Below the pieces are notes generated by a model. It searched no databases, had not been told where the DNA came from, and was given only the letters and a program-made list of their open reading frames with translations. A DNA stretch of 64,000 nt from an uncultured cyanobacterium. Lineage in GTDB: Bacteria; Cyanobacteriota; Cyanobacteriia; Cyanobacteriales; CAWCAG01. Where the stretch lies: the NCBI GenBank assembly GCA_963793425.1, contig CAWCAG010000005.1, positions 1,376,001 to 1,440,000 of the forward strand. Direction: 5' to 3'. The position numbers and the translations under genes were made by a program. This document shows positions 1 to 64,000 of the stretch, piece after piece (position 1 is the first letter of the stretch; every line of letters starts with the position of its first letter).

Positions 1-2
1 TC

Positions 3-920
3 CATAGCAAAGTCCTCTTTTCTCAAGGAGTTAGTCCAGATGGTTGGACAGAAGAAACTGTTACTGTTCCAGAACAGTTTTTGGCGAAAGCGAAGTCGAT
101 TGTACAGAAGAATATGTCTCAGCCTGTTTGGGGCTGGAAAGAACCCCGAACAACACTATTTCTGGATTTTTGGGCTAATTTACTTCCAGAAGCTAAGTTT
201 ATCTTTGTTTATCGTTCTCCTTGGGAAGTGATTGATTCGCTATATCGTCGTGGAGATGCTACTTTTGTGGATAATCCCAATTTTGCTTTACAAGTTTGGT
301 TGAACTACAACGAAATTATTAGGAATTTTTGCGATCGCTTCTCCAAAAGGTGCTTGTTATTTAAACTTGAAAATATTATTAAAGACCCCAATATACTAGT
401 TACTTCCATTAAAGATAAATTTGGTATCCCCCTCAAAGCAGTAGATAATTTATACGAAGAAAATTTATTAAACCATCAGGTTGCAAATTCCCATCGCCCT
501 GTCCTAATCAAAACTTATTTTCCTGAAGCGATCGCCCTTTACCAGGAACTTGACAAGAGGGCTGTACAAGTACAAAAATTTGACAGTTACCCAGTTAACG
601 AAGCAGACTCATTACCATCTTATTCAGAATGGGTTCTTCAAGACTGGTTGAATGTAAGGAGACAAGAGGCTCAACTACAACAACTACAACAAACTCAAAC
701 TCAACTACAACAAACTCAAACTCAACTACAACAAACCCAAACCCAACTACAACAAACTCAAACCCAACTACAACAAACTCAAACCCAACTACAACAAACT
801 CAAACCCAACTACAACAAACCCAAACTAATCTGATGGCAATGAAAAGCAGCAAATTCTGGAAACTAAGAACTTCTTGGTTTCGTCTCAAGGGGGTAATCG
901 GTTTACATAATAATGATTAG
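3..920 (+). CDS. Sulfotransferase-family protein with C-terminal coiled coil (5' end outside window)
   Basis: Frame open from base 3 (HSKVLFSQG...). Motifs WGWKEPRTTLFL and FIFVYRSPWEVIDSL are typical of the sulfotransferase fold. Contains (QLQQTQT)x7 and ends in amphipathic SSKFWKLR. Confidence 0.8.
   Translation, partial: HSKVLFSQGVSPDGWTEETVTVPEQFLAKAKSIVQKNMSQPVWGWKEPRTTLFLDFWANLLPEAKFIFVYRSPWEVIDSLYRRGDATFVDNPNFALQVWLNYNEIIRNFCDRFSKRCLLFKLENIIKDPNILVTSIKDKFGIPLKAVDNLYEENLLNHQVANSHRPVLIKTYFPEAIALYQELDKRAVQVQKFDSYPVNEADSLPSYSEWVLQDWLNVRRQEAQLQQLQQTQTQLQQTQTQLQQTQTQLQQTQTQLQQTQTQLQQTQTQLQQTQTNLMAMKSSKFWKLRTSWFRLKGVIGLHNND
681..827 (+). repeat. In-frame 21-bp tandem repeat, 7 copies (CAACTACAACAAACYCAAACY)
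   Basis: Read directly; encodes QLQQTQT heptads. Confidence 0.95.
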
Positions 921-1740
921 TAAAAAGTTGAGACTACCTCTGGCTAAAAGTTGGAGAGAAAAATTAGACTTGTTGCGGATGCTAGTGCGGCGGGACTTAG
1001 AAGGGCGATATAAAGGTTCTGTACTAGGCAACTTTTGGCCTCTACTAAACCAGCTTTCTCAATTACTCATTTATACCTACGTCTTCTCAATTGTTCTCAA
1101 AGTCAAGCTGAGTATGAAAGGTTTACCAGAGGATAGTAGCATTGGCTTTGGACTCTGGCTATTTGCTGGTTTACTCCCTTGGCTTGCCTTCACAGGAGGA
1201 TTAACTCAGTCAGCAAATTCTGTGGTTGGACAGCCTAATTTAGTTAAGAAGGTGGTATTTCCTCTCGCTTTACTACCTTTAGTACCGATTTTTTCAGCAT
1301 TTGTGGAAAGTTCTTTTGGTTTAGCCGCATTAATTGTTCTAGTTGCTATTTCCTCTGGTACTCTACACACAACTCTTGCCCTCCTACCCTTAGTTTGGTT
1401 GCCTCAACTATTATTAACTGCGGGTTTAGGTTATTTATGTGCAGGGTTAACGGTATTCTTACGAGATATTCCTCAGACTTTGGGAGTGCTTTTAAACTTG
1501 GGCTTTTACCTAACTCCCATTGTTTATCCAGCTAATGTCATTCCTGAACAGTTTAGGGATTGGGTTTTTTGGTTAAATCCTTTAGCTGCGATCGCACAAG
1601 TGTACAGAGATTTGGTTTTAACAGGGGAAGTTAGCCATTGGGGGGAATGGGGTGTTGCCTCTGCAATGGCTTTGGCTATCTTTACAGCAGGATTATGGGT
1701 ATATCAACGCTTGCGTCCGGGGTTTGCTGATGTATTATAA
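913..1740 (+). CDS. wzm: ABC-2 polysaccharide export permease
   Basis: RRDLEGRYKGSVLG, RDIPQ..YLTPIVYP, LNPL motifs; multiple TM helices. Confidence 0.9.
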   Translation: MISKKLRLPLAKSWREKLDLLRMLVRRDLEGRYKGSVLGNFWPLLNQLSQLLIYTYVFSIVLKVKLSMKGLPEDSSIGFGLWLFAGLLPWLAFTGGLTQSANSVVGQPNLVKKVVFPLALLPLVPIFSAFVESSFGLAALIVLVAISSGTLHTTLALLPLVWLPQLLLTAGLGYLCAGLTVFLRDIPQTLGVLLNLGFYLTPIVYPANVIPEQFRDWVFWLNPLAAIAQVYRDLVLTGEVSHWGEWGVASAMALAIFTAGLWVYQRLRPGFADVL

Positions 1741-1881
1741 AGTTTGGCTAACAGCTTACTTCGTTTGGGTAATGAAAGAAGACAATCTATATTCTGCTAA
1801 AAAATTCCTCAAAATTTGATAGATGTTATTAAAAAATGTATAAATTATTAACTTTTACTCTAATAAAAACTAGTTGGATAT

Positions 1882-3693
1882 ATGAATTCAGAAGATTTAG
1901 CAAATTCAAAAATAATATTCATCAGGAAAAAACTCAATAAACTTAAGCAAGTATGGAAGAAAGAAGGAACTTTAGGTGTTTTCAAATTTATTTATCAAAA
2001 GATTACGAAAAAAAATAAGAGTAAGGTTAGCTATCAAAAGTGGTTTGAAAAGAACCAGTTAAAAAATGGTGATATCATCAAAGCTCGCTGGCAAATAAGC
2101 CAGATGAAATTACGCCCCAAATTTTCAGTCATTATGCCAGTGTATAATGTTGAAAAAAAATGGCTAGAGAAAGCAATTGAATCTGTACGTGAACAAATTT
2201 ATCCTGACTGGGAACTTTGCATAGCTGATGATGCTTCAACTGAACCTCATATTCGGCCGCTTCTTGAGAAATACAGTAAGCTTGATTCTCGCATTAAAGT
2301 TCTCTTCAGAAAAGAAAATGGTCACATTTCTACTGCTAGTAACTCTGCTTTAGAACTAGCAACAGGGGACTATATTGCTCTTTTAGATCATGATGATGAA
2401 TTGACTATTAATGCTTTATTGGAAAATGCGAAGTTAATCAATAGTCATCCGAAAGCAGATTTCATCTATAGCGATGAAGACAAGATAGACACAAAAGGGA
2501 ATTTTTCAGAACCATTTTTTAAGCCAGATTGGTCTCCAGAATACTTCTATGCTTGTATGTATACCTGCCATTTAGGTGTCTATCGAACTAAGCTAATTAG
2601 AGAAATTAAGGGTTTTCGTAGCGAGTATGATGGTTCGCAAGATTATGATCTCGTTTTAAGATTCGTTGAAAAAACAAAAAACATTTATCATATTCCTAAA
2701 ATTCTTTACCATTGGCGCATGATACCTACCTCCGCCGCCTCTACACCCGAAGCTAAACCTTGGGCTTATAAAGCCGGTTGGAAAGCTCTAGAATCTATGT
2801 TAGAGCGTAGCTTATATTCAGGGTTTGTCTCTGAGCAGATCAGCCCTGGATCGTACCGAACAAGACGAAAAATTATCGATCAACCTTTGGTGAGTATTAT
2901 TATTCCCAGTGCTGGTAAATGGGTAGATACACATCAAGGTTCCGTGTGCATCCTTCAAAAGTGTATTCAAAGTATTAGGCAATTAAGCACTTATCGTAAT
3001 TTTGAAATTATCTTAGTTGATGGTTATGATATCGCTGAATCAACTCTCAAGGAAATCTCAGATTCTGATTTAACTATAGTTCGTTGTGACGAACCTTTCA
3101 ACTTCTCCATGAGAATAAATACGGGAGTAGCAAAAGCGGCAGGAAAATTCTTGTTACTCTTGAACGATGACATAGAAATTATTACCCCTGATTGGATTGA
3201 ATCCATGTTGGAATTTGCTCAACAGGATGAAATTGGCGCAGTAGGAGCTAAGCTATTTAGTGCTGATAGGGAAATTCAACATATTGGAGTTATTTTATTT
3301 GAAAATATACCCGAACATATTTTTTATCATTGGCCAGGAGATCACTTGGGCTATTTCAATTTCAACTGTGTCAATAAAAATTATTTAGCTGTTACGGCTG
3401 CTTGTTTAATGGTCAGGAAAGAACTATTTGAGCAACTAGGAGGACTAGATGAAGAATTTCCTATTAACTACGGAGATGTAGATTTCTGTATGAAAATATA
3501 TCAAGCAGGATATAGAAATGTGGTTACGCCATTTGCTCAACTAATTCATTATGAATCTGTTAGTAGAGGTAAAGGTGCAGAAGCTGAGGAGAAGAAAGAA
3601 TTTAAGCAAAAGTGGCAAAATTATCTTAATTCTATAGGAGGAGATCCTTATTACCATCCAATTTTTGAGAATAGGGGGGATTTTGATTTTTAA
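1882..3693 (+). CDS. Two-domain GT2 glycosyltransferase
   Basis: Domain 1: SVIMPVYN, LDHDD, YSDED, SQDYDL. Domain 2: SIIIP, LLNDD, GDVDFC. Confidence 0.9.
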   Translation: MNSEDLANSKIIFIRKKLNKLKQVWKKEGTLGVFKFIYQKITKKNKSKVSYQKWFEKNQLKNGDIIKARWQISQMKLRPKFSVIMPVYNVEKKWLEKAIESVREQIYPDWELCIADDASTEPHIRPLLEKYSKLDSRIKVLFRKENGHISTASNSALELATGDYIALLDHDDELTINALLENAKLINSHPKADFIYSDEDKIDTKGNFSEPFFKPDWSPEYFYACMYTCHLGVYRTKLIREIKGFRSEYDGSQDYDLVLRFVEKTKNIYHIPKILYHWRMIPTSAASTPEAKPWAYKAGWKALESMLERSLYSGFVSEQISPGSYRTRRKIIDQPLVSIIIPSAGKWVDTHQGSVCILQKCIQSIRQLSTYRNFEIILVDGYDIAESTLKEISDSDLTIVRCDEPFNFSMRINTGVAKAAGKFLLLLNDDIEIITPDWIESMLEFAQQDEIGAVGAKLFSADREIQHIGVILFENIPEHIFYHWPGDHLGYFNFNCVNKNYLAVTAACLMVRKELFEQLGGLDEEFPINYGDVDFCMKIYQAGYRNVVTPFAQLIHYESVSRGKGAEAEEKKEFKQKWQNYLNSIGGDPYYHPIFENRGDFDF

Positions 3694-3830
3694 TCTCAAT
3701 CAAAATTGAAACTCACTTTAAAGAGGGAGAAGGCAAGTTTCATAAAAAGCTCTTAATAAGCTAGAAAAAACGATTAATTATCCCCTCTTATTAAAAAGAA
3801 TATTGCAATAGAAAAAATTTACAGAGGTAG

Positions 3831-4619
3831 ATGAAAAAGCCAAATATATTAGACTCTTATATTCATAGTTGCCCTAGCTATCAAAACATTTTGGATATAT
3901 TCAGTGGTGAATGGGCCTCGAAAATACCCAGTGAAGCTCATTTGGTTACTGAACCTGGATTTGCTGGCTTGTTTGAAGATCCAAGAATAAGCTGGATCTC
4001 AGAAGTTTTTGGAAGCCTTGAGGGCAAGAAAGTTCTTGAGCTTGGCCCTTTAGAAGGTGGACACTCTTATATGCTCAACAAGATGGGAGTAGCTAGGGTA
4101 GATGCAGTCGAATCTAATACCAGAGCGTTTCTAAAGTGCTTATGTATTAAAGAAATATTTGACTTGCAAAACGTTAAATTCATGCTTGGTGACTTTAACG
4201 CATTTCTTGAAGAGGAAGATAAAAAGTACGACCTGATAGTTGCAAGTGGTGTTCTATACCACATGATAGATCCAATACAACTTCTGAGGTTAATAGCAAA
4301 AACAACTGATAAAGTTATGATTTGGACTCATTACTATGACAGTTCTATTATTTCCAGTAACAAGATTCTTGCCAAAAACTTTTCGAAGCCACATAAGTTC
4401 TCTTTAGATAGGATATCTGTTGAGTTAGCAGAACAATCCTATAATGAAGCTCTTGGTTGGCAGGGTTTTTGCGGTGGTAGTAAGCCAACAAGCAAATGGC
4501 TAACTCGACTGTCTATTCTAAACTTGTTGGAAGGTCTAGGATTTTCCGATCTGAATATAGGGTTTGAAAATAAAAATCACCCTAATGGCCCCTCTTTTGC
4601 TATATGTGCAGCAAAGTAG
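3831..4619 (+). CDS. Class I SAM-dependent methyltransferase
   Basis: VLELGPLEGG motif I; YDLIVASGVLYH. Confidence 0.8.
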   Translation: MKKPNILDSYIHSCPSYQNILDIFSGEWASKIPSEAHLVTEPGFAGLFEDPRISWISEVFGSLEGKKVLELGPLEGGHSYMLNKMGVARVDAVESNTRAFLKCLCIKEIFDLQNVKFMLGDFNAFLEEEDKKYDLIVASGVLYHMIDPIQLLRLIAKTTDKVMIWTHYYDSSIISSNKILAKNFSKPHKFSLDRISVELAEQSYNEALGWQGFCGGSKPTSKWLTRLSILNLLEGLGFSDLNIGFENKNHPNGPSFAICAAK

Positions 4620-4888
4620 CGAGAAATCATTAACATCTGACAATAAAACAGCTACATATTATCTCTGAGTAAAATTCAAACCTAGTAAAGAGGAACTCTA
4701 CACATTCAGTTTATTTCAGTCAATATTACCCTATTTTACTAGTATGTTCGGCTTTTTGCCTTTTACTACTCTTAAACTGTGATGATCCCTGTTGCTAGAG
4801 AATTTATCCTGTATTCATATTCCAAGTTAAAAATGCTATATAATCTCAAACATTTCCTTAGACAAAATCAATATTCCTTTTAAAAAAA

Positions 4889-5692
4889 ATGTCAATGTGG
4901 GAATCTAACCAGACCAAACTACCTGTTGTTATCCTCTGCGGAGGTCGCGGCACTCGATTAAAAGAAGAAACTGAATGGCGACCAAAACCAATGGTTTCTA
5001 TTGGTGAAAGACCAATACTGTGGCATATCATGAAAATCTATGCTAGCCATGGTTTCACAAACTTCATTCTTTGCCTGGGATACAAAGGAGATATCATTCG
5101 AGATTATTTCCTCAATTATGATCTAAAAAACTCGGACATCAAAGTCGATTTAGGGAGTAAGCGAGTTACTAAGCTATCAGACGGACACGAGGCAAATAAC
5201 TGGTCAGTTACTCTAGTGGATACGGGACAAAAATCCATGACTGGCGGACGTTTGAAGATTGCCAGCAAATATATTAATAGCGATACTTTCTGTTTTACTT
5301 ATGGTGATGGGGTAGCCAATATAGATATTGATTCGTTAGTTCAGTTTCACTCGGAAAAGGGAAAATGGGCAACAGTTACTGCCGTAAGACCATCATCTCG
5401 CTATGGAGAATTGGTTATCAATAATGGTATCGCCGAAGCTTTTGCTGAGAAACCACAAACTCACGAAGGATGGATTAATGGGGGGTTCTTCGTACTTAAT
5501 CGCAAAGTTATAGACTTCATCAAAGATGAGGAAACTATTTGGGAACAAGAACCTTTACAAAAGCTCGCTGAAACTGGAGAACTAGCAGTTTACCAGCATC
5601 AAAATTTCTGGCAGAGTATGGATACTTACCGGGAAATGGAATTACTAAACGACCTTTGGAATAGGGGGAATGCTCCTTGGAAGGTATGGTGA
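4889..5692 (+). CDS. rfbF: Glucose-1-phosphate cytidylyltransferase
   Basis: [45 protein letters not shown]. Confidence 0.95.
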
Positions 5693-6693
5693 TGTCTAAT
5701 TTTTGGCGCGATCGCTCTGTCTTTGTCACTGGCGGTACAGGACTATTAGGGAGTTGGTTAGTTACTGAACTAGTCCAAAAAGGAGCTAAAGTTACAGGAT
5801 TAGTCAGAGATTTAGTGCCAAACTCTCGCTTATATACAGAAAAATGGCATCAGCAAATTAATATAGTACATGGTGGAGTTGAGGATCTATCTACTTTAAA
5901 ACGCGCTTTGGCTGAATACGAAGTAGATACGGTGTTTCATCTAGCAGCTCAAACTATTGTTGGTGTCGCTAACCGAGACCCATTGGGAACCTTTGAAGCA
6001 AATATTAAAGGTACTTGGAATCTCCTCGAAGCCTGCCGTCAGGTAAGGGAAGTTAGTCGTATTGTGGTAGCTTCAAGTGATAAAGCTTATGGAGACCAAC
6101 TAGTACTTCCCTATGATGAAACTACACCTCTACAAGGGGAGCATCCTTACGATGTTTCTAAAAGTTGTGCTGATTTGCTTTGTCGGACTTACTATGTGAG
6201 TTACCAGCTACCAGTGTGTATAACTCGATGTGGCAATTTTTATGGAGGAGGAGACTTAAACTTCAATCGAATTGTACCAGATACAATTCGCTCCACATTA
6301 CGCAATAATCCAGTTATTATCCGTAGTGATGGGAGCTATATTCGGGATTACTTTTACGTTAAAGATGGTGCTTTAGCCTATTTACATCTAGCTGAACAAA
6401 TGGATAGAGCAGAGATTTTAGGAGAAGCTTTTAATTTCAGTAATGAGTTACAGATTACTGTTTTGGATATAGTAAAAAAGATTCTCGACTTAATGAATCA
6501 AAGTCATTTGGAACCTGTTATTCTTAATCAAGTTAAAAATGAAATCAAGCATCAATACCTATCAGCGAAAAAAGCACGCGAGCTACTAAATTGGCATCCC
6601 AAATATTCCCTTGATGAAGGTCTAAAAGAAACAATTGATTGGTATAAAATTTTTCTAGATTCTCAAAAATTAACCTCTGAACCAACTAAGTAG
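5692..6693 (+). CDS. rfbG: CDP-glucose 4,6-dehydratase (SDR)
   Basis: [32 protein letters not shown]; the ATG overlaps the rfbF stop. Confidence 0.85.
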
Positions 6694-6697
6694 TTGT

Positions 6698-8044
6698 ATG
6701 AATCAATCTCTTTCTCATCTAGTAAGTCAGTCTGAATTAGAGCAAGAAATGCGCTCTAAAGTTCTTGAGACAGTTCTTGCCTATTATAATTTTAAATTTT
6801 CAGCTCGGAAATTCATTCCTGGTCAAACTTATATACCCGTTTCAGGTAAAGTTTTTGATGAAGATGAACTCCTTAAGCTAGTAGACTCCTCCCTGGACTT
6901 TTGGCTGACAACAGGACGCTACGCCAGGGAATTTGAGCAGAAATTTGCAACCTGGATGGGTATCAAACATTGTCTTTTAGTTAACTCTGGTTCTAGTGCC
7001 AATTTATTAGCGTTAACAGCTCTCACCTCACCCAAACTAGGAGATCAGCGACTACAACCTGGTGATGAGGTGATTACAGTTGCTGCGGGATTTCCCACTA
7101 CAGTTAATCCGATTTTTCAAAATCAGCTAGTTCCAGTTTTTCTAGATGTAGAAATACCTAGCTATGATATTGATGTTTCTCAACTAGAAGCGGCTTTATC
7201 CTCCCGGACAAGAGCTATCATGATTGCTCATACTTTGGGGAATCCCTTTGATATAAAAACGATAATGGCGTTTGCTCAGAAGCACAATCTTTGGGTAATT
7301 GAAGATAACTGTGACGCAGTGGGTAGTCTTTATGAAAACTGCAAAACTGGTACTTTCGGACATTTAGCCACTGTCAGTTTTTATCCTGCTCACCATATGA
7401 CAATGGGAGAAGGAGGAGCAATATTAACCAGTGATACTCGACTGAAAAAAATAGTAGAATCTTTTCGTGATTGGGGTCGTGATTGTTGGTGTCCTCCAGG
7501 AATAGATAATACCTGCGGAAAACGTTTTAGCTGGCAACTTGGCAATTTACCTTCCGGCTATGATCATAAGTATACTTACTCTCACATAGGCTACAACCTA
7601 AAAATGACTGATATGCAAGCAGCAGTCGGTTGCGCTCAACTCGAAAAGTTACCAAATTTCATCACTAAGCGTCGAGAAAACTTCCAATTTTTGTCTGAGC
7701 AATTGGCAGATTTACAGGAATTATTAGTCTTGCCTAAAGCAACTAATAATTCTGAACCTAGCTGGTTTGGCTTTCCCATATTTATCCGAGATAATGCTCC
7801 TTTTAGTCGCAATGAATTGGTTCAGCATTTGGAAAATAAACGTATTGGTACTCGTCTATTATTTGGTGGTAATTTGTTAAGACAGCCAGCATATCAGGGA
7901 TTAAATTATCGGACAGTGGGAACACTCAGTAACTCAGATAGAGTAATGCACAGTGTTTTTTGGATTGGGGTATTTCCTGGTTTAACAGAAGAGATGTTAA
8001 CTTACATAACTTCAACTATTCGCCAGTTTTGCCAGAAATTTTAA
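6698..8044 (+). CDS. rfbH: CDP-4-keto-6-deoxyglucose 3-dehydrase (E1, PMP/[2Fe-2S])
   Basis: SFYPAHH (His in place of the PLP Lys), [20 protein letters not shown]. Confidence 0.93.
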
Positions 8045-8071
8045 GGAAACAAATATCTATTTATATCAGCC

Positions 8072-8980
8072 TTGAGTGAAGCAACACAAACTATCATAGT
8101 TACAGGAGCAACAGGTTTTTTAGGTAGTCATTTAGTCAAGAAACTACTTGAAGATAACCATAGAGTTGTTATTCTCAAGCGAAGCTTTTCTAATCCTAGG
8201 AGAATCAATGATGTTTTACCTTATCTCATTTGCTATGACATAGATAAATGTAAATTAGCTAAACCCTTTCGGGATTTTACTAGAGTAGATGCCATTATTC
8301 ATACAGCTACTTGTTATGGCCGTAAAAATGAAAGTACTGCTAGTATTTTTTCTACAAATACTTTTTGGCCTTTACAACTGCTTGAATATGCTAGTCAACA
8401 AGAAAACATAACTTTCTTTAATACTGATACAGTTTTGCCTAAACACTTAAATAACTACTCCCTTTCTAAAGCACATTTTCGTGAATGGGGAGAACATTTT
8501 TCTAAACAAGAAAAGATTAAGTTTATTAATATCAAGCTTGAACATATGTTTGGAGCTAATGATGATGACTCAAAATTTACGACCTATGTAATTAAAAACT
8601 GTCTTGCTAATACACCAGAACTTAAATTAACGTATGGAGAGCAGAAGCGAGATTTTATTCATATTGATGACGTTGTATCTGCATACAATATACTACTTTG
8701 CAATAAGGATAATCTAAACAAGTTTTACCAAGAGTTTGAATTAGGAAGTGGTAAGGCAATTTTTATTCGCCAATTTGTGGAGATGATACATAAATTAACC
8801 TTCTCACAGACAATTCTTAAATTTGGAGCTATAGATTATCGCCCAGATGAAATCATGTATTCTGAAGCGAAAGTAAAATCACTTCTAGATTTAGGTTGGA
8901 TGCCAGAACAAACCATAGAAGAAGGTTTACATAAAACTATTGCTTGGTATGTGAAAAATAAGCAAATGGAGGATAGTTAG
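8072..8980 (+). CDS. CDP-3,6-dideoxy-4-hexulose reductase (paratose/abequose synthase-like SDR)
   Basis: [42 protein letters not shown]; lies between rfbH and rfbE. Confidence 0.8.
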
Positions 8981-8982
8981 CT

Positions 8983-10023
8983 ATGAAATATTTAGTGACA
9001 GGGGGATGTGGGTTTTTAGGTAGTAACATTGCGGCACAAGTACTTAGCCAAGGTGATGAACTAATAGCATTGGATAATCTTTATCGTTTAGGAAGTCGTC
9101 AGAATCTAGACTGGTTAAAAAGTCAAGGTGACTTCCAGTTTACTCATGCTGATATTCGCAATTCCCATGATGTTGAGCAAATTATTAAAGAAGTTAAGCC
9201 AGAAGTTATTTTTCACTTGGCTGGTCAAGTCGCAATGACAACCTCTCTAGCTAATCCTCGTCTAGATTTTGAAGTGAATGCACTAGGTACACTAAACTTG
9301 CTTGAGGCAGTACGAAAGTTTTCTTCGGAAAGCGCTATTATCTATTCTTCTACAAATAAAGTCTACGGGGATTTAGAAAAAATTCAATATCAGGAGTTGG
9401 AGAAGCGATATATTTGTCCTGAATATCCGAAGGGGTTTGATGAGTCTTTTCCCCTTAATTTTCATTCTCCTTATGGTTGCTCAAAAGGCTCGGCTGACCA
9501 GTACATACAGGATTATAGTCGAATGTTTGGTTTACAGACTGTAGTATTTAGACACTCTTCTATCTATGGTGGACGGCAGTTTTCAACTTATGATCAAGGC
9601 TGGATTGGCTGGTTTTGTCAAAAAGCTTTGGAAATCAAACATAATCCCGATGTCAAGCCTTTTACAATATCCGGCAATGGTAAACAAGTACGTGATGTTT
9701 TATATGCCAGTGATGCTATAGCCTGTTATTTTCAAGCTGCTAAGAAAATTAGCCAAGTCAAAGGGCTAGTTTTTAACATTGGAGGTGGAGTAACAAATAG
9801 TCTTTCCCTACTTGAGTTATTTAGTTTACTAGAAGAACTAACTGGGACAAACTTACGGTGGGAACAACTTCCTTGGCGTGCTAGCGATCAAAAAGTATTT
9901 ATTGCTAACATCGAGCAAGCCCATCAAATCCTTCAATGGCAGCCACAAATTTCTTTTCGCGAAGGTATCAAGAAAGCTTTATCTTGGATTAATGATACTT
10001 TTAGTAAACCAAACAATGACTGA
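8983..10023 (+). CDS. rfbE: CDP-paratose 2-epimerase (CDP-tyvelose synthesis)
   Basis: [62 protein letters not shown], matching Salmonella RfbE as recalled. Confidence 0.9.
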
Positions 10024-10963
10024 CAACAGAATGAAGTTGATTAGTGTAGTAACCCCTTGTTTTAACGAAGAAGAAAATATAGAAGATGTTTATACCAAAG
10101 TTAAGCACGAATTTGAGCAATTACAAAATTATCAGTATGAGCATATATTTATTGATAATTCTTCTCAAGATAGAACTGTAAGTATTCTGAGGGATATTGC
10201 TCAAAAAGATAAGAAGGTAAAGATCATAGTCAATGCGAGAAACTTTGGTTTTGTACGCTCTTCTTACTACGGCCTTCTTCAAGCCTATGGAGATGCTGTT
10301 ATATTTCTCTTAGCCGACTTGCAAGACCCACCTTCGATGATCGCTACATTTATTCAGGAATGGGAACAAGGACATAAAGTGGTGCAAGGGGTAAGAACTT
10401 CAAGCAAGGAGTCCTTTCTCTTATTCACAGTTAAAAGGCTTTACTATTATGTTCTGAACCAGTTATCAGATATACAGCTAACAAGAAATACAACTGGGTT
10501 TGGCCTTTATGATAAGCAAGTAATGGATATGCTCCGCCAAATAGATGATCCTTATCCTTACTTTAAGGGATTGATTTCAGAATTAGGATTTGACAGTAAG
10601 AAAATACAGTATGTAAGTGCGGCTCGTAAAAGAGGAGTTAGTAGCGCTAATTTTTTAATGCTTTATGATTTTGCCATGCTTGGCATCACAAGTCATAGCA
10701 AGCTTCCTCTAAGGCTAGCAACTATCACAGGTTTTTTTATGGCTTTACTAAGCTTGCTTATATCATTAGGATATCTTATCTATAAACTTTTATATTGGGA
10801 TTTGTTTCCTGTTGGAACAGCTTCTCTGCTTGTAGGAATATTCTTCATTGGCTCTGTGCAGCTATTTTTTATTGGTATTTTAGGAGAGTATATTGGCTTT
10901 ATGCATACCCAAATCCTGAAAAGACCAATAGTTATAGAAAGAGAAAGAATTAACTTTAAATAA
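10016..10963 (+). CDS. GtrB/DPM1-like polyprenyl-phosphate glycosyltransferase (GT2 with two C-terminal TM helices)
   Basis: [34 protein letters not shown] at 10016 preferred over the ORF-track start. Confidence 0.85.
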
Positions 10964-13354
10964 ATGAGTATTGCTAATTTTAGAATCAAACCTCCTAGAT
11001 TAAAAAATGAAATCATCACAGCCATAGCTATCCTAGCTACGCTTATTCCCATTCTAAATATTGTAGTCATAATAGCAACAACAGGAGCTAATAACTTCTC
11101 AAACGACTATATTCAATCTCTAGGAATTATTGATCAGTTTTTAAGCGGTACTTATGATTGGAATAATTATTTCCAGGACACATTTTTTAACGGTCATATC
11201 GTATTTTTCCCTGTACTTATCCGGCTAGCTATAGCTTACTTTGCACATTCCAATGTTTATGTAGAGTTTTATATCAGTGTAATATTTTTTTTTATAAAAT
11301 TAATTTTACTACATGATATTTTTGCTCAATCAATTAAACCTTCCCGTAAATGGTTGCTGTTGCCAATACTCTCATGTCTAGTTTTTTCAACATCACAAAT
11401 AAGCGTATTTACTTTTGGCTACGCAGCCTTAGAAATTAGTTTATGTATGTTAGGTTTTACTCTAGGAATGTGGGGGTTAGTCAAATTTTCAGGAAGTTGG
11501 CTAGGAGTTGTCATCATGTTATTAGGTGGTATTTTAGCATCCTGGTCATTTGGTTTTGGTCTTATGGCATGGTTGGCCTTCCTATTAGGATTAATTCTAC
11601 TTAAGTTCCGAAAAGCCGGACACTACATTGCTTATTTGATTACTTTTACAATAGCTTCATCGCCTTACTTTTTTTTCTTCAAGCTTCAGTCTAATCCTGG
11701 AACTTCAATAGTTCCTACTCTAAATTTAATATTTATTCCTAGAAGTATTGGCTTACCACTTGCTCAAGGTTTTGCTCTTGGTTCTGCTCAATGGATTGGT
11801 TTTGTGGGAATAATATTACTTTTTATTCAGCTTTATTATCTTTGGCAAAAGCATTCTTCTAACTTATTAAAACAAGCAGCACCAGCTCTAATGCTAGTTA
11901 GTTTTGCACTACTCAGTATTTTGCAAGTTACTATATTTCGTGCTAATCATGCTCCTTGGTATACAACCCCATCTATGAATTTTTGGATTGGATTAGTAGG
12001 TTCTGCTTCTGTATTTTTGATTAATCGCCAATACAGCTTTTATAAAATAGGAATTGGTAAATTTAAACCTCTCAATCCAACTAGTTGGAGTTTTTCTGTT
12101 TTGACTTTAGTAGCATTTTTCTATGTTACTTCCAACCTTACCTATGAAGATAAAGTATTTCACCTTCCTTCTCGCAGTCCTTCTTCTGCTGCTTGCTTGA
12201 GGGAGTACCTCAATGCTCCAACCTATTGTGAAGAGCGTTTATTTCAATGGGGACTAGGAAATACAGGTCTAGTAGAAAAATTAGCTACACCACTTGATCG
12301 CCATAAACTCTCAGTTTTTTCACCTCGCCAACGTTGGACTTTACAAGGAGATTTTGTACTCGATAAAGTCAGTATTGAGGAAACTCCAGAAGCTGGTGAT
12401 ATATTCTGGTCAGAGAATAGAACTATTGAAAACCGATTGCCTTGGCATCACTACAAACACCTCAACTTATTTTTACCCTCTCCAAATACGGCATCCTGGA
12501 CTATATCATTACCAAATAATCTCAAGAGTGCTAACTTCAATTCTGCTGTCGCAGTAAGTAAATCAGCTCCCAAAGATAATGCTGCTGATGGACTTACTTT
12601 TGAGGTTTATATAGAGAAGAGTCAGGAAAAAAGAAAGCTAGCTTATTCCTATACAACTAAACCTAATCAAAGTTATTGGCAACCTTTTTCTATCTCTCTA
12701 AACGATTATGTTGGAGAGACTGTCACTTTGCACTTAACATCTTCTTCTGGCAAAAACTCTATTGGTGACTGGGGAATGTATCGCTACCCTTATATAGATG
12801 TTTTGCTTAATTCTTTGGATGAAAATAGTTCCGAAGAGTTAAAAGTTAGACCTTCTAATACAGATATTTCATCTCTATTTACTAAAACAACTTCCAATGA
12901 TTTTCGCTTTGATGTCACCGACATAAACCAGTGGGAGCAGTCTGGTTTGGAAATGATAAATAAAAATCAGAATTCCTCTATGATTTGGAAAATAACAGAT
13001 GTTCCAAATTTAACTTTCATAAGACCTTTGAATGTTCAGCTCAATAATTATACTCATTTCTACATAAGTTTAGCTGTATCTCCAGCAATAGCCCCTCGCG
13101 CACTTACACTTCGTTATAAATTAGATGACGGAGTAGAACAGTCGATACCAATCACTCTTTTAGCCGATGGAAATTTACATGAATATACTTATGATTTAAA
13201 ACTTTTAGAACTCGATCAAACAGCCCATTTAACTAGTTTAAGTATTACGCCCGTAATTGTAGATGGACGTAGTAATATAGCATCAATTTCTCATAAAGAT
13301 AATTGGGTTAATATTTCAGATATTCGCTTAATCTCTAAACTTAATTTTAATTAA
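10964..13354 (+). CDS. Polytopic membrane protein, GT-C-like, with C-terminal carbohydrate-binding-type beta domains
   Basis: About 11 hydrophobic segments in the N-terminal 390 aa; acidic ND after TM1; C-terminal DGLTFEV...WQPFSISLNDYVGETVTLHL jelly-roll-like motif. Confidence 0.6.
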   Translation: MSIANFRIKPPRLKNEIITAIAILATLIPILNIVVIIATTGANNFSNDYIQSLGIIDQFLSGTYDWNNYFQDTFFNGHIVFFPVLIRLAIAYFAHSNVYVEFYISVIFFFIKLILLHDIFAQSIKPSRKWLLLPILSCLVFSTSQISVFTFGYAALEISLCMLGFTLGMWGLVKFSGSWLGVVIMLLGGILASWSFGFGLMAWLAFLLGLILLKFRKAGHYIAYLITFTIASSPYFFFFKLQSNPGTSIVPTLNLIFIPRSIGLPLAQGFALGSAQWIGFVGIILLFIQLYYLWQKHSSNLLKQAAPALMLVSFALLSILQVTIFRANHAPWYTTPSMNFWIGLVGSASVFLINRQYSFYKIGIGKFKPLNPTSWSFSVLTLVAFFYVTSNLTYEDKVFHLPSRSPSSAACLREYLNAPTYCEERLFQWGLGNTGLVEKLATPLDRHKLSVFSPRQRWTLQGDFVLDKVSIEETPEAGDIFWSENRTIENRLPWHHYKHLNLFLPSPNTASWTISLPNNLKSANFNSAVAVSKSAPKDNAADGLTFEVYIEKSQEKRKLAYSYTTKPNQSYWQPFSISLNDYVGETVTLHLTSSSGKNSIGDWGMYRYPYIDVLLNSLDENSSEELKVRPSNTDISSLFTKTTSNDFRFDVTDINQWEQSGLEMINKNQNSSMIWKITDVPNLTFIRPLNVQLNNYTHFYISLAVSPAIAPRALTLRYKLDDGVEQSIPITLLADGNLHEYTYDLKLLELDQTAHLTSLSITPVIVDGRSNIASISHKDNWVNISDIRLISKLNFN

Positions 13355-13529
13355 TTTTGTAGTAATTATAGTTAATGAATATTATATAAACTAATATTTT
13401 TGATGTTCTTATAAGGTTAAACTAGTGAAAAATGCTGAATTGCTTTCCTGATATTTACCAGGCTTGTTTCTGCACAGTGTCATGGTGATATGATTAATAA
13501 CTGGATTAACATTATCCAGTGTACTTAAA

Positions 13530-14417
13530 ATGAAACATATTGTACTAATTGGCAGCAAAGGACAACTAGGACAAGAGTTACAACCTATTTTAGAAACTCT
13601 GGGAAAACGAGAATTAATTAGTTTTGACAGAGCAACCTTTGACATTTCTCAACCCAATGACATTGCTAAGAAACTTCAAGAAACTAAACCCAGCCTAATT
13701 ATTAACGCGGCTGCTTATACTGCTGTAGATAAAGCAGAATCAGAATCAGAATTAGCTTACCAAATAAATGGAATTGCACCCAGTATCATGGCTCAAGAAG
13801 CAGATAAATTAGGTGCTTTTCTAATCCACTACTCCACAGATTATGTTTTTGATGGTAAGCAAGGTTATCCCTATCAAGAAACAGACCAAACTAGTCCCCA
13901 AAGTGTTTACGGCGAATCCAAACTAAAAGGCGAAGTTGCTATCCAAGCAAATTGTGATAATTATATAATTATTCGCACTGCTTGGGTTTACGGAAGCTGT
14001 GGTAAAAGTAACTTTGTCAAAACCATGCTGCGATTAGGTAAAGAAAGAAAAGAAATCCGCGTCGTTACAGATCAAATTGGTAGCCCCACTTGGACAAAGG
14101 ATTTAGCAGAAACTACAGTACAAATCCTCTCCCAAAAAGAAACTATCCAACCGGGAATTTATCACTATACTAATAGCGGTGTGGCAAGCTGGTATGATTT
14201 TGCCGTAGCTATTTTTGCTGAAGCTAAACAATTAGGATTTCCTTTACAAGTAGAAAGAGTAATTCCCATTACCACTGCTGAATATCCTACTCCTGCTAAA
14301 CGTCCAAACTATTCTGTTCTCTCCTGCCAGAAAGTAACCAAAGTTTTAGGCAATTATCCTCCCCATTGGCGAGAAAGTTTGAGGGAAATGCTGCAAGATT
14401 TGTCAGTAATTAACTAA
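13530..14417 (+). CDS. rfbD: dTDP-4-dehydrorhamnose reductase
   Basis: GSKGQLG, NAAAYTAVDKAESE, STDYVFDG, YGESK..GE, DQIGSPT. Confidence 0.95.
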   Translation: MKHIVLIGSKGQLGQELQPILETLGKRELISFDRATFDISQPNDIAKKLQETKPSLIINAAAYTAVDKAESESELAYQINGIAPSIMAQEADKLGAFLIHYSTDYVFDGKQGYPYQETDQTSPQSVYGESKLKGEVAIQANCDNYIIIRTAWVYGSCGKSNFVKTMLRLGKERKEIRVVTDQIGSPTWTKDLAETTVQILSQKETIQPGIYHYTNSGVASWYDFAVAIFAEAKQLGFPLQVERVIPITTAEYPTPAKRPNYSVLSCQKVTKVLGNYPPHWRESLREMLQDLSVIN

Positions 14418-14419
14418 TA

Positions 14420-15334
14420 ATGAATTATCGAGTTGCAGCTTATATTACAGCGTATAAGGACGAAGAAAGTGTAAAAAAATGTCTTCAAGGCATTAAACAG
14501 CAATCCTATCTAGTAGAAAAAGTTTTTATCTTAGATAACTCTCCAGTACCAATAGTTTCACCAGAAAATAACTATTTAATTATTGAACACTGTCCTGAAA
14601 ACTTAGGAATTGGTGCAGGTTTAGCAATGGCTTTAGCTTGGGCAATTGAAGCAGAATATGATTTTCTTTGGAGTTTTGACCAAGATAGTTATCCTACTCA
14701 AAATTGTTTAGAAATATTATTAAGTTCTTATCAAGAACTTGTTTTGGCAAACTATTCAATCGGTATTATTGCTGCCACCCCAATTGATACCAAAAGTAAG
14801 CAAACTATTGGCGGAGCAATCTTTAATGGCAAAAAGTTTGTTGAGGAAAAACCAGATAGTAAAACAGAAGCCTGTGAATGTGATGCTCTAATAACTTCTG
14901 GTTCTTTAATTTCTCTTCTTGCTGCTCAAACTATTGCCCCTCCAAAAACAGAATTGTTTATAGATGGTATTGATCTTGAATATGGTATGCGCTTAAAGAA
15001 GAAAGGTTTCCATAATTTTATTGTTTCTCAAGCTATTATGTATCATAAATTTGGCAATCCAATTGTAGTCAATCTTTTGAAAAAAAAGAAAACTATTCAT
15101 CAATATTCTGCCTTACGACGTTACTACATTTGTCGCAATCATACTTATTTAGAAACTCGTTATGCCCAAGGTTGGCATCGTATTATTAGTACTCTAGAAA
15201 GACTTAAATTTATGCTTAAGCAAATTGCTGCTATATTAATTTACGATCCAGAACAAACACTAACAAAAGTTTGGGCTTGTTTAATCGGAACTTATGATGG
15301 TTTGATAGGGAAATTAGGCAAAACTTGGCATTAA
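14420..15334 (+). CDS. GT2, probable rhamnosyltransferase
   Basis: FDQDS, ITSGSL, LFIDGID, RRYYICRN. Confidence 0.8.
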   Translation: MNYRVAAYITAYKDEESVKKCLQGIKQQSYLVEKVFILDNSPVPIVSPENNYLIIEHCPENLGIGAGLAMALAWAIEAEYDFLWSFDQDSYPTQNCLEILLSSYQELVLANYSIGIIAATPIDTKSKQTIGGAIFNGKKFVEEKPDSKTEACECDALITSGSLISLLAAQTIAPPKTELFIDGIDLEYGMRLKKKGFHNFIVSQAIMYHKFGNPIVVNLLKKKKTIHQYSALRRYYICRNHTYLETRYAQGWHRIISTLERLKFMLKQIAAILIYDPEQTLTKVWACLIGTYDGLIGKLGKTWH

Positions 15335-15360
15335 TCATATAGTCCCCAATCTTACAGGAT

Positions 15361-16434
15361 ATGAAAGCACTAATTCTCTCCGGTGGAAAAGGTACGCGGC
15401 TACGCCCTTTAACCTATACGGGGGCCAAACAACTTGTACCTGTGGCTAATAAACCGATTCTTTGGTATGGCATTGAAAGTATTGTGGCTGCGGGTATTAC
15501 CGATATTGGTATTATTATTAGCCCGGAAACAGGAGAGGAAGTGAAGAGCATTACTGGTGATGGTTCCCAGTTTGGGGCTAACATTACTTATATGCTTCAA
15601 TTAGAACCAGCAGGATTAGCCCATGCTGTTAAAATTGCTCAACCTTTCTTGGGAAATTCCCCTTTTATTATGTACTTGGGTGACAATTTAATCCAAGATA
15701 GCCTCCAAGAATTTCTTGATAAGTTTAGCCAACAAAGTCTAGATGCACTAATTTTACTACGCAAGGTAGAAAATCCTAGCGCCTTTGGTGTAGCTGAAGT
15801 AGCCGAAGATGGGCGTATATTGCAACTGGTAGAAAAACCTCAACACCCTACTTCTGATTTAGCTTTAGTGGGAGTTTATTTCTTTTCTTCTCTTATTCAT
15901 AATGCGATCGCACAAATTAAACCCTCAGCCAGAGGAGAATTAGAAATAACTGATGCTATCCAGAAATTAATTACTCAGCAACATAATATCCAGGCAACTC
16001 AACTCTCTGGTTGGTGGTTAGATACAGGTAAAAAAGATGACCTCCTGGAAGCTAATCGAGTTATTCTTGATAGTTATCTCGGTAAGACTGTAGAAGGAGA
16101 AATAGATGAACACTCCAAAGTGATTGGTCGTGTTACTATAGGCGCTGGTTGCCAACTGGTTAACTGTACTGTACGCGGCCCAGTTATTATTGGTCAAAAT
16201 TGCCATTTAGAAAATTGCTACATTGGCCCCTATACCAGCATCGGTAACAGTGTCACTTTAATAGATACAGATATTGACCACAGCGTTATTCTGGAAGGGG
16301 CAAAAATCACTAATATCCATCAAAGGATAGTAGATAGTCTCATTGGTCGTCGCGCTAGTCTAACTCCTGCCCAGAAAAGACCTAAAGCTTTGAGCTTTAT
16401 GATTGGCGACGATTCTCAATTGCAACTTATTTAA
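15361..16434 (+). CDS. rfbA: Glucose-1-phosphate thymidylyltransferase (long form)
   Basis: LSGGKGTRLRPLT..GAKQL, YLGDN, SARGELEITD; C-terminal hexapeptide repeats. Confidence 0.95.
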   Translation: MKALILSGGKGTRLRPLTYTGAKQLVPVANKPILWYGIESIVAAGITDIGIIISPETGEEVKSITGDGSQFGANITYMLQLEPAGLAHAVKIAQPFLGNSPFIMYLGDNLIQDSLQEFLDKFSQQSLDALILLRKVENPSAFGVAEVAEDGRILQLVEKPQHPTSDLALVGVYFFSSLIHNAIAQIKPSARGELEITDAIQKLITQQHNIQATQLSGWWLDTGKKDDLLEANRVILDSYLGKTVEGEIDEHSKVIGRVTIGAGCQLVNCTVRGPVIIGQNCHLENCYIGPYTSIGNSVTLIDTDIDHSVILEGAKITNIHQRIVDSLIGRRASLTPAQKRPKALSFMIGDDSQLQLI

Positions 16435-16452
16435 GCTATAGTACCTTACTTC

Positions 16453-17445
16453 ATGTCTACTGAGAAAATAGGTATTATACTGGCAACGTACAATCCTAAT
16501 CTTGAGCATTTAGAAAAGCAATTGAAATCGATTCAAAGGCAAACTTGGACTCAATGGGTTTGCCATATTTGTGATGATGCTTCTTCATTCAATTTGAGAA
16601 ATTTCCTATCTCAATATACCCAGCAAGATCAGCGTTTTATTTGTCATTTCCATCAAGAAAATGTCGGTGTTAATAGTAATTTTGAACGTGGTTTAAGGTA
16701 TCTGCAAAATGATCCCGAAATAGCTTACATTGCCTTTTGCGATCAAGATGATATTTGGCAACAGACAAAGCTGATTAAGTTAAGAGAAGCTTTGGCGAGG
16801 GAGAGGGCTATTTTAGCTCATTCAGACCTAGAAATCATTGATGCCCAAGGTAAAAGTATTTACTCTTCTGTTTGGCAATACGAAAACCGTCAACCAGAAA
16901 AACTAACCCCTAAACTTCTCCTGCTCCGTAATACTGTTACAGGTTGTACTATGATGTTTAGCCGCAACCTCCTTCGCCAAATCCTGCCTTTTCCTAAACA
17001 AAACAAACCTGATGGCTGGTATCACGATCATTGGGTTGCCTTGGTTGCTGCCCATCATGGCAAAATTGTCCATATTCGAGAATCTTTAGTTAAGTACCGC
17101 CAGCATGACAACAATACCGTTGGCACACAAAAAAATACTGGTACTATTCACCAGGAATTTGTCCTTTGGTTAGGCAAGAGAGGTCGTCTCACTCTCAAAA
17201 GCTACAAAATCCACTGTAACCTTAGTAAAGCTTTCTACCAACGCTTTTACCCCTATGCAAATCAGAATAAAATCAATCCCTTCTCTGAACAACCCTTAGA
17301 TTTTGGCTTCAGCATTCTTAAACTCGGCATCCACAGCGCCCTAGTTGGTTATGGATCTCAAGGTAATACTCTACGCTTAGTTGTTAACAAATTTATCTTC
17401 GACTGTCTTAGAATTAAGGGTTGGTTGTTGAGGCAATCTACCTGA
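16453..17445 (+). CDS. GT2 glycosyltransferase (rhamnosyltransferase-like)
   Basis: LATYN, DDAS, FCDQDDIW, VTGCT, HDHW, YRQH. Confidence 0.85.
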   Translation: MSTEKIGIILATYNPNLEHLEKQLKSIQRQTWTQWVCHICDDASSFNLRNFLSQYTQQDQRFICHFHQENVGVNSNFERGLRYLQNDPEIAYIAFCDQDDIWQQTKLIKLREALARERAILAHSDLEIIDAQGKSIYSSVWQYENRQPEKLTPKLLLLRNTVTGCTMMFSRNLLRQILPFPKQNKPDGWYHDHWVALVAAHHGKIVHIRESLVKYRQHDNNTVGTQKNTGTIHQEFVLWLGKRGRLTLKSYKIHCNLSKAFYQRFYPYANQNKINPFSEQPLDFGFSILKLGIHSALVGYGSQGNTLRLVVNKFIFDCLRIKGWLLRQST

Positions 17446-17493
17446 CCAGAAAAATGATCATGATTGAGAAGTGTCTTAAGGGCATAGATACCT

Positions 17494-18114
17494 ATGACTC
17501 AAACAATAAACAAAACATTAACCTTTGCAGAATTTGTCAGATGGAAACTAGAAAACAAGCATTACGAATTACACAATGGAGTAATTGTTGAAGTGGCCCA
17601 ACCTCTTGGTAAGCATGAAAATGTGGTTGGGTTTTTAGCCAGAAAAATAACTGTAGAGTTTGACCGCTTAAATTTACCTTACTTCATTGCCTCAAAAGTA
17701 TTAGTTAAACCTGATACTCAAGACTCGGCTTATTTTCCTGATGTATTGATACTAAACAAGGGTAATTTTAAAAATGAACCTTTGTACGAAAAAGAATCGA
17801 CAGTTTCTCAAGGTGAATCAATACCATTAGTGGTAGAAGTTGTGAGTACTAACTGGAGTGATGATTATGCTTTGAAATGGGAAGAGTACGAAAATATAGG
17901 TATCCCAGAATATTTGATTATTGATTACCTGGGCTTGGGGGGGAAAAAGTTTATCGGCAATCCTAAGCAACCTACTATTACAGTTTGTCAATTAGAAAAT
18001 GGCGAATATAAAAGCATTTTGTTTAGAGGCGACGAAGTTATTCAACTAAAATCATTTCCAGAATTAAAACTGACCGCCAAAGAAGTTTTTCGCTCTGCTC
18101 AAGTTGAAAGCTAA
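17494..18114 (+). CDS. Uma2-family PD-(D/E)XK endonuclease-fold protein
   Basis: YELHNG, PDV, LVVEVVSTNW.DDY..K, GIPEY. Confidence 0.9.
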   Translation: MTQTINKTLTFAEFVRWKLENKHYELHNGVIVEVAQPLGKHENVVGFLARKITVEFDRLNLPYFIASKVLVKPDTQDSAYFPDVLILNKGNFKNEPLYEKESTVSQGESIPLVVEVVSTNWSDDYALKWEEYENIGIPEYLIIDYLGLGGKKFIGNPKQPTITVCQLENGEYKSILFRGDEVIQLKSFPELKLTAKEVFRSAQVES

Positions 18115-18137
18115 AAAAATATAATCACGGGATTTTT

Positions 18138-18686
18138 ATGATGATAACTATGGCTACAAGAGTACCAGATGTCAAGCTGATTAAACCGAAAGTTTTTGAA
18201 GATCAAAGAGGCTTTTTCTACGAATCTTACAACTACAAAACTCTTCAAGAAAAGTACGGTATCTCACCTGTTTTTGTCCAAGATAACCATTCTTGTTCTC
18301 AACAAAACGTACTTCGGGGATTACATTACCAAATTCAACAACCTCAAGGCAAACTAGTCCGTGCTGTAGTTGGTACAATTTTTGACGTTGCTGTAGATTT
18401 GCGCTCTTCTTCTCCTACTTTCGCTAAATGGGTAGGTTATATCCTCAGTGCCGAAAACAAACACCAACTCTGGATACCACCAGGTTTTGCCCACGGCTTC
18501 TTAGTGCTTTCTGAAACCGCAGAAGTACTCTACAAAACTACTGATTATTATGCACCTCAACACGAACGGACTTTACTTTGGAATGATCCAGATTTAGCTA
18601 TTGATTGGCCTATTTCTGAAGCACCTATTTTATCCAGTAAAGACAAGGAGGGAAAAAGAATTAAAGAAGCTGAATTGTTGTCTTAA
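18138..18686 (+). CDS. rfbC: dTDP-4-dehydrorhamnose 3,5-epimerase
   Basis: FEDQRGFFYE, VQDNHS, LRGLHYQ, GFAHGF. Confidence 0.95.
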   Translation: MMITMATRVPDVKLIKPKVFEDQRGFFYESYNYKTLQEKYGISPVFVQDNHSCSQQNVLRGLHYQIQQPQGKLVRAVVGTIFDVAVDLRSSSPTFAKWVGYILSAENKHQLWIPPGFAHGFLVLSETAEVLYKTTDYYAPQHERTLLWNDPDLAIDWPISEAPILSSKDKEGKRIKEAELLS

Positions 18687-19330
18687 TTTATTGTGTTTCC
18701 TTCTTCAACTATTAACTGATTCAGAGAGCGTAAAATTCTTAATACTTGATACAAATCATTACCAGGATTAAGTAAATCAAAACCCCTAGAAACTCCATAT
18801 TGTGAAGCTTCTCCTCTCGTCAGCTTGACAAATCGACAACTGCTACCATTAATAAGTAAGCCAAAAGTTGGTTGAGTAGGGTTAGGATTGCTGAACATAT
18901 AAGCTAGTAGTTGAGGTATGCCCACTTCTAAAGAAAATGCTGCTTGCTTAGATTCAATGACTAGTACCCAAAGTTGAGCAGAAATTGCCAACACATCTAT
19001 CTGCCCTTTAACAACAACTCCTTCATCTTCAGAAACAATTTCTACTGATTTTTCTGATTGAATATGAAAGGGGGGCAGATAAAAACCTGCTAAATCTAAT
19101 AGAGGAGATAGTACAACCATCTTGACTGAATTTTCTAGTAAAGGAGGATGCTTAATTAAGTTCAAATAACTAGCTTTTACTCTGTCAAGACGTTTTTGCT
19201 CTTCAGTAGAAATTACTGGCAAGTTGTCCTGCCACTCTGGAAAAAAATGCTCATCTTCTACTAACTGAATATGAAAATTTTTTTCTAGTTCCTCTAAGCT
19301 AACTCTATTCGCTTGGATGGTTCGAGTCAT
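18683..19330 (-). CDS. Stand-alone HsdR N-terminal-like nuclease domain protein
   Basis: LEN.VKMVVLSPLL.LAGFY, G.IDVL, VIESK, PQLLAYM, GLL.NG. Confidence 0.75.
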   Translation of the reverse strand: MTRTIQANRVSLEELEKNFHIQLVEDEHFFPEWQDNLPVISTEEQKRLDRVKASYLNLIKHPPLLENSVKMVVLSPLLDLAGFYLPPFHIQSEKSVEIVSEDEGVVVKGQIDVLAISAQLWVLVIESKQAAFSLEVGIPQLLAYMFSNPNPTQPTFGLLINGSSCRFVKLTRGEASQYGVSRGFDLLNPGNDLYQVLRILRSLNQLIVEEGNTIN

Positions 19331-19417
19331 ATCCTTATGCTACCTCTTCCATTTTAAAAATTGTTCTTTGACTTTAGCGCTATATACTCTTAATTAGCAC
19401 ATATCTAAAAACTCGAT

Positions 19418-20062
19418 ATGAACACTGAATTCTCTCATCAGCAAAACTATGAACTGTTGAAATGGTTGAATAGCAATCATCAGATGTTGCTATATAATTA
19501 TCCTAATCAATATATCGCCTTTAACCCTGAAGGCTTAATTGCTCATAGTGAGAACTTAGAGGAAATTTTAGACTTAGCTAAAGCATCACAAAAGACATTC
19601 GTTATTTACTTAGTACCCTTAAAAACAGCTTCAATTGTTATTCACTCCATTCGCTTTCGTAGTGTTACTCGCCACAACTGGCTACCAGATTATCCAGCAA
19701 AACTGAAGCATAAAAAGAAAGAAATTGATACCCTCATGCTAGTAGATTCTGGTGCAGAAGTGAGCTTAATTTCTTATAAGATGGGTCAACAATTAGGTTA
19801 TGCTCTAGCAGATTCAGAATCTAAATTGCTAGCAGAAACTATTGGTGGAACTGTTGAGTATGTGATGCGAGATGTAGAAATGGTTATAGACAATCATAGT
19901 TTTATTGCTCCCGTAGCTTGGTTGCAACAAATAACAGGAGGAGAGCAATTACTTTTAGGTAGAGAAGTTGTTTTCGATAAGTTTAATATAGAATTTAGGC
20001 AAGCAGAAGAACGGATTATTTTTACTTGGTGTGGAGATAATACCAATTCTTTTAGTAATTAG
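19418..20062 (+). CDS. DUF5678-like domain fused to a retropepsin-like aspartic protease
   Basis: N-terminal YPNQYIAF..GLIAH; catalytic LVDSGA; LLGRE..F. Confidence 0.7.
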   Translation: MNTEFSHQQNYELLKWLNSNHQMLLYNYPNQYIAFNPEGLIAHSENLEEILDLAKASQKTFVIYLVPLKTASIVIHSIRFRSVTRHNWLPDYPAKLKHKKKEIDTLMLVDSGAEVSLISYKMGQQLGYALADSESKLLAETIGGTVEYVMRDVEMVIDNHSFIAPVAWLQQITGGEQLLLGREVVFDKFNIEFRQAEERIIFTWCGDNTNSFSN

Positions 20063-20079
20063 AGGAAAGTCATGCAACC

Positions 20080-20905
20080 ATGAATCTAAACCAGCTACCT
20101 TTTGTATCTATTATTATAATTAACTACAATGGTGCAGAAGTTATTCTCAACTGTTTAGAATCTCTCTACAGCAATTTAAAACAAGTAGCTTATGAAGTAA
20201 TTGTTGTTGACAACGCCTCCCAAGATGGTAGCCCTGAGAGTATTGTCCAACAGTTTCCCCAAGTAACTTTGTTACCACAAAAGCGAAATTTAGGCTTCGG
20301 TAGCGCTAACAATATTGGTGTACAACAAGCCCAAGGAAAATTTCTTTTCCTCCTCAATTCAGATACAATCATTACTGCTGATATCTTACCTAAACTAATT
20401 GCTAAACTTAACCAATCTCCCCAGATTGGCATAGTTGCCCCAACTCCTCAACCCTGATGGCAGCTTTCAGTTTTCTGTCTCCAAAGAGATTAGTATTTTG
20501 GGAGAGTTTCAAACCTTGCAACAGGTTAAGCAATATCGTAATCTTGCTACTCGCCCTAATGTAGCCAAAATCTATAACCAAGAACAAAATGTAGATATAG
20601 TTGTCGGGGCAGCTATGTTAATGCGTCGCTCATTATTTAAAGAAGTAGGCGGCTTTGATCAAAGCTTTTTCATGTACTTTGAGGAATCTGACCTTTGCAA
20701 GCGGGTAGGAAACCTTGGTTACAGCATCCTCTATATACCGGAAGTATCTTTAATTCATCTTGGTGGTTATTCTGTAGCTAAAAATGCTGACTATATGGCC
20801 AGAGAATACCGTCGTAGCCAACGTTATTATTATAAAAAACATCGCCCTCTCTGGGAACAATGGTTTTTGTATTGCTACTTAATTATAAGGAGGATATTAC
20901 CATAA
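20080..20905 (+). pseudogene. GT2 (WbbL-like rhamnosyltransferase) split by a 1-nt frameshift at about 20437-20440, or a sequencing error
   Basis: The N-half (DNASQDGS, NLGFG, LNSD) and C-half (PQLLNPDG, GGFD..FFMYFEESD) join at a C run. Confidence 0.8.
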
Positions 20906-21000
20906 CCCGATGTTCAGTTGAGACTTTTTTGCAAAGTCTACTGACCTTTGCCTAAACTGAGTGTGACGAGATAGGTAAAGTAAGGGACATTTTGAGGAAA

Positions 21001-21090
21001 GTCTTATTACTCTTGTGGCTGCTTTAGAGGACTTAAAAGTATTACAATATCTCTACACTCAAGTGTTAGTCACCCATGAAGTATGTCAAC
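21001..21090 (+). pseudogene. Fragment resembling the N-terminus of a DUF3368 PIN-domain protein
   Basis: Translates LITLVAALEDLKVLQYLYTQVLVTHEVCQ. Confidence 0.45.
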
Positions 21091-21110
21091 ATCTGACTAT
21101 CGTGTTACCT

Positions 21111-21401
21111 ATGAAAATAACTTTAATCTTGAGAAAGTGGTATCACCGCTTAAAAGCTTTACTAAGCAAATCTTCTGGGCTAGCTACTACTTCTCCAATA
21201 ATACCAGAAGAACTACCTTTTTTAGAGGCTATTTGTTGGCAAACTAAAGATGTATATCGTTTTCAGCCAGAAGAAATGTTAAGGCGTTACGAACGAGGCT
21301 GGAGATATCACAGTTTATTCAAAAATCTAGAAGGGCAAGAACTAGATTTTTTAAAGCAATTGGCGAAAAAGTATGATTCTTGGCTGCAAGCTGACCTGTG
21401 A
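21111..21401 (+). CDS. Small protein, probable antitoxin partner of an AbiEii-type toxin
   Basis: ELPFLEAICWQ..EEMLRRYERGWRY; its stop overlaps the GTG of the next gene. Confidence 0.55.
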   Translation: MKITLILRKWYHRLKALLSKSSGLATTSPIIPEELPFLEAICWQTKDVYRFQPEEMLRRYERGWRYHSLFKNLEGQELDFLKQLAKKYDSWLQADL

Positions 21402-21774
21402 AGTTTAGATTAGATCATCATAATAAAATAATGATTGTTTTACCGCTAAACTACTAGCAAATAGTGATCGCTATATAGATAAAAGTGTTAAGGCAAGAGA
21501 CTTAATTGACTTAGCTATTCTCAGACTTCAATCACCCATTCCTGACTCAGCAATCAACAAAGCCGAGAATGCCTACGAAGTAATACGTCCTTTAAAAAAT
21601 GCTCTACAAAGTTTTCAAGAAAAACCAGATTTTCGAGAAGGTTGCTTTGCTAGTTTGCAAATTGAGGATTCACAAGTTCCAAAAATTGTTGATGGTATTG
21701 ATCTTTTGGCTGGGGATTTTAATTTGCCTAGTACCGAAAGAAGTTTTAAGGAACAGCGTGAAATATGGGAATGA
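21398..21774 (+). pseudogene. AbiEii/AbiGii-like nucleotidyltransferase toxin with the catalytic region deleted
   Basis: MKFRLDHHNKI joined out of frame to DCFTAKLLANSDRY...RDLIDL...IWE*; GGT and DxD motifs absent. Confidence 0.65.
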
Positions 21775-21778
21775 AAAA

Positions 21779-21805
21779 TAGGGACGTTTACTAAAACGTC
21801 CCTAC
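21779..21805. terminator. REP-like hairpin, probable bidirectional terminator
   Basis: TAGGGACGTTT-ACTA-AAACGTCCCTA(C) between convergent genes. Confidence 0.7.
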
Positions 21806-21825
21806 AAAAGTAATATTTACTTAAA

Positions 21826-24800
21826 TTAATCAATCCCTTCAATCCTATCTTCTACTTCTTGGTACAACTCCCGCAAACGGTCTAAATTAGTTTCACTGGT
21901 TTCCCAATAACCTCGCCCATTAACTTCTAATAAAGTAGAAACCACCTTACGGAAAGAATTAGGATTGAGGTTCATCAAACGCTTACACATCTCCTCATCT
22001 TCAATAAAGGTAGTATTCACATCTTCATAAACCCAATTATCCACCGCATCGGCTGTGGCTGACCAACCCATAGTATTGACCAAACGCTTCGATAACTCCC
22101 GGACACCTTCATAACCGTGGTTTAACATCCCTTCATACCATTTCGGATTGAGGAGTTTGGTGCGGGCATCTAAACGGACTGTTTCTGATAAAGTGCGGAC
22201 TTGGGCATTGGCTGTGGTAGTGTCGGCGATGTAGGCTTTGGGGGCTTTACCATCTTTACGTAAACTTGCTACCACTTTGGTAGGGTCAGAATCAAAATAA
22301 TGGGAAACATCCGTTAAACTAATCTCCGAAGAATCCAGGTTTTGGAAAGTTACATCAGCCGTTTTTAAAGCCGTTTCAAAAATGGTGCGGTTATCATCCA
22401 TAACCCCAGGATTATCAGAATTAAAGGAGAAGGATTTGCGCTTCACGTACATCTCCTGTAACTCCTTCTCCTCTTCCCAAGTACTGTTTTCCACCGCCAG
22501 GTTAATATTGGAAGAATAGGAACCGGAAGCATTGGAGAAGACACGGGTAGCAGCTTGGCGGAGGTTAATGCCCATTTCCTTAGCTTGTTCGGTGGCGTGT
22601 TTGCGGACAAAGTTCATTTCCAGGGGTTCATCGGCTTCGGCGGCCATTTTTACCCCTTGATCTAAAAGGTTCATTTGGTTAATAAACAGATCCCGGAATA
22701 CTCCTGAACAATTAATTACCACATCAATACGGGGACGACCTAATTCTTCTAAAGGAATTAGTTCCAACTTATTCACCCTTCCCAAAGCATCGGCAACGGG
22801 TGTCACCCCAATCATCCACATAATCTGTGCCAAGGATTCGCCGTAGGTTTTGATGTTATCTGTACCCCAGAGGACGCAGGCAATGGTTTCAGGCCACTGA
22901 CCATTATTATCTGCTTTTTGCCGTGCTAACAAGCGGTCTACCACTACCTTGGCTGATTGTACAGCGGCACTAGTGGGGATAGATTGGGGGTCGAGGGCAT
23001 GAATATTTTTACCTGTGGGTAAAACATCAGGGTTACGGATAGGATCGCCTCCCGGTCCAGGTAGGACATATTCCCCAGCTAAGGCTTTTAGTAAGCCACC
23101 CAATTCATTATCAGCACAAACCTGTTCTAAGCAAAACTCCAAATATTCAAATAAAGATTTTAGTTCTTCTGCTTTAATTTTGCTGAAACCTTTTTCTTGC
23201 AATGCTTCTAACCAAGGTTCTTTTTTACCCATGTTAAAGAAGTTGAGTTTTGCTACTTGGGAAACCCTTCCTTCAGCATCTATTTGGGTTTGTACCAAAG
23301 CTGTCACCGCCGCGCGAGTAGCTAAGGTGATTTCTTGCAATAACTCTACATCTTCTAAAATCCCTTGGTCATTGCGGCGATAAATTTCATCTAAATCGCG
23401 ATTAATACTCTGGGCAATAATCCGAGGTAAACCAACAATTTTTTCTTCCTCACGATCTAAGCTAGCAATGTTAACCAAAGTGGCGATCGCTTCTTCGGCA
23501 CTAGGAGGTTTACCAACCACGTGTAAACCACAAGGTAGCAACCGAGATTCAATTTCCATTAAGCGGCGGTAAACGTTGCCAATAATGGTATCCCTCTCTT
23601 CACTACTTAAATCCTTTGCATCGACTTCGGGTAAATCAATGTCTTTATCTAGATTCACCAACCGACACTTATCGACAATGGTATTAACAATAGGAACACC
23701 ACGGCCAGTATCTTTAAGGGTTTGGTAGGAACCAATTAAATCACCAAGTTCCTTTAACCCTTTATACAACCCGGCATTCTCCGCCGGAGGTGTAAGGTAA
23801 GAAATTGTTTCAGCATAACTACGTCGCTTAGCAATTGTTGCTTCAGAAGGGTTGTTGGCTGCGTAGTAATAAATGTTGGGAATTGAACCAATTAAGTTAT
23901 CAGGATAACATTCCCCAGACATCCCCATTTGCTTTCCAGGCATGAATTCCAAAGAACCATGAGTACCAAAATGCAACACTGCATCTGCTTGCCATATCTG
24001 TTCTAAGTAGGTGTAGTAAGCCGCAAAACCGTGGTGAGGAGAAGCAGAACGAGAAAACAACAGACGCATGGGATCACCTTCATAACCAAAGGTTGGTTGT
24101 ACCCCAATGAAAACGTTACCAAATTGTTTGCCGTAAATCAATAAATTCTGTCCATCACTATTAAGATTTCCTGGTGCAGGACCCCAATTCTCCTCTAACC
24201 TTTGGTAATAGGGGGTTAAGCGTTCGTATTGAGGAACAGACATCCGGTAAGCAATATTTAATTCCGGGCTATTATATTGCGCCTGGGCATCATGAATTAC
24301 CTCTTGCATCAACTCTTCAGCAGATTCTGGTACATCCTTCAAGTCATAGCCATTTTGCTGTAAAGCTTTCATGACTTCGTAAATGGAACCAAAAACATCC
24401 AAATAAGCGGCGGTTCCTACATTGCCTTTATCTGGTGGGAAACTAAAGACGGTAATGGCAACTTTTTTGTCTAACTTCGGCTTACAACGTAAGTTTGCCC
24501 ATTTCAAAGCTCTTTGGGCGATCGCTTCGATGCGATCTTGTAGGGTAATTGCTTTTCCGGTTACGGCATCTCGACCAGAAAGAATAATTGGTTCAATAGC
24601 GCCATCAAGTTCGGGAATAGCTATTTGCAGCGCAACCTGCACCGGATGCAAACCTAATTCGCTTTTTTCCCATTCTTCGGTGGTTTGGAAAACTAAAGGC
24701 AAAGCCACCATGTAAGGACGGTTCAACTTTTTCAGGGCATCAATAGCTTTGGGATGATCCTGTCTGGCTGGTCCCCCCACTAAAGCGAACCCTGTTAAGG

Positions 24801-25812
24801 AAACTACCACATCTATCAAAGGACGGTTATTAGCTTTCCTACCACTCCAAAAATAAGCTTCTACCGGTTTAGAAAAGTCTAATCCCCCCGCAAATACCGG
24901 AATTACCCTCGCTCCCATAGCTTCAAATTCCTGTACCATGGCTACATAGTGGGCATCATCTCCAGTAACGAGGTGAGTTCTTTGCAAAACTAAACCAATA
25001 CAAGGAGCAAGAGGATCTTTTAAGTTTTGGGGTATTTCTGTACGGCTATCATACCATTGCAAATATTCTTGTACATCCTCAAACATCTTGCTACTAAGGG
25101 GATGCCAGATACCCATATCGGGATAAACAACAGGTTCGTTGTAGGTAACTAACTGATTCTGCTCATCTTCATTTAAAACATATTTATCCGTCAACATAAG
25201 CAGGAAGTTCTCTAAATTATCTGCTGAACCTCCTAACCAATATTGGAAGCTCAACATGAAGTTACGGGCATCCTGAGCCTTATCCATAGGCATATACTTG
25301 AGAACTTTTGGTAAAGTCCGCAGCATCTTCAACATCCCATCTTGGAAAGAAGCCCCCGACTTCTCTTTGCGCTTACGCATAAACTGAGCGATCGCACTTT
25401 TACTTTGTCCTAATTGAGCCATAGAAAAGCTGCCCAATTTATTCAGGCGCATTACTTGGGGCATAGAAGGAAAAACAATTGCTGCATCTAAGCGATCTCG
25501 ATGGGGTTGTACTGCCGTAATTACTTTCTCGGCTAAATCTTCGATAAAAATTAATGAGCCAATAAAAATATTCGCTTCGGCAATATCTCTTTGGAATTCT
25601 TCATAGTTTTCCTGGCTACGTAATTCTTCAATCAAATAACCGCTAATTTCTATAGCAACTTTCGGGTTATTTTTGTTAATGGAGCGAACAGCTTGAGAGA
25701 TAGTACTTTGATACTGAGGCTCTAGGACGACATAGACCACTTTTACTCTTTCACGCCCATTAATCGTTTCCGGGGCTATGTGTCGAATGGTGGACTTGAC
25801 GTTAGTGAACAT
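21826..25812 (-). CDS. chlH: Magnesium chelatase subunit H
   Basis: 1328 aa; MFTNVK start, [35 protein letters not shown] end. Confidence 0.98.
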
Positions 25813-26168
25813 TCAGCTTAGGCTCCTTAAAATAATTGGCAGGTTTTCAAAAAAGATCAGGCAACAGCCTTGGGAAAAGAATAATGTAAAATTCTTCTAC
25901 ACTATTTCGATTAACACGTTTTTTAGAGTTTTATTGCCAAATATATTCAATAGTTTGGCATCTCTAACTTAAATATTTCTCTATCAAACACTTATGGTCA
26001 TAGCAAGTTTTTATCAGAAAAAGCTTACTCTATGTTGGGTTTGCTCTTCATTCGATACAATTCGATAACAAAAAGTTTATATTTATTTACAAATAGTGAT
26101 GTGATTACTATAGTAATTATTTGCAAAAATACATATAAAAGTTATTGACAAAAGATATATTTATATGT

Positions 26169-27432
26169 ATGGAGAATTCAACTTCAGTAACTAAAGATAT
26201 TCTTATCCTCTCTAACGGTCCAGGGGAAATATCAACTTGGGTAAGGGCTGTAGTCAAAGCCCTCAGAAAAAGATTCCCAACTCAGCAAGCTAGAATTTCA
26301 GTAATTTTATCTCCTTGTCCCAATGGCACGGGCAAAGAAGCAGCAATTGCCCGTAGTTACCCAGAAGTAGATAGGGTACAAGGAGCAGAAGATTTTTGGG
26401 CTTTTTTATTGTGGGGCAAGACAAAAGAAAACTGGCAATGGTGGAATCGCGGTGTAGTTTTGTTTTTAGGGGGGGATCAAGTTTTTCCCTGTAGTTATTG
26501 GCAAGCGTCTTGGTTATAAAACCATTGTTTATGCCGAATGGGAAGCTCGTTGGTATCGTTGGGTTGACTACTTTGTAGCGATGAAGCCGCAAGTCATGGC
26601 TGAGATACCTAAACCATACCGTCACAAATGTCAGATTGTCGGGGATTTAATGGCCGATGTGGAAAGGCAAAATAGTTCTGGAAGAGAAACAGAACTAATC
26701 GGCTTATTACCAGGCTCAAAGTCCGCTAAACTTGCTCAAGGAGTTCCCTTGGCACTCTCCATTGCTGAATACGTAAAATCTCAACGCCCTCAAACTCGCT
26801 TCATGATTCCTGTGGCCCCTACCCTTGATTTAAAAAGTTTAGGGAAATACGCCAACCTCGATGACAACCCTGTCATAAAAAAATTAGGTAACGTAACCGC
26901 AGAATTAGTCATACCAGAAAAAGTTGGGCAAACGCCCTATTTAATGACCACTGGTGGCGTAAAAATAGACTTAATCACTCAATTTCCTGCCCACGAACAG
27001 TTATCCAACTGTCGCTTCTGCTTAACCACTGTGGGGGCAAACACAGCCGAATTAGCTTCTTTAGCTATACCAATGATTGTGCTTATTCCTACTAACCAAT
27101 TAGAAGCAATGCGTGCCTGGGATGGCTTACCAGGAATTTTAGCTAACTTACCGATAGTAGGGACTCCATTTGCAAAAACTATTAATTGGCTGGTTTGGCA
27201 ATGGTTCCAGAAGCATAAAACCCTATATGCCTGGCCGAATATTTGGGCAAGACAAGAAATTGTTCCAGAATTAGTAGGGAAGCTCAAACCTGAATATATA
27301 GCTAAGTACTGCTTAAATTGGTTAAAAAATCCTGAGCAACTTCAAAAAGTGCGAGAACAATTAACCCAAATAAGAGGTCAAAGTGGGGCAGCACAAAAAA
27401 TTGCTAAATTAGCTGGAGAAATATTGAATTGA
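26169..27432 (+). pseudogene. LpxB-related GT-B protein split by an extra base at about 26479-26490, or a sequencing error
   Basis: ILILSNGPGE...GGDQ continues in another frame as FFPVVIGKRLGYKTIVYAEWEARW...LLPGSK...TTVGANTAEL...AWPN. Confidence 0.75.
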
Positions 27433-27804
27433 ACAATTTGCCTGTACAAAGAGGCCAAGGCTGAAAAGTAATGGTGAAAGACCCTATAATATTAAGAGTG
27501 TGGATTCTTTGGTAATACTACTAACTACGAACATAAAAAATTATCCTTAGTTTGTAAGTAATAAGCCCAATAAACTCAGAAAATGTTGCTAAACATACAA
27601 AAAAAAGATTCCCTCATACTAAATATATAAGTTGACAATCTCACGAATATAAACAAAGATACGATTAATAATTTCCAGAAATTCTCTACTCTGAGGCCCT
27701 GGCATATTTACAAAGAACGAAATATTTTAGTTGCAGGTCATTAAAATATCTATTTAAGTAAAGTGAAATATTTCTATTGAAGGTAATGAAGGTGGGTAGG
27801 CTTG

Positions 27805-29226
27805 ATGAATTTTGAACAAAATTACAAACAGTGTATAAATAAGCTGATCTGGGCTACCAAAGAACTCAGGGTGGAAATCGAGCCAACCCAACTTTCTAGA
27901 ATAGCTGAGCTAATAGTTCAAACAATGACTGGCCCTTGGCGCTATTTCCATAGTACTGAACATATTTTTGAAGTTGGTGGTGGAGAGAAACCCATTGAAG
28001 TACTAGCGGCATTGTTTCATGATGTCGTCTACGTTCAAGTAGACCAAAGTGTCAATTTCAACCTTTCTTATTACATTACCCCTTTTGTTAAACAATCAAG
28101 GGATAGCCTGGTAATTAGACCCCAAAGTGAGCTGCCCGAAGACTTCATTTTTGAGCTGGTATTATCAACATTTGGTTTCTCTTCTGGGCAAATCCTTTCT
28201 CCTTATCAAGGGGAAAATGAATTCCTGAGCGCTTTAGTAGGGGCCAAAGTTTTAGAACCTTTTTTAAAACCTAGCCAAATCCTGCAAATGATCGCTTGTG
28301 TTGAAGCGACTATTCCCTTCCAATCTAGAGATGAAGCAGGTTTAACCTCTAGCGATCGCCTTTATCTTCGCTTGCAAAATACCAACAAAAAGTTAGATAT
28401 TGGCATGGGGGAAGCAGAGTTAAGGGAAACAGTAAAAAGCTCTGTAACATTATCCAACCGAGATGTAGGCAGTTTTGCTTATCCTAGCTCAGCCAAATTT
28501 CTAGACTGTACTTGGAGTTTATTGCCTGAAACCAACCATAGTTTAGAAAATGCCAACTCTTACACGGCGAACCAATATAGAGTCGCCTTACAAAAAATGG
28601 CAGGTTTCATGAATTTTCTGAAACCGGAAGTGGTGTTTAAAAGGTTTAAAGGACAACCTGATGAACAAACCTATAATCGCATGGTTGATATGGCCAAGCG
28701 CAATATTGAAATAGCAAAACTCTATCTTGGTAGTAAACTCTTCACTATTGCGATTATTGAAGCACTCTCTTTGCGGATCGGTCAGGGCATTGCTTTATCA
28801 ATCATGGTGGGGGAGTTACCAACTTTCGGGTTCTCAGGATGTCGCTTAGTTAACTTTATTCCTAATGTCCCTAATGCCTATCCCCCCAAAACAGACATAG
28901 AACTAGAAGTTCTGCATCTACTAGAAGTAGGAAGAATCAAAAGTTCTTCCTATGATATCAAAAACTCTCCCCTAGCAACCTTTGCTGTCAAATCTATTGG
29001 CTTTGATGGCATTCGTCAGATGATGGATATTGTGCAAGAATTTTTTCAAGGAAATGTTAATTCGGAAGATTTTCTTTCCCGGTGCAACCCTAATGTTACG
29101 GAAACTATTATAGAAGGGATTCTTCAACTTCTTGATACACGTAAGGCTCTACTTTGTATGCCCAAAAATACTAATATTAACTCTTCTGTATCTGAAGCTA
29201 GTCAATCTAGAATTTTATCCCAGTAG
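27805..29226 (+). CDS. HD-superfamily metal-dependent phosphohydrolase-like protein
   Basis: RYFHSTEH, ALFHDVVY, NEFLSA, EATIP, NRDV. Confidence 0.65.
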   Translation: MNFEQNYKQCINKLIWATKELRVEIEPTQLSRIAELIVQTMTGPWRYFHSTEHIFEVGGGEKPIEVLAALFHDVVYVQVDQSVNFNLSYYITPFVKQSRDSLVIRPQSELPEDFIFELVLSTFGFSSGQILSPYQGENEFLSALVGAKVLEPFLKPSQILQMIACVEATIPFQSRDEAGLTSSDRLYLRLQNTNKKLDIGMGEAELRETVKSSVTLSNRDVGSFAYPSSAKFLDCTWSLLPETNHSLENANSYTANQYRVALQKMAGFMNFLKPEVVFKRFKGQPDEQTYNRMVDMAKRNIEIAKLYLGSKLFTIAIIEALSLRIGQGIALSIMVGELPTFGFSGCRLVNFIPNVPNAYPPKTDIELEVLHLLEVGRIKSSSYDIKNSPLATFAVKSIGFDGIRQMMDIVQEFFQGNVNSEDFLSRCNPNVTETIIEGILQLLDTRKALLCMPKNTNINSSVSEASQSRILSQ

Positions 29227-29343
29227 TCAACAATTGTTAGCTCATTTTCCGTCTACCTCTTTCAAAGGCAACTTGATTATATATAGTTAGGATCTAACTT
29301 TGATTAGTACAATCATTTTTAAGCAATTCAAAGGGTAGACTTG

Positions 29344-30711
29344 ATGAGCTTTGAGTTAAATCACCAAAAATGCTTAGAAAAGCTAACCTGGGCTACTGAG
29401 ACAGCTTCAGGTTCAAGTTGAGTTGACACAACTTATAAAGGTTACTGAGCTAATAGTCCAAACAATGACAGGCTCTTGGAGATATTATCATAATACTGAA
29501 CATATTCTCAAGGTAGGGGGGACAGATAATCCTATTGAAGTATTAGCTGCTCTTTTCCACGATATTGTTTATGTCCAAATAGACCGCAGCTTTCACTTTA
29601 ATTTTACCTACTATCTTGCTCCTTTTATCAAGCAAGGTCGAACACAGCTAATTATCCGTGATCACGAAGAATTACCCCAAGATATTATCTTCGAGATGGT
29701 AATAGCTATATTTGGCTACAATCCTGGAGAAATTCTTTCTCCTCGCAAAGGGCAAAACGAATTTCTCAGCGCTTTGGTAGCAGGGAAAGTTCTTGAATCT
29801 TTCCTAACTCTAGCTCAAATACTCCAAGTTGTTGTTTGTATTGAAGCAACTATTCCTTTTCGTTGTAAATCCTCTCAAGGTTTAACCCCTAGCGAGAAAC
29901 TTTATGAGGTTCTTAAATACACAAATAGTAAGTTTGAAATTGGCTTAACAGAACAAGAAATTATTTTAACAATAAAAAGTTCAGTTAAATTAGCTAACCG
30001 AGATATTCTTAGTTTTGCTAGTCCCCGTGCTGCTACTTTTTTAGATGAGACTTGGAATTTATTAGCAGAAACCCATCCTAGTTTCAAAAATATCAATTCT
30101 TACACAGTAAAAGAGTATCGAGTTGCTTTGCAAAAAACAGCTAAGGCTATGTATAAGATTGAACCAAGCTGTATATTTAGACAATTTCAAGGACAACCAG
30201 AGCCGCAAGATTATCAAATTTTGCTAGAAACAGCGAGAAAAAATCTCAGAGTTGCCCGTCTTTACTTAACCAGCAAGCTGTTTACAATTGCTATTATAGA
30301 AGCCCTTTCTACACGTATTGGCAAAGGTATAAGCTTAGCTGTGATGGTCGGAGAATTACCTGGGGCGGGGCAGATATTAGCCGTTTAGCTAACTTTATTC
30401 CTATCCTTAAAAATAACTATATTTGCAATAATGATATTGAACTTGAGGTCTTAAACTTATTGCAAGAAGGTAGGATTAGGAATTCTTTTTACGACATAAA
30501 AGATTCTCCTTTAACTACTTTTATTGTTAAATCTATCGGTTTTGATAGTATCAAAGGAAATGTTGAGTTGATGAATAAGTTTTTTCAGAGAAAAATAGCT
30601 TCTGAAGATTTCTTGACTAGCTGTAATACTAACGTGACAGAAGCTATTACTCAAGGTATCGTGCAGCTTACAGATGTTCGTCAAGAATTATTGTTGAAAC
30701 GTTTACAATAA
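29344..30711 (+). pseudogene. Tandem paralogue of the upstream HD protein, frameshifted at about 29400 and 30365
   Basis: Three frames align end to end with the upstream protein: MSFELNHQKC; YYHNTEH..LFHD; RLANFIP..DIELEVL..YDIKDSPL. Confidence 0.8.
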
Positions 30712-31212
30712 CTAGATACAAATAGTCAATACTTGCATTTTGGTTAAAGATAAAGCTTCAGACTATAATTGAGATTGAGAGAACTTCAAAATATAGCTGT
30801 TAGTTAAATGTATCAACTCAAAAATTAAAGGGGTGTTTGACTGCTGCTACTCAAAAAAGCCAGACTGACTAACCTACTGGCAAAATCGCAAACATCTACC
30901 AATAAGTACTGGAGTTAGTAAGTCTGCTCAATTAATTTGGAATATCGTAAATTCACTGCTCTATGAAGATACTTAACACTTTAACAAGTATTAATACTGG
31001 ATAGTTTTAGTTTTGATGATATTCTATTAATCATAGCAGGGTGAAAATTCGGATGGTCATTACCAGGTCTTACAGAGAAATTCACATAATATTGTGAGCA
31101 AGAAATCCTGAAATCTAGATAGTAAGGCTGTATTTGTATTGGGTGCATCACGGCCGAAAGTTCGACGTGTCAAGAATGCAAAGACAACCATACAAGCAAA
31201 GTCAGAGTAAGA

Positions 31213-34200
31213 ATGTTGACTATTGGCGGTTACCTAATCAAAGAGCAACTGTTTGAAAGCGCCCATTCTAAAATTTATCGTGGCTATCGGGAAATTGATC
31301 AGCAATCTGTAGTAGTAAAAATGCTTAAAGATGCTTATCCTTCCCCGGAGCGAATCGCTTGGTTTCAAAGGGAATACGAACTCCTCCAATCCCTCAATCT
31401 TATTGGGGTAGCGGAGGCTTACGAGTTAGTCACCTACCAATCTACATGGGCCATGATTTTAGAGGATTTTGGAGGTGAATCCCTAGAAAAATTAGAATTG
31501 GCTGGAGCATTAAGTATCCCTGAATTTTTGCCCTTAGCTATTAAAATTACCGGAATTTTGGGGCAAATTCACGGTTGTTCTGTTATCCATAAAGATATTA
31601 ACCCTTCTAATATTGTACTTAACCCTCAAAGCGGAGAGGTTAAAATCATTGACTTTGGCATTGCGACTTTACTATCGCGAGAGAATCCTACTTTCCGCAA
31701 TCCTAATGTCTTAGAAGGTACTGTTGCTTACATTTCCCCAGAGCAAACAGGGCGTATGAATCGCTCTATGGATTATCGTAGCGATTTTTATTCTTTAGGG
31801 GTAACTTTCTACAAATTATTGACAGGGAGAGTACCTTTCGTTACTGATGAAGCTATTGAATTAGTTCATGCCCACATAGCTAAGCAGCCTCCCCCTTTGC
31901 AGCAGGATAGCGAGACTGGGCAAGAAGAAATTCCCCAGGTAATTGTAGATATTGTCATGAAGTTGATGGCTAAAAATGCTGAGGAGCGGTATCAATCTGC
32001 CTATGGTTTGAAAGCAGATTTGGACAAATGTTTACAGCAATTGAAAAAAAAGGGCGAGATTGAAGTTTTTCCCCTTGCTCAACGAGATATTTCTGATAAA
32101 TTTCAAATTCCTCAAAAGTTATATGGCAGAGAGGCAGAAATAGATGCCTTATTGGCAGCTTTTGAGCGTACAAGCAAAGGTATTCCCCCGAATCATCTTT
32201 CTACCGGAGGAGTAGAAATGATTCTGGTTGCTGGTTATTCTGGAGTTGGTAAATCGGTTTTAGTTAATGAGATTCACAAACCTATTACCGCCAAAAGAGG
32301 TATTTTTATTGCGGGAAAGTATGAACAATATCAAGGAAATATCCCTTATTTTGCTATTTCCCAAGCTTTTAATGAATTTTGTAATCAACTATTAAGTGAA
32401 AGTCCAGAAACTTTAAAAATTTGGCGAGAAAAAATTCTGACAGCAGTAGGAAACAACGGTCAGGTTTTAATTGAAGTAATTCCTGAATTAGCTTTGGTGA
32501 TTGGACAGCAGCCTCCCTTAGCTCAAGTTAGCCCTCAAGAAGCACAAAACCGTTTCCATCTTGTCTTCCAAAACTTTGTTAAAGCGATTAGCCAAGCAGA
32601 AAATCCCCTTGTTTTGTTCTTAGATGATTTGCAATGGGTAGATACAGCTTCTTTAAAATTGTTGAAGCTCTTAATGAGTGATAAGAGCTATCGCTATCTT
32701 TTAATTGTGGGAGCCTACCGAGTTAATGAAGTAGATGCTACTCACCCTCTTAAAATTGCTTTAGATTCAATTGAAGCTGAAAGTGGCGTTATTTCCTCGA
32801 TTCACTTAAAAAACCTGACTAAAACTGATGTTAATACTTTGTTAACAGAAGCTTTGAATTGTGAGCCGGATTATAGCCAGTCTTTAGCTGATTTAGTTTA
32901 TAAGAAAACTCAAGGTAATGCTTTTTTTACTAAGGAATTTTTAAAGTCTCTTTACGAGTCTGGCTTATTAACATTTGAATTTCCTAGTATTTCTTTACTG
33001 GTGACAGGACAAAGTAAAGGTGGCTGGCAATGGAATGTCAGTCAAATTCAAGCTGAGAATATTACTGATAATGTCGTGGAGTTAATGGCGGACAAAATTT
33101 GCCATTTAGATACGGAAACTCAAACTGTATTACAGTTAGCTGCCTGTATTGGTAATAGCTTTAATCTCTCTTTATTAACCCAGCTTTATCAAAAGCAGTA
33201 TCAAGTTAAAACAGCTACTTCTCAGTCAATACTATCTGATCTCTGGCAGGCTTTGCAAGAAGGTTTAGTTGTTCCTTTAAATGAGCAGTATAAGTTAATT
33301 AATACCGAATTGTCTGGAGCAAGCAAAGAAGAGAAAATCAATTTTAATCAATTTAAAAGAGCAATCTTTAAGTTCCAACACGACCGTGTTCAACAAGCAG
33401 CTTATGCCTTAATTTCTCCTCAGAAAAGACAACAGAAAATCCATGTCCAGATTGCTGATTTACTGTTAGAAAATACTCAGCCAGAAGAGCTAGAGGAGAG
33501 CATTTTTGATATTGTTAATCAATACAATGAAGGATTGAGCTTAATCGAAGTAGAAAAAGCCATGGAGCTAGCCAGACTGAATTTAAAGGCTGGTAAAAAG
33601 GCTAAGGTGGCTACAGCTTATGAACCGGCGGTTAAATATCTAAATATTGGTCTAGATTTATTAAGTGAGCAGAGTTGGCAAACTGAATACGATTTAACTT
33701 TTGCTTTGCATATAGAAGCAATAGAAGCTGAATACTTAAATACCAACTTTGAGCAAGCCAAATTTCTTACTGATATTGTTTTAAGTAATGCTAATACTGT
33801 ATTAGATAAAGTCAAAGTTTACGAAAATCAAATCCTCTTTTATATTACTCAAAATGAACAGCAAACTGCTATTCATATTGGCTTACGAGTACTGGAGATG
33901 TTGGAGGTTTCTCTTTACGATTCTCCTCCCCCAAACTTGGATATTAACAAGTTAGCTAGCTTGCCAGAAATGGCTGATCCAGATAAGTTGGCAGCTATGC
34001 GAATCTTGATGACTATTGCGGTTCCTGCTTACATTGCTAATCCGACAATGTTACCGCAAATTTTGTTTACGATGATTGATTTATGCGTCAATTATGGTAA
34101 CTCGCCTTCAGCACCTGTAGCCTATGCTTTTTATGGTTCCTTGCTTTGTACCATGTTCTCAGATATAGAGACAGGTTATCAATTTGGGCATTTAGCTTTA

Positions 34201-36624
34201 GAAGTATTAGAAAAGTTTGCGACGAGGGAAATAAAATGCAAAGTAGACTATTTATTTAATTCTTTTATTTTTCATTGGAAAGAATCTGCTAATTCTGCCA
34301 TAGAACCATTACGAGAAACTATTCAAGTAGGTTTAGAAACTGGAGATATTGAATTTGCTTGTTATGGTGCTGTGGAATATTGTTCCAATCTTTTGTTATT
34401 AGGACAGCCTTTAGATTATATTAGCCAGCAGCATCAACAATATATTGATTTGATTAGGAAAAATAAGCAAGGATATTCTTTAGCTTACGTAAAAATCTGG
34501 AGCCAGTTGGTTGAAAGTTTAAGAGGTAATTCAGAAAATCAACAACAATTAGTTGGAGAAGAATTTGATGAAGTAACGATGTTGCCAAGGTTACTTCAAA
34601 CTAATAACTTAAACTTAGTTTTCCAGGTTTATTTAGCTAAAACTATTTTAAGTTACTTATTTAAAGACTATTCAGCAGCCATGACCCATGCTTCTTTAGG
34701 AGCCAATTATGAGCCTTCTGTAGTGGGTTTATTTAATGTTGCTCAGCATAACTTCTACTATTCTTTAGCTTTACTGGCTAACTGTACTAAAAATAATGAA
34801 AGTAGGAAAGAGCAGTTTTTAAAGAAAGTTGTTGCTAATCAACAGAAAATGAGCATTTGGTCTAACCATGCTCCGATGAATTTTTTACATAAATATGAAT
34901 TAGTAGAAGCAGAAAAAGCACGAGTTTCAAATCAATATTGGCAAGCCGCAGAACTTTATGAAAATGCTATCAAAAACGCTAGGGAATCTGGCTATACTCA
35001 AGATGAAGCCTTAGCTTATGAGTTGGCCGCAGAATTTTATTTAAGTCGTGGCATGGCAGAAGTTGGGCAGCTTTATATGACAAAAGCTCATTACAGCTAT
35101 CAACATTGGCAAGCTACCGCTAAAGTAAAAGATTTGGAAAAGAGGCATCCTCAGTTGTTTTCTTCAACTCCTATAGTTCCTAATAAGCTTAAAAATAACT
35201 CTACAATCGCGACAACAGATCCTTCTAACCTTTTAGATATAACCAGTGTTCTTAAAGCTTCTCAAGCATTAGGTAGCGAGATTGTTTTAGACAAATTGCT
35301 GACGCGAATGATGAAAATTGTGATAGAAAATGCGGGGGCAGATAGGGGCTTTCTTTTATTAAATAAATCTGATGGCTGGGTAATTGAAGCCATGGGAACT
35401 ATTGGTGAAGAAAAAATTACCATAGAACAATTACCATTAGAAGATGCTCAACAGCAATCTCGCTTACCTAAAACTATTATTAATTATGTAAGTCATACTC
35501 ACAAAAATCTTGTCTTAGGAGATGCTGTTCAGGTGGGTGCTTTCACCCAAGATCCCTATATTATAAGTCATAAACCTAAATCAATTCTCTGTACACCTTT
35601 ACTCAACCAAGGAACATTAGTAGGTATTGTTTATTTAGAGAATAGTTTGATTGCAGAAGCTTTTACCCCAGATCGCTCAGAGCTTCTCCATTTACTTTCT
35701 TCTCAAGCTGCTATTTCTCTAGAGAATGCCCGCTCCTACAGCCGTCAAGTGGAACTGACAGATTCCTATAGTCGTTTTGTTCCCGCTGAGTATTTAGAGT
35801 TTTTGCAAAAGAAAAGTATTACCCAAGTAAAGTTAGGGGATCATGTTAGTAAAGAGATGGCAGTGATGTTTTCTGATATTCGCTCCTTCACTGCCATTTC
35901 TGAAAATATGACTCCCCAAGAAAACTTTGATTTTGTCAACAATTATCTTAGGGAAGTAAGTCCCAAAATCCGTGGCAATGATGGTTTCATTGTTAAATAT
36001 TTAGGGGATGGGATGATGGCTGTTTTTCCGAATGGGGCTGACAATGCTTTAGCGGCCGGAATTGCTAAACTGCAACAGGTGGAAATATATAATCGTCAGC
36101 GTCAAGAAAATAACCAACCTCCGATTAAAGTAGGAGTTGGCATACACGTTGGTCATATGATGGTAGGAATGGTGGGAGAAACTGCCCGTATGCAAGGAGA
36201 TGCTTTTTCTGATAATGTCAATCTCACAGCCCGTTTAGAAAGTTTGACTAAGTTCTATGGTGTTTCTTTAGTGATTAGCGAGACTACGAAAGAAAGGTTG
36301 AGCAATCCTCAGCAATATAAAATACGTTTCCTTGATAAAGTTATTCTTAAAGGTAAGAAAAATCCTATCGCCATTTTTGAAGTATTAGATGGCAACAACC
36401 CAGAGGATATTGCAGCTAAGTTAGCAACTCAAGGAGATTTTGAAAAAGGTTTGGAGTGCTATCGTTTAGGGGCAGTAGCAGAAGCAGAAGGCTACTTTAA
36501 GCAAGTTTTAACCAGCAACCCCAATGACAGTGTTTCTCAGCTTTATTTGGAGCGAGTAGAGGAACTTAAAAAAGAAGGTGTACCTAAAAATTGGGATGGG
36601 GTTTGGAGTTTGAAGCGGAAATAG
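31213..36624 (+). CDS. Ser/Thr kinase - AAA/STAND-like ATPase - helical repeats - GAF - class III adenylate cyclase - TPR
   Basis: Kinase HKDINPSN, DFG; ATPase GYSGVGKS, LFLDDLQW; GAF SILCTPL..YLEN; cyclase FSDIRSFT, KYLGDG, NLTARLE. Confidence 0.92.
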   Translation: MLTIGGYLIKEQLFESAHSKIYRGYREIDQQSVVVKMLKDAYPSPERIAWFQREYELLQSLNLIGVAEAYELVTYQSTWAMILEDFGGESLEKLELAGALSIPEFLPLAIKITGILGQIHGCSVIHKDINPSNIVLNPQSGEVKIIDFGIATLLSRENPTFRNPNVLEGTVAYISPEQTGRMNRSMDYRSDFYSLGVTFYKLLTGRVPFVTDEAIELVHAHIAKQPPPLQQDSETGQEEIPQVIVDIVMKLMAKNAEERYQSAYGLKADLDKCLQQLKKKGEIEVFPLAQRDISDKFQIPQKLYGREAEIDALLAAFERTSKGIPPNHLSTGGVEMILVAGYSGVGKSVLVNEIHKPITAKRGIFIAGKYEQYQGNIPYFAISQAFNEFCNQLLSESPETLKIWREKILTAVGNNGQVLIEVIPELALVIGQQPPLAQVSPQEAQNRFHLVFQNFVKAISQAENPLVLFLDDLQWVDTASLKLLKLLMSDKSYRYLLIVGAYRVNEVDATHPLKIALDSIEAESGVISSIHLKNLTKTDVNTLLTEALNCEPDYSQSLADLVYKKTQGNAFFTKEFLKSLYESGLLTFEFPSISLLVTGQSKGGWQWNVSQIQAENITDNVVELMADKICHLDTETQTVLQLAACIGNSFNLSLLTQLYQKQYQVKTATSQSILSDLWQALQEGLVVPLNEQYKLINTELSGASKEEKINFNQFKRAIFKFQHDRVQQAAYALISPQKRQQKIHVQIADLLLENTQPEELEESIFDIVNQYNEGLSLIEVEKAMELARLNLKAGKKAKVATAYEPAVKYLNIGLDLLSEQSWQTEYDLTFALHIEAIEAEYLNTNFEQAKFLTDIVLSNANTVLDKVKVYENQILFYITQNEQQTAIHIGLRVLEMLEVSLYDSPPPNLDINKLASLPEMADPDKLAAMRILMTIAVPAYIANPTMLPQILFTMIDLCVNYGNSPSAPVAYAFYGSLLCTMFSDIETGYQFGHLALEVLEKFATREIKCKVDYLFNSFIFHWKESANSAIEPLRETIQVGLETGDIEFACYGAVEYCSNLLLLGQPLDYISQQHQQYIDLIRKNKQGYSLAYVKIWSQLVESLRGNSENQQQLVGEEFDEVTMLPRLLQTNNLNLVFQVYLAKTILSYLFKDYSAAMTHASLGANYEPSVVGLFNVAQHNFYYSLALLANCTKNNESRKEQFLKKVVANQQKMSIWSNHAPMNFLHKYELVEAEKARVSNQYWQAAELYENAIKNARESGYTQDEALAYELAAEFYLSRGMAEVGQLYMTKAHYSYQHWQATAKVKDLEKRHPQLFSSTPIVPNKLKNNSTIATTDPSNLLDITSVLKASQALGSEIVLDKLLTRMMKIVIENAGADRGFLLLNKSDGWVIEAMGTIGEEKITIEQLPLEDAQQQSRLPKTIINYVSHTHKNLVLGDAVQVGAFTQDPYIISHKPKSILCTPLLNQGTLVGIVYLENSLIAEAFTPDRSELLHLLSSQAAISLENARSYSRQVELTDSYSRFVPAEYLEFLQKKSITQVKLGDHVSKEMAVMFSDIRSFTAISENMTPQENFDFVNNYLREVSPKIRGNDGFIVKYLGDGMMAVFPNGADNALAAGIAKLQQVEIYNRQRQENNQPPIKVGVGIHVGHMMVGMVGETARMQGDAFSDNVNLTARLESLTKFYGVSLVISETTKERLSNPQQYKIRFLDKVILKGKKNPIAIFEVLDGNNPEDIAAKLATQGDFEKGLECYRLGAVAEAEGYFKQVLTSNPNDSVSQLYLERVEELKKEGVPKNWDGVWSLKRK

Positions 36625-36631
36625 TTGTTCA

Positions 36632-36767
36632 CATAAATAGCACCGGAAACACCATCACCTGGAAGTAATGACTCATTTGCAGCGTCAACAATTACGTCCA
36701 CTTTTTGATGTGTGATATCTCCCTGTTGTATCTCTATTTGCTCTTTAATTACTTTTGTCTCTACCAT
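36632..36767 (-). pseudogene. Macro domain N-terminal fragment
   Basis: IEIQQGDITHQKVDVIVDAANESLLPGDGVSGAI, then truncated at the cyclase gene end. Confidence 0.8.
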
Positions 36768-36969
36768 CAGGATATTCCTCCCTAAATCTCTGGAGAATAG
36801 ACTTATCAGTTGCTTCGTAGACAATAGAATTTTTTTGTCCAAGGACAGGCTTAATATGCTTGACTTCACCTGAAACTATGGGAAGGGGGATTGGCTCAGA
36901 TGCAAATGCAGCGCAGGAGCCATCAAATTGAAAGTGCTTGCAGTATTTGCATCCTTTATATTCTGCCAT
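36745..36969 (-). CDS. Small Cys/His-rich protein
   Basis: CKYCKHF..C.AF..PIP..I.SG...H.KP; overlaps the macro-fragment start. Confidence 0.6.
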   Translation of the reverse strand: MAEYKGCKYCKHFQFDGSCAAFASEPIPLPIVSGEVKHIKPVLGQKNSIVYEATDKSILQRFREEYPDGRDKSN

Positions 36970-37006
36970 TAAATTGTCTTTCTTCGTGTAGTTACAGATT
37001 GTTCAA

Positions 37007-37090
37007 TGCGATCGCCTATTTTATTTCGATTAATTCTGGTGGGCAAAGATAGATGAGTTTCTGAAGCTAATTCAACGACTGAATCTTGCC
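37007..37090 (+). repeat. Direct repeat A, copy 1 (HIP1 plus REP-like palindrome)
   Basis: 82/84 identical to 40314-40397 by manual alignment. Confidence 0.92.
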
Positions 37091-37216
37091 AACCTATTAG
37101 TAATTGATTTGCTATTAGACATATTATGATGGGCAAATAAATAATAAATTTGATTGTCCATCCTAACGAAGGTATTTTGCCCACCCTACCTAAAAGCTTG
37201 AGATATACCATCTGAA

Positions 37217-37253
37217 TGCGATCGCATTCATTAAAGCTTGCCAGAGATAAAGT
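37217..37253 (+). repeat. Direct repeat B, copy 1 (starts at HIP1)
   Basis: 32/37 identical to 40113-40149 by manual alignment. Confidence 0.85.
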
Positions 37254-37304
37254 CAGATTAGTTCGTTGGCTTGAGTAAATATAGTCACATGGAAGAACTT
37301 AAAG

Positions 37305-37559
37305 ATGAAGAATAGTGCGCCTCTGTTAGTTGAAGAAACAAACCTCTCGCGTATGTGGGCTACTGTATTTCTGCATATTATTGATAATTCTGGAAAAGAG
37401 ATTTCGCCACTTATAGTAACTTTAACGGGCTTGACATTTGGGCGTATGAACTGTTTCGTTGGTGTAGCAAAGCTAGATACCATCACTAAATCAGATGATA
37501 GTTTAACTACTCTCAAAAAGGTAGCTCGAAATGCGCTGCCCTCAACTACTAACGAATAA
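37305..37559 (+). pseudogene. Probable thymidylate-synthase-like gene with an in-frame deletion of its core
   Basis: N-terminus NLSRMW...EISPLIVTLTG fused to a C-terminus-like LTFGRMNCFVGVAKL; lies upstream of aGPT-Pplase1/MazG genes. Confidence 0.5.
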
Positions 37560-37578
37560 ACAGTAGAGGGAATACAAC

Positions 37579-38706
37579 ATGAAAACTAAACCTCAGAAAC
37601 ACACAACTAAAAATGCTCAGCAACACAAACAACTAAGTCTTGACTTTGGCCAATATGATTCTGAACAAAGCTCAACACCAAAGATTATTTCATATCTTCC
37701 TGGTGCTAAGCCTACAATTGTATTCAACACTTACTGGCGATTTGCTGCTGAACGGCAAAAAGTATTTTTCAAAAAGTTAGAAAATGCCCCAATACCTTGG
37801 ACTGACGACCCAATTGTTTCAACCTACAAGTTTACCAATGCTTACCGCGCTTCAGATCGTGTAAGCCAGTATTTGATCCGTAATGTCATTTACCAGAATG
37901 ATCTGCCATCATCATCTAACGAGGTATTCTTTAGGATTATCCTTTTCAAAATATTCAATAAGATCGAGACTTGGCAGCTTTTAGAAAAAAAGCTTGGTTC
38001 CCTTGTTTACGCTGAATATTCCTTTGAACGCTATGATCAAGTTCTCACAGAGGCCATTCAGTCAGGCCAAGCTATCTATTCTGCTGCATACATAATGCCA
38101 TCAGGAGGAACAAGCTTTGGACATATAGCGAAACATCGTAACTACCTCAAGCTAATCGAGAAAATGATGGCTGAGGAGCTACCAAAAAAGCTTGCTGATG
38201 CCCAGAATATGCAGCAAGGATTCGATTTGCTGCGAGGATATCCAACTATTGGCGACTTTTTGGCTTATCAGTTTATTACTGATGTTAACTATAGTGAAAT
38301 TACGAACTTTAGCGAAATGGATTTTGTGATTCCTGGCCCTGGGGCGCTAGATGGTATTCGTAAATGCTTTAGTGATTTGGGCGGACTGAGCGAACCAGAA
38401 ATTATAGAGCGCATGGGAGAGAATCAAGAGTCTGAGTTTGAGCGACTAGGACTGAATTTTCAGTCTCTCTGGGGAAGAAGGCTACAATTGATTGATTGCC
38501 AAAATCTATTTTGCGAGGTCGATAAATATGCTCGCATGAAACATCCCGGTATTGCTGGAATATCAGGTCGCTCTCGTATCAAACAAAAATACTCAGGTAA
38601 AGGACAATTTCTAGATTTCTGGTATCCACCTAAATGGGGAATTAATCAGGCTATTGAAAAATACAAAACAGTTGCTAAAGTTCATACTCCGTTGAAGTCT
38701 AAATAG
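37579..38706 (+). CDS. aGPT-Pplase1 / amino acid:DNA transferase-like DNA base hypermodification protein (HhH-glycosylase-like fold)
   Basis: YWRFAAERQ, PWTDDPI..YKFTNAYRASDRVSQ, IGDFLAYQ..D, GPGALDG, QNLFCEVDKY. Confidence 0.85.
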   Translation: MKTKPQKHTTKNAQQHKQLSLDFGQYDSEQSSTPKIISYLPGAKPTIVFNTYWRFAAERQKVFFKKLENAPIPWTDDPIVSTYKFTNAYRASDRVSQYLIRNVIYQNDLPSSSNEVFFRIILFKIFNKIETWQLLEKKLGSLVYAEYSFERYDQVLTEAIQSGQAIYSAAYIMPSGGTSFGHIAKHRNYLKLIEKMMAEELPKKLADAQNMQQGFDLLRGYPTIGDFLAYQFITDVNYSEITNFSEMDFVIPGPGALDGIRKCFSDLGGLSEPEIIERMGENQESEFERLGLNFQSLWGRRLQLIDCQNLFCEVDKYARMKHPGIAGISGRSRIKQKYSGKGQFLDFWYPPKWGINQAIEKYKTVAKVHTPLKSK

Positions 38707-38715
38707 AATCTCAAG

Positions 38716-39594
38716 GTGTCAAGCATGGATTTTCGTGAATATCAGGAACAAGCCCAAAAGACGGATCAAGTTCCCGGTAAAGAAGGAAAAGGAATAACTG
38801 TACCTCTGTTGGGCTTAGTTGGAGAAGCAGGGGAATTGCTCAGTGAATACAAAAAGTACTTACGGGACGGAGAAGCCCATAGGCTTTTTCCAGAACGTGC
38901 TGCCGAAGAGTTGGGGGATATGCTTTGGTATATTGCCAATTTATCTAGCAAGTTTGATCTTAGTCTGGAAAAAATTGCTGAAGACAATATTGAGAAAATA
39001 TTTGATCGTTGGGGATGGAAAAATTCACTACAAACACAGATACACATATTTGACAGTAATTTTCCTGGAAATGAGCGTTTACCACGTCAGTTTGATGTTG
39101 ATCTCACAGAGGTAAACGGAAACAACTCCGTAAAAATGAGAGCATTTGTCAACGGAAAACAAATTGGTGACGACCTCACTGATAATTCTTACTCAAACGA
39201 TGGTTATCGCTTTCATGATATTTTCCATCTTTCCTATGCCGCAGTATTAGGGTGGTCACCAGTCATGCGTCGCAATCTTAAATGTAAGCGAAAAAGTGAC
39301 CCTAGTATTGATGAAGTAGAAGATGGCGGTCGTGCGATCGCAATTGAAGAGGGTATATCAGCCCTTGTATTCAGCTATGCCAAAGACCATCAGTTTTTAG
39401 AAGGAGTTGATACTCTTGACTACCAGTTGCTCAAAACTATTAAAACTATGACTTATTACTTAGAAGTCTCTCAATGTTCCCTTGGTGATTGGGAAAAAGC
39501 TATCCTGAGTGGATACGAAGTCTGGCGAGAAATAGTAGAAAATGGAGGTGGGGAAGTGACTGTAAATCTTGATCAACGTACCTTAAGACGATAA
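38716..39594 (+). CDS. MazG-like NTP pyrophosphohydrolase fused to a MazG-C domain
   Basis: GLVGEAGE...EELGDMLWY; C-domain GDDLTDN..DGYRFHD.FH...GWSPV.R...KRKS...DEVEDG.RA..IEEG. Confidence 0.88.
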   Translation: MSSMDFREYQEQAQKTDQVPGKEGKGITVPLLGLVGEAGELLSEYKKYLRDGEAHRLFPERAAEELGDMLWYIANLSSKFDLSLEKIAEDNIEKIFDRWGWKNSLQTQIHIFDSNFPGNERLPRQFDVDLTEVNGNNSVKMRAFVNGKQIGDDLTDNSYSNDGYRFHDIFHLSYAAVLGWSPVMRRNLKCKRKSDPSIDEVEDGGRAIAIEEGISALVFSYAKDHQFLEGVDTLDYQLLKTIKTMTYYLEVSQCSLGDWEKAILSGYEVWREIVENGGGEVTVNLDQRTLRR

Positions 39595-39612
39595 AAGTTT
39601 AAAGTTATTAAC

Positions 39613-40089
39613 TTAAGCTCGATAAAGCATAGGCTTTGTACTGCTTTTAAGATACAGTGGATGAAATGGACAGCCTCCTTGAGTGATTCCCAAACAGTAT
39701 AAGGGTTTAAAGCCAGTTATCCTCTCAAGAACATCCGTACAACGGTTCCTTAAAATGCCCCGATTTCCCCAAGCTACAATGATTTTATCTGCTGATTTAA
39801 CAGACTTTTCGAGGTAGCAATCATTTTCAGGTCCTACTGGATCTTTGACATTTTGCAGAGTTACTGGTTTTGAGGCCCGATAACCAAATAGGTTAACCAC
39901 TTCAAGGGAACCATAACCCCAAGACTGAGCGAAACCGATGCAGCGACGCAGGGTAGGATCATCCTTCGTTGCATCTGCGCGACTGGGGTTAAGCATAATA
40001 AAGGTGAGTTTAGGAGCATTTGTGTCCCATTCCCGCAAGAGCCAGTAGCGGTAGTATTCTGTTGAGTCTATTACTACATCTTTTATCAT
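39613..40089 (-). CDS. DUF1643 family protein
   Basis: YRYWL.REW, FIMLNPS.AD...DDPT.RRC, VVNLF, AWG, HPLY. Confidence 0.88.
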   Translation of the reverse strand: MIKDVVIDSTEYYRYWLLREWDTNAPKLTFIMLNPSRADATKDDPTLRRCIGFAQSWGYGSLEVVNLFGYRASKPVTLQNVKDPVGPENDCYLEKSVKSADKIIVAWGNRGILRNRCTDVLERITGFKPLYCLGITQGGCPFHPLYLKSSTKPMLYRA

Positions 40090-40112
40090 AGTTGCTTGTA
40101 AGATGGTGAAGT

Positions 40113-40149
40113 TGCGATCGCATTTATCAAAGCTTGCTAGAAAAAAAGT
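40113..40149 (+). repeat. Direct repeat B, copy 2 (starts at HIP1)
   Basis: Matches 37217-37253. Confidence 0.85.
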
Positions 40150-40313
40150 ATGAGTGCTTCATCCCTTCTTCAAACCACAACTAAGCTACCCCATAGCCTG
40201 TATAAGGGCGTTTATAACTTGATAGACTGCTTTAGCTTTTTTATATTTTTGGAAAGTAAAAAATTTAATAGCTCAGTATTAGTATACATATTAGTTGCCA
40301 CCTCTATCTTTAG

Positions 40314-40405
40314 TGCGATCGCCTATTTTATTTCGATTAATTCTGGTGGGCAAAGACAGATGAGTTTCTGAAGCTAATTCAACTACTGAATCTTGCCCAC
40401 CCTAC
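40314..40405 (+). repeat. Direct repeat A, copy 2 (HIP1 plus GGTGGGCAA...TTGCCCACCCTAC palindrome)
   Basis: Matches 37007-37090. Confidence 0.92.
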
Positions 40406-40731
40406 GCAGACAAAAGTTATACGAAAAATAGACGTGAAAGTCTACAGCTTTCCTAGAAAATGAACTAAATCAGCTTATTTTGTAGGGAAATTATGCAGTT
40501 ACCAATGCAACTATCTTGGAAAAGGGTTTTGAGTTTGTTTTCTGTGATCGCTTTAATATCTTTATGTGTACCTGTTCGTAGTTATGGCTTTTCTTCAAGT
40601 GATGTTGATATTCGTTTGAGTAGTTTAGCGATTATGAGTGCTACTCTCAAATACGTCAGGCTTTAAAGGCTTGGATTATCAATGAAAGCTGATTTCGAGG
40701 TTATACCTTCCCCAATGATCACAATTTCTCC

Positions 40732-42174
40732 TCAAACTCCCCTCAACTTTGCACTCAACTCATGTTTAATCCGATTCAGAATAGAAGTCTCATCCAAAGA
40801 CTCTAAAATGCGCGTCACCACAGCTTTGGGGCCATCAGCCCCCCAAGAAGCACCGTTAGCTAAATATTCTTTGGTTACTTGACAAATACCGTAGGTGGAA
40901 ACTCCTGCAACTCCTGCTTGGGTAATCGCCACAGAAATATAGGGGGCTAGGGATACTCCTCCTGTCGCAGGAGCAGAAAGACCTAAAATACCTTTCAGGG
41001 AACTTAAGCCTAAATTGGCGAACAGTTCGCTAGCACTAATTCCTCCCATGCTGATGGCAATTTTTTGTAACAACCCTATTGCCCCCTGCTGAGTCATGGA
41101 GATGCCGTAAAGCTTAGAAAGGGTTAAAATCGCTGCTACATCAATTACCGCCCCGGTAAACAAGTCTACGGCGGTAACGGGATTGCAGGCGATCGCAACG
41201 GCTTTTGCCATCACTGCTTTGAGGATAATTTGGTTAGCGGCTTCTTCCCGGATTTCCATTTTACGCTGTACCAATTGTTCATTAACTTCGTCAGCGTAAA
41301 GCATGGTATTGAGGGCAACTAAGGATTTACCTTCTTGGTGCAAAATCTCTAATATTTTTAACTTCAATTCTGCCATTTGCCCCTCTCCCTGAACCCTTTG
41401 CAGTTTCACACTGCCATCAGCAAGACGTTCTGCTTTAGCAACTAAAGGAGAAGCCGCAACCATGACAATCTCATCAGGAGAAAGTAATTCTCGTACTCTT
41501 TGGTCGCGAATGGTACGATAAATTAACTCCCGGTCAGCATCAGGATATTGATCAATTTTGTTAAACACCAAAACCATTGGTTTACCAACTTCCCTTAATT
41601 GGGAAAGGGCGCTATATTCTACTTTGGTAATATCTCCAGCAACAACAAACAAAATTAAATCTGCTTGTTTAGCAATTTGATGGGCTAAAGCTTCGCGAGT
41701 TTCCCCATCAACCTCATCAATGCCTGGAGTATCAATAAGTTGAATTTGTGAGTCTCCTACCCCCGGTAAAGCCACCCGTAAAACATTCTTTTCACTATCA
41801 CCAATACTTTCTGTATCCACTTGCCAGTTAGCGCTGTTGATAGTTTGAGTTACACCATGTAAAGGACCGGTTTCAAAGATATTCTCCCCCAAGAGTGCAT
41901 TAAGTACAGAAGATTTGCCCCTCCCCACCATACCAAAAGCGGCAATTTGCACGACAGCTTGATCTAACTTATCGAGCATAGCTTTTAAATGGTCAATTTC
42001 TGCTTCTAAGCCTGCTTGTTCGGTGGAAGTTAAATCGAGTTTGTTAACTAAGTTATGGAGAGATTTTTGAGCTTGTTTATAGTTTAATTCTTCTTGAATT
42101 TCTGTAAAACCAAGAATAGCGTTATCTAATTCTTCTGGTTTCCAGTTAGAGAAGTCAGGGAGTGGCTCAGACAT
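40732..42174 (-). CDS. Era/HSR1-like GTPase with a DUF697-type C-terminus
   Basis: GMVGRGKSS, DTPG, NKID; start MSEPL at 42174. Confidence 0.85.
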   Translation of the reverse strand: MSEPLPDFSNWKPEELDNAILGFTEIQEELNYKQAQKSLHNLVNKLDLTSTEQAGLEAEIDHLKAMLDKLDQAVVQIAAFGMVGRGKSSVLNALLGENIFETGPLHGVTQTINSANWQVDTESIGDSEKNVLRVALPGVGDSQIQLIDTPGIDEVDGETREALAHQIAKQADLILFVVAGDITKVEYSALSQLREVGKPMVLVFNKIDQYPDADRELIYRTIRDQRVRELLSPDEIVMVAASPLVAKAERLADGSVKLQRVQGEGQMAELKLKILEILHQEGKSLVALNTMLYADEVNEQLVQRKMEIREEAANQIILKAVMAKAVAIACNPVTAVDLFTGAVIDVAAILTLSKLYGISMTQQGAIGLLQKIAISMGGISASELFANLGLSSLKGILGLSAPATGGVSLAPYISVAITQAGVAGVSTYGICQVTKEYLANGASWGADGPKAVVTRILESLDETSILNRIKHELSAKLRGV

Positions 42175-42277
42175 AGGTAAATTAGCATTTGCAAAATTAA
42201 ATTTATTCAGGCAAGGCAGCTTTATAATATTAGGTATGAGCATATAGTTGAGGAGCATAAATTGAGTTTTAATAGGT

Positions 42278-42699
42278 ATGCCTAGCAAAGATATTTACCA
42301 TGATTGCGTTAAACGAGCGTTAATAAACGATGGTTGGACAATTACAGACGATCCCTTGAGCCTAAAAGTTAGCAAAAAAAGCTCTATTCGTTGATTTAGC
42401 AGCCAAGAAACTATTGATAGCAGAAAAGCAAGAACAAAAAATAGCGGTAGAAGTTAAAAGTTTTATTAGCTTATCTGAAATAGAGGATCTTATAAAATGC
42501 CCTTGGTCAATATATCCTATATAAAAAGATTCTAGAACGTCAACTATCAGAGCGTGTACTTTATTTAGCTATTCGTGATTCAGTGTTTAAACGCTTGTTC
42601 ATTCAAGAAATTGGTCAGATATTGTTAGAAGATCAGACGTTAAAGCTGATCGTATTTGAGCCAGAAATCAGAAAGTATACTCAGTTTGCTAGTTGCTAA
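42278..42699 (+). pseudogene. xisH: XisH-family protein with two frameshifts; no xisI follows
   Basis: MPSKDIYH..VK.AL..DGWTITDDP / VDLAA...IAVEVKSF / NALGQY..Y...LYLAI. Confidence 0.8.
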
Positions 42700-42825
42700 T
42701 GGTTAATGGCCATTGTTGACAATTTAAGGTTTTGTGTAATTGGTCAAATACCTATTCACAAAGGCTTTTCGCCTTCTTCAAACTTACTGAATAGCCAATA
42801 GGCATAAATAACTCTGTGGGACTAC

Positions 42826-43089
42826 TCAACAACGAAAAATCGACCATTGCTCAGCATCCGAGGTGGGCTTGTTGACAACCTCCACAGCAGAATGAGTTTC
42901 TATCCATAAACTCGCTCCACAATCTCTAGTTTTGTAGGGCTGATAAACAATGCGGCAATAGCCAAATATCTCTAATTCGTGACCAAAAATATTCCGATTA
43001 CTGCCTGGTTTGATACTGACTACTGTCCTTAAAGGAATTTCATCTCCACCACTTTTTTTAATATCTAGATCATTGAATTTAATGTGCAT
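42826..43089 (-). CDS. Small conserved-looking hypothetical protein
   Basis: N.FGHELEI.G.CRIVYQP...CGA.LWIET. Confidence 0.55.
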   Translation of the reverse strand: MHIKFNDLDIKKSGGDEIPLRTVVSIKPGSNRNIFGHELEIFGYCRIVYQPYKTRDCGASLWIETHSAVEVVNKPTSDAEQWSIFRC

Positions 43090-43157
43090 CGGAACAGTAG
43101 TTTACACTGAATTAGGGGCAAAAAAGCAAGACTTTTTTGCTAAAAGAGAAATGGTTT

Positions 43158-44408
43158 TTAAAAACTTGATCTCAGTCGGGAGTTAGCCACTGCTTCTACT
43201 AAGCCGATAGAAAGAAAGTTAGTTAACAAAGCTGAACGTCCATAGCTTAGGAAGGGTAGGGGAATACCTGTAATAGGTGCTAAACCAATTGTCATACTAA
43301 TGTTGAGGATGGTTTGGAAGGCAATCATCGAAAGTACCCCAATTGCTAGTAAAGAACCAAAATCTTCTTGGGCATTAACAGCGATAATCACTAAACGTAG
43401 ACAAATTAAAGAGAAGGCAAATAAAAGCACGATACAACCAATAAAACCCCATTCTTCCCCTACCGCAGAAAAGATAAAGTCTGTATGTTGTTCTGGAATA
43501 AAGTCAAGTTGGGTTTGAGTTCCTCCGGTAAGCCCTCTTCCCCATAGTTCCCCAGAACCAATAGCAATACGAGATTGAATTAAGTGGTAACCTGTACCTA
43601 AAGCGTCTTTAGAAGGGTCTAGGAAGGAGGTGATACGGGCTTTTTGATAGTCTTGGAGAACTTCTTGCCAAAGATAGAAGCTGAATCCTCCGACAGCACC
43701 ATTAATCCCCAAGGCGATCCCGCTACTTATCCATTTCCAAGGTAGGGTTAGCCAAGCTGTTAAAGCCATTAAAGCCAACCAAGCACACCAAGCGGGGAAG
43801 TAGACGTTAAATAAAATGGCAGAGGCGATGGGAGAAATCATTAAAACTAGCCAACCAGGATTTGCCCCACCCCAAAATAGCATACCTAAAGTGATCGCCC
43901 CAAATACTAAAGAGGTTCCTAAATCAGGCTGGATGAAGATTAACAGCCAAGGTACAGCGGTAATAGCTAGAGTCCGAAAAACTGCCCCCAAGGTAGAAGC
44001 TGGGCGTTGGTGAAGCAAAGCTGCTAGGGTGATGATTACCCCTAATTTGGCGAATTCTGAAGGTTGTACTTCTATCCCGCCTAAATCAAGCCAACTTTGC
44101 GCCCCATTGGTTCTTGTACCAAAGAATTTTACCGCGAGAAGGAGAAAGTTGGTTGCACCATAAATAAACCAGTGCCAATGAATTAAGACTTCATAACGCA
44201 ACCGGGCAATGATCGCACCACAACCAATGCCCACTATGCCAGCGGTTAGATGTTTTAAATAATAGTCTGCTCCATCGTTAGTGCTGTAGATTACTAGTCC
44301 ACCAAAGGCTGTTACCCCCACGATTAAACCGAATAGCATCCAGTCTATATTTTGCCAGGGGCTAAGGAAGGACTTCCATTTGAAACTAGTTAGGGTTCTC
44401 TGTATCAT
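43158..44408 (-). CDS. rodA: Rod shape-determining protein RodA
   Basis: QPSEFAK, QPDLGT, IPEQHTDFIF, TGIPLPFLSYG. Confidence 0.93.
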   Translation of the reverse strand: MIQRTLTSFKWKSFLSPWQNIDWMLFGLIVGVTAFGGLVIYSTNDGADYYLKHLTAGIVGIGCGAIIARLRYEVLIHWHWFIYGATNFLLLAVKFFGTRTNGAQSWLDLGGIEVQPSEFAKLGVIITLAALLHQRPASTLGAVFRTLAITAVPWLLIFIQPDLGTSLVFGAITLGMLFWGGANPGWLVLMISPIASAILFNVYFPAWCAWLALMALTAWLTLPWKWISSGIALGINGAVGGFSFYLWQEVLQDYQKARITSFLDPSKDALGTGYHLIQSRIAIGSGELWGRGLTGGTQTQLDFIPEQHTDFIFSAVGEEWGFIGCIVLLFAFSLICLRLVIIAVNAQEDFGSLLAIGVLSMIAFQTILNISMTIGLAPITGIPLPFLSYGRSALLTNFLSIGLVEAVANSRLRSSF

Positions 44409-44490
44409 CTAACAATTGATGGTTAAGTAAATGGGCAAGGTAAGAGAGATTTATTTTGCCAGAAAGGTTTTTTTCTCTGTTTGTTCCTTC

Positions 44491-45552
44491 TTAAGCAAAA
44501 GCAGCTAGGGAAACTTTTCCGGCAATTACCTTCGCAATTTCAACTAACGCTCTCGCGGAGGGAGAATCAGGATTTTCGACAACAATTGGTATGCCGCGAT
44601 CGCCTCCTTCCCGTAAAGAGATTTCTAAGGGGATGCAACCCAATAAAGGAACTTCTAATTCTTGGGAGGTTTTTTCCCCTCCTCCAGAGCCAAATAAATC
44701 ATAGCTACAATCCGGTCGATCTGGCGGTATAAAATAACTCATATTTTCGACAATTCCGAGGACATTTACCCCCAGTTGCTGGAACATTTTTAGGCCGCGA
44801 CGGGCATCAATTAAGGAGACGTTTTGGGGAGTAGTAACAATAACTGTACCTGCCATCGGTACAGCTTGGGCTAAGGTTAGTTGGGCATCTCCTGTCCCAG
44901 GGGGCATATCCACAATCAGATAATCCAACTCTCCCCACTCTACCTGATAAAGAAATTGGCGAATAATACCATTAAGCATGGGACCACGCCAAATTACTGG
45001 TTGGTCTGGATCTATGAGAAAGCCCATAGAAACTAATTTAACACCGTAGTTAAAGGCCGGTTCTAAAATATCTCCTTGCGCCCCTTTTTGTACCTTGATT
45101 TTTGCCTTGGCTAGTCCTAACATAGTGGGGGCATTGGGACCATAAATATCTGCATCTAATAAGCCAACTTTTGCTCCAGTTTGTGCTAGGGCGACGGCGA
45201 CGTTTACCGCAACGCTACTTTTACCAACTCCCCCTTTACCGCTAGAAATGGCGACAATATTTTTAATGCCAGGAATGGATTGGCGATCTGCTACAGATTT
45301 TTGTTGAGGAGTTTCTGCGGTTACTTCTACTTCTACTTCTTCGACACCAGGTAGTTTCTTGACTGCTTTTTGACAATCTTCGACAATAAATTCTCTTAAA
45401 GGACAAGCCGGAGTAGTTAATACTAAGGTGAAACTAACTTTATTTCCTTCAATATTAACATTGCGAATCATATTCAATTCCACCAAACTTTTCTGTAGTT
45501 CAGGGTCTTGTACTGGTCGCAATATTTCTAAAACTGATTCTTTATTAAGCAT
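44491..45552 (-). CDS. mrp: Mrp/ApbC Fe-S cluster carrier ATPase
   Basis: TTPACP, SGKGGVGKS, DADIYGP, DMPPGTGD, VENMS. Confidence 0.93.
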   Translation of the reverse strand: MLNKESVLEILRPVQDPELQKSLVELNMIRNVNIEGNKVSFTLVLTTPACPLREFIVEDCQKAVKKLPGVEEVEVEVTAETPQQKSVADRQSIPGIKNIVAISSGKGGVGKSSVAVNVAVALAQTGAKVGLLDADIYGPNAPTMLGLAKAKIKVQKGAQGDILEPAFNYGVKLVSMGFLIDPDQPVIWRGPMLNGIIRQFLYQVEWGELDYLIVDMPPGTGDAQLTLAQAVPMAGTVIVTTPQNVSLIDARRGLKMFQQLGVNVLGIVENMSYFIPPDRPDCSYDLFGSGGGEKTSQELEVPLLGCIPLEISLREGGDRGIPIVVENPDSPSARALVEIAKVIAGKVSLAAFA

Positions 45553-45645
45553 AGGGAACGGGGAACAGGATATTTAATATAAAGTTGAGTAATTAAGTTG
45601 CTTAAACTAGTAGCTTACATTTGAGTCTAACAAATGTTGTGATCT

Positions 45646-45677
45646 TCTCCTCATCTCCCCATCTCCCTATCTCCCCA
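45646..45677 (+). repeat. Short tandem repeat (CCCCATCT-like STRR)
   Basis: ctcctcatctccccatctccctatctcccca. Confidence 0.6.
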
Positions 45678-46197
45678 AAGCCGACACAATAGAAGGATTA
45701 ATGTTTAGGTAACGCACCACCAAACGATGTAACCAAATATTCCACAAAGCCATTGAAACTGCTGTGGCGATTCCAGCCCCCAAAATACCTAACCAAGGAA
45801 TACCAATCAGATTAAGCATGATGTTGACCCCAGTACACCAACCCATTACCTTCTAGCGATAGAAGAAACTAATTGTTGCAAGCCCTGAAAATCTTTTTCT
45901 GCGTAGAGAGAAGCAAAAAGAGGAGCGGCGATCGCATTAACTGCAATTAAAATAAAGTTGACCCAAGCTGCGGTTTTGAGAAACGGCATTAGGAAATCCT
46001 AATCCAGCCAGAAAGCCCAGCAAGAGACTCAAAGCAGTTACATATTCATAAATGCCATACTCTTTTACTCCTAACCAACGAGCAAGAAACAGTCTTGAAG
46101 TATAAGCAATGCCAAGACTTAAAAGTTGTACAACTAAGGCACTTCCTGTACCTCTAGCAAGTGTTTTTAGTAATCCCAATTGCTTAAATTGCATCAA
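45667..46197 (-). pseudogene. Wzx/MOP-family flippase with two internal deletions
   Basis: Three abutting pieces: N-terminal LARWLGVKEYG; middle KTAAWVNFIL.AVNAIAAPLFA.LY; C-terminal NIMLNL.GIPWLGILGAGIATA...*. Confidence 0.8.
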
Positions 46198-46362
46198 ACC
46201 GCTTCGCAGAAATTAGGGGCGAAACGTCTTATTGTAGAGTTAAGTTACTCCCTTGCCTCAGTAACAATTATTGCTCCGGTTAAATATTTAGGCAAAAACG
46301 GGAACAGTACTTGGGGTAGATGAACGTCTAGGTATTTATCTGCTGAGGTACTTTTCGTTATT

Positions 46363-47784
46363 ATGATTCAAAATTTCTCTTCTCAAAGTTCTCCCTTTCT
46401 CAAATTAACCATTTTCTGTTTTTCTTTGTTATTACTGTCAGGGATAGGCAGTTGTCAAGGGAAGATAGGGGAAACGGAGTCTAAGAGTCTTGTTGAAGTC
46501 TTGAAATACGAAGCTAGACAAAATCGTAAATATGCTAGCCAAACCAAAACCTATCAAGGTTTAGAAGCTATCCCTAATTTTATTGCAGATTTGCAAGCAG
46601 AAGATAAAGAAGTTCGTTCCGCTGCGGCTGTCGCTTTGGGTATTATGGGTGCAAAGGAACCTTCAGAGGCCTCAACTTTAGTTCCTCCTTTGAAATTAGC
46701 TTTACAGGATACTGAAGCTGTGGTGCGTTACTCTGCTGCCCTAGCTTTAGGAAGAATTGGGGCAACCTCTGCTGATCCTACGACTATTGTCGAAGCCTTA
46801 ATCACGGCTACAGAAGATCGCAATTCTCAAGTACGAGACTCCGCTACGATTTCCCTGGCGAGAATTGGCAGAAAAGACCCTTTAGTTGTACCAGCTTTAA
46901 TTGCATCCTTGCAAGATAAAAATGTTGGTGTACGTAGTACCGGGGCAGAAGCTTTAGCGAGAATTGGGAAAAAAGACCCTTTGGTTATTCCTGGTTTTGT
47001 GGCTACTTTACAAGCGAATGAAGCTCATGTTCGCTCCATTGCTGCCTACGGTTTAGGATATATGGGGGCAGAAGCTTCTAGTACTATTCCTGAACTTATT
47101 ACGGCTATAGTAGATCCTCATCCCAGAGTACGCAGGGCTGCCACTACAGCTTTGGGAAGAATTAGTAAAGAGCCAGTATTAACTGTTCCAGCTTTAATTG
47201 TCGCTTTAACTGATGAAGATTCTCAAGTACGCAGCATAGCTATTTCTTCTCTGCAAAAAATTAGTCAGCAAGACTCCTCCGTAATTCTGGTTTTATTAGC
47301 AGAACTCAAAGATGAGGATGCTGAGGTACGGGAAGGGGTTGCTACAGCCTTGAAAAGAGTTAAAGCTGAACCTTCTTTAGTTATTCCTGCTTTGTTAGAA
47401 GCTTTAGGGGATGAAAATGAGGAGGTACGCAGAGCCGCAGCCCTTACTTTAGGCAAAATAGAATCAAGAAATTCTGCTGTTATCCCAGGGTTGGTGACAG
47501 CTTTTCAGCAGGGGAATCCTCAAGTACAACAAAGTGCTAGCTTAGCTTTGCAAGAAATCGGTAGTTCCGCTACTCCTGCGGTTATATCGATAATTTTCCA
47601 TGGTAATGGAGAAATTCGTTCCCGCGCGATCGCCTTAACTTGGCAATTAATTCGCCTCCAGGTTCTTTACTGCACAGCTTTAACTATAATAGTTAGTCTA
47701 ATCGTTTTCCTCCTCCGCAATCCGCAAATTATTATTAATTTCTTATTCCTGCCCCCAGAAGAAACGGTTGTCAGTGATCAGTGA
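46363..47784 (+). CDS. HEAT/PBS-lyase repeat protein with possible lipoprotein signal and C-terminal TM helix
   Basis: About ten L.D.D..VR..AA.ALG repeats; LLLSGIGSC; hydrophobic C-terminus. Confidence 0.85.
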   Translation: MIQNFSSQSSPFLKLTIFCFSLLLLSGIGSCQGKIGETESKSLVEVLKYEARQNRKYASQTKTYQGLEAIPNFIADLQAEDKEVRSAAAVALGIMGAKEPSEASTLVPPLKLALQDTEAVVRYSAALALGRIGATSADPTTIVEALITATEDRNSQVRDSATISLARIGRKDPLVVPALIASLQDKNVGVRSTGAEALARIGKKDPLVIPGFVATLQANEAHVRSIAAYGLGYMGAEASSTIPELITAIVDPHPRVRRAATTALGRISKEPVLTVPALIVALTDEDSQVRSIAISSLQKISQQDSSVILVLLAELKDEDAEVREGVATALKRVKAEPSLVIPALLEALGDENEEVRRAAALTLGKIESRNSAVIPGLVTAFQQGNPQVQQSASLALQEIGSSATPAVISIIFHGNGEIRSRAIALTWQLIRLQVLYCTALTIIVSLIVFLLRNPQIIINFLFLPPEETVVSDQ

Positions 47785-47919
47785 TCAATGTACGGCTTGC
47801 TTTTGCTGTTAGGCATCAATATGACAATTCCTAATAACTTGGCTAGCCGTTTTCCAGGTATGATCAATAAATTCAGGGTTCAAATTTTGGGCTGCCCGTT
47901 TGTTATCTTTTGACTTGCT

Positions 47920-49572
47920 ATGAATAAAAAAGACTCTAAGCAAATTTGGCTTTATGATACAACTTTAAGAGATGGTTCCCAAGGTGAGGGATTATCTTTA
48001 TCTTTAGAAGATAAGTTGAAAATTGCTCGCAGATTAGATGAAATGGGCATTCCTTTTATTGAAGGAGGCTGGCCTGGAGCTAACCCAAAGGATGTACAAT
48101 TTTTCTGGCAGTTAAAGGAACAACCTCTTAAACAAGCTGAAGTCGTCGCTTTTTGTTCTACCCGTCGTCCCCAGGTTAAAGCCGCTGAGGATCGGATGTT
48201 ACAAGGGATTTTAGCAGCGGGAACCCGTTGGGTAACTATTTTCGGCAAATCTTGGGATCTTCATGTCACAGAGGGCTTGAAGACAAGCTTAGCAGAGAAT
48301 TTAGCGATGATTGGCGACACCATTGAGTTTTTGCGAAGTCAAGGACGTAGGGTAATCTACGACGGGGAACATTGGTTTGATGGCTATAAAAATAATCCTG
48401 AATATGCCCTGAAAACTCTACAAACAGCAATTACCGCCGGGGCAGAATGGTTAGTTTTTTGTGATACCAATGGGGGGACTTTGCCCCAAGAAATTAGTGC
48501 CATTGTTCAGGAAGTTGTTATTAAACTGAATTTAATCAATCTCTCTCCAACTCCCCAACCCCAACTCGGCATCCACACCCACAATGACTCTGGTACAGCC
48601 GTTGCTAATGCCTTAGCTGCGGTAGGAGAAGGAGTAACCATGGTGCAAGGTACAATTAATGGTTACGGGGAACGTTGCGGCAATGCTAACCTTTGTACCC
48701 TCATCCCTAATTTGCAACTCAAACTAGGGTATCAATGTCTTGAGAGTGAACAATTAACGCAACTAACCCCCACCAGCCGCATCATTAGCGAAATTGTTAA
48801 CCTAGCCCCCGATGATGGCGCACCTTTTGTCGGACGTTCTGCTTTTGCCCACAAAGGAGGGATTCACGTCTCTGCGGTGCAACGCAACCCCTTAACCTAC
48901 GAACATATTCAACCAGAAGCTATTGGCAATGAACGCAGAATTGTGATTTCTGAGCAATCAGGGCTGAGTAATGTTTTAGAAAAAGCTCGTGATTTTGGCT
49001 TGGAGTTGCAGAAAAAAGATCCTGCCTGTAGACAAATTTTAGAACGGCTTAAGGATTTAGAACACCAAGGCTATCAATTTGAGGCGGCTGAAGCTAGTTT
49101 TGAATTGTTGATGCGTTCGGCTTTAGCACAACGTCAAGAGATGTTTCAGCTTAAGGGTTTCCAGGTTCATTGCGATATGCAAGAATCTGTCAATAAAGGT
49201 GACAGCAAGGCTTTGGCAACTATCAAAGTGGCTGTTGATGGTAAAGATATCCTAGAAGTGGCAGAAGGCAATGGCCCTGTTTCTGCTTTAGATGCAGCTT
49301 TAAGAAAAGCTTTGGTTAAATTTTACCCAGAAATTGCCGCTTTCCAGCTTACAGATTATAAGGTGAGGATTCTTGATGGTGAAGCAGGTACTTCAGCAAA
49401 AACCCGCGTTTTAGTTGAATCGAGTAATGGAGAAAAGCGTTGGACAACTGTTGGTGTATCTAGCAATATTTTAGACGCTTCTTACCAAGCTGTGGTGGAA
49501 GGTATTGAGTATGGTTTGTTGCTTGATTCTGCTAAGGTTGCCGTGTCTTTGAGTGAAGGGGTGAGGGGGTAA
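47920..49572 (+). CDS. cimA: Citramalate synthase
   Basis: YDTTLRDGSQGEG, GGWPGANPKD, FGKSWD, HTHND, AFAHKGG.HVSA. Confidence 0.92.
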   Translation: MNKKDSKQIWLYDTTLRDGSQGEGLSLSLEDKLKIARRLDEMGIPFIEGGWPGANPKDVQFFWQLKEQPLKQAEVVAFCSTRRPQVKAAEDRMLQGILAAGTRWVTIFGKSWDLHVTEGLKTSLAENLAMIGDTIEFLRSQGRRVIYDGEHWFDGYKNNPEYALKTLQTAITAGAEWLVFCDTNGGTLPQEISAIVQEVVIKLNLINLSPTPQPQLGIHTHNDSGTAVANALAAVGEGVTMVQGTINGYGERCGNANLCTLIPNLQLKLGYQCLESEQLTQLTPTSRIISEIVNLAPDDGAPFVGRSAFAHKGGIHVSAVQRNPLTYEHIQPEAIGNERRIVISEQSGLSNVLEKARDFGLELQKKDPACRQILERLKDLEHQGYQFEAAEASFELLMRSALAQRQEMFQLKGFQVHCDMQESVNKGDSKALATIKVAVDGKDILEVAEGNGPVSALDAALRKALVKFYPEIAAFQLTDYKVRILDGEAGTSAKTRVLVESSNGEKRWTTVGVSSNILDASYQAVVEGIEYGLLLDSAKVAVSLSEGVRG

Positions 49573-49579
49573 ACTTTAA

Positions 49580-49649
49580 TTGATTAAAGGGAATCCCCGT
49601 CTCTAGCCTCCGGCAACCATAAGCGCGAACAGAGCGGGGAGGATGTCAA
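49580..49649 (+). mobile_element. Miniature non-autonomous IS200/IS605-family remnant (single hairpin)
   Basis: TTGAT-taaagg-GAATCCCCGTCTCT...AGAGCGGGGAGGATG-TCAA. Confidence 0.65.
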
Positions 49650-49657
49650 GATCGAGG

Positions 49658-51385
49658 TTATATTGAGACAGGAATTCTCTTGATCATCTCAAACTGCTCA
49701 AAATCCCTTTGTAGAGGGCGCAAATCACGAGGTTGTGATGTTGGCTTAAATAAACCCTCCGCTTCCCAACAATGAGGATCTAAACTCATAGCTTGAACAT
49801 TAAGCCAAATTGGTTCAGAAAACTGACTTCGTAATTCTGGCATAGTGTCTTCTATGGCTAAGAGAAAAATCACCTGTGCTAACTCTTCTAAACGTTGGTA
49901 ATTTCTTTCTAAATCAGCTATCAACTCATCAACAGTTTTATTCGCTTGCAGATTACGGCCTCTCAACTCTTTTAAGAAAGATAGCTGACCATAATCGATA
50001 AATTCATAAGCCAACTTACCTTGAGATTTATTAGTCCAATCTAAACATAATCTGCCTATCGCCATTCCTAAGCTAGGAAACTTCATAGCAGCACTGTACC
50101 AAACTTGACGATGTTCTTCCCAAGTAAGATAGGGAGTATTCATAATAATAGGGGCAAAGGAACTTAAAAAGGCAGCAATATCCCAAATAAACTTCATTGC
50201 CATTATTCCTCCTTGATCTAAACAGGTATAATTAACTTCTTGAATAAAGGAAGCTGTACTATCACTAAAAGCTAAGTAAAAGAGATTTGCTTCCTCAATT
50301 ACTTTAGGGTTGAGGTTGTTTTCCCTCTCTAGCTTAATCAGCTTGGTTAGTAAAGAGTTGCCATAGGCAATTAAATCAATACCAGGGGAGTAAAAAGGAT
50401 CAGGGAAAGTTGCCGCTTCCCCGATACAACCCCAACGTTGTTCAGAAAATATTTGTGTCGCTGAGTAGCTATATTTGGGCATCTTCATAAAATCTTCTGG
50501 AGTTTTATCTTGAAGACGAGATGCTAAGACAGGTTCGTGGTTTCCTAACCACTGATAGGCTTGTTCGTAGTTACAAAGCAGTTTGAGGGGATGAAACTTT
50601 TCTTGGGCAACAATGCCAATGCTAGTATGTCCAGAAGCCAACGGAATTAACCAAATCCAATATCCTTGCCCACATAAATGATTGGTGGAAAGATATCTTT
50701 TTTCTCCGGGAACGCGGTTATGCCAACTTTGTTTAGTAACAGGAACAAAGTCATCTACGTTAATTTTTCCCTCAACCCGAAACCACACAGCGTTGAATCT
50801 CGGATCATTTGCTTTTCTCAAACCTAACTTAGTTTGTAAAAACCGACGACGACCCATGCCATCAATTAGCCAGGGTGTTTGACAAGTATGGGTGCTATGA
50901 TTGGAACCTTGAGTATAAGTAATTTGATGAAGAGATTCTGAACCATCCCCCAGGTGAACATCTTTAACAGTGCAACCTTCTAATATTGTTATACCTGTGG
51001 AACTATTTAACTCCCTTAAATAGTTTTCTAACCTACCGCGATTAATTTGGTAAGAATGGGGTGTCGGTTGAAATTCCCCTAAGCCAATTTCAGGTCTATT
51101 TTGAAATTCATCTTGACCATTACCAAAAAAGAAACGTAGACCTAATTTAGAGATGTATTGGTCACTCTCAAAGTAATTTTCTAACTGGAGAACTTTGCTA
51201 AGATAACAAGCCCCAGGATAAACCGTAGATTCTCCTACTTTATTAGTTACTTCTGATAAAGGTCTAGTTAATCGGTCGAGAATCAGAATAGAAAGATTGG
51301 GAATTTCTAATTTAAGTTGTCTGGCTAAGGTTAATCCCGCCAAACCGCCACCACAAATAACAACATCGTAGCTATTTTCAGCCAT
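49658..51385 (-). CDS. Flavin-dependent halogenase
   Basis: GGGLAG, KVGES, WIWLIP (WxWxIP), FPDPFYSPG (FxxPxxSxG). Confidence 0.8.
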   Translation of the reverse strand: MAENSYDVVICGGGLAGLTLARQLKLEIPNLSILILDRLTRPLSEVTNKVGESTVYPGACYLSKVLQLENYFESDQYISKLGLRFFFGNGQDEFQNRPEIGLGEFQPTPHSYQINRGRLENYLRELNSSTGITILEGCTVKDVHLGDGSESLHQITYTQGSNHSTHTCQTPWLIDGMGRRRFLQTKLGLRKANDPRFNAVWFRVEGKINVDDFVPVTKQSWHNRVPGEKRYLSTNHLCGQGYWIWLIPLASGHTSIGIVAQEKFHPLKLLCNYEQAYQWLGNHEPVLASRLQDKTPEDFMKMPKYSYSATQIFSEQRWGCIGEAATFPDPFYSPGIDLIAYGNSLLTKLIKLERENNLNPKVIEEANLFYLAFSDSTASFIQEVNYTCLDQGGIMAMKFIWDIAAFLSSFAPIIMNTPYLTWEEHRQVWYSAAMKFPSLGMAIGRLCLDWTNKSQGKLAYEFIDYGQLSFLKELRGRNLQANKTVDELIADLERNYQRLEELAQVIFLLAIEDTMPELRSQFSEPIWLNVQAMSLDPHCWEAEGLFKPTSQPRDLRPLQRDFEQFEMIKRIPVSI

Positions 51386-51474
51386 ATTATAGCTCCACTA
51401 ATTCAATGCACCGCTGAAAGTAAAATAACTTATTTATTGGGCAGTTGCAGTTGCGAAGATAACATTATCTTGCT

Positions 51475-52016
51475 TTAATGGCTTGATTTCCTCTTCAGTC
51501 GTTTTAATTCTTGATGACAGTAAAGATGTTTGCTGTGGCAATCAATTACCTCCTTATAGTTTTAGCAGCATTGATACCATTTTTAATAATGATTGGGTCT
51601 AAAACCCGATGACAAAACCAGTCTGTTGTTGACCAATCAAAGAAATAACTTTGTTTGAAGAGTAAATCAAACTCAGCTAATAAAAATTTATAGTCGATTT
51701 TATTTAACAGAAACTTTTGAAGATAAATTGTCCCGGCAAATTTATCTTCTGCAAAGGAGCTAGAGATTAAGTCAGAACAAAGTGTTAGTTGTTCTTTAGG
51801 ATCGTAGTTGTAGAGTTTATTTTCTGAATGCCACTGCTTCACTAAAGAAGTTACCTGTGGTGTTTTTATACCTCGGTATTCAATAGCACCCTTAAGGTAA
51901 TTATCGAACCATTGTTTGGTTTTTAAATCAGAGTTCTCCTTAAGTTGTTGAATTAATAATTCAACTAACTCTTCTCGTTTTTGTTGGGATATTTTTAATG
52001 TTAACATGGCTTTCAA
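51475..52016 (-). pseudogene. DNA alkylation repair (AlkD-like) protein, truncated or internally deleted
   Basis: YRGIKTP, EDK, DWSTTDWFC; stops at 156 aa; a possible C-terminal tail EVID.HSKHL...* follows in another frame. Confidence 0.6.
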
Positions 52017-52072
52017 TAACGAAAAAAGAAGCTAAGATCATAAATCTCCTAAGCACCGATTTAGTATCACAA

Positions 52073-52828
52073 ATGAATAAAATAACATTTCACGAACTAG
52101 CTAAAAAAGTTTTAATAAAGATAGATAGACCCCTAACACCAAATGAAATTTGGGAATTAGCTGTTGAAGAAGGACTTGACAAACAGTTAAATAGTTCTGG
52201 AAAAACGCCTTGGGCAACGTTAGGAGCTAAACTTTATGTGGTTTCAAGAGATAATCCAGACTCTATCTTTAAAACTATTGGAGAAAGACCGAAACGATTT
52301 TATTTAAAAAACAAAAAATATGATCTAGATTTTCAAGAATATGAAAAAGGAAAAACAGAGGAAGAAACGACAATTGCTATAAAATCATATTTTGAGAAAG
52401 ATTTACACCCATTTCTAGCTTACTTTAGTTTTTATTCCCTAAACTGCTATTGCCAAACAATCAATCATACAAAATCTGCTCAGAAAAGTTTTGGACAATG
52501 GGTTCACCCTGATATGATTGGATGTGTTTTTCCTATCAATGAATGGGATAATGAAGTTCTTGAGTTAAGCTCAGCAATTGGTAATAATTCTGTAAAATTC
52601 ATTTCATTTGAAGTCAAAAAAGAATTAAACTTATCTACATTAAGAGAGAAGTTTTTTCAAACTGTCTCCAATTCATCTTGGGCAAATGAAAGCTATTTAG
52701 CTGCTACAGAAATATCTCAAAATCCTGATTTCAAAACAGAATTAGGTAGATTATCAAGTTCTTTCGGAATTGGAGTAATCAAAACATCACAAGTCATAGA
52801 ATTGCTATATATTTTTCTTTTAAACTAA
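52073..52828 (+). pseudogene. HARE-HTH plus restriction-endonuclease-fold (COG2958-like) protein, apparently 3'-truncated
   Basis: GKTPWATLGA, EKDLHP, W.HPD, SFEVK, FFQ.VSNSSWAN; ends abruptly after FGIGVI and overlaps the msrA stop. Confidence 0.65.
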
Positions 52829-53467
52829 AGCCGGACAACTAACTTTTGTCCCCCCTAACCCACAGTAACCATTGGGATTTTTAGCTAAATACTGCTGATG
52901 GTATCCTTCAGCAAAATAAAACTCCGGGGCAGTAATAATTTCTGTACTAATTTCCCCGAAACCTGCCTTAGTTAAAGCTTGCTGATAAGTCTCTTCAGAT
53001 GCTTTAGCTAACTCTTTTTGAGCATCAGAATAAGCATAAATTCCGGAACGATACTGAGTACCAACATCATTACCTTGTTGCATACCTTGGGTAGGGTTAT
53101 GACTTTCCCAAAATACCTTTAGTAATTCTTCATAGCTAATTTGTTTCGGATCATAAACCACCAGGACTACTTCATTGTGTCCTGTCATCCCGCTACAAAC
53201 CTCTTCATAGGTGGGGTTAGGAGTATATCCTCCCGCGTAACCTACAGCAGTGGTGAAAACCCCCTCTAATTGCCAAAACTTGCGTTCAGCCCCCCAAAAA
53301 CAGCCTAAACCAAACACCGCCTTTGCCATTCCTTCTGGGTAAGGTGGCTTAAGGGGATTACCATTAACATAATGAGAAGCAGGCACTTGTAGAGGCTTAT
53401 CTCTTCCTGGTAAAGCTTGCTCAGGTTTAGGTAGGTTGAGCTTTTTACCGAATCCGAATAATACCAT
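52820..53467 (-). CDS. msrA: Peptide methionine sulfoxide reductase A
   Basis: [29 protein letters not shown]. Confidence 0.96.
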
Positions 53468-53570
53468 GGTTGTAAGTAGTAACTTAATTTATTAATATCT
53501 TCACTTTACTTAATGTTACCTAAACTGAGCAATTAGCAATTACCATAATTACTAATTAAGAGAAGAACAG

Positions 53571-54677
53571 ATGAAACGCAGACAACTTTTTAGTCATGTA
53601 ACCGTTGGTGTTACTAGTGCCGCTATCTTAGAAGCTTGCAAACAAGGAGACACTAATAACAGCACTGCCCAAACGGGAGATTTACCCACTATAGAATGGA
53701 ATATGGTCACTAGTTGGCCAGAATCTTTGGATACTATCTATGGCGGGGCAAAAACAGTCTGCGATCGCGTTGAGGCAATGACAGGGGGACGCTTCAAAAT
53801 CACTCCCTATGCTGCCGGGGAAATTGTACCAGGGTTGGAAGTTTTGGATGCAGTACAATCTGGCACAGCCCAATGTGGTCATACAGCCAGTTATTATTAT
53901 GTGGGTAAAAACCCAGCCCTGGGCTTCGCTACTTCCATGCCCTTTGGCTTAACGGCACAACAACAAAATGCTTGGCTTTACTACGGCGGGGGTTTAGAAG
54001 CCATGCACAAAATTTATGCCGAGTTTAATATTATTAATTTCCCGGCAGGTAATACGGGTACGCAAATGGGAGGCTGGTTCAAAAAAGAAATTAAGTCTCT
54101 CAAAGACCTCAAGGGCTTAAAAATGCGTATTCCTGGCTTGGGGGGTAAAGTAATGGAACGTTTGGGGGTTAATCCCCAAGTTTTACCAGGAGGAGAAATT
54201 TTCCTCGCTTTGGAAAGGGGGGCTATAGATGCAGCAGAATGGGTTGGCCCTTATGATGATTTGAAATTAGGACTCAACGAAGCTGCACCATTTTATTATT
54301 ATCCCGGTTGGTGGGAACCTGGTGCAACCCTAGATTTGCAAGTTAGCCTTAGTGAATGGGAGAAGTTACCGGAAGAATATCAAGAAGTACTAAAATCTGC
54401 GGCGACCGAAGCTAACTTAAATATGCTTTCTCAATATGAAGCTTTGAACCGGGAATCTTTAGCAACTTTGAAAGCAAATGGGACTAAGTTTAAGGCTTAT
54501 CCTAAAGCTGTGCTTCAGGCAGCGCAAAAGGCGGCTTTTGAAATTTATGAAGAGAATGCTAGCCAGGATAATACTTTTAAAGAAGTGTATGAACAATGGA
54601 GCAAGTTTAGGGAAGAAATTATGGCTTGGGATGGGATTAATGAGCAGAGTTTTACTAGTTTTGTAGGAAAGAATTAA
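53571..54677 (+). CDS. TRAP transporter substrate-binding protein (DctP/TakP type) with Tat signal
   Basis: MKRRQLF; TSWP; GNTGTQMGGWF; KMRIPG; AAEWVGPYDD. Confidence 0.9.
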   Translation: MKRRQLFSHVTVGVTSAAILEACKQGDTNNSTAQTGDLPTIEWNMVTSWPESLDTIYGGAKTVCDRVEAMTGGRFKITPYAAGEIVPGLEVLDAVQSGTAQCGHTASYYYVGKNPALGFATSMPFGLTAQQQNAWLYYGGGLEAMHKIYAEFNIINFPAGNTGTQMGGWFKKEIKSLKDLKGLKMRIPGLGGKVMERLGVNPQVLPGGEIFLALERGAIDAAEWVGPYDDLKLGLNEAAPFYYYPGWWEPGATLDLQVSLSEWEKLPEEYQEVLKSAATEANLNMLSQYEALNRESLATLKANGTKFKAYPKAVLQAAQKAAFEIYEENASQDNTFKEVYEQWSKFREEIMAWDGINEQSFTSFVGKN

Positions 54678-54701
54678 TAAGTGACTCAGCTAAAATTGTG
54701 T

Positions 54702-54808
54702 GTAAGGGCGGGTTTATTTAAAAAAAATGTTAATCTCACAATTTGACTCAAAACCCGCCCCTACTATTGCAAAATTCCGTAGGGTGTGTTAGCAAAGCGT
54801 AACGCACC
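54702..54808. repeat. Two REP-like palindromes between convergent genes
   Basis: GTAAGGGCGGGTTT...AAACCCGCCCCTAC and GTAGGGTGTGTTA..TAACGCACC. Confidence 0.7.
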
Positions 54809-54956
54809 TTTGACTCTAGTGGTATAGCCGAAAGATAAATAATTAGGGCGATCGCACTGGGATTTTTGGCATTAACCAAATTTCTTCCCGATGTCTTTAC
54901 TGTTCCCTGCTCCCCTACCCTAGCAAGACAATTTTAATACCTAGACAGCTTACCTA

Positions 54957-56957
54957 TTACCTATGTCCAACTAACTTATCTCGCAAATTCTTAATGCGAT
55001 CGCGAAACTCAGCCGCTTTTTCAAACTCTAAATTCTTGGCGGCTGCTTTCATTTGGTCTTCCAATTGTTCAATCAATTCCGGCACTTTTTCTAAAGGTAT
55101 ATCTTCAGTCTTTTGCGTAATAACTTCTAACTCCTGGGCATTAAGTTTCCGGGAAATATCTAAATAAGCCAAAATAGAATTACTATACTGTTTAATAATT
55201 GGTTGAGGGGTAATATTATGGGTACGATTGTAAGCTGTTTGAATATTCCTACGTCGTTCCGTTTCCTCAATCGCTTTAGCCATACTATCAGTGAGATTAT
55301 CAGCATATAAAATTGCTTGTCCCCGAACATGACGGGCTGCCCTACCAATAGTTTGAATTAATGAACGGGCTGCCCGTAAAAAGCCTTCTTTATCTGCATC
55401 TAAAATAGCCACCAGAGAAACTTCTGGCAAATCCAAACCTTCCCGCAATAAGTTAACCCCAATTAACACATCAAACGCACCTTCTCGCAAAGCTTGAATA
55501 ATTTCAATCCTTTGAATAGATTGAATTTCGGAGTGGAGATACTGCACTTTTATCTCTCTTTCTTGCAAATACTCTGTTAAATCCTCCGCCATTCTTTTCG
55601 TCAAAGTCGTAATTAAAACTCTTTCATTTAAGGCTACCCGTTCTTTAATTTCTCCTAACAAATCATCAATTTGTCCTTCTGTCGGTCGAACAAAAATTTC
55701 AGGATCAATAACCCCTGTGGGGCGAATAATTTGTTCAACAACATTGTCTTCAGATTGTTCGATTTCCCAATTTCCCGGAGTAGCAGAAACAAAAATACAT
55801 TGGTTAGCTTTCTGCCAAAACTCTTCTGCTTTTAAAGGGCGATTATCCGCCGCACTAGGCAAACGAAAACCATGATCAATTAAAACTTTTTTCCTCGCTT
55901 GGTCGCCATTATACATCCCACGAATTTGCGGCACAGTAACATGGGATTCATCCACCACCAATAACCAATCTTCAGGGAAATAATCAATTAAACATTCTGG
56001 GGGTTCCCCCGCTTGTCTCCCGGCTAAATGGCGAGAATAATTTTCTACCCCATTGGAATAACCAACTTCGCGCAACATCTCTAAATCATAGCGGGTACGC
56101 TGTTCTAAACGCTGTGCCTCTAAAAGCTTGCCTGCTGTTTCGAGGTGAGTTAATTGTTGGTTTAATTCCGCTTCAATCTCTGAACAAGCTTGTTCTAACC
56201 TTTCTTCTGGGGTAACAAAGTGACGGGCAGGGTAAATATTCACTCCCTCCAAACTCTGAATAATTTCCCCGGTTACAGGATTAATATAACGAATCGCCTC
56301 AATTTCATCCCCAAAAAATTCTACCCGAATAATCCGATCTTCATAAGCGGGGCCGATTTCCAACACATCCCCTTTAATGCGAAACCGTCCCCGACCAATT
56401 TCAACATCATTACGGCTGTACTGTACCGAAGCTAAATCCCGCAATAACTTACGCGGGTCTACTTCTTCCCCCATACGCAAAGGAATAGCGGCCTTTAAAT
56501 ATTCCGAAGGTATACCCAAACCATAAATGCAACTAATCGAAGCTACCACAATCACATCCTTCCTCTCAAACAGCGATCGCGTGGCAGAGTGACGCAACAT
56601 ATCAATTTCTTCATTGATAGAAGCTGTCTTTTCAATATAGGTATCGCTGACAGGAATATAAGCTTCTGGTTGATAGTAATCGTAATAACTAATAAAATAT
56701 TCGACAGCATTTTCCGGGAAGAATTGCCGCAACTCATTACATAATTGCGCTGCCAAAGTTTTATTATGAGCCAATACTAAAGTTGGTTTGCCAGTATTAG
56801 CAATCACCTTGGCAATAGTAAAAGTTTTCCCTGTCCCCGTCGCTCCCAAGAGGGTTTGTAGGCGGTTTCCCCCTAAAATAGATTCTGTAAGCTGGGTAAT
56901 AGCTTGAGGCTGATCTCCAGTGGCTTGAAAAGGTGCTTGAATTTTGAATTCGTTCAT
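54957..56957 (-). CDS. uvrB: Excinuclease ABC subunit B
   Basis: [33 protein letters not shown] domain. Confidence 0.98.
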
Positions 56958-57172
56958 ACTGGTTTTTGCTAATAGCTAGTGGCTAATTGCTAGTTGAAGC
57001 GTGGAAACATGGAAATAGACCAAATGTAGCTCATGAGTCCGAGAAAGGCTATATCATTTTATAACGAAATGCAAAAAAGTAGTACTAATTTACTGAAAAA
57101 CTAGTTGGTAAACTGTAAGAAAAGATTAGTCCAAAAGCGATAAGCTAGTTGCTAATTGCTATTTTTATTTCT

Positions 57173-58411
57173 ATGTTGCCAGTTAAAGAAGCCGAAGCCA
57201 TTGTTTTAGAATTATCTCAACCCCTTGATCCTCAACAGGATTTTGAGATTGTTGGTTTAGAAGAAGCCAGGGGGCGTATTTTGGCGGAGCCTGTTACCAG
57301 TAAGCTGGATTTTCCTCATTGGGATAACTCAGCGATGGATGGTTATGGGGTAAGGTTTGCTGATGTGCAGAATTGTGGCCCAGAGAAGCCAGTCAGCTTA
57401 GAAATTGTAGAAGAGATTCCCGCAGGTTATCAACCCCAAGTACAAGTACAACCAGGACAGGCAGCGCGGATCTTTACTGGTGCGGTGATGCCAGAAGGGG
57501 CAGATACCGTTGTTATGCAGGAAAATACTCAGAGTGAGGGTAATGTAGTCCAAATTTTAACACCTCCCCAATCAGGAGAATTTGTTCGCCGTCGCGGAGA
57601 TTTTTATCAAGCAGAAAAACCCTTATTAAATAGAGGAACTCTCCTCAATGCCCCAGAAATTGCTGTCTTAGCAGCAGCACAATGCAACCAGTTTAAAGTT
57701 TATCGACGTTTGCGGGTTGCTATCTTCGCCACAGGGGATGAATTGATTAGTCCCGTAGAAAACTTGCAACCAGGACAAATTGTTGATTCTAACCAATATG
57801 CTTTAACTGCATTTGTTGCTAAAAATGGCTGCACTCCTGTACCCATGGGTATTGTTAAGGACAAACCAGAATTATTAAAAGAGGCCATCGCTTTTGCCAT
57901 TGCTAGTGCTGATGTGGTGCTTTCTACAGGGGGTGTTTCTGTCGGGGATTATGATTTAGTTGACCAAATTTTGCAGGAGTTGGGGGGCAAAATCCATCTG
58001 CGTAAGGTCAGAATTAAACCAGGGAAACCCTTGACAGTGGCCACATTTAATGCAGAAAAGCCGGGGAAATCAGCTTTGTATTTCGGTATTCCGGGCAACC
58101 CGGTTTCCGCTTTAGTAAGTTGTTGGCGTTTTGTACAACCAGCTTTGCGAAAAATGTCTGGGTTGAAAGATTGGCAACCGACTTTTATTAAAGCCCGTAC
58201 CCAAAATAAATTACGTGCCGGTGGTCAAAGAGAAACTTATCTTTGGGGAACAATGAAAGTGGTTAATGGTGCTTGGGAATTTTCCTTAGCCCCAGGAACT
58301 CATAATTCTGCGAATTTAGTTAACCTGGCTGGTACGACAGCCCTTGCTGTTGTACCTGTAGGCAGAAAAACCGTTGAAGTTGGGGAAGAAGTAGAAGTGA
58401 TGTTGACTTGA
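57173..58411 (+). CDS. moeA: Molybdopterin molybdenumtransferase
   Basis: NSAMDGY, IFTGA..PEGAD, TGDEL, GGVSVGDYD, PGNPVS. Confidence 0.95.
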   Translation: MLPVKEAEAIVLELSQPLDPQQDFEIVGLEEARGRILAEPVTSKLDFPHWDNSAMDGYGVRFADVQNCGPEKPVSLEIVEEIPAGYQPQVQVQPGQAARIFTGAVMPEGADTVVMQENTQSEGNVVQILTPPQSGEFVRRRGDFYQAEKPLLNRGTLLNAPEIAVLAAAQCNQFKVYRRLRVAIFATGDELISPVENLQPGQIVDSNQYALTAFVAKNGCTPVPMGIVKDKPELLKEAIAFAIASADVVLSTGGVSVGDYDLVDQILQELGGKIHLRKVRIKPGKPLTVATFNAEKPGKSALYFGIPGNPVSALVSCWRFVQPALRKMSGLKDWQPTFIKARTQNKLRAGGQRETYLWGTMKVVNGAWEFSLAPGTHNSANLVNLAGTTALAVVPVGRKTVEVGEEVEVMLT

Positions 58412-58412
58412 T

Positions 58413-59357
58413 TTAAGACCCAACTTGTATACCAAAGCCAGATAACTTAGTTAACCAAAAATTGAGGTTAGGATCGGGAATCTCTTTTTGCACTTCTTCT
58501 CGGACTCGCCAAGCTTCCTTTTCAGTTTCGCATAAAGCAAACACTGTAGGGCCAGAGCCAGACATCATTGTTCCCAAAACTCCTGCTTTTTGAAAACCTT
58601 GCTTGAGTTTTTGAATTTGAGGATACTCTGGTAAAGCAACTTTTTCTAAATCATTGTGCAACAATTGGCCAATTTGTTTCTGGTCACCATTAACAATTGC
58701 TTGGACTAAAGAACCAGAATGAATATCACTTGTCCGGGATCTAATCGCTTCAGAATCATTGAGGTAGGTACTGCCAAATTGCTGGCGATAATTATTATAA
58801 GCCCAAGGAGTAGCAATGCTTAGGTTACGGTGTTTTGCTAAAATAGCCCAAACAGAATCAAAACTTTTCAGATAATCTAACTGTTCCCCTCTACCTGTCG
58901 CGATCGCAGTTCCTCCAGAGATGCAGAAAGGAATATCAGAACCAATTTTCGCCCCTAAGACTTGTAATTCTGGTTGGGTTAAGCCTAAATGCCACATGAG
59001 GTCTATTCCCACCAAAACTGCTGCGGCATTGCTAGAGCCTCCTGCTAGCCCGGCTGCAATGGGGATACGTTTTTCGATGGTAATTTCTAAACCACCATAT
59101 TGAGCAAAGGCATTGGGAAATTCTTCGCTCATCAACCTGGCTGCTTTGTAAGCTAAATTGGTTTCATCCACAGGAACGTGGGGATTATCGCAGTGAATAT
59201 GAATTGCTTGGGTACTACTAGACCTCAACTCCACTTTATCAGCCAGTTCAATGGTTTGTAAAACCATAGCTAATTCATGATAACCATCACTGCGATCACC
59301 GATGATTTCTAAGTAGAGATTGATTTTAGCAGGGGCAATTAAGGAATAGGAACGCAT
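58413..59357 (-). CDS. ispE: 4-diphosphocytidyl-2-C-methyl-D-erythritol kinase
   Basis: APAKINLYL, IP.AAGLAGGSS, MSGSGPTVF. Confidence 0.96.
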   Translation of the reverse strand: MRSYSLIAPAKINLYLEIIGDRSDGYHELAMVLQTIELADKVELRSSSTQAIHIHCDNPHVPVDETNLAYKAARLMSEEFPNAFAQYGGLEITIEKRIPIAAGLAGGSSNAAAVLVGIDLMWHLGLTQPELQVLGAKIGSDIPFCISGGTAIATGRGEQLDYLKSFDSVWAILAKHRNLSIATPWAYNNYRQQFGSTYLNDSEAIRSRTSDIHSGSLVQAIVNGDQKQIGQLLHNDLEKVALPEYPQIQKLKQGFQKAGVLGTMMSGSGPTVFALCETEKEAWRVREEVQKEIPDPNLNFWLTKLSGFGIQVGS

Positions 59358-59398
59358 CTTAGTTCATTTATCATTGATCATTTATCATTAAACATTTA

Positions 59399-60241
59399 TT
59401 ATTCCAAATTCCTCTTCTCTTCTACTTCTACTTCTAATTTGTCAGTTAAATTAATCCAGTCTTCTACACTCAAATCTTCAGCGCGGGCTTGGGGATTCAC
59501 GGCTAATTCTGCTAATACTTGGCTGAGGCGATCGCTTTCAATCACAGCTTTTAAATTATTTCGTAACATTTTGCGCTTACTAGAAAAGCCCATTTTCAAC
59601 AATGTTCCCATATAACGGGGATTATTAACGGCTTTTTCTCTAGGTTGGGGGCAAAGTCTCACCACCGCAGACTCTACTTTAGGAGGGGGGTAAAAAGCTT
59701 TGGCAGGAACGGTACAAATTAATTCACAGGTAGCCAGATATTGTACTCGTACTGAAAGTAAGCCAAAATTACGGGAACCGCGATTAGCACAGAGGCGTAG
59801 GGCAATTTCCCTTTGTACTAGCAAAACAATCGCTTCAAACTGTTCCGGTGCTGGTTCTGATATCGTTCCCAATAACTTTGTCAAAATTGGCCCGGTAATA
59901 TTGTAAGGAATATTGGCAACAACTTTGTTGGGGTTTTGAAATTGGGGAAAAGGGGCTAAGTTAGCCGCTAGATCAAAGGAAAGTATATCTCCTTGTAGAA
60001 GTAGAAAATTCTCCTTTTCTCCAAAATTTTTAACCAATTTTTGACACAAATCCCGGTCAATTTCCACCCCTACCACAGCTTCAACTTCTGGTAAAAGGCG
60101 GCGAGTCAGAATCCCCGTACCTGGACCGATTTCTAGGAGGCGATCCCCTTTATTTAACTGGGCAGCGACCACAATTTTGTTTAGGGCTTTCTCGCTACGC
60201 AGCCAATGTTGAGCATAGCGTTTTCGGGGTCGAGTAGCCAT
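59399..60241 (-). CDS. rsmA: 16S rRNA m6,2A dimethyltransferase
   Basis: AQHWL, EIGPGTG, VANIPYNIT, F.PPPKVES. Confidence 0.96.
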   Translation of the reverse strand: MATRPRKRYAQHWLRSEKALNKIVVAAQLNKGDRLLEIGPGTGILTRRLLPEVEAVVGVEIDRDLCQKLVKNFGEKENFLLLQGDILSFDLAANLAPFPQFQNPNKVVANIPYNITGPILTKLLGTISEPAPEQFEAIVLLVQREIALRLCANRGSRNFGLLSVRVQYLATCELICTVPAKAFYPPPKVESAVVRLCPQPREKAVNNPRYMGTLLKMGFSSKRKMLRNNLKAVIESDRLSQVLAELAVNPQARAEDLSVEDWINLTDKLEVEVEEKRNLE

Positions 60242-60251
60242 AAATTTAAGT

Positions 60252-60360
60252 TCACATTATTTGCCCAATTAAGCATACTAGAGTAACTACCCCTGCACCA
60301 AGCATTAATCCGGCGGGCATAAATTTACGGGTTTTCTTGAGTCGCAGGGCAAAAACTATG
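60252..60360 (-). pseudogene. C-terminal fragment of a TMEM14-family membrane protein
   Basis: IVFALRLKKTRKFMPAGLMLGAGVVTLVCLIGQIM*; no room for the N-terminus. Confidence 0.65.
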
Positions 60361-60387
60361 CAAATTTTCCAGTTAAAGAGATTGCTT

Positions 60388-60780
60388 TCAGGCAATTCGA
60401 TTGAGCAGTTGACGGCGTTTTTGCTCAAATTCGTATTCTGACATTAAACCTTCTTGACGCAACTGATCTAATTGTCTGAGAGAATCGGCGATCGCCTTAA
60501 CTTGATTCGTTTCTCTTGGGGGTGATTGACTATATTGTACTGGTTCTTTTTGATTGAAACGACGTTCAAAATCTTCTTGATCTTGAATAAAATACCAAAC
60601 TATCTCAATAGCGCAGGCAATGTGGGGGATGGGAGTTGACAAAAGCAGGAAATAAGCAATTCCCCATAAAGGTTGTCCCAAGTAAAACTTATGCAACCCG
60701 GCTAAGGGAGTGATAGTTCCTAGTAAAGCTAAGAACCCAGCTACCTTACGACTTTTTGGTTTGCCAAGCAAGTTGTCCAT
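60388..60780 (-). CDS. TM2/NINE plus SHOCT domain protein
   Basis: GLHKFYLGQ; LDQLRQEGLMSEYEFEQKRRQLL. Confidence 0.85.
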   Translation of the reverse strand: MDNLLGKPKSRKVAGFLALLGTITPLAGLHKFYLGQPLWGIAYFLLLSTPIPHIACAIEIVWYFIQDQEDFERRFNQKEPVQYSQSPPRETNQVKAIADSLRQLDQLRQEGLMSEYEFEQKRRQLLNRIA

Positions 60781-60826
60781 TATGCCATCTCAACTAACAC
60801 CAAATCCGGTTACTAAAGTTTTCCAA

Positions 60827-60862
60827 CCCTGCTCCCTACTCCCTACTCCCTGCTCCCTACCC
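60827..60862 (+). repeat. Heptamer STRR (CCCTRCT) x5
   Basis: ccctgctccctactccctactccctgctccctacc. Confidence 0.75.
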
Positions 60863-61070
60863 TCACAAATTCTGCTAGCAAACACCAAGCTAGTATAACT
60901 TTGCTTTCCCTCCATGATATTGATTTATTCATAATTCATGGAGAAAAGAAAATTCCCCTATACGGGAATCTCTATTTTACGGTTAATTTCTACTACTTTA
61001 AAATGATAGATAAGCGCTCCAACATCATGGTTGGTTAAATATCTATCTATAAAATAAAAACTCAAAAACA

Positions 61071-61394
61071 ATGGGATTTTTTGATTCAGAAGTCGTCCAA
61101 CAAGAAGCCAAACAACTATTTCAGGATTATCAGTCTTTGATGGCCCTGGGGGGAGATTACGGTAAATTCGACCGTGAAGGAAAAAAGCTTTATATCGAAA
61201 AGATGGAAAACATGATGGAGCGCTATCGTATTTTCATGAAGCGCTTTGAACTTTCTGATGATTTCATGGCCCAAATGACCATGCAACAACTTAATACCCA
61301 GCTTAATCAGTTTGGGATCACGCCCCAGCAAATGTTTGAGCAAATGAACGTGACCCTAGAGCGCATGAAATCTGAGTTAGAAAAGCAAAAGTAA
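61071..61394 (+). CDS. DUF1825 family protein
   Basis: MGFFDSEVVQQEAK..KFDREGK..KRFELSDD. Confidence 0.85.
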   Translation: MGFFDSEVVQQEAKQLFQDYQSLMALGGDYGKFDREGKKLYIEKMENMMERYRIFMKRFELSDDFMAQMTMQQLNTQLNQFGITPQQMFEQMNVTLERMKSELEKQK

Positions 61395-61402
61395 CCTCTA
61401 AC

Positions 61403-63328
61403 TTAGGGTCTGGGGAACTTAGAAGGAGAGGGAAAGTTCATCACAGGCTCGTTTTTGAGGGCTTCACTCATAAAGCGTCGCCAAATTGGTGCTGCTTGTC
61501 CACCTCCTGTAACTCCCCCTCCCATGGGGCTGTTATTGTCATTACCAATCCACACTGCTACAGAAAGTTGAGGGACATAACCCACAAACCAAACATCTCT
61601 TTCTGAGGAGGTTGTCCCAGTTTTTCCGGCTGCTGGCCTGCCTATTTGGGCTTTGGTTCCGGTTCCCCCACTAATTACCCCTGTTAAGATACTGGTAAGA
61701 GAAGCTGTTGCCCAAGGGTCGAGGATCAATTTCGGTTCTGGGGTATTATCTAACAACACAGTGCCACTACTATCAGTAACTCGGAAAATAATTGTGGGGT
61801 CAGAGTGCCAACCGTTGCTAGCAAAAGTAGCATAGGCTCCTGCCATTTCTAACGGAGTAACGCCGATAGCACCTAAAGGCAAAGACACTACTGGTTCTAA
61901 GGGGCTTTTAATTCCCAAGGCACGACAGACTTCAATTACTTTATCTAACCCTACCGCTTTACCCATTTTCACCGCCGGAACATTGGCAGACTGAATTAAG
62001 GCATTACGGATACTCATTGCTCCGGAATAACCACCACCGTAGTTTTTGGGAGAATAATAGGCCCCTCCATCTCTATATCTTACTGGAGTATCCATAACAG
62101 TAGAGTAGGGGGTGTATTTCCCGGAAGCGAAGGCAGTATAGTAAACAAAAGGTTTAAAGGAAGAACCAGGCTGACGGCGGGCTTGAATTGCTCGGTTATA
62201 CTGGCTTTTTTCGTAACTAGAGCCACCCACCAGGGCTTTAACAAAATGGGTACGGGGATCAACTGCAGCTAGGGCAATTTGGTCAGAAAAGCCGCTAACG
62301 CCACGATGAGAGCCTTGGACAACTTCCTCAGCTTTTTTCTGGAAGTTATAATCGATAGTGGTTTGAACCCGCATCCCTCCTTTCACCACAGCATCCTTAC
62401 CAAAACGTTCTGTCAATTCAGAAATGACTGCTTCTGTGATATAAGGTAGTTCAATACCTTGCCAAGCAGTGGGTTTCCCAATTAATAAGGGTTCTTTTTG
62501 GGCGGCTTCGGCTTCTTGGGTGCTAATCCACCCCAACTTTTCCATTCGCTCAAGAACTGCTGCCTGTCTACTCTTGGTGTTTTCGTATTTGATAAAAGGA
62601 CTGTATTCTTCTGGGGCTTGGATCAACCCTGCCATAACTGCTGATTCTGCTAAGTCCAACTCGGAAGCAGATTTACCAAAGTAACTTTGAGCTGCAGTTT
62701 CTACACCGTAACTATTATGTCCCCAATAAATGCCATTGAGGTACATTTCAAGAATTTGATCTTTGGTGAAAATTTGTTCTAAGCGAATCGCCAGTACAGC
62801 TTCTGCTAGTTTGCGGTTGAAGCTTCTTTCGCGGGATAAAAAGAGGTTTTTGACCAACTGCATGGTAATTGTCGAACCACCTTCGACAATACCCCCTTGA
62901 CGGTAGTTAGCAACTAAAGCCCGTCCGACACTATTGGGGTTAATCCCTTGGTGGAGGTAAAAGTGGCTATCTTCAATTGCCAATACTGCCCTTTTCAAAT
63001 TTGGGGAAATCTTCTCTAGCTTAACGACTTCACGGTTGGCTTCTCCATGAATACTAGCTAAAGATTTACCCTTAATATCATAAATATAAGTAGTTTCCGT
63101 GGGGGCATAGTTACGTAATAACCGCACATCAGGGAGGTTACGAAAGCTAACTGCTAAACCAACTAACCCTCCGGCAATAACAGAACTCCCCAACATGGTA
63201 ATGCCGAGTAAAGTTCCTCCCGTTGCCTTAACTATCCCCTTGGTAAAACTTGTGACAGGGGAAGTAGAAGGCTTTTTCTCCTTTCTCTTTTCCGGTTTTT
63301 GTTTTTGTCGAATAGTACTGGACGACAC
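61403..63328 (-). CDS. Class A penicillin-binding protein (PBP1A family)
   Basis: EDSHF..H.G, GGSTITMQL, RKLAE; SSFK, SAN, KTG. Confidence 0.93.
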   Translation of the reverse strand: MSSSTIRQKQKPEKRKEKKPSTSPVTSFTKGIVKATGGTLLGITMLGSSVIAGGLVGLAVSFRNLPDVRLLRNYAPTETTYIYDIKGKSLASIHGEANREVVKLEKISPNLKRAVLAIEDSHFYLHQGINPNSVGRALVANYRQGGIVEGGSTITMQLVKNLFLSRERSFNRKLAEAVLAIRLEQIFTKDQILEMYLNGIYWGHNSYGVETAAQSYFGKSASELDLAESAVMAGLIQAPEEYSPFIKYENTKSRQAAVLERMEKLGWISTQEAEAAQKEPLLIGKPTAWQGIELPYITEAVISELTERFGKDAVVKGGMRVQTTIDYNFQKKAEEVVQGSHRGVSGFSDQIALAAVDPRTHFVKALVGGSSYEKSQYNRAIQARRQPGSSFKPFVYYTAFASGKYTPYSTVMDTPVRYRDGGAYYSPKNYGGGYSGAMSIRNALIQSANVPAVKMGKAVGLDKVIEVCRALGIKSPLEPVVSLPLGAIGVTPLEMAGAYATFASNGWHSDPTIIFRVTDSSGTVLLDNTPEPKLILDPWATASLTSILTGVISGGTGTKAQIGRPAAGKTGTTSSERDVWFVGYVPQLSVAVWIGNDNNSPMGGGVTGGGQAAPIWRRFMSEALKNEPVMNFPSPSKFPRP

Positions 63329-63713
63329 GGTGATTTCACTTCCTCACATCAGAACAAAGACTAACAGCGCTACAGTAGACAAGGGACGAAGCTTCAGGAT
63401 ATAAAATTACTCCTGAGTTAATTTGCTGTTTTGAGCGTGTAGATTACCTGATTTAATTGTTCGCTGCAAATGCTGCTTGAACCTTGGCATTTTGTAGTGC
63501 ATAGTATGGTTTGAGTATTAAGTATACAGTCCATATCCAGTAAGATAAAGGGAATTAAACTAGTAGTAGACTACAGAAGTTCAACTTCTTAAAATTTGTT
63601 TGGTCAAAAGTTAGGAAACTAGTTGCTGTTGAATTTGTTGGTACAAATGTAATAGCAAATGAGAAACCCTGCTCAACTATCCAGCTATTTTAGTTTAATT
63701 ATTTCTAATCTAA

Positions 63714-64000
63714 ATGTCTTCTTTATCTCAAAATCAAGATTTTGCTTGGCTTTATCGGGGAACTAGTGAAATTTTTCCTCATCAACCAGATAGTCAAGAT
63801 CAGAGCGAAAATTTAGTTCAACGTCTGATTGCAAGCGATCGCCCTTTGCGAGTTAAGCTAGGAATTGATCCTACTGGTACAGATTTACACTTGGGTCATA
63901 GTATACCTTTTCGCAAGTTACGAGCTTTCCAAGATGCGGGCCATACAGCCGTAGTTATCATTGGTGATTTTACGGCCCAGATTGGTGATCCAACCGGAAA
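63714..64000 (+). CDS. tyrS: Tyrosine-tRNA ligase, 5' part
   Basis: Manual translation [20 protein letters not shown]...[14 protein letters not shown]; runs off the window. Confidence 0.93.

Follow-up and report, generated by a model that had tools for sequence, protein, structure and literature searches.

The function of HIP1, the palindromic octamer GCGATCGC of cyanobacteria, has been debated for thirty years. A 352-bp excision at smtB that was flanked by HIP1 has been ascribed to illegitimate recombination between HIP1 copies (Gupta 1993, as cited in PMC13756078), and HIP1-promoted excision is stated to be about as frequent in E. coli as in Synechococcus (Robinson 1997, as cited in PMC4390886). 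Evidence of site-specific recombination at HIP1 in Synechococcus PCC 7002 (Elhai 2015, PMC4390886) and a Chi-like boost of recombination by HIP1 (Kamoku and Nielsen 2024) are likewise reported. The octamer may also serve as a target, as the 21-nt repeat SDR5 is reported to insert inside HIP1 and to split it between nucleotides 3 and 4 (PMC4390886, citing Elhai 2008).

In the genome studied here, HIP1 outnumbers every other 8-mer. In the window, i.e., the whole 64,000-nt stretch that was analysed, HIP1 sites at 37008, 37218, 40114 and 40315 mark the left edges of two nested direct-repeat pairs, A on the outside and B on the inside, whose four copies all lie on the plus strand and flank a 2.9-kb gene block. 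The left copy of A (37007..37094) consists of a T, HIP1 (37008–37015), 22 nt and a hairpin module (37038–37094) with a mutated 3' arm (TTGCCAACC; DNA fold z-score −1.35). The right copy (40314..40405) comprises a T, HIP1 (40315–40322), 22 nt, an intact module (40345–40401) and CTAC, and its DNA fold z-score is −3.43. Positions 37002–37094 and 40309–40401 share 95% identity across 93 nt; if counting starts at the T that precedes HIP1, there are 2 mismatches in 84 nt and 96.6% identity across 88 nt. Each copy of B is a T, HIP1 and about 40 nt (left, 37217..37264 with HIP1 at 37218–37225, 40 nt upstream of a gene remnant, X; right, 40113..40160 with HIP1 at 40114–40121, 23 nt outside the start codon of a DUF1643 gene). 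The two are 79% identical over 48 nt, share 23 of the first 30 nt beyond the octamer and have no fold.

An earlier sequence-only reading had described A and B as direct and nested, with similarity that begins at T/HIP1 and extends rightward only, and both pairs proved to be built in this way and in those places. The novel joint of each pair coincides with T/GCGATCGC; to the left the paired copies are unrelated, except perhaps for a TGAA at B, another 2 nt to the left. Also confirmed was the proximity of minus-strand gene starts to HIP1, at 38 nt for a Cys-rich ORF (start 36969) and 24 nt for DUF1643 (start 40089). The locus does not fit an SDR5-type insertion into HIP1, as all four octamers are intact at the repeat edge.

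Abrupt similarity at HIP1 recurs elsewhere in the genome. When its 5,182 HIP1 flanks were compared in register, all against all, at least 23 of 30 positions matched in just 163 of 13.4 million pairs, where the chance tail extrapolated from the histogram predicts a handful; the local A and B pairs are both among the 35 one-sided pairs. A genome self-BLAST yielded 23,884 ends of 11,942 alignments (30–399 nt, at least 80% identity), of which 10 met HIP1 at its outer edge (offset 0 or −1) in both copies, compared with 9 across the 59 other offsets within 30 nt and 0–1 at the edges of eight control palindromic 8-mers. These ten alignments collapse to five independent cases, and some between-contig repeats may be strain variants, the genome being metagenome-assembled. 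One case, on contig C3, is a 266-nt direct repeat with copies 3,977 nt apart that ends exactly at HIP1 and brackets ORFs that look transposase-like from their translations. For an unrelated cyanobacterium (G013), of which 1.6 Mb were sampled, the count was 6 alignments (4 cases) ending 0–3 nt beyond the HIP1 edge versus 13 at the other 57 offsets, and two of the cases were local pairs of direct repeats with spacings of 1.5 and 2.5 kb; this signal is weak, from few cases, at least one of which lies in a WD40-type gene beside an IS1-like element (both read from translations). The excess of HIP1-edged repeats thus recurs beyond chance in this genome and more weakly in G013.

A is HIP1 and 22 nt followed by one module of a dispersed hairpin family, and its right end is the terminus of that module, so that the earlier description of A had to be amended. 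About 53 modules of some 57 nt, with arms GGTGGGCAA/TTGCCCACC, occur in the genome, which contains 48 exact TTGCCCACCCTAC termini and 137 occurrences of GGTGGGCAA. A second module of the family (37128..37189, plus strand), ending in the canonical TTGCCCACCCTAC, follows the left copy of A only and has an 88%-identical copy in a same-genus genome (G001:C6). Two further modules come 12–24 nt after HIP1 + CTA. The right copy of B is abutted by another short dispersed repeat (40163..40218, plus strand), which is 87.7% identical over 57 nt to C5:918126–918182, 3 nt from the end of a synteny block, and has a shorter match on contig C9. The BLASTN searches proposed by the sequence-only reading, which had named dispersed repeats as the finding that would overturn it, gave a divided answer: the hairpin part, i.e., most of A, is dispersed, whereas its HIP1-proximal 30 nt occur in the two local copies only and B is unique, found in 1 of 401 genomes searched.

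These results raise the possibility that A is a small dispersed or non-autonomous mobile element of MITE, REP or SDR type, and that B may be another. Such elements would insert beside or at HIP1 or carry it at one end; local spread would have placed two copies to the left and right of the island, and they would take no part in moving genes. Many copies with terminal inverted arms are indeed found for the hairpin part of A, other genomic copies being 88–93% identical to it, and 13 of 106 module sides have a HIP1 at a distance of 60 nt or less, where 2.75 are expected (4.7-fold enrichment). At the site homologous to 40402 the same-genus genome lacks the module and shares CTAC, as expected for insertion, although the left side is not comparable and a target duplication is unreadable. 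SDR5, as described in PMC4390886 (citing Elhai 2008), offers a precedent, but there HIP1 is split and here it is intact. Neither B nor the HIP1-proximal 30 nt of A fits a dispersed element, as no further copy of B turned up in this genome or among 400 others of the order, B has no fold, and the 30 nt between HIP1 and module are confined to the two local copies. Two near-identical copies of a subfamily of about five within 3.3 kb would, moreover, arise by chance with an estimated frequency of ~0.5%. We consider this explanation unlikely.

Retention of A and B as functional regulatory DNA, for example as outward promoters of adjacent minus-strand genes that were copied for that reason, appears very unlikely. 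Both A copies contain TTGCCC-17 nt-TAAAAT on the minus strand, directed toward the Cys-rich ORF and, further on, DUF1643, and the left A and right B sit directly upstream of minus-strand genes. The right A and left B, however, have no such neighbor, promoter-like matches in the region are at shuffle expectation (10 vs. 8.8 ± 3.0), and a search of Rfam returned no match.

The gene content of the block is that of a relic. The 84-aa ORF of the block is, in correction of the sequence-only reading, what is left of gene X (37305..37559, plus strand), a thymidylate-synthase-superfamily hydroxymethylase-like gene with a weak profile match to CMP 5-hydroxymethylase (E 0.01), in which the N-terminal 44 aa are joined in frame to the C-terminal 38 aa and ~186 codons are deleted. 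It is followed on the plus strand by a gene for a 5-hmdU DNA kinase helical domain (37579..38706; PF18723, E 6.8e-113) and a MazG pyrophosphohydrolase gene with MazG_C (38716..39594; PF18722, E 1e-82; PF03819, E 1.1e-4), and convergent with this operon lies the DUF1643 gene (39613..40089, minus strand; Pfam E 6.2e-49). Reportedly, 5-hmdU DNA kinase, MazG/MazG_C and TS-like proteins make up thymidine-hypermodification modules, work associated with Lee in 2018 and Flodman in 2021. On the left, the Cys-rich orphan ORF (36745..36969, minus strand, 74 aa) matches no Pfam family and has one homologue only, at 75% identity, with the source name Baaleninema simplex. Beyond it, a fragment of ~45 codons (36627..36770, minus strand), which by eye resembles a gene of macro-domain type, is cut off where an upstream kinase gene ends and forms the left edge of the genome-specific stretch; Pfam assigned no family to the ORF in its frame (36543–36869). 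The first conserved feature on the right is a 57-aa ORF (40493..40666, plus strand) that the same-genus genome carries on another contig. The cargo is the remnant of an eight-gene island known from other cyanobacteria, of which four genes are gone (98-aa, HTH, Peptidase_M78 and ACPS). This island is a horizontally spread nucleotide-modification or defence-type set, worn down in the copy here, for which PADLOC gave no match. The stretch 36627–40401 as a whole is a genome-specific patchwork with this remnant as its core.

Synteny places the borders of the patchwork away from HIP1. In the same-genus genome, which lacks 36627–40401, homology stops at 36626 and resumes at 40402, neither of which is at HIP1, and none of the synteny-block ends against this genome within the window is within 10 nt of the octamer; breakpoints away from HIP1 in relatives were an outcome that the sequence-only reading had set against itself, and for these borders it is what was found. 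Of 39 HIP1-rich loci in which X has an intact start, none had a HIP1 between 400 nt upstream of X and 60 nt inside it, nor did any of 13 relatives with DUF1643 have one within 130 nt outside the start of that gene. A tight flanking direct repeat was found at 1 of 80 island loci, and its ends were without HIP1. The island flanks here have no similarity to those in relatives. The island's closest relative (L043) has an X whose 5' truncation point lies within 12 nt of a HIP1.

The sequence-only reading had proposed an integrase-free cassette run by the host, in which HIP1 is the crossover, two successive captures built the nest and the genes can leave again as circles of 2.9 and 3.3 kb. Several observations speak for it: the nested direct repeats all begin at HIP1, HIP1-edged repeats are in excess genome-wide, and, as it had claimed, no integrase or transposase lies nearby, Pfam having detected no recombinase domain in the 17 ORFs of 110 aa or more at 20–56 kb or in 8 local ORFs, though a recombinase encoded elsewhere could act in trans. 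The reports on PCC 7002 (cited in PMC4390886) and on Chi-like stimulation (Kamoku and Nielsen 2024) lend it further plausibility. A homology breakpoint at HIP1 is thus real in both pairs, but the successive integrase-free captures are not borne out, as the block holds the degraded remains of part of an eight-gene island instead of a functional captured unit, HIP1 marks the border of X in 0 of the 39 loci, the borders at 36626/40402 and the one tight flanking repeat are not at HIP1, and B at 79% identity is now too diverged for efficient homologous excision. We therefore rate this cassette as quite improbable. An integron- or IMEX-like site-specific cassette is not supported, as no recombinase gene was found among these ORFs and no conserved recombination site is common to the cassettes or genomes.

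Excision products and empty sites were sought directly. The assembled contigs of four sequencing runs contained no excision joint, circle junction or empty allele, these being contigs that break in A and from which rare variants are dropped; two metagenome contig scans gave no match to an empty site or circle. The empty-site alleles with a single A or B that the sequence-only reading had suggested were found in none of the relatives' genomes and metagenome contigs searched. In all four runs the short-read contigs break within A, at 37020–37036 and 40327–40343, a contig graph that is compatible with the connectivity of an empty site plus a circle and that leaves the order of the pieces unconfirmed. 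A mis-join in the metagenome-assembled genome is nevertheless extremely unlikely to have produced the repeats: runs X1 and X2 contain every piece, at the same depth and with 100% identity, fixed SNPs distinguish the A copies and are linked in each copy to its own right flank, and both B copies are on one short-read contig (37020–40343).

A Campbell-type event, i.e., integration by homologous recombination of a circle with a host-like segment that becomes duplicated, would also leave flanking direct repeats, with the HIP1 edges as incidental limits of homology. Such a structure is seen in L045: there, host DNA from the ndhL region is duplicated over 345 nt at 98.8% identity on either side of the same four-gene block, and the intact copy is the right-hand one. 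The contig concerned is a short metagenomic assembly. At the present locus, however, both left edges at HIP1 would be coincidences, estimated at ~0.5% each and less clear for A, 37–48 nt are short for RecA-dependent integration, and the genomes and metagenome contigs searched contain no single-copy empty site. We regard it as unlikely.

The explanation that we prefer, with a confidence somewhat short of even, is that the two nested pairs are scars of two duplication-generating recombinations at HIP1 that were followed by decay. The new joints would have been made at HIP1 at the left edges of the right B (40113/4) and the right A (40314/5), most likely when two HIP1 copies underwent illegitimate exchange through their short homology. 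A duplication whose copies start at HIP1 could result if sister or polyploid chromosome copies exchanged DNA in this way or if a circle excised at HIP1 integrated again, and later deletions may have trimmed the second copies to 88 nt and ~40 nt. The same type of deletion may have gutted X and removed four island genes. The right end of A would simply be the end of its hairpin module, at which further rearrangement is likely because modules of this kind are found here at synteny breaks or close by. This sequence of events agrees with the one-sided, abrupt similarity in both pairs, the self-BLAST excess with the C3 and G013 cases, the truncated X of L043, published HIP1-flanked excision and a deletion-prone context that includes the macro-type gene cut at 36627. 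It is unparsimonious in that two duplications and two trimming deletions are required, and the parental HIP1 partner was not found (0 of the 13 DUF1643 relatives). The HIP1 of A could be part of the hairpin element, given the 13 of 106 module sides, and the synteny-block ends away from HIP1, the weak G013 signal and possible strain variants in the metagenome assembly also weigh against it. Under HIP1-by-HIP1 exchange, dedicated cassette machinery would be unnecessary, and the repeats resemble recombination scars left at the octamer, not the work of a new gene-capture machine.

The locus and the genome-wide excess suggest that short-homology exchange at HIP1 leaves duplication scars around gene blocks in nature. 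Should this prove general in cyanobacteria, small-scale genome rearrangement and the turnover of islands would have a measurable driver in HIP1. The boldest extension, that HIP1 is the crossover of a host-run, integrase-free process that duplicates, inserts and excises gene blocks in cyanobacteria, perhaps with participation of a HIP1-directed nick or break or of Chi-like processing, is in our estimate improbable to a considerable degree; were it true, the A and B repeats, the 266-nt repeat on C3 and the local repeats of G013 would be footprints of one mechanism of genome plasticity, and HIP1 would gain a concrete, testable function. In annotating HIP1-rich genomes, a gene block with short direct repeats on either side should not automatically be taken for a mobile cassette.

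Among described systems, HIP1-flanked excision (smtB in Synechococcus PCC 6301 and plasmid assays) is the one of which the locus may best be read as a natural counterpart, as both have the joint exactly at GCGATCGC, no nearby recombinase gene and a HIP1-rich cyanobacterium as setting. The laboratory-selected deletions leave a single HIP1, whereas in the natural genome studied here 2.9 kb of genes are enclosed by nested duplications of 88 nt and ~40 nt. The small dispersed repeats of heterocystous cyanobacteria, SDR5 among them, as described in PMC4390886 and PMC5861425, are likewise short, dispersed, apparently mobile, intergenic, HIP1-linked and nested, but SDR5 is 21 nt long and splits HIP1, in contrast to the longer hairpins with GGTGGGCAA/TTGCCCACC arms described here, where HIP1 stays intact at a distance of 0–60 nt; the host is probably not a member of the Nostocaceae, since its family comprises only two other genomes in the searched set. 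Campbell-type or gene-end-duplicating islets share an inserted block between direct host repeats, as in L045, and differ from this locus with its lack of an integrase and of a tRNA or gene-end target, its very short repeats and its two nested pairs. Integron cassettes have in common the idea of compact or promoterless gene units bounded by recombination sites; here, there is no IntI, no array and no attC-like shared imperfect palindrome, B being unique and A a dispersed hairpin. The gene content resembles the thymidine-hypermodification or nucleotide-modification modules that DefensePredictor 2026 (PMC13092281) treats as defence candidates, with HMUDK_hel, MazG, MazG_C and a TS-like partner, yet the copy here is chromosomal, non-phage, broken and without a PADLOC match, and in relatives the block is linked to XRE/ImmA-type genes, PPTase and DUF1643.

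A repeat search of the window recovered two direct repeats, A at 37002–37094 and 40309–40401 (95% over 93 nt; 84 nt with 2 mismatches when counted from the T before HIP1) and B at 37217–37264 and 40113–40160 (79% over 48 nt), with B lying inside A in the order A-B...B-A. The DNA left of all four HIP1 octamers is unrelated between paired copies, and beyond B or left of A no extra similarity was found, scores there equaling the shuffle mean. With no residual similarity in the left flanks, a gene-conversion or Chi-like tract starting at HIP1 is ruled out, as is a single tandem duplication, since the order is not A-B...A-B. HIP1 occurs 2,591 times in the host genome (5.28 Mb in nine contigs, 40% G+C), or 0.49 times per kb, and no other 8-mer comes near this count. 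The genome thus belongs to a HIP1-rich cyanobacterium; it was probably assembled from a metagenome, as the locus is present in four sediment-metagenome runs, all from one study. Using an all-versus-all comparison, in register, of the 40 nt on either side of every HIP1 in this genome (5,182 flanks), we found that only 163 of 13.4 million flank pairs share at least 23 of 30 positions. These comprise 128 pairs that run on across HIP1 and 35 one-sided pairs (17 families), the latter including both the A pair and the B pair; several other one-sided families are apparently coding repeats, judging from TPR and ABC motifs read in their sequences. The nested direct repeats starting at HIP1, as described in the sequence-only reading, are therefore real and statistically sound, and the accompanying statement that no integrase or transposase lies nearby also held, Pfam finding no such domain in the 17 ORFs of at least 110 aa located between 20 and 56 kb.

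Repeat A is composite: T, HIP1 and 22 nt lead into a hairpin module of 57 nt (GGTGGGCAAAG...CTTGCCCACC), after which comes CTAC. This module is one of a dispersed family, represented in the genome by 48 occurrences of TTGCCCACCCTAC and 137 of GGTGGGCAA; a hairpin pattern search returned 106 strand-wise matches, equivalent to about 53 modules, often in back-to-back pairs. Genome-wide, the family takes the form of modules of about 57 nt (GGTGGGCAA...TTGCCCACC), often with a CCTAC end, and palindromic pairs of about 135 nt are frequent (e.g., contig C5:1988361–1988494). The window holds three modules, at 37038–37094, 37128–37189 and 40345–40401, the second of which follows the left copy of A only. 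The nearest non-local copies of A lie at C7:971268–971338 (93% over 71 nt to the right copy) and C5:2051865–2051910. On the right, A thus ends at the terminus of this family. Its HIP1 may have the same origin, as 13 of the 106 module sides have a HIP1 no more than 60 nt away vs. 2.75 expected (4.7-fold enrichment) and an intrinsic tie between the hairpin family and HIP1 is possible. In searches of this genome, a same-genus genome (G001), another relative (G002) and metagenomes, the 30 nt between HIP1 and the module were found in the two local copies of A only; against G001 and G002, the A and B regions gave only hairpin-family matches of 75–88%, and the exact 39-nt A pattern had no match in the metagenome scan. 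The right copy folds as a hairpin (z −3.4), the left copy is degenerate, and the window's hairpin copies have no Rfam match. That A and B act as regulatory repeats is very improbable, given that the match count of a promoter scan equals chance.

Repeat B has no further copy in the genome. Allowing up to 3 mismatches, its pattern occurs in 401 genomes of the order only at the window's two sites and in none of the other 400, and a degenerate 28-nt version had no match in the metagenome collection; B also lacks a significant fold and an Rfam match. High copy number and dispersal, raised in the sequence-only reading as grounds against a border role for both repeats, thus apply to the hairpin part of A and not to B. 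An origin of A, and perhaps B, as independent small mobile elements accords with the dispersed modules and less well with the confinement of B to its two sites, and we consider it rather unlikely.

The link of such repeats to HIP1 is real and extends beyond this locus. Self-BLAST of the genome gave 23,884 ends of alignments of 30–399 nt, of which ten coincide with the outer HIP1 edge (offset 0 or −1) in both copies, vs. nine for the remaining 59 offsets up to 30 nt away; the same offset test with eight control palindromes gave 0–1. The ten alignments collapse to five independent cases: repeat A itself; a 266-nt, 92% direct repeat at C3:9281–9546 and 13258–13523, 3,977 nt apart and also found on C2 and C6; a hairpin-family pair on C1 and C5; a 52-nt pair on C2 and C9; and a 148-nt pair on C6 and C8. 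Repeat B is too diverged for this search and was missed by it. The right edge of the 266-nt repeat is exactly a HIP1, and the repeat brackets ORFs that look transposase-like by eye from their translations; its geometry is that of the focal locus, and its contig is HIP1-poor and plasmid-like. A 1.6-Mb sample of a cyanobacterium from another family (G013; 1.35 HIP1 per kb) provided a weak replicate in the same direction, with six alignments (four cases) ending 0–3 nt beyond the HIP1 edge vs. 13 at the other 57 offsets. In two of these four cases the paired copies are direct and close together (1.5 and 2.5 kb), and one of the two, judging from the translations, sits in a WD40-type gene beside an IS1-like element. 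In the same sample, a dispersed word of about 24 nt, GCGATTGCGGTTCCCGCACGCTTC, adjoins HIP1 in at least four places (282147, 614940, 1049571 and 1594263) and is possibly an SDR-like element with a link to HIP1.

Comparison with G001, which is 88–90% identical and lacks 36627–40401, places the repeats in a heavily rearranged region. Homology stops at 36626, the stop of a large kinase/cyclase gene (1,803 aa), and restarts at 40402, the exact end of the right A hairpin, with a 280-nt block on another G001 contig; a third G001 contig carries the GTPase gene (from 40729). Across 17000–60400, blocks of 0.3–9 kb with 86–99% identity are spread over at least five G001 contigs. The two genomes represent two species of one genus, and the shuffling between them is unusually fine-grained. 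A fragment at 36627–36770 (minus strand), whose start overlaps the stop of a Cys-rich ORF, resembles by eye a macro-type gene cut after about 45 codons where the kinase/cyclase gene ends, and its position at the synteny break suggests the scar of a deletion or rearrangement. For the Cys-rich ORF, a single homolog is known. Given the truncated fragment, this orphan-like ORF and the breaks, the whole 3.8 kb is a patchwork. In one run (X3), a loose end at 36626 continues after the kinase gene as in G001; this run also contains a G001-like strain, so both arrangements coexist in the sampled habitat. A 57-nt dispersed repeat (40163–40218) adjoins the right copy of B, and its other copy (C5:918126–918182) sits 3 nt from the end of a G001-syntenic block; together with the right copy of A at 40402, this indicates that small repeats sit at synteny-block ends.

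The DNA between the B copies encodes, by Pfam, a 5-hmdU-DNA-kinase helical-domain gene (37579–38706), a gene with MazG plus MazG_C (38716–39594) and a convergent DUF1643 gene (39613–40089). We fetched 80 related loci, and in the closest cyanobacterial ones the island is made up of eight genes, namely a 98-aa gene, an XRE-type HTH, a Peptidase_M78 (ImmA/IrrE-like), gene X (260–290 aa; weak profile match to CMP 5-hydroxymethylase, E 0.01), the kinase-domain gene and MazG, and in convergent orientation a 4'-phosphopantetheinyl transferase gene and DUF1643. In the window, X is reduced to an 84-aa ORF (37305–37559) by an in-frame deletion of about 186 codons, and four of the eight island genes are absent, so that the cargo is a remnant in decay. 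At 0.403, its G+C content differs little from the window's 0.388. PADLOC gave no match for the cargo or X; domains of the cargo type appear as unvalidated defense candidates in a 2026 paper (PMC13092281). In a G013 locus (C1:4843000–4860000, at 8492–12216 of the fetched segment) X is split into two halves separated by 3.4 kb, which holds two ORFs (483 and 402 aa); the arrangement looks like an insertion into the gene.

The sequence-only reading had proposed successive gene captures by an integrase-free cassette mechanism with crossover at HIP1. The start of X is intact in 39 of 42 related loci that are rich in HIP1, and in these 39 the stretch between 400 nt before X and 60 nt inside it contains no HIP1 vs. 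about 10 sites expected at their mean density. Together with the decayed state of the cargo, this speaks against capture by cassette, and we regard a dedicated mechanism of that kind as quite doubtful in spite of the HIP1 edges. The island's upstream genes (loci L043–L122) appear to be HIP1-poor, foreign-looking DNA. The proposal would also place breakpoints in relatives at HIP1: no synteny-block end against G001 in the window lies within 10 nt of a HIP1, and a single relative breakpoint, in the closest relative (L043, a Coleofasciculus MAG), has X 5'-truncated within 12 nt of one. There, at 4855–4872, X is cut to about its last 37 codons, and an unrelated ORF upstream terminates in the HIP1. 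Of the 80 loci, one (L045) is tightly flanked by a direct repeat (345 nt at 98.8%), in which a host ndhL segment has been duplicated and neither end carries a HIP1; the copies (3098–3442 and 6930–7274 of an uncultured-bacterium contig) bracket a four-gene block X-kinase-MazG-DUF1643, the right copy being an intact ndhL. Campbell-type homologous insertion, in which the HIP1 edges would be incidental, is unlikely for the focal locus. Elsewhere, a 43-nt pair (L093) is a dispersed hairpin and two repeat pairs (L075, L095) are over 9 kb apart; the non-coding flanks showed no similarity to the 80 loci. Assembled contigs from four runs hold all pieces at even depth, break inside A and contain no joints; an assembly artefact is extremely improbable. 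A candidate back-joint from 40384 to 37176 (CAC between) was rejected as matching paralogous A-like copies, and loose ends at 37028 and 40405 likewise reflect such copies (C5:2051865, C5:584315, C7:971268). Capture and excision are not supported by cargo, relatives or reads.

In a repeat-insert-repeat layout, only one edge per pair would be a new joint, here the left edges of the right copies of B and A, so that four copies beginning at HIP1 reduce to two joints at HIP1. The simplest account, which we favor tentatively at somewhat below even chances, is that short-homology exchange between HIP1 copies yielded duplications, either when chromosome copies underwent unequal exchange or when a circle excised at HIP1 re-entered, and that the second copies would then have been trimmed by deletions in a region that demonstrably loses DNA. 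Our literature search found no account of HIP1-edged duplications around gene blocks, which does not prove that none exists. Related events are described in the literature: PMC4390886 cites Akiyama (1998) for site-specific recombination at HIP1 in PCC 7002, Robinson (1997) for illegitimate recombination and Elhai (2008) for SDR5 insertion inside HIP1. Robinson (1997) is reported to have found HIP1-promoted excision about as frequent in E. coli as in Synechococcus. Kamoku and Nielsen (2024) report a Chi-like gain in integration efficiency from homologous HIP1 sites. The HIP1-flanked 352-bp smtB excision (Gupta 1993) is attributed, in PMC13756078, to illegitimate recombination between HIP1 repeats.

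Follow-up and report, generated by a model that had tools for sequence, protein, structure and literature searches.

Does the group of genes at positions 37,305 to 40,089 of this window (the whole 64,000-nt stretch of uncultured cyanobacterial DNA that was analysed) encode a working anti-phage or DNA-modification system, as a preliminary description had proposed, or what is left of one? Overall, we conclude that the cassette is very probably what remains of a conserved seven-gene operon that decayed recently. The cassette and its surroundings are made up as follows.

37002..37094, no strand: left copy of the 93-nt direct repeat bracketing the cassette (95% identity to the right copy)
37257..37333, + strand: last ~77 nt of the gene for a CapP-like regulator (Peptidase_M78/ImmA), located by blastn against related locus L010
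37305..37559, + strand: 84-aa ORF, remnant of gene X, which has a thymidylate synthase (TS) fold, recognised by homology to intact relatives
37579..38706, + strand: PF18723 protein, 375 aa, intact, without a kinase fusion (Pfam E = 6.8e-113)
38716..39594, + strand: two-domain protein MazG+MazG_C, 292 aa, intact (Pfam)
39613..40089, - strand: DUF1643 gene (PF07799), 158 aa, convergent with MazG (Pfam E = 6.2e-49)
40309..40401, no strand: right copy of the 93-nt direct repeat (95% identity to the left copy)

The four ORFs announced in the preliminary description are all present, and its family calls of PF18723, MazG with MazG_C, and DUF1643 were borne out by Pfam HMM matches above the cut-offs. 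PF18723 is now named HMUDK_hel, although the older name alpha-glutamyl/putrescinyl thymine pyrophosphorylase clade 1 (aGPT-Pplase1) is still in use. The window protein scores 377.1 bits against a cut-off of 25 over profile positions 2–280 of 281 and, among the matches listed, is 82–83% identical to its closest cyanobacterial homologues, with identities of 60–82% across phyla. The motif CExxKY had been described as retained and is found as CEVDKY at residues 312–317, where all 24 aligned homologues share Cys312, Glu313, Asp315, Lys316 and Tyr317. A profile search of the PDB revealed no sequence relative of PF18723.

In the MazG protein, the amino-terminal domain (PF03819) is marginal in sequence, at 22.9 bits against a cut-off of 22. 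The predicted structure (AlphaFold pLDDT 89 for the protein) has an all-α NTP pyrophosphohydrolase domain at about residues 1–100, which matches 1vmg with a Z-score of 8.5 and an rmsd of 2.2 over 80 residues, and MazG of cyanophage S-2L (7ody) with a Z-score of 7.1. Residues Glu37, Glu44, Glu64, Glu65 and Asp68, which we take to be the acidic metal-binding motif of MazG, are invariant in 38 of 38 sequences. The MazG_C domain (PF18722, residues 109–291) scores 276.8 bits against a cut-off of 29.7 (E = 1e-82), and we found no sequence relative of it in the PDB. Fold searches with Foldseek against the PDB, with VIA-align wide and against BFVD gave no matches beyond the N-terminal MazG domain and unrelated helical entries; these searches were filled by the N-terminal domain, so the missing MazG_C match does not signify a novel fold. 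The published label of MazG_C, in the available portion of PMC13092281, is 'predicted nucleotide kinase'.

The preliminary description noted that no kinase is encoded here, and indeed tblastn detected no thymidylate-kinase-like remnant in 36001–41000, and a Pfam scan of the four cassette ORFs and four small neighbouring ORFs gave no kinase, TIR or Nmad2 domain. A possible kinase remnant upstream of PF18723 was searched for with five thymidylate-kinase-like N-domains and rejected, the best tblastn E-value being only 0.06. No clade 2 aGPT-Pplase was found among the cassette ORFs. Rfam gave 0 matches at E≤1 on 36400–40900. In 36600–40800, there are 13 promoter-like sites, which is not above chance (11.2±3.3 in shuffled sequences), and one terminator-like site (2.6±1.7 in shuffled sequences).

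The 84-aa ORF, which has no Pfam match of its own, had been called a TS-like remnant, and it is a true one. Its first ~50 residues align to residues 2–51, and its last ~49 residues, in the same frame, to residues 227–275, of a 275-aa protein encoded upstream of PF18723 in relatives. The two ends now meet at 37424–37435, the stretch between them, about 175 codons (528 nt), having been deleted in frame. The window copy keeps only profile positions 3–49 and 225–269 of 271 and therefore lacks the core and the catalytic cysteine, whose FPC motif falls within the deleted part. The intact homologue is predicted to have the TS-superfamily fold (AlphaFold pLDDT 88.5) and belongs to that superfamily; the window copy does not. 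The best Foldseek match of intact X is the CMP hydroxymethylase MilA (E = 2.7e-9), and among 396 matches at E≤0.001 those listed are almost all thymidylate synthases. Cys178 of the FPC motif is at least 90% conserved in intact homologues and aligns on the MilA cysteine. The fold search decided this identity: the X profile against the PDB matched MilA at only E = 0.21, and no Pfam match at E≤1 recurred across 30 members.

The structure of the intact system became apparent from 80 related loci in cyanobacteria, Acidobacteriota, Planctomycetota and Pseudomonadota, in which gene presence was scored by tblastn. The gene order is an ACP-like carrier protein of ~98 aa, a CapH-like XRE repressor, a CapP-like M78 protease, X, PF18723, MazG-MazG_C and an AcpS-type transferase. 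A neighbourhood check for an intact version had been proposed, and all seven genes occur in 44 of the 80 loci. Individually, PF18723 is found in 80, X in 75, MazG-MazG_C in 72, M78 in 69, the HTH repressor in 65, the carrier in 60 and the AcpS-type phosphopantetheinyl transferase in 52. The strict pattern NLFCE.DK[YF] is kept in 75 of the 80 loci. A kinase is absent from 64 of them, so that its absence is normal for the family; in 13 loci, a thymidylate-kinase-like domain (PF02223) is fused to PF18723. The family was confirmed at no fewer than 575 places in one-genome-per-species collections.

The regulators and the transferase match HTH_3, Peptidase_M78 and ACPS in Pfam, and the regulators match the PADLOC models capH (E = 5.3e-17) and capP (E = 1.6e-12). 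An alignment of 37 transferase sequences retains GxD, FAAKEAxxKA and SxSH, presumably the AcpS motifs. The carrier assignment draws on several observations. All 40 sequences examined have Ser44 within an FDS motif; this serine aligns on the DSL serine of acyl carrier proteins in the PDB, and all four PDB matches of the carrier profile are acyl carrier proteins, at weak E-values of 0.43–0.73; 6 of the 40 members match PF00550. By hhalign, the carrier gave P = 0.003 against cyanobacterial AcpP, compared with 0.41 and 0.62 for two unrelated controls. The scanned ORFs of the related loci include no tailoring enzymes of PLP, radical-SAM or FAD type. Computational predictions of these neighbourhoods were reportedly made by Iyer et al. 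in 2013 and Burroughs et al. in 2015, and may already describe the operon, carrier and transferase included.

Set against this operon, the window genome holds only PF18723, MazG-MazG_C and pieces of X and M78. Positions 37257–37435 pair by blastn with 5139–5317 of L010, whose M78 gene stops at 5215. Homology to the intact operon begins only at 37257, the rest of M78 and everything upstream of it being missing, and at 39586–39628 the window lacks a segment of ~555 nt that in L010 carries the transferase gene. At E≤1e-4, no homologue of M78, HTH or the carrier was found elsewhere in the genome, which is 98.6% complete and also yielded no transferase homologue, second X or PF00303 gene. With the catalytic core of X, the carrier, both regulators and the transferase gone, the system of the window is as such most likely dead, and its two intact genes are leftovers still undecayed. 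The 84 retained codons of X have dN/dS values of 0.12–0.19 against intact X, and the same codons among intact genes give 0.15–0.29; since the remnant shows no higher values, the decay appears to be recent. The interval 36627–40728 has no counterpart in a same-genus genome, where separate contigs carry the two genes that flank it here. Of 41 genomes of the order, 3 have PF18723, the window genome included; searches of the genome from the same genus and of that from the same family did not find it. The direct repeat that brackets the cassette has as its core a ~65-nt dispersed hairpin element, which occurs at 8 places in the genome.

The genome is metagenome-assembled, and the deletions might in principle be artefacts of assembly, such as a chimeric join at repeats. 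Short-read contigs do end, to the left and to the right of the cassette, at an exact repeat of 43 nt, and the assembly graph also fits a 3.3-kb circle plus an empty site. The junction in X and that between MazG and DUF1643, however, lie inside single contigs in four of four DNA runs, with 0 differences and no alternative joints; these read sets are not independent, since all come from one study and three may be the source of the assembly. Cassette depth equals that of the flanks (11.5, compared with 11.9 and 10.0, in run X1), and the missing genes are on no other contig of the genome. We therefore consider an artefact barely conceivable. As to where the cassette sits, we rely on the original assembly, since the short-read contigs are interrupted at the flanking repeat.

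A different objection is that PF18723 and MazG-MazG_C, perhaps with DUF1643, form a working minimal module, which might for instance target hydroxymethyl-pyrimidines of phage origin, both as dNTPs, by hydrolysis, and in the DNA that the phage makes. Both ORFs are full-length and keep all family-invariant residues, the two genes are adjacent in 72 of the 80 loci, and their dN/dS of 0.11–0.16, like that in intact systems, is a signal of purifying selection. A second cyanobacterium, at locus L011, retains an X tail, PF18723, MazG-MazG_C and DUF1643 without the transferase; it arrived independently at the same reduced layout, through a different breakpoint, and the pair could thus be useful alone. 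Against this, the dead X remnant has an equally low dN/dS, and the selection signal therefore predates the decay. The pair stands alone in no locus of the 80 except the window and L011; two further loci scored as PF18723 plus MazG only have TIR/Nmad2 architectures or a different upstream enzyme. The window cassette, moreover, has no regulator and no promoter signal above chance, and the same-genus genome does without it entirely. We regard a minimal module as unlikely, and that the two surviving genes of the window still act alone against phages with hydroxymethyl-pyrimidine DNA as decidedly improbable. The window copy is, rather, an example of system death, in which the left half of the operon, the core of its first enzyme and the transferase gene were lost; its two remaining genes still look healthy, and domain content alone would lead to overcalling a system.

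The preliminary description had included the DUF1643 gene in the module. The window protein scores 165.9 bits against a cut-off of 22.5, and its gene sits 18 nt from the MazG stop codon. Its place in the closest intact relatives is upstream of the gene for the AcpS-type transferase, on the same strand. Only 7 of the 80 related loci carry it, all of them cyanobacterial, and it is a lineage-specific neighbour, not a general component. We considered whether DUF1643 might be related to the uracil-DNA glycosylase (UDG) superfamily; hhalign of 115 DUF1643 sequences, an alignment of low diversity, with 27 UDG ORFs gave a probability of 0.7%. No sequence relative was found in the PDB, and the Atlas gave DUF1643 clusters only, without a structure.

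Is the family itself defensive? PADLOC v2.0.0 contains no models for PF18723, MazG_C, X, the carrier, the transferase or DUF1643. Of the nearest flanking ORFs of the family, 33 of 128 match PADLOC models at E≤1e-20 (2 of these 33 through generic kinase or cyclase domains), compared with 1 of 46 in control flanks of UDG genes (Fisher p = 1.7e-4), the family loci coming from several phyla and the controls from cyanobacteria only. The neighbours matched include GajA, GajB, HamB, DrmC, DrmD, AbiEi, LmuB, QatA, HerA, a dGTPase and restriction–modification genes. From this gene context, the family looks defensive. The expected enrichment is thus found, and the proposal of an anti-phage or DNA-modification candidate is supported for the family, a widespread, conserved operon of patchy distribution that is often found next to known defence genes, but not for the window copy, in which X is destroyed and the carrier, regulators and transferase are missing. 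No defence island was seen in the window, where the genes scanned (about 17–31 kb and 43–57 kb) are mostly housekeeping, and the two flanking genes gave only generic kinase, cyclase and GTPase matches to PADLOC. Housekeeping neighbours in the window include Mg-chelatase, RodA/FtsW, Mrp, a LeuA-like protein, MsrA and UvrB.

The family might alternatively serve a mobile element to modify its own DNA or nucleotides, as epigenetic marking or protection from restriction and not as immunity, with the window copy as its remnant. The closest characterised enzyme relatives are indeed, in the available parts of PMC8989533 and PMC5889632, phage pathways that hypermodify their own DNA against restriction. 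The patchy distribution likewise suggests horizontal transfer. Nevertheless, relatives on viral contigs are rare (14 loci, none with MazG_C), and the family neighbours are enriched for defence genes. The operon is also under control of CapH/CapP type, an inducible control typical of CBASS. Sister architectures carry ThsB-type TIR domains, and one of them, DS-4, is described as protecting against phage. Self-modification is, in our estimation, very unlikely.

We conclude that the seven-gene operon is probably an antiviral system that acts by producing or modifying unusual DNA building blocks. The biochemical steps are inferred from phage hydroxymethyl-pyrimidine pathways and from CapH/CapP-controlled CBASS. 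On infection or DNA damage, the protease would remove the repressor. MazG would hydrolyse a pyrimidine dNTP, depleting the dNTP and/or supplying the dNMP to X, and X would make a C5-modified, probably hydroxymethyl, pyrimidine nucleotide. PF18723 may then process the modified base on DNA or nucleotides, aided by the kinase in some versions and probably by the phosphopantetheinylated carrier, and replicating phage DNA would be poisoned or marked. The preliminary description had suggested instead an attack on phage DNA that already bears modified pyrimidines, for which we found no support; intact relatives encode their own TS-fold enzyme, and the system therefore most likely makes its own modified pyrimidine.

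More specifically, though here we are tentative and claim only that it is possible, the intact relatives may represent a distinct immune system of carrier-dependent pyrimidine hypermodification. A switch of CapH/CapP type would turn on X and MazG, which would make a C5-activated pyrimidine, and PF18723 would couple this base, as part of phage DNA or of the nucleotide pool, to the 98-aa carrier by its phosphopantetheine thiol, or else to a group that the carrier bears, the carrier being charged by the AcpS-type transferase of the operon. In the literature searched, we found no paper that connects anti-phage defence with a carrier protein and a phosphopantetheinyl transferase, and the dedicated ACP-like carrier with its AcpS-type transferase makes for a concrete and unusual biochemical hypothesis.

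Comparison with known systems begins with DS-4 ('NTTI') of Escherichia coli, which comprises a TS, a dNMP kinase, PF18723, a TIR protein and Nmad2 and was validated as anti-phage in 2026 by the DefensePredictor study (PMC13092281), the only experimental work on this system type that our literature search found. In the accessible part of that paper, DS-4 resembles the present operon in having a TS-family gene followed by PF18723 in one operon and in being of nucleotide-modification type. It differs in its separate dNMP/adenylate-type kinase, its TIR protein and its Nmad2, the latter two absent from the window, and its listing there is without MazG-MazG_C, a CapH/CapP pair, a carrier or a phosphopantetheinyl transferase. 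By the Pfam scan and the tblastn search for a kinase, the window is not of DS-4 type; four related loci, from Pseudomonas and other relatives (L065, L075, L082 and L085), do have its TIR and Nmad2 layout. A second comparison is with the aGPT-Pplase, MazG and MazG-C systems of Fig. 6F in the same paper, which share the three domains and, as matched by text and legend alone, are probably the same type as the intact relatives; they are described as sometimes located in defence islands and not validated experimentally, and the window copy is, by comparison, a remnant. The earlier statement that functional characterisation is lacking thus stands for the MazG/MazG-C/aGPT-Pplase type, which is predicted and unvalidated, but no longer for its sister architecture DS-4. 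Apart from that one architecture, the family is experimentally untouched and a good experimental target.

Phage thymidine hypermodification employs, in the portions of PMC8989533, PMC5889632 and PMC13458397 available, a dUMP hydroxymethylase, a dTTPase/dUTPase, a 5-hmdU DNA kinase and an aGPT-Pplase2 amino-acid:DNA transferase. These clusters share the logic of the operon: a TS-fold hydroxymethylase, an NTP pyrophosphatase and a helix-hairpin-helix Pplase-type protein. In gp186 of phage SP10, moreover, a kinase is fused to a clade 1 Pplase, as in the 13 bacterial loci. The demonstrated phage transferases are clade 2, whereas the Pplase of the operon is clade 1 and its function putative. Among the cassette ORFs, the Pfam scan and the tblastn search for thymidylate-kinase-like sequence turned up neither a kinase nor a clade 2 aGPT-Pplase, such as a cluster of this kind would have. 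The bacterial operons, unlike the phage clusters, are cellular and bring regulators of CapH/CapP type, a carrier and an AcpS-type transferase. With CapH/CapP-controlled CBASS, finally, the intact operon has in common the regulatory pair alone, which is absent from the window genome, and the effector genes are unrelated.

Analysis of the open reading frames in the cassette at 37305–40089 revealed four in tight succession.

37305–37559 (+): remnant of the protein termed X below, 84 aa; no Pfam match
37579–38706 (+): PF18723 (HMUDK_hel, formerly aGPT-Pplase clade 1) protein, 375 aa; Pfam E 6.8e-113
38716–39594 (+): MazG + MazG_C protein, 292 aa; Pfam MazG_C E 1e-82; MazG 22.9 bits, cut-off 22
39613–40089 (-): DUF1643 protein, 158 aa; Pfam E 6.2e-49

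The frames and their Pfam matches bear out the aGPT-Pplase1-like, MazG + MazG_C and convergent DUF1643 genes of the preliminary description. The CExxKY motif said to be retained is CEVDKY, residues 312–317 of the PF18723 protein, and is conserved without exception in the 24 homologues aligned. The window belongs to a metagenome-assembled genome of 5.28 Mb in 9 contigs, with a completeness of 98.6%. We assign the host to the cyanobacteria because the closest homologues among the matches listed are from Limnofasciculus, Coleofasciculus and Laspinema, Mg-chelatase is encoded in the window, and the DNA contains the palindrome GCGATCGC, which we take to be HIP1.

X, a protein of ~275 residues, is encoded directly 5′ of PF18723 in 75 of 80 related loci. 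The 84-aa frame in the window aligns, without a change of frame, with residues 2–51 and 227–275 of Limnofasciculus X, and a profile of 30 X proteins matches the whole genome solely at its positions 3–49 and 225–269 of 271. At the DNA level, the two blocks of homology share 12 nt at 37424–37435, and 528 nt are gone between them. X has no Pfam match, and a profile search of the PDB returned a weak match alone, to MilA (E 0.21). A fold search with the AlphaFold model of an X homologue (pLDDT 88.5) led to the thymidylate-synthase (TS) superfamily, with 396 matches at E ≤ 0.001, nearly all thymidylate synthases among those listed; the best is the CMP hydroxymethylase MilA (E 2.7e-9), and a phage dCMP hydroxylase is among the top matches. 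The conserved Cys178 of X, in an FPC motif, pairs with the MilA cysteine and falls within the segment deleted in the window. Since the 84-aa frame pairs with both ends of a protein whose model has the TS fold, it is a true TS-like remnant, as had been proposed.

The closest relatives (L010, from Limnofasciculus, L012 and L014) share a gene order with loci of other phyla: a ~98-aa protein, an XRE-type HTH protein, a Peptidase_M78 protein (ImmA/IrrE-like), X, PF18723, MazG-MazG_C and then, on either strand, a ~130-aa 4′-phosphopantetheinyl transferase (PF01648). By tblastn across the 80 loci, some of which are cut by contig ends, PF18723 was found in 80, X in 75, MazG-MazG_C in 72, M78 in 69, HTH in 65, the 98-aa protein in 60, the transferase in 52, DUF1643 in 7 and all seven core genes in 44. 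Besides L010, the Methyloversatilis (L053) and Sphingomonas (L042) loci are examples of the complete operon. The operon HTH and M78 proteins match PADLOC capH (E 5.3e-17) and capP (E 1.6e-12), respectively. In 13 loci PF18723 carries a fused thymidylate-kinase-like P-loop domain, which another 3 encode as a separate gene; PF02223 is present in 27 of 120 PF18723 homologues among the matches listed. The earlier statement that the cassette encodes no kinase stands, but with the kinase missing from the remaining 64 of the 80 loci, its absence is therefore the normal state.

When all Limnofasciculus operon proteins were compared with the whole genome by tblastn, the two pieces of X, PF18723, MazG-MazG_C and DUF1643 alone were recovered; the 98-aa protein, HTH, M78 and transferase gave no match at E ≤ 1e-4, and no PF00303 gene was found in the whole genome. 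Homology with the intact operon starts at 37257, in the final ~77 nt of the M78 gene, and between 39586 and 39628 the window lacks a segment of ~555 nt that in L010 contains the transferase gene. A binning artefact is ruled out by public contigs from four runs, which span both junctions, that in X and that between MazG and DUF1643, with 0 differences and no alternative joints; the runs are from one study, three are possibly the source of the genome, and the bridging is not independent confirmation.

Nei–Gojobori dN/dS of the window copy versus relatives and of intact copies versus one another
PF18723: window versus relatives 0.11–0.16; intact versus intact 0.08–0.15
MazG-MazG_C: window versus relatives 0.11–0.14; intact versus intact 0.10–0.20
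84 retained X codons: window versus relatives 0.12–0.19; intact versus intact, same codons, 0.15–0.29

Since an X remnant devoid of its catalytic core cannot be so constrained, its low dN/dS must reflect history before the deletion, which is recent. It could be argued that PF18723 and MazG-MazG_C are useful as a pair on their own, as a Coleofasciculus locus (L011) has a near-identical reduced layout arising from a different breakpoint: it retains just the final ~36 codons of X, lacks the transferase and has a TPR gene on its upstream side. We consider this very unlikely, however: with low ratios that predate the deletion in the dead X remnant too, the intactness of the pair is no evidence of continued function. 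Overall, we conclude that the window copy is a recent remnant from which five of the seven functions are missing. At L011:3673–4436, a UPF0175/DUF3368 pair (toxin–antitoxin-like) and the TPR protein stand where the left half of the operon has been lost.

Within the order, PF18723 was found in 3 genomes out of 41, this one included, but in neither the same-genus genome nor the same-family genome. One genome of the order, G004, has three copies, two of them ~1 kb apart on one contig (G004:C89:31582–34168; L091 and L092) and the other on G004:C48 (L093); one copy is an open frame of 630 aa and probably a kinase fusion. The genes that flank the cassette, a Ser/Thr-kinase/cyclase gene ending at 36624 and a DUF697 GTPase gene from 40732 on, are found on separate contigs of the same-genus genome at 88% DNA identity, and the interval 36627–40728 has no counterpart there save two short repeat-like matches. 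Homology with that genome ends at 36626, and a related-strain contig (one of the four runs; 8 differences in 180 nt) departs at this same point, exactly after the kinase stop codon; 36626 is a strain-variable junction. Direct repeats of 93 nt, 95% identical and 3.3 kb apart, flank the cassette at 37002–37094 and 40309–40401. At the core of each lies a hairpin element of ~65 nt, GGTGGGCAA...TTGCCCACC, present at 8 sites in this genome, and short-read contigs end at a 43-nt exact stretch common to both repeats, where depth is doubled. Excision or loss of the cassette could proceed through these repeats. The interval also contains, at 36633–36969 (-), a 74-aa Cys-rich frame (36745–36969) with no family match and, 3′ of it on the same strand, a macro-domain gene (O-acetyl-ADP-ribose deacetylase-like) of which just the N-terminal ~40 residues remain, truncated at the stop codon of the adjoining kinase gene; together they add a second set of accessory-gene debris to the interval.

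Of the by-products of the comparison, the most interesting lies in the intact operon, whose first and last genes lie in L010 at 3641–3937 (+) and 8049–8453 (-). The transferase alignment retains GxD, FAAKEAxxKA and SxSH, presumably the AcpS motifs. In the 98-aa protein, Ser44 lies within an FDS motif and is invariant in 40 sequences. A profile search of the PDB gave four weak matches (E 0.43–0.73), all acyl carrier proteins, with whose DSL serine Ser44 pairs. PF00550 is matched by 6 of 40 family members (best E 1.7e-4), and 9 of 30 Atlas neighbours sit in one cluster, 23% of whose members carry PF00550. Comparison of the family with 22 cyanobacterial AcpP sequences by hhalign gave P 0.003, whereas two unrelated alignments scored 0.41 and 0.62. 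These sequence relationships suggest that the 98-aa protein is probably a carrier protein. Both genes are present in 46 loci and neither in 14; 14 loci (5 at contig ends) have the carrier without the transferase, and 6 the reverse. Together they look like a dedicated carrier-protein pair in a candidate nucleotide-modification defence operon.

To either side of the window cassette, the genes scanned are mostly housekeeping; the cassette hence does not lie in a defence island. A Uma2-family putative restriction endonuclease and a HARE-HTH protein are encoded at 17494–18114 and 51998–52828, amid housekeeping genes. At the family level, the neighbourhood check does point to defence. On each flank of the system at the 80 loci, the closest ORF with a length of 120 aa or more was taken, giving 144, from which 16 were dropped before counting: six near-duplicate rows (L018, L019, L032 and L042 right) and ten that are parts of the system in TIR/Nmad2-type or kinase-bearing loci (L065, L073, L075 left, L082, L085 and L068 right). 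PADLOC matches at E ≤ 1e-20 were obtained for 33 of the remaining 128, including GajA (three), GajB, HamB, DrmC, DrmD, AbiEi (five), LmuB, QatA, HerA, dGTPase, NERD-UvrD, components of R-M systems and several candidate families; generic kinase or cyclase matches account for two of the 33. For the control ORFs, those beside UDG genes of related cyanobacteria, the figure was 1 of 46 (Fisher p 1.7e-4, a value that overstates the case, the control being taxonomically different and its loci mutually related). Relatives on viral contigs are rare (14 loci), and none has MazG_C. The reading as a defence or modification system holds for the family but not for the degraded window copy.

Phage clade 2 Pplases are described in PMC8989533 and PMC5889632 as amino-acid:DNA transferases whose substrate is 5-hmdU phosphorylated by a kinase and in which a Cys-Glu pair is essential; SP10 gp186 is a kinase fused to a clade 1 Pplase. 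According to these papers and PMC13458397, phage enzymes, a dTTPase/dUTPase and a dUMP hydroxymethylase, supply the thymidine-hypermodification pathway. The mechanism proposed for the intact operon would follow by analogy with this pathway and with the DefensePredictor systems, DS-4 included. Pseudomonas and certain other loci show a second arrangement, with a dCTP-deaminase-like protein in place of X and the regulators and with a ThsB-type TIR and Nmad2 added. At L065, L082, L085 and L075, where PF18723 and the dCTP-deaminase-like protein precede the TIR and Nmad2, a thymidylate kinase and a canonical-type TS sometimes occur, and MazG_C is present or absent. This PF18723, TIR and Nmad2 arrangement resembles the validated E. 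coli system DS-4. In the DefensePredictor study (PMC13092281), a 5-hydroxymethyluracil kinase domain and thymidylate synthase are among the newly validated defence domains, and aGPT-Pplase, MazG and MazG-C are named in predicted systems, citing Burroughs et al. 2015, none of them experimentally validated there. The earlier view that such neighbourhoods have no functional characterisation is thus, by this study, correct for the MazG/MazG-C type and too broad for its sister architecture, DS-4. The window cassette is a degraded further member of a kind predicted in print and validated in part through that sister architecture.
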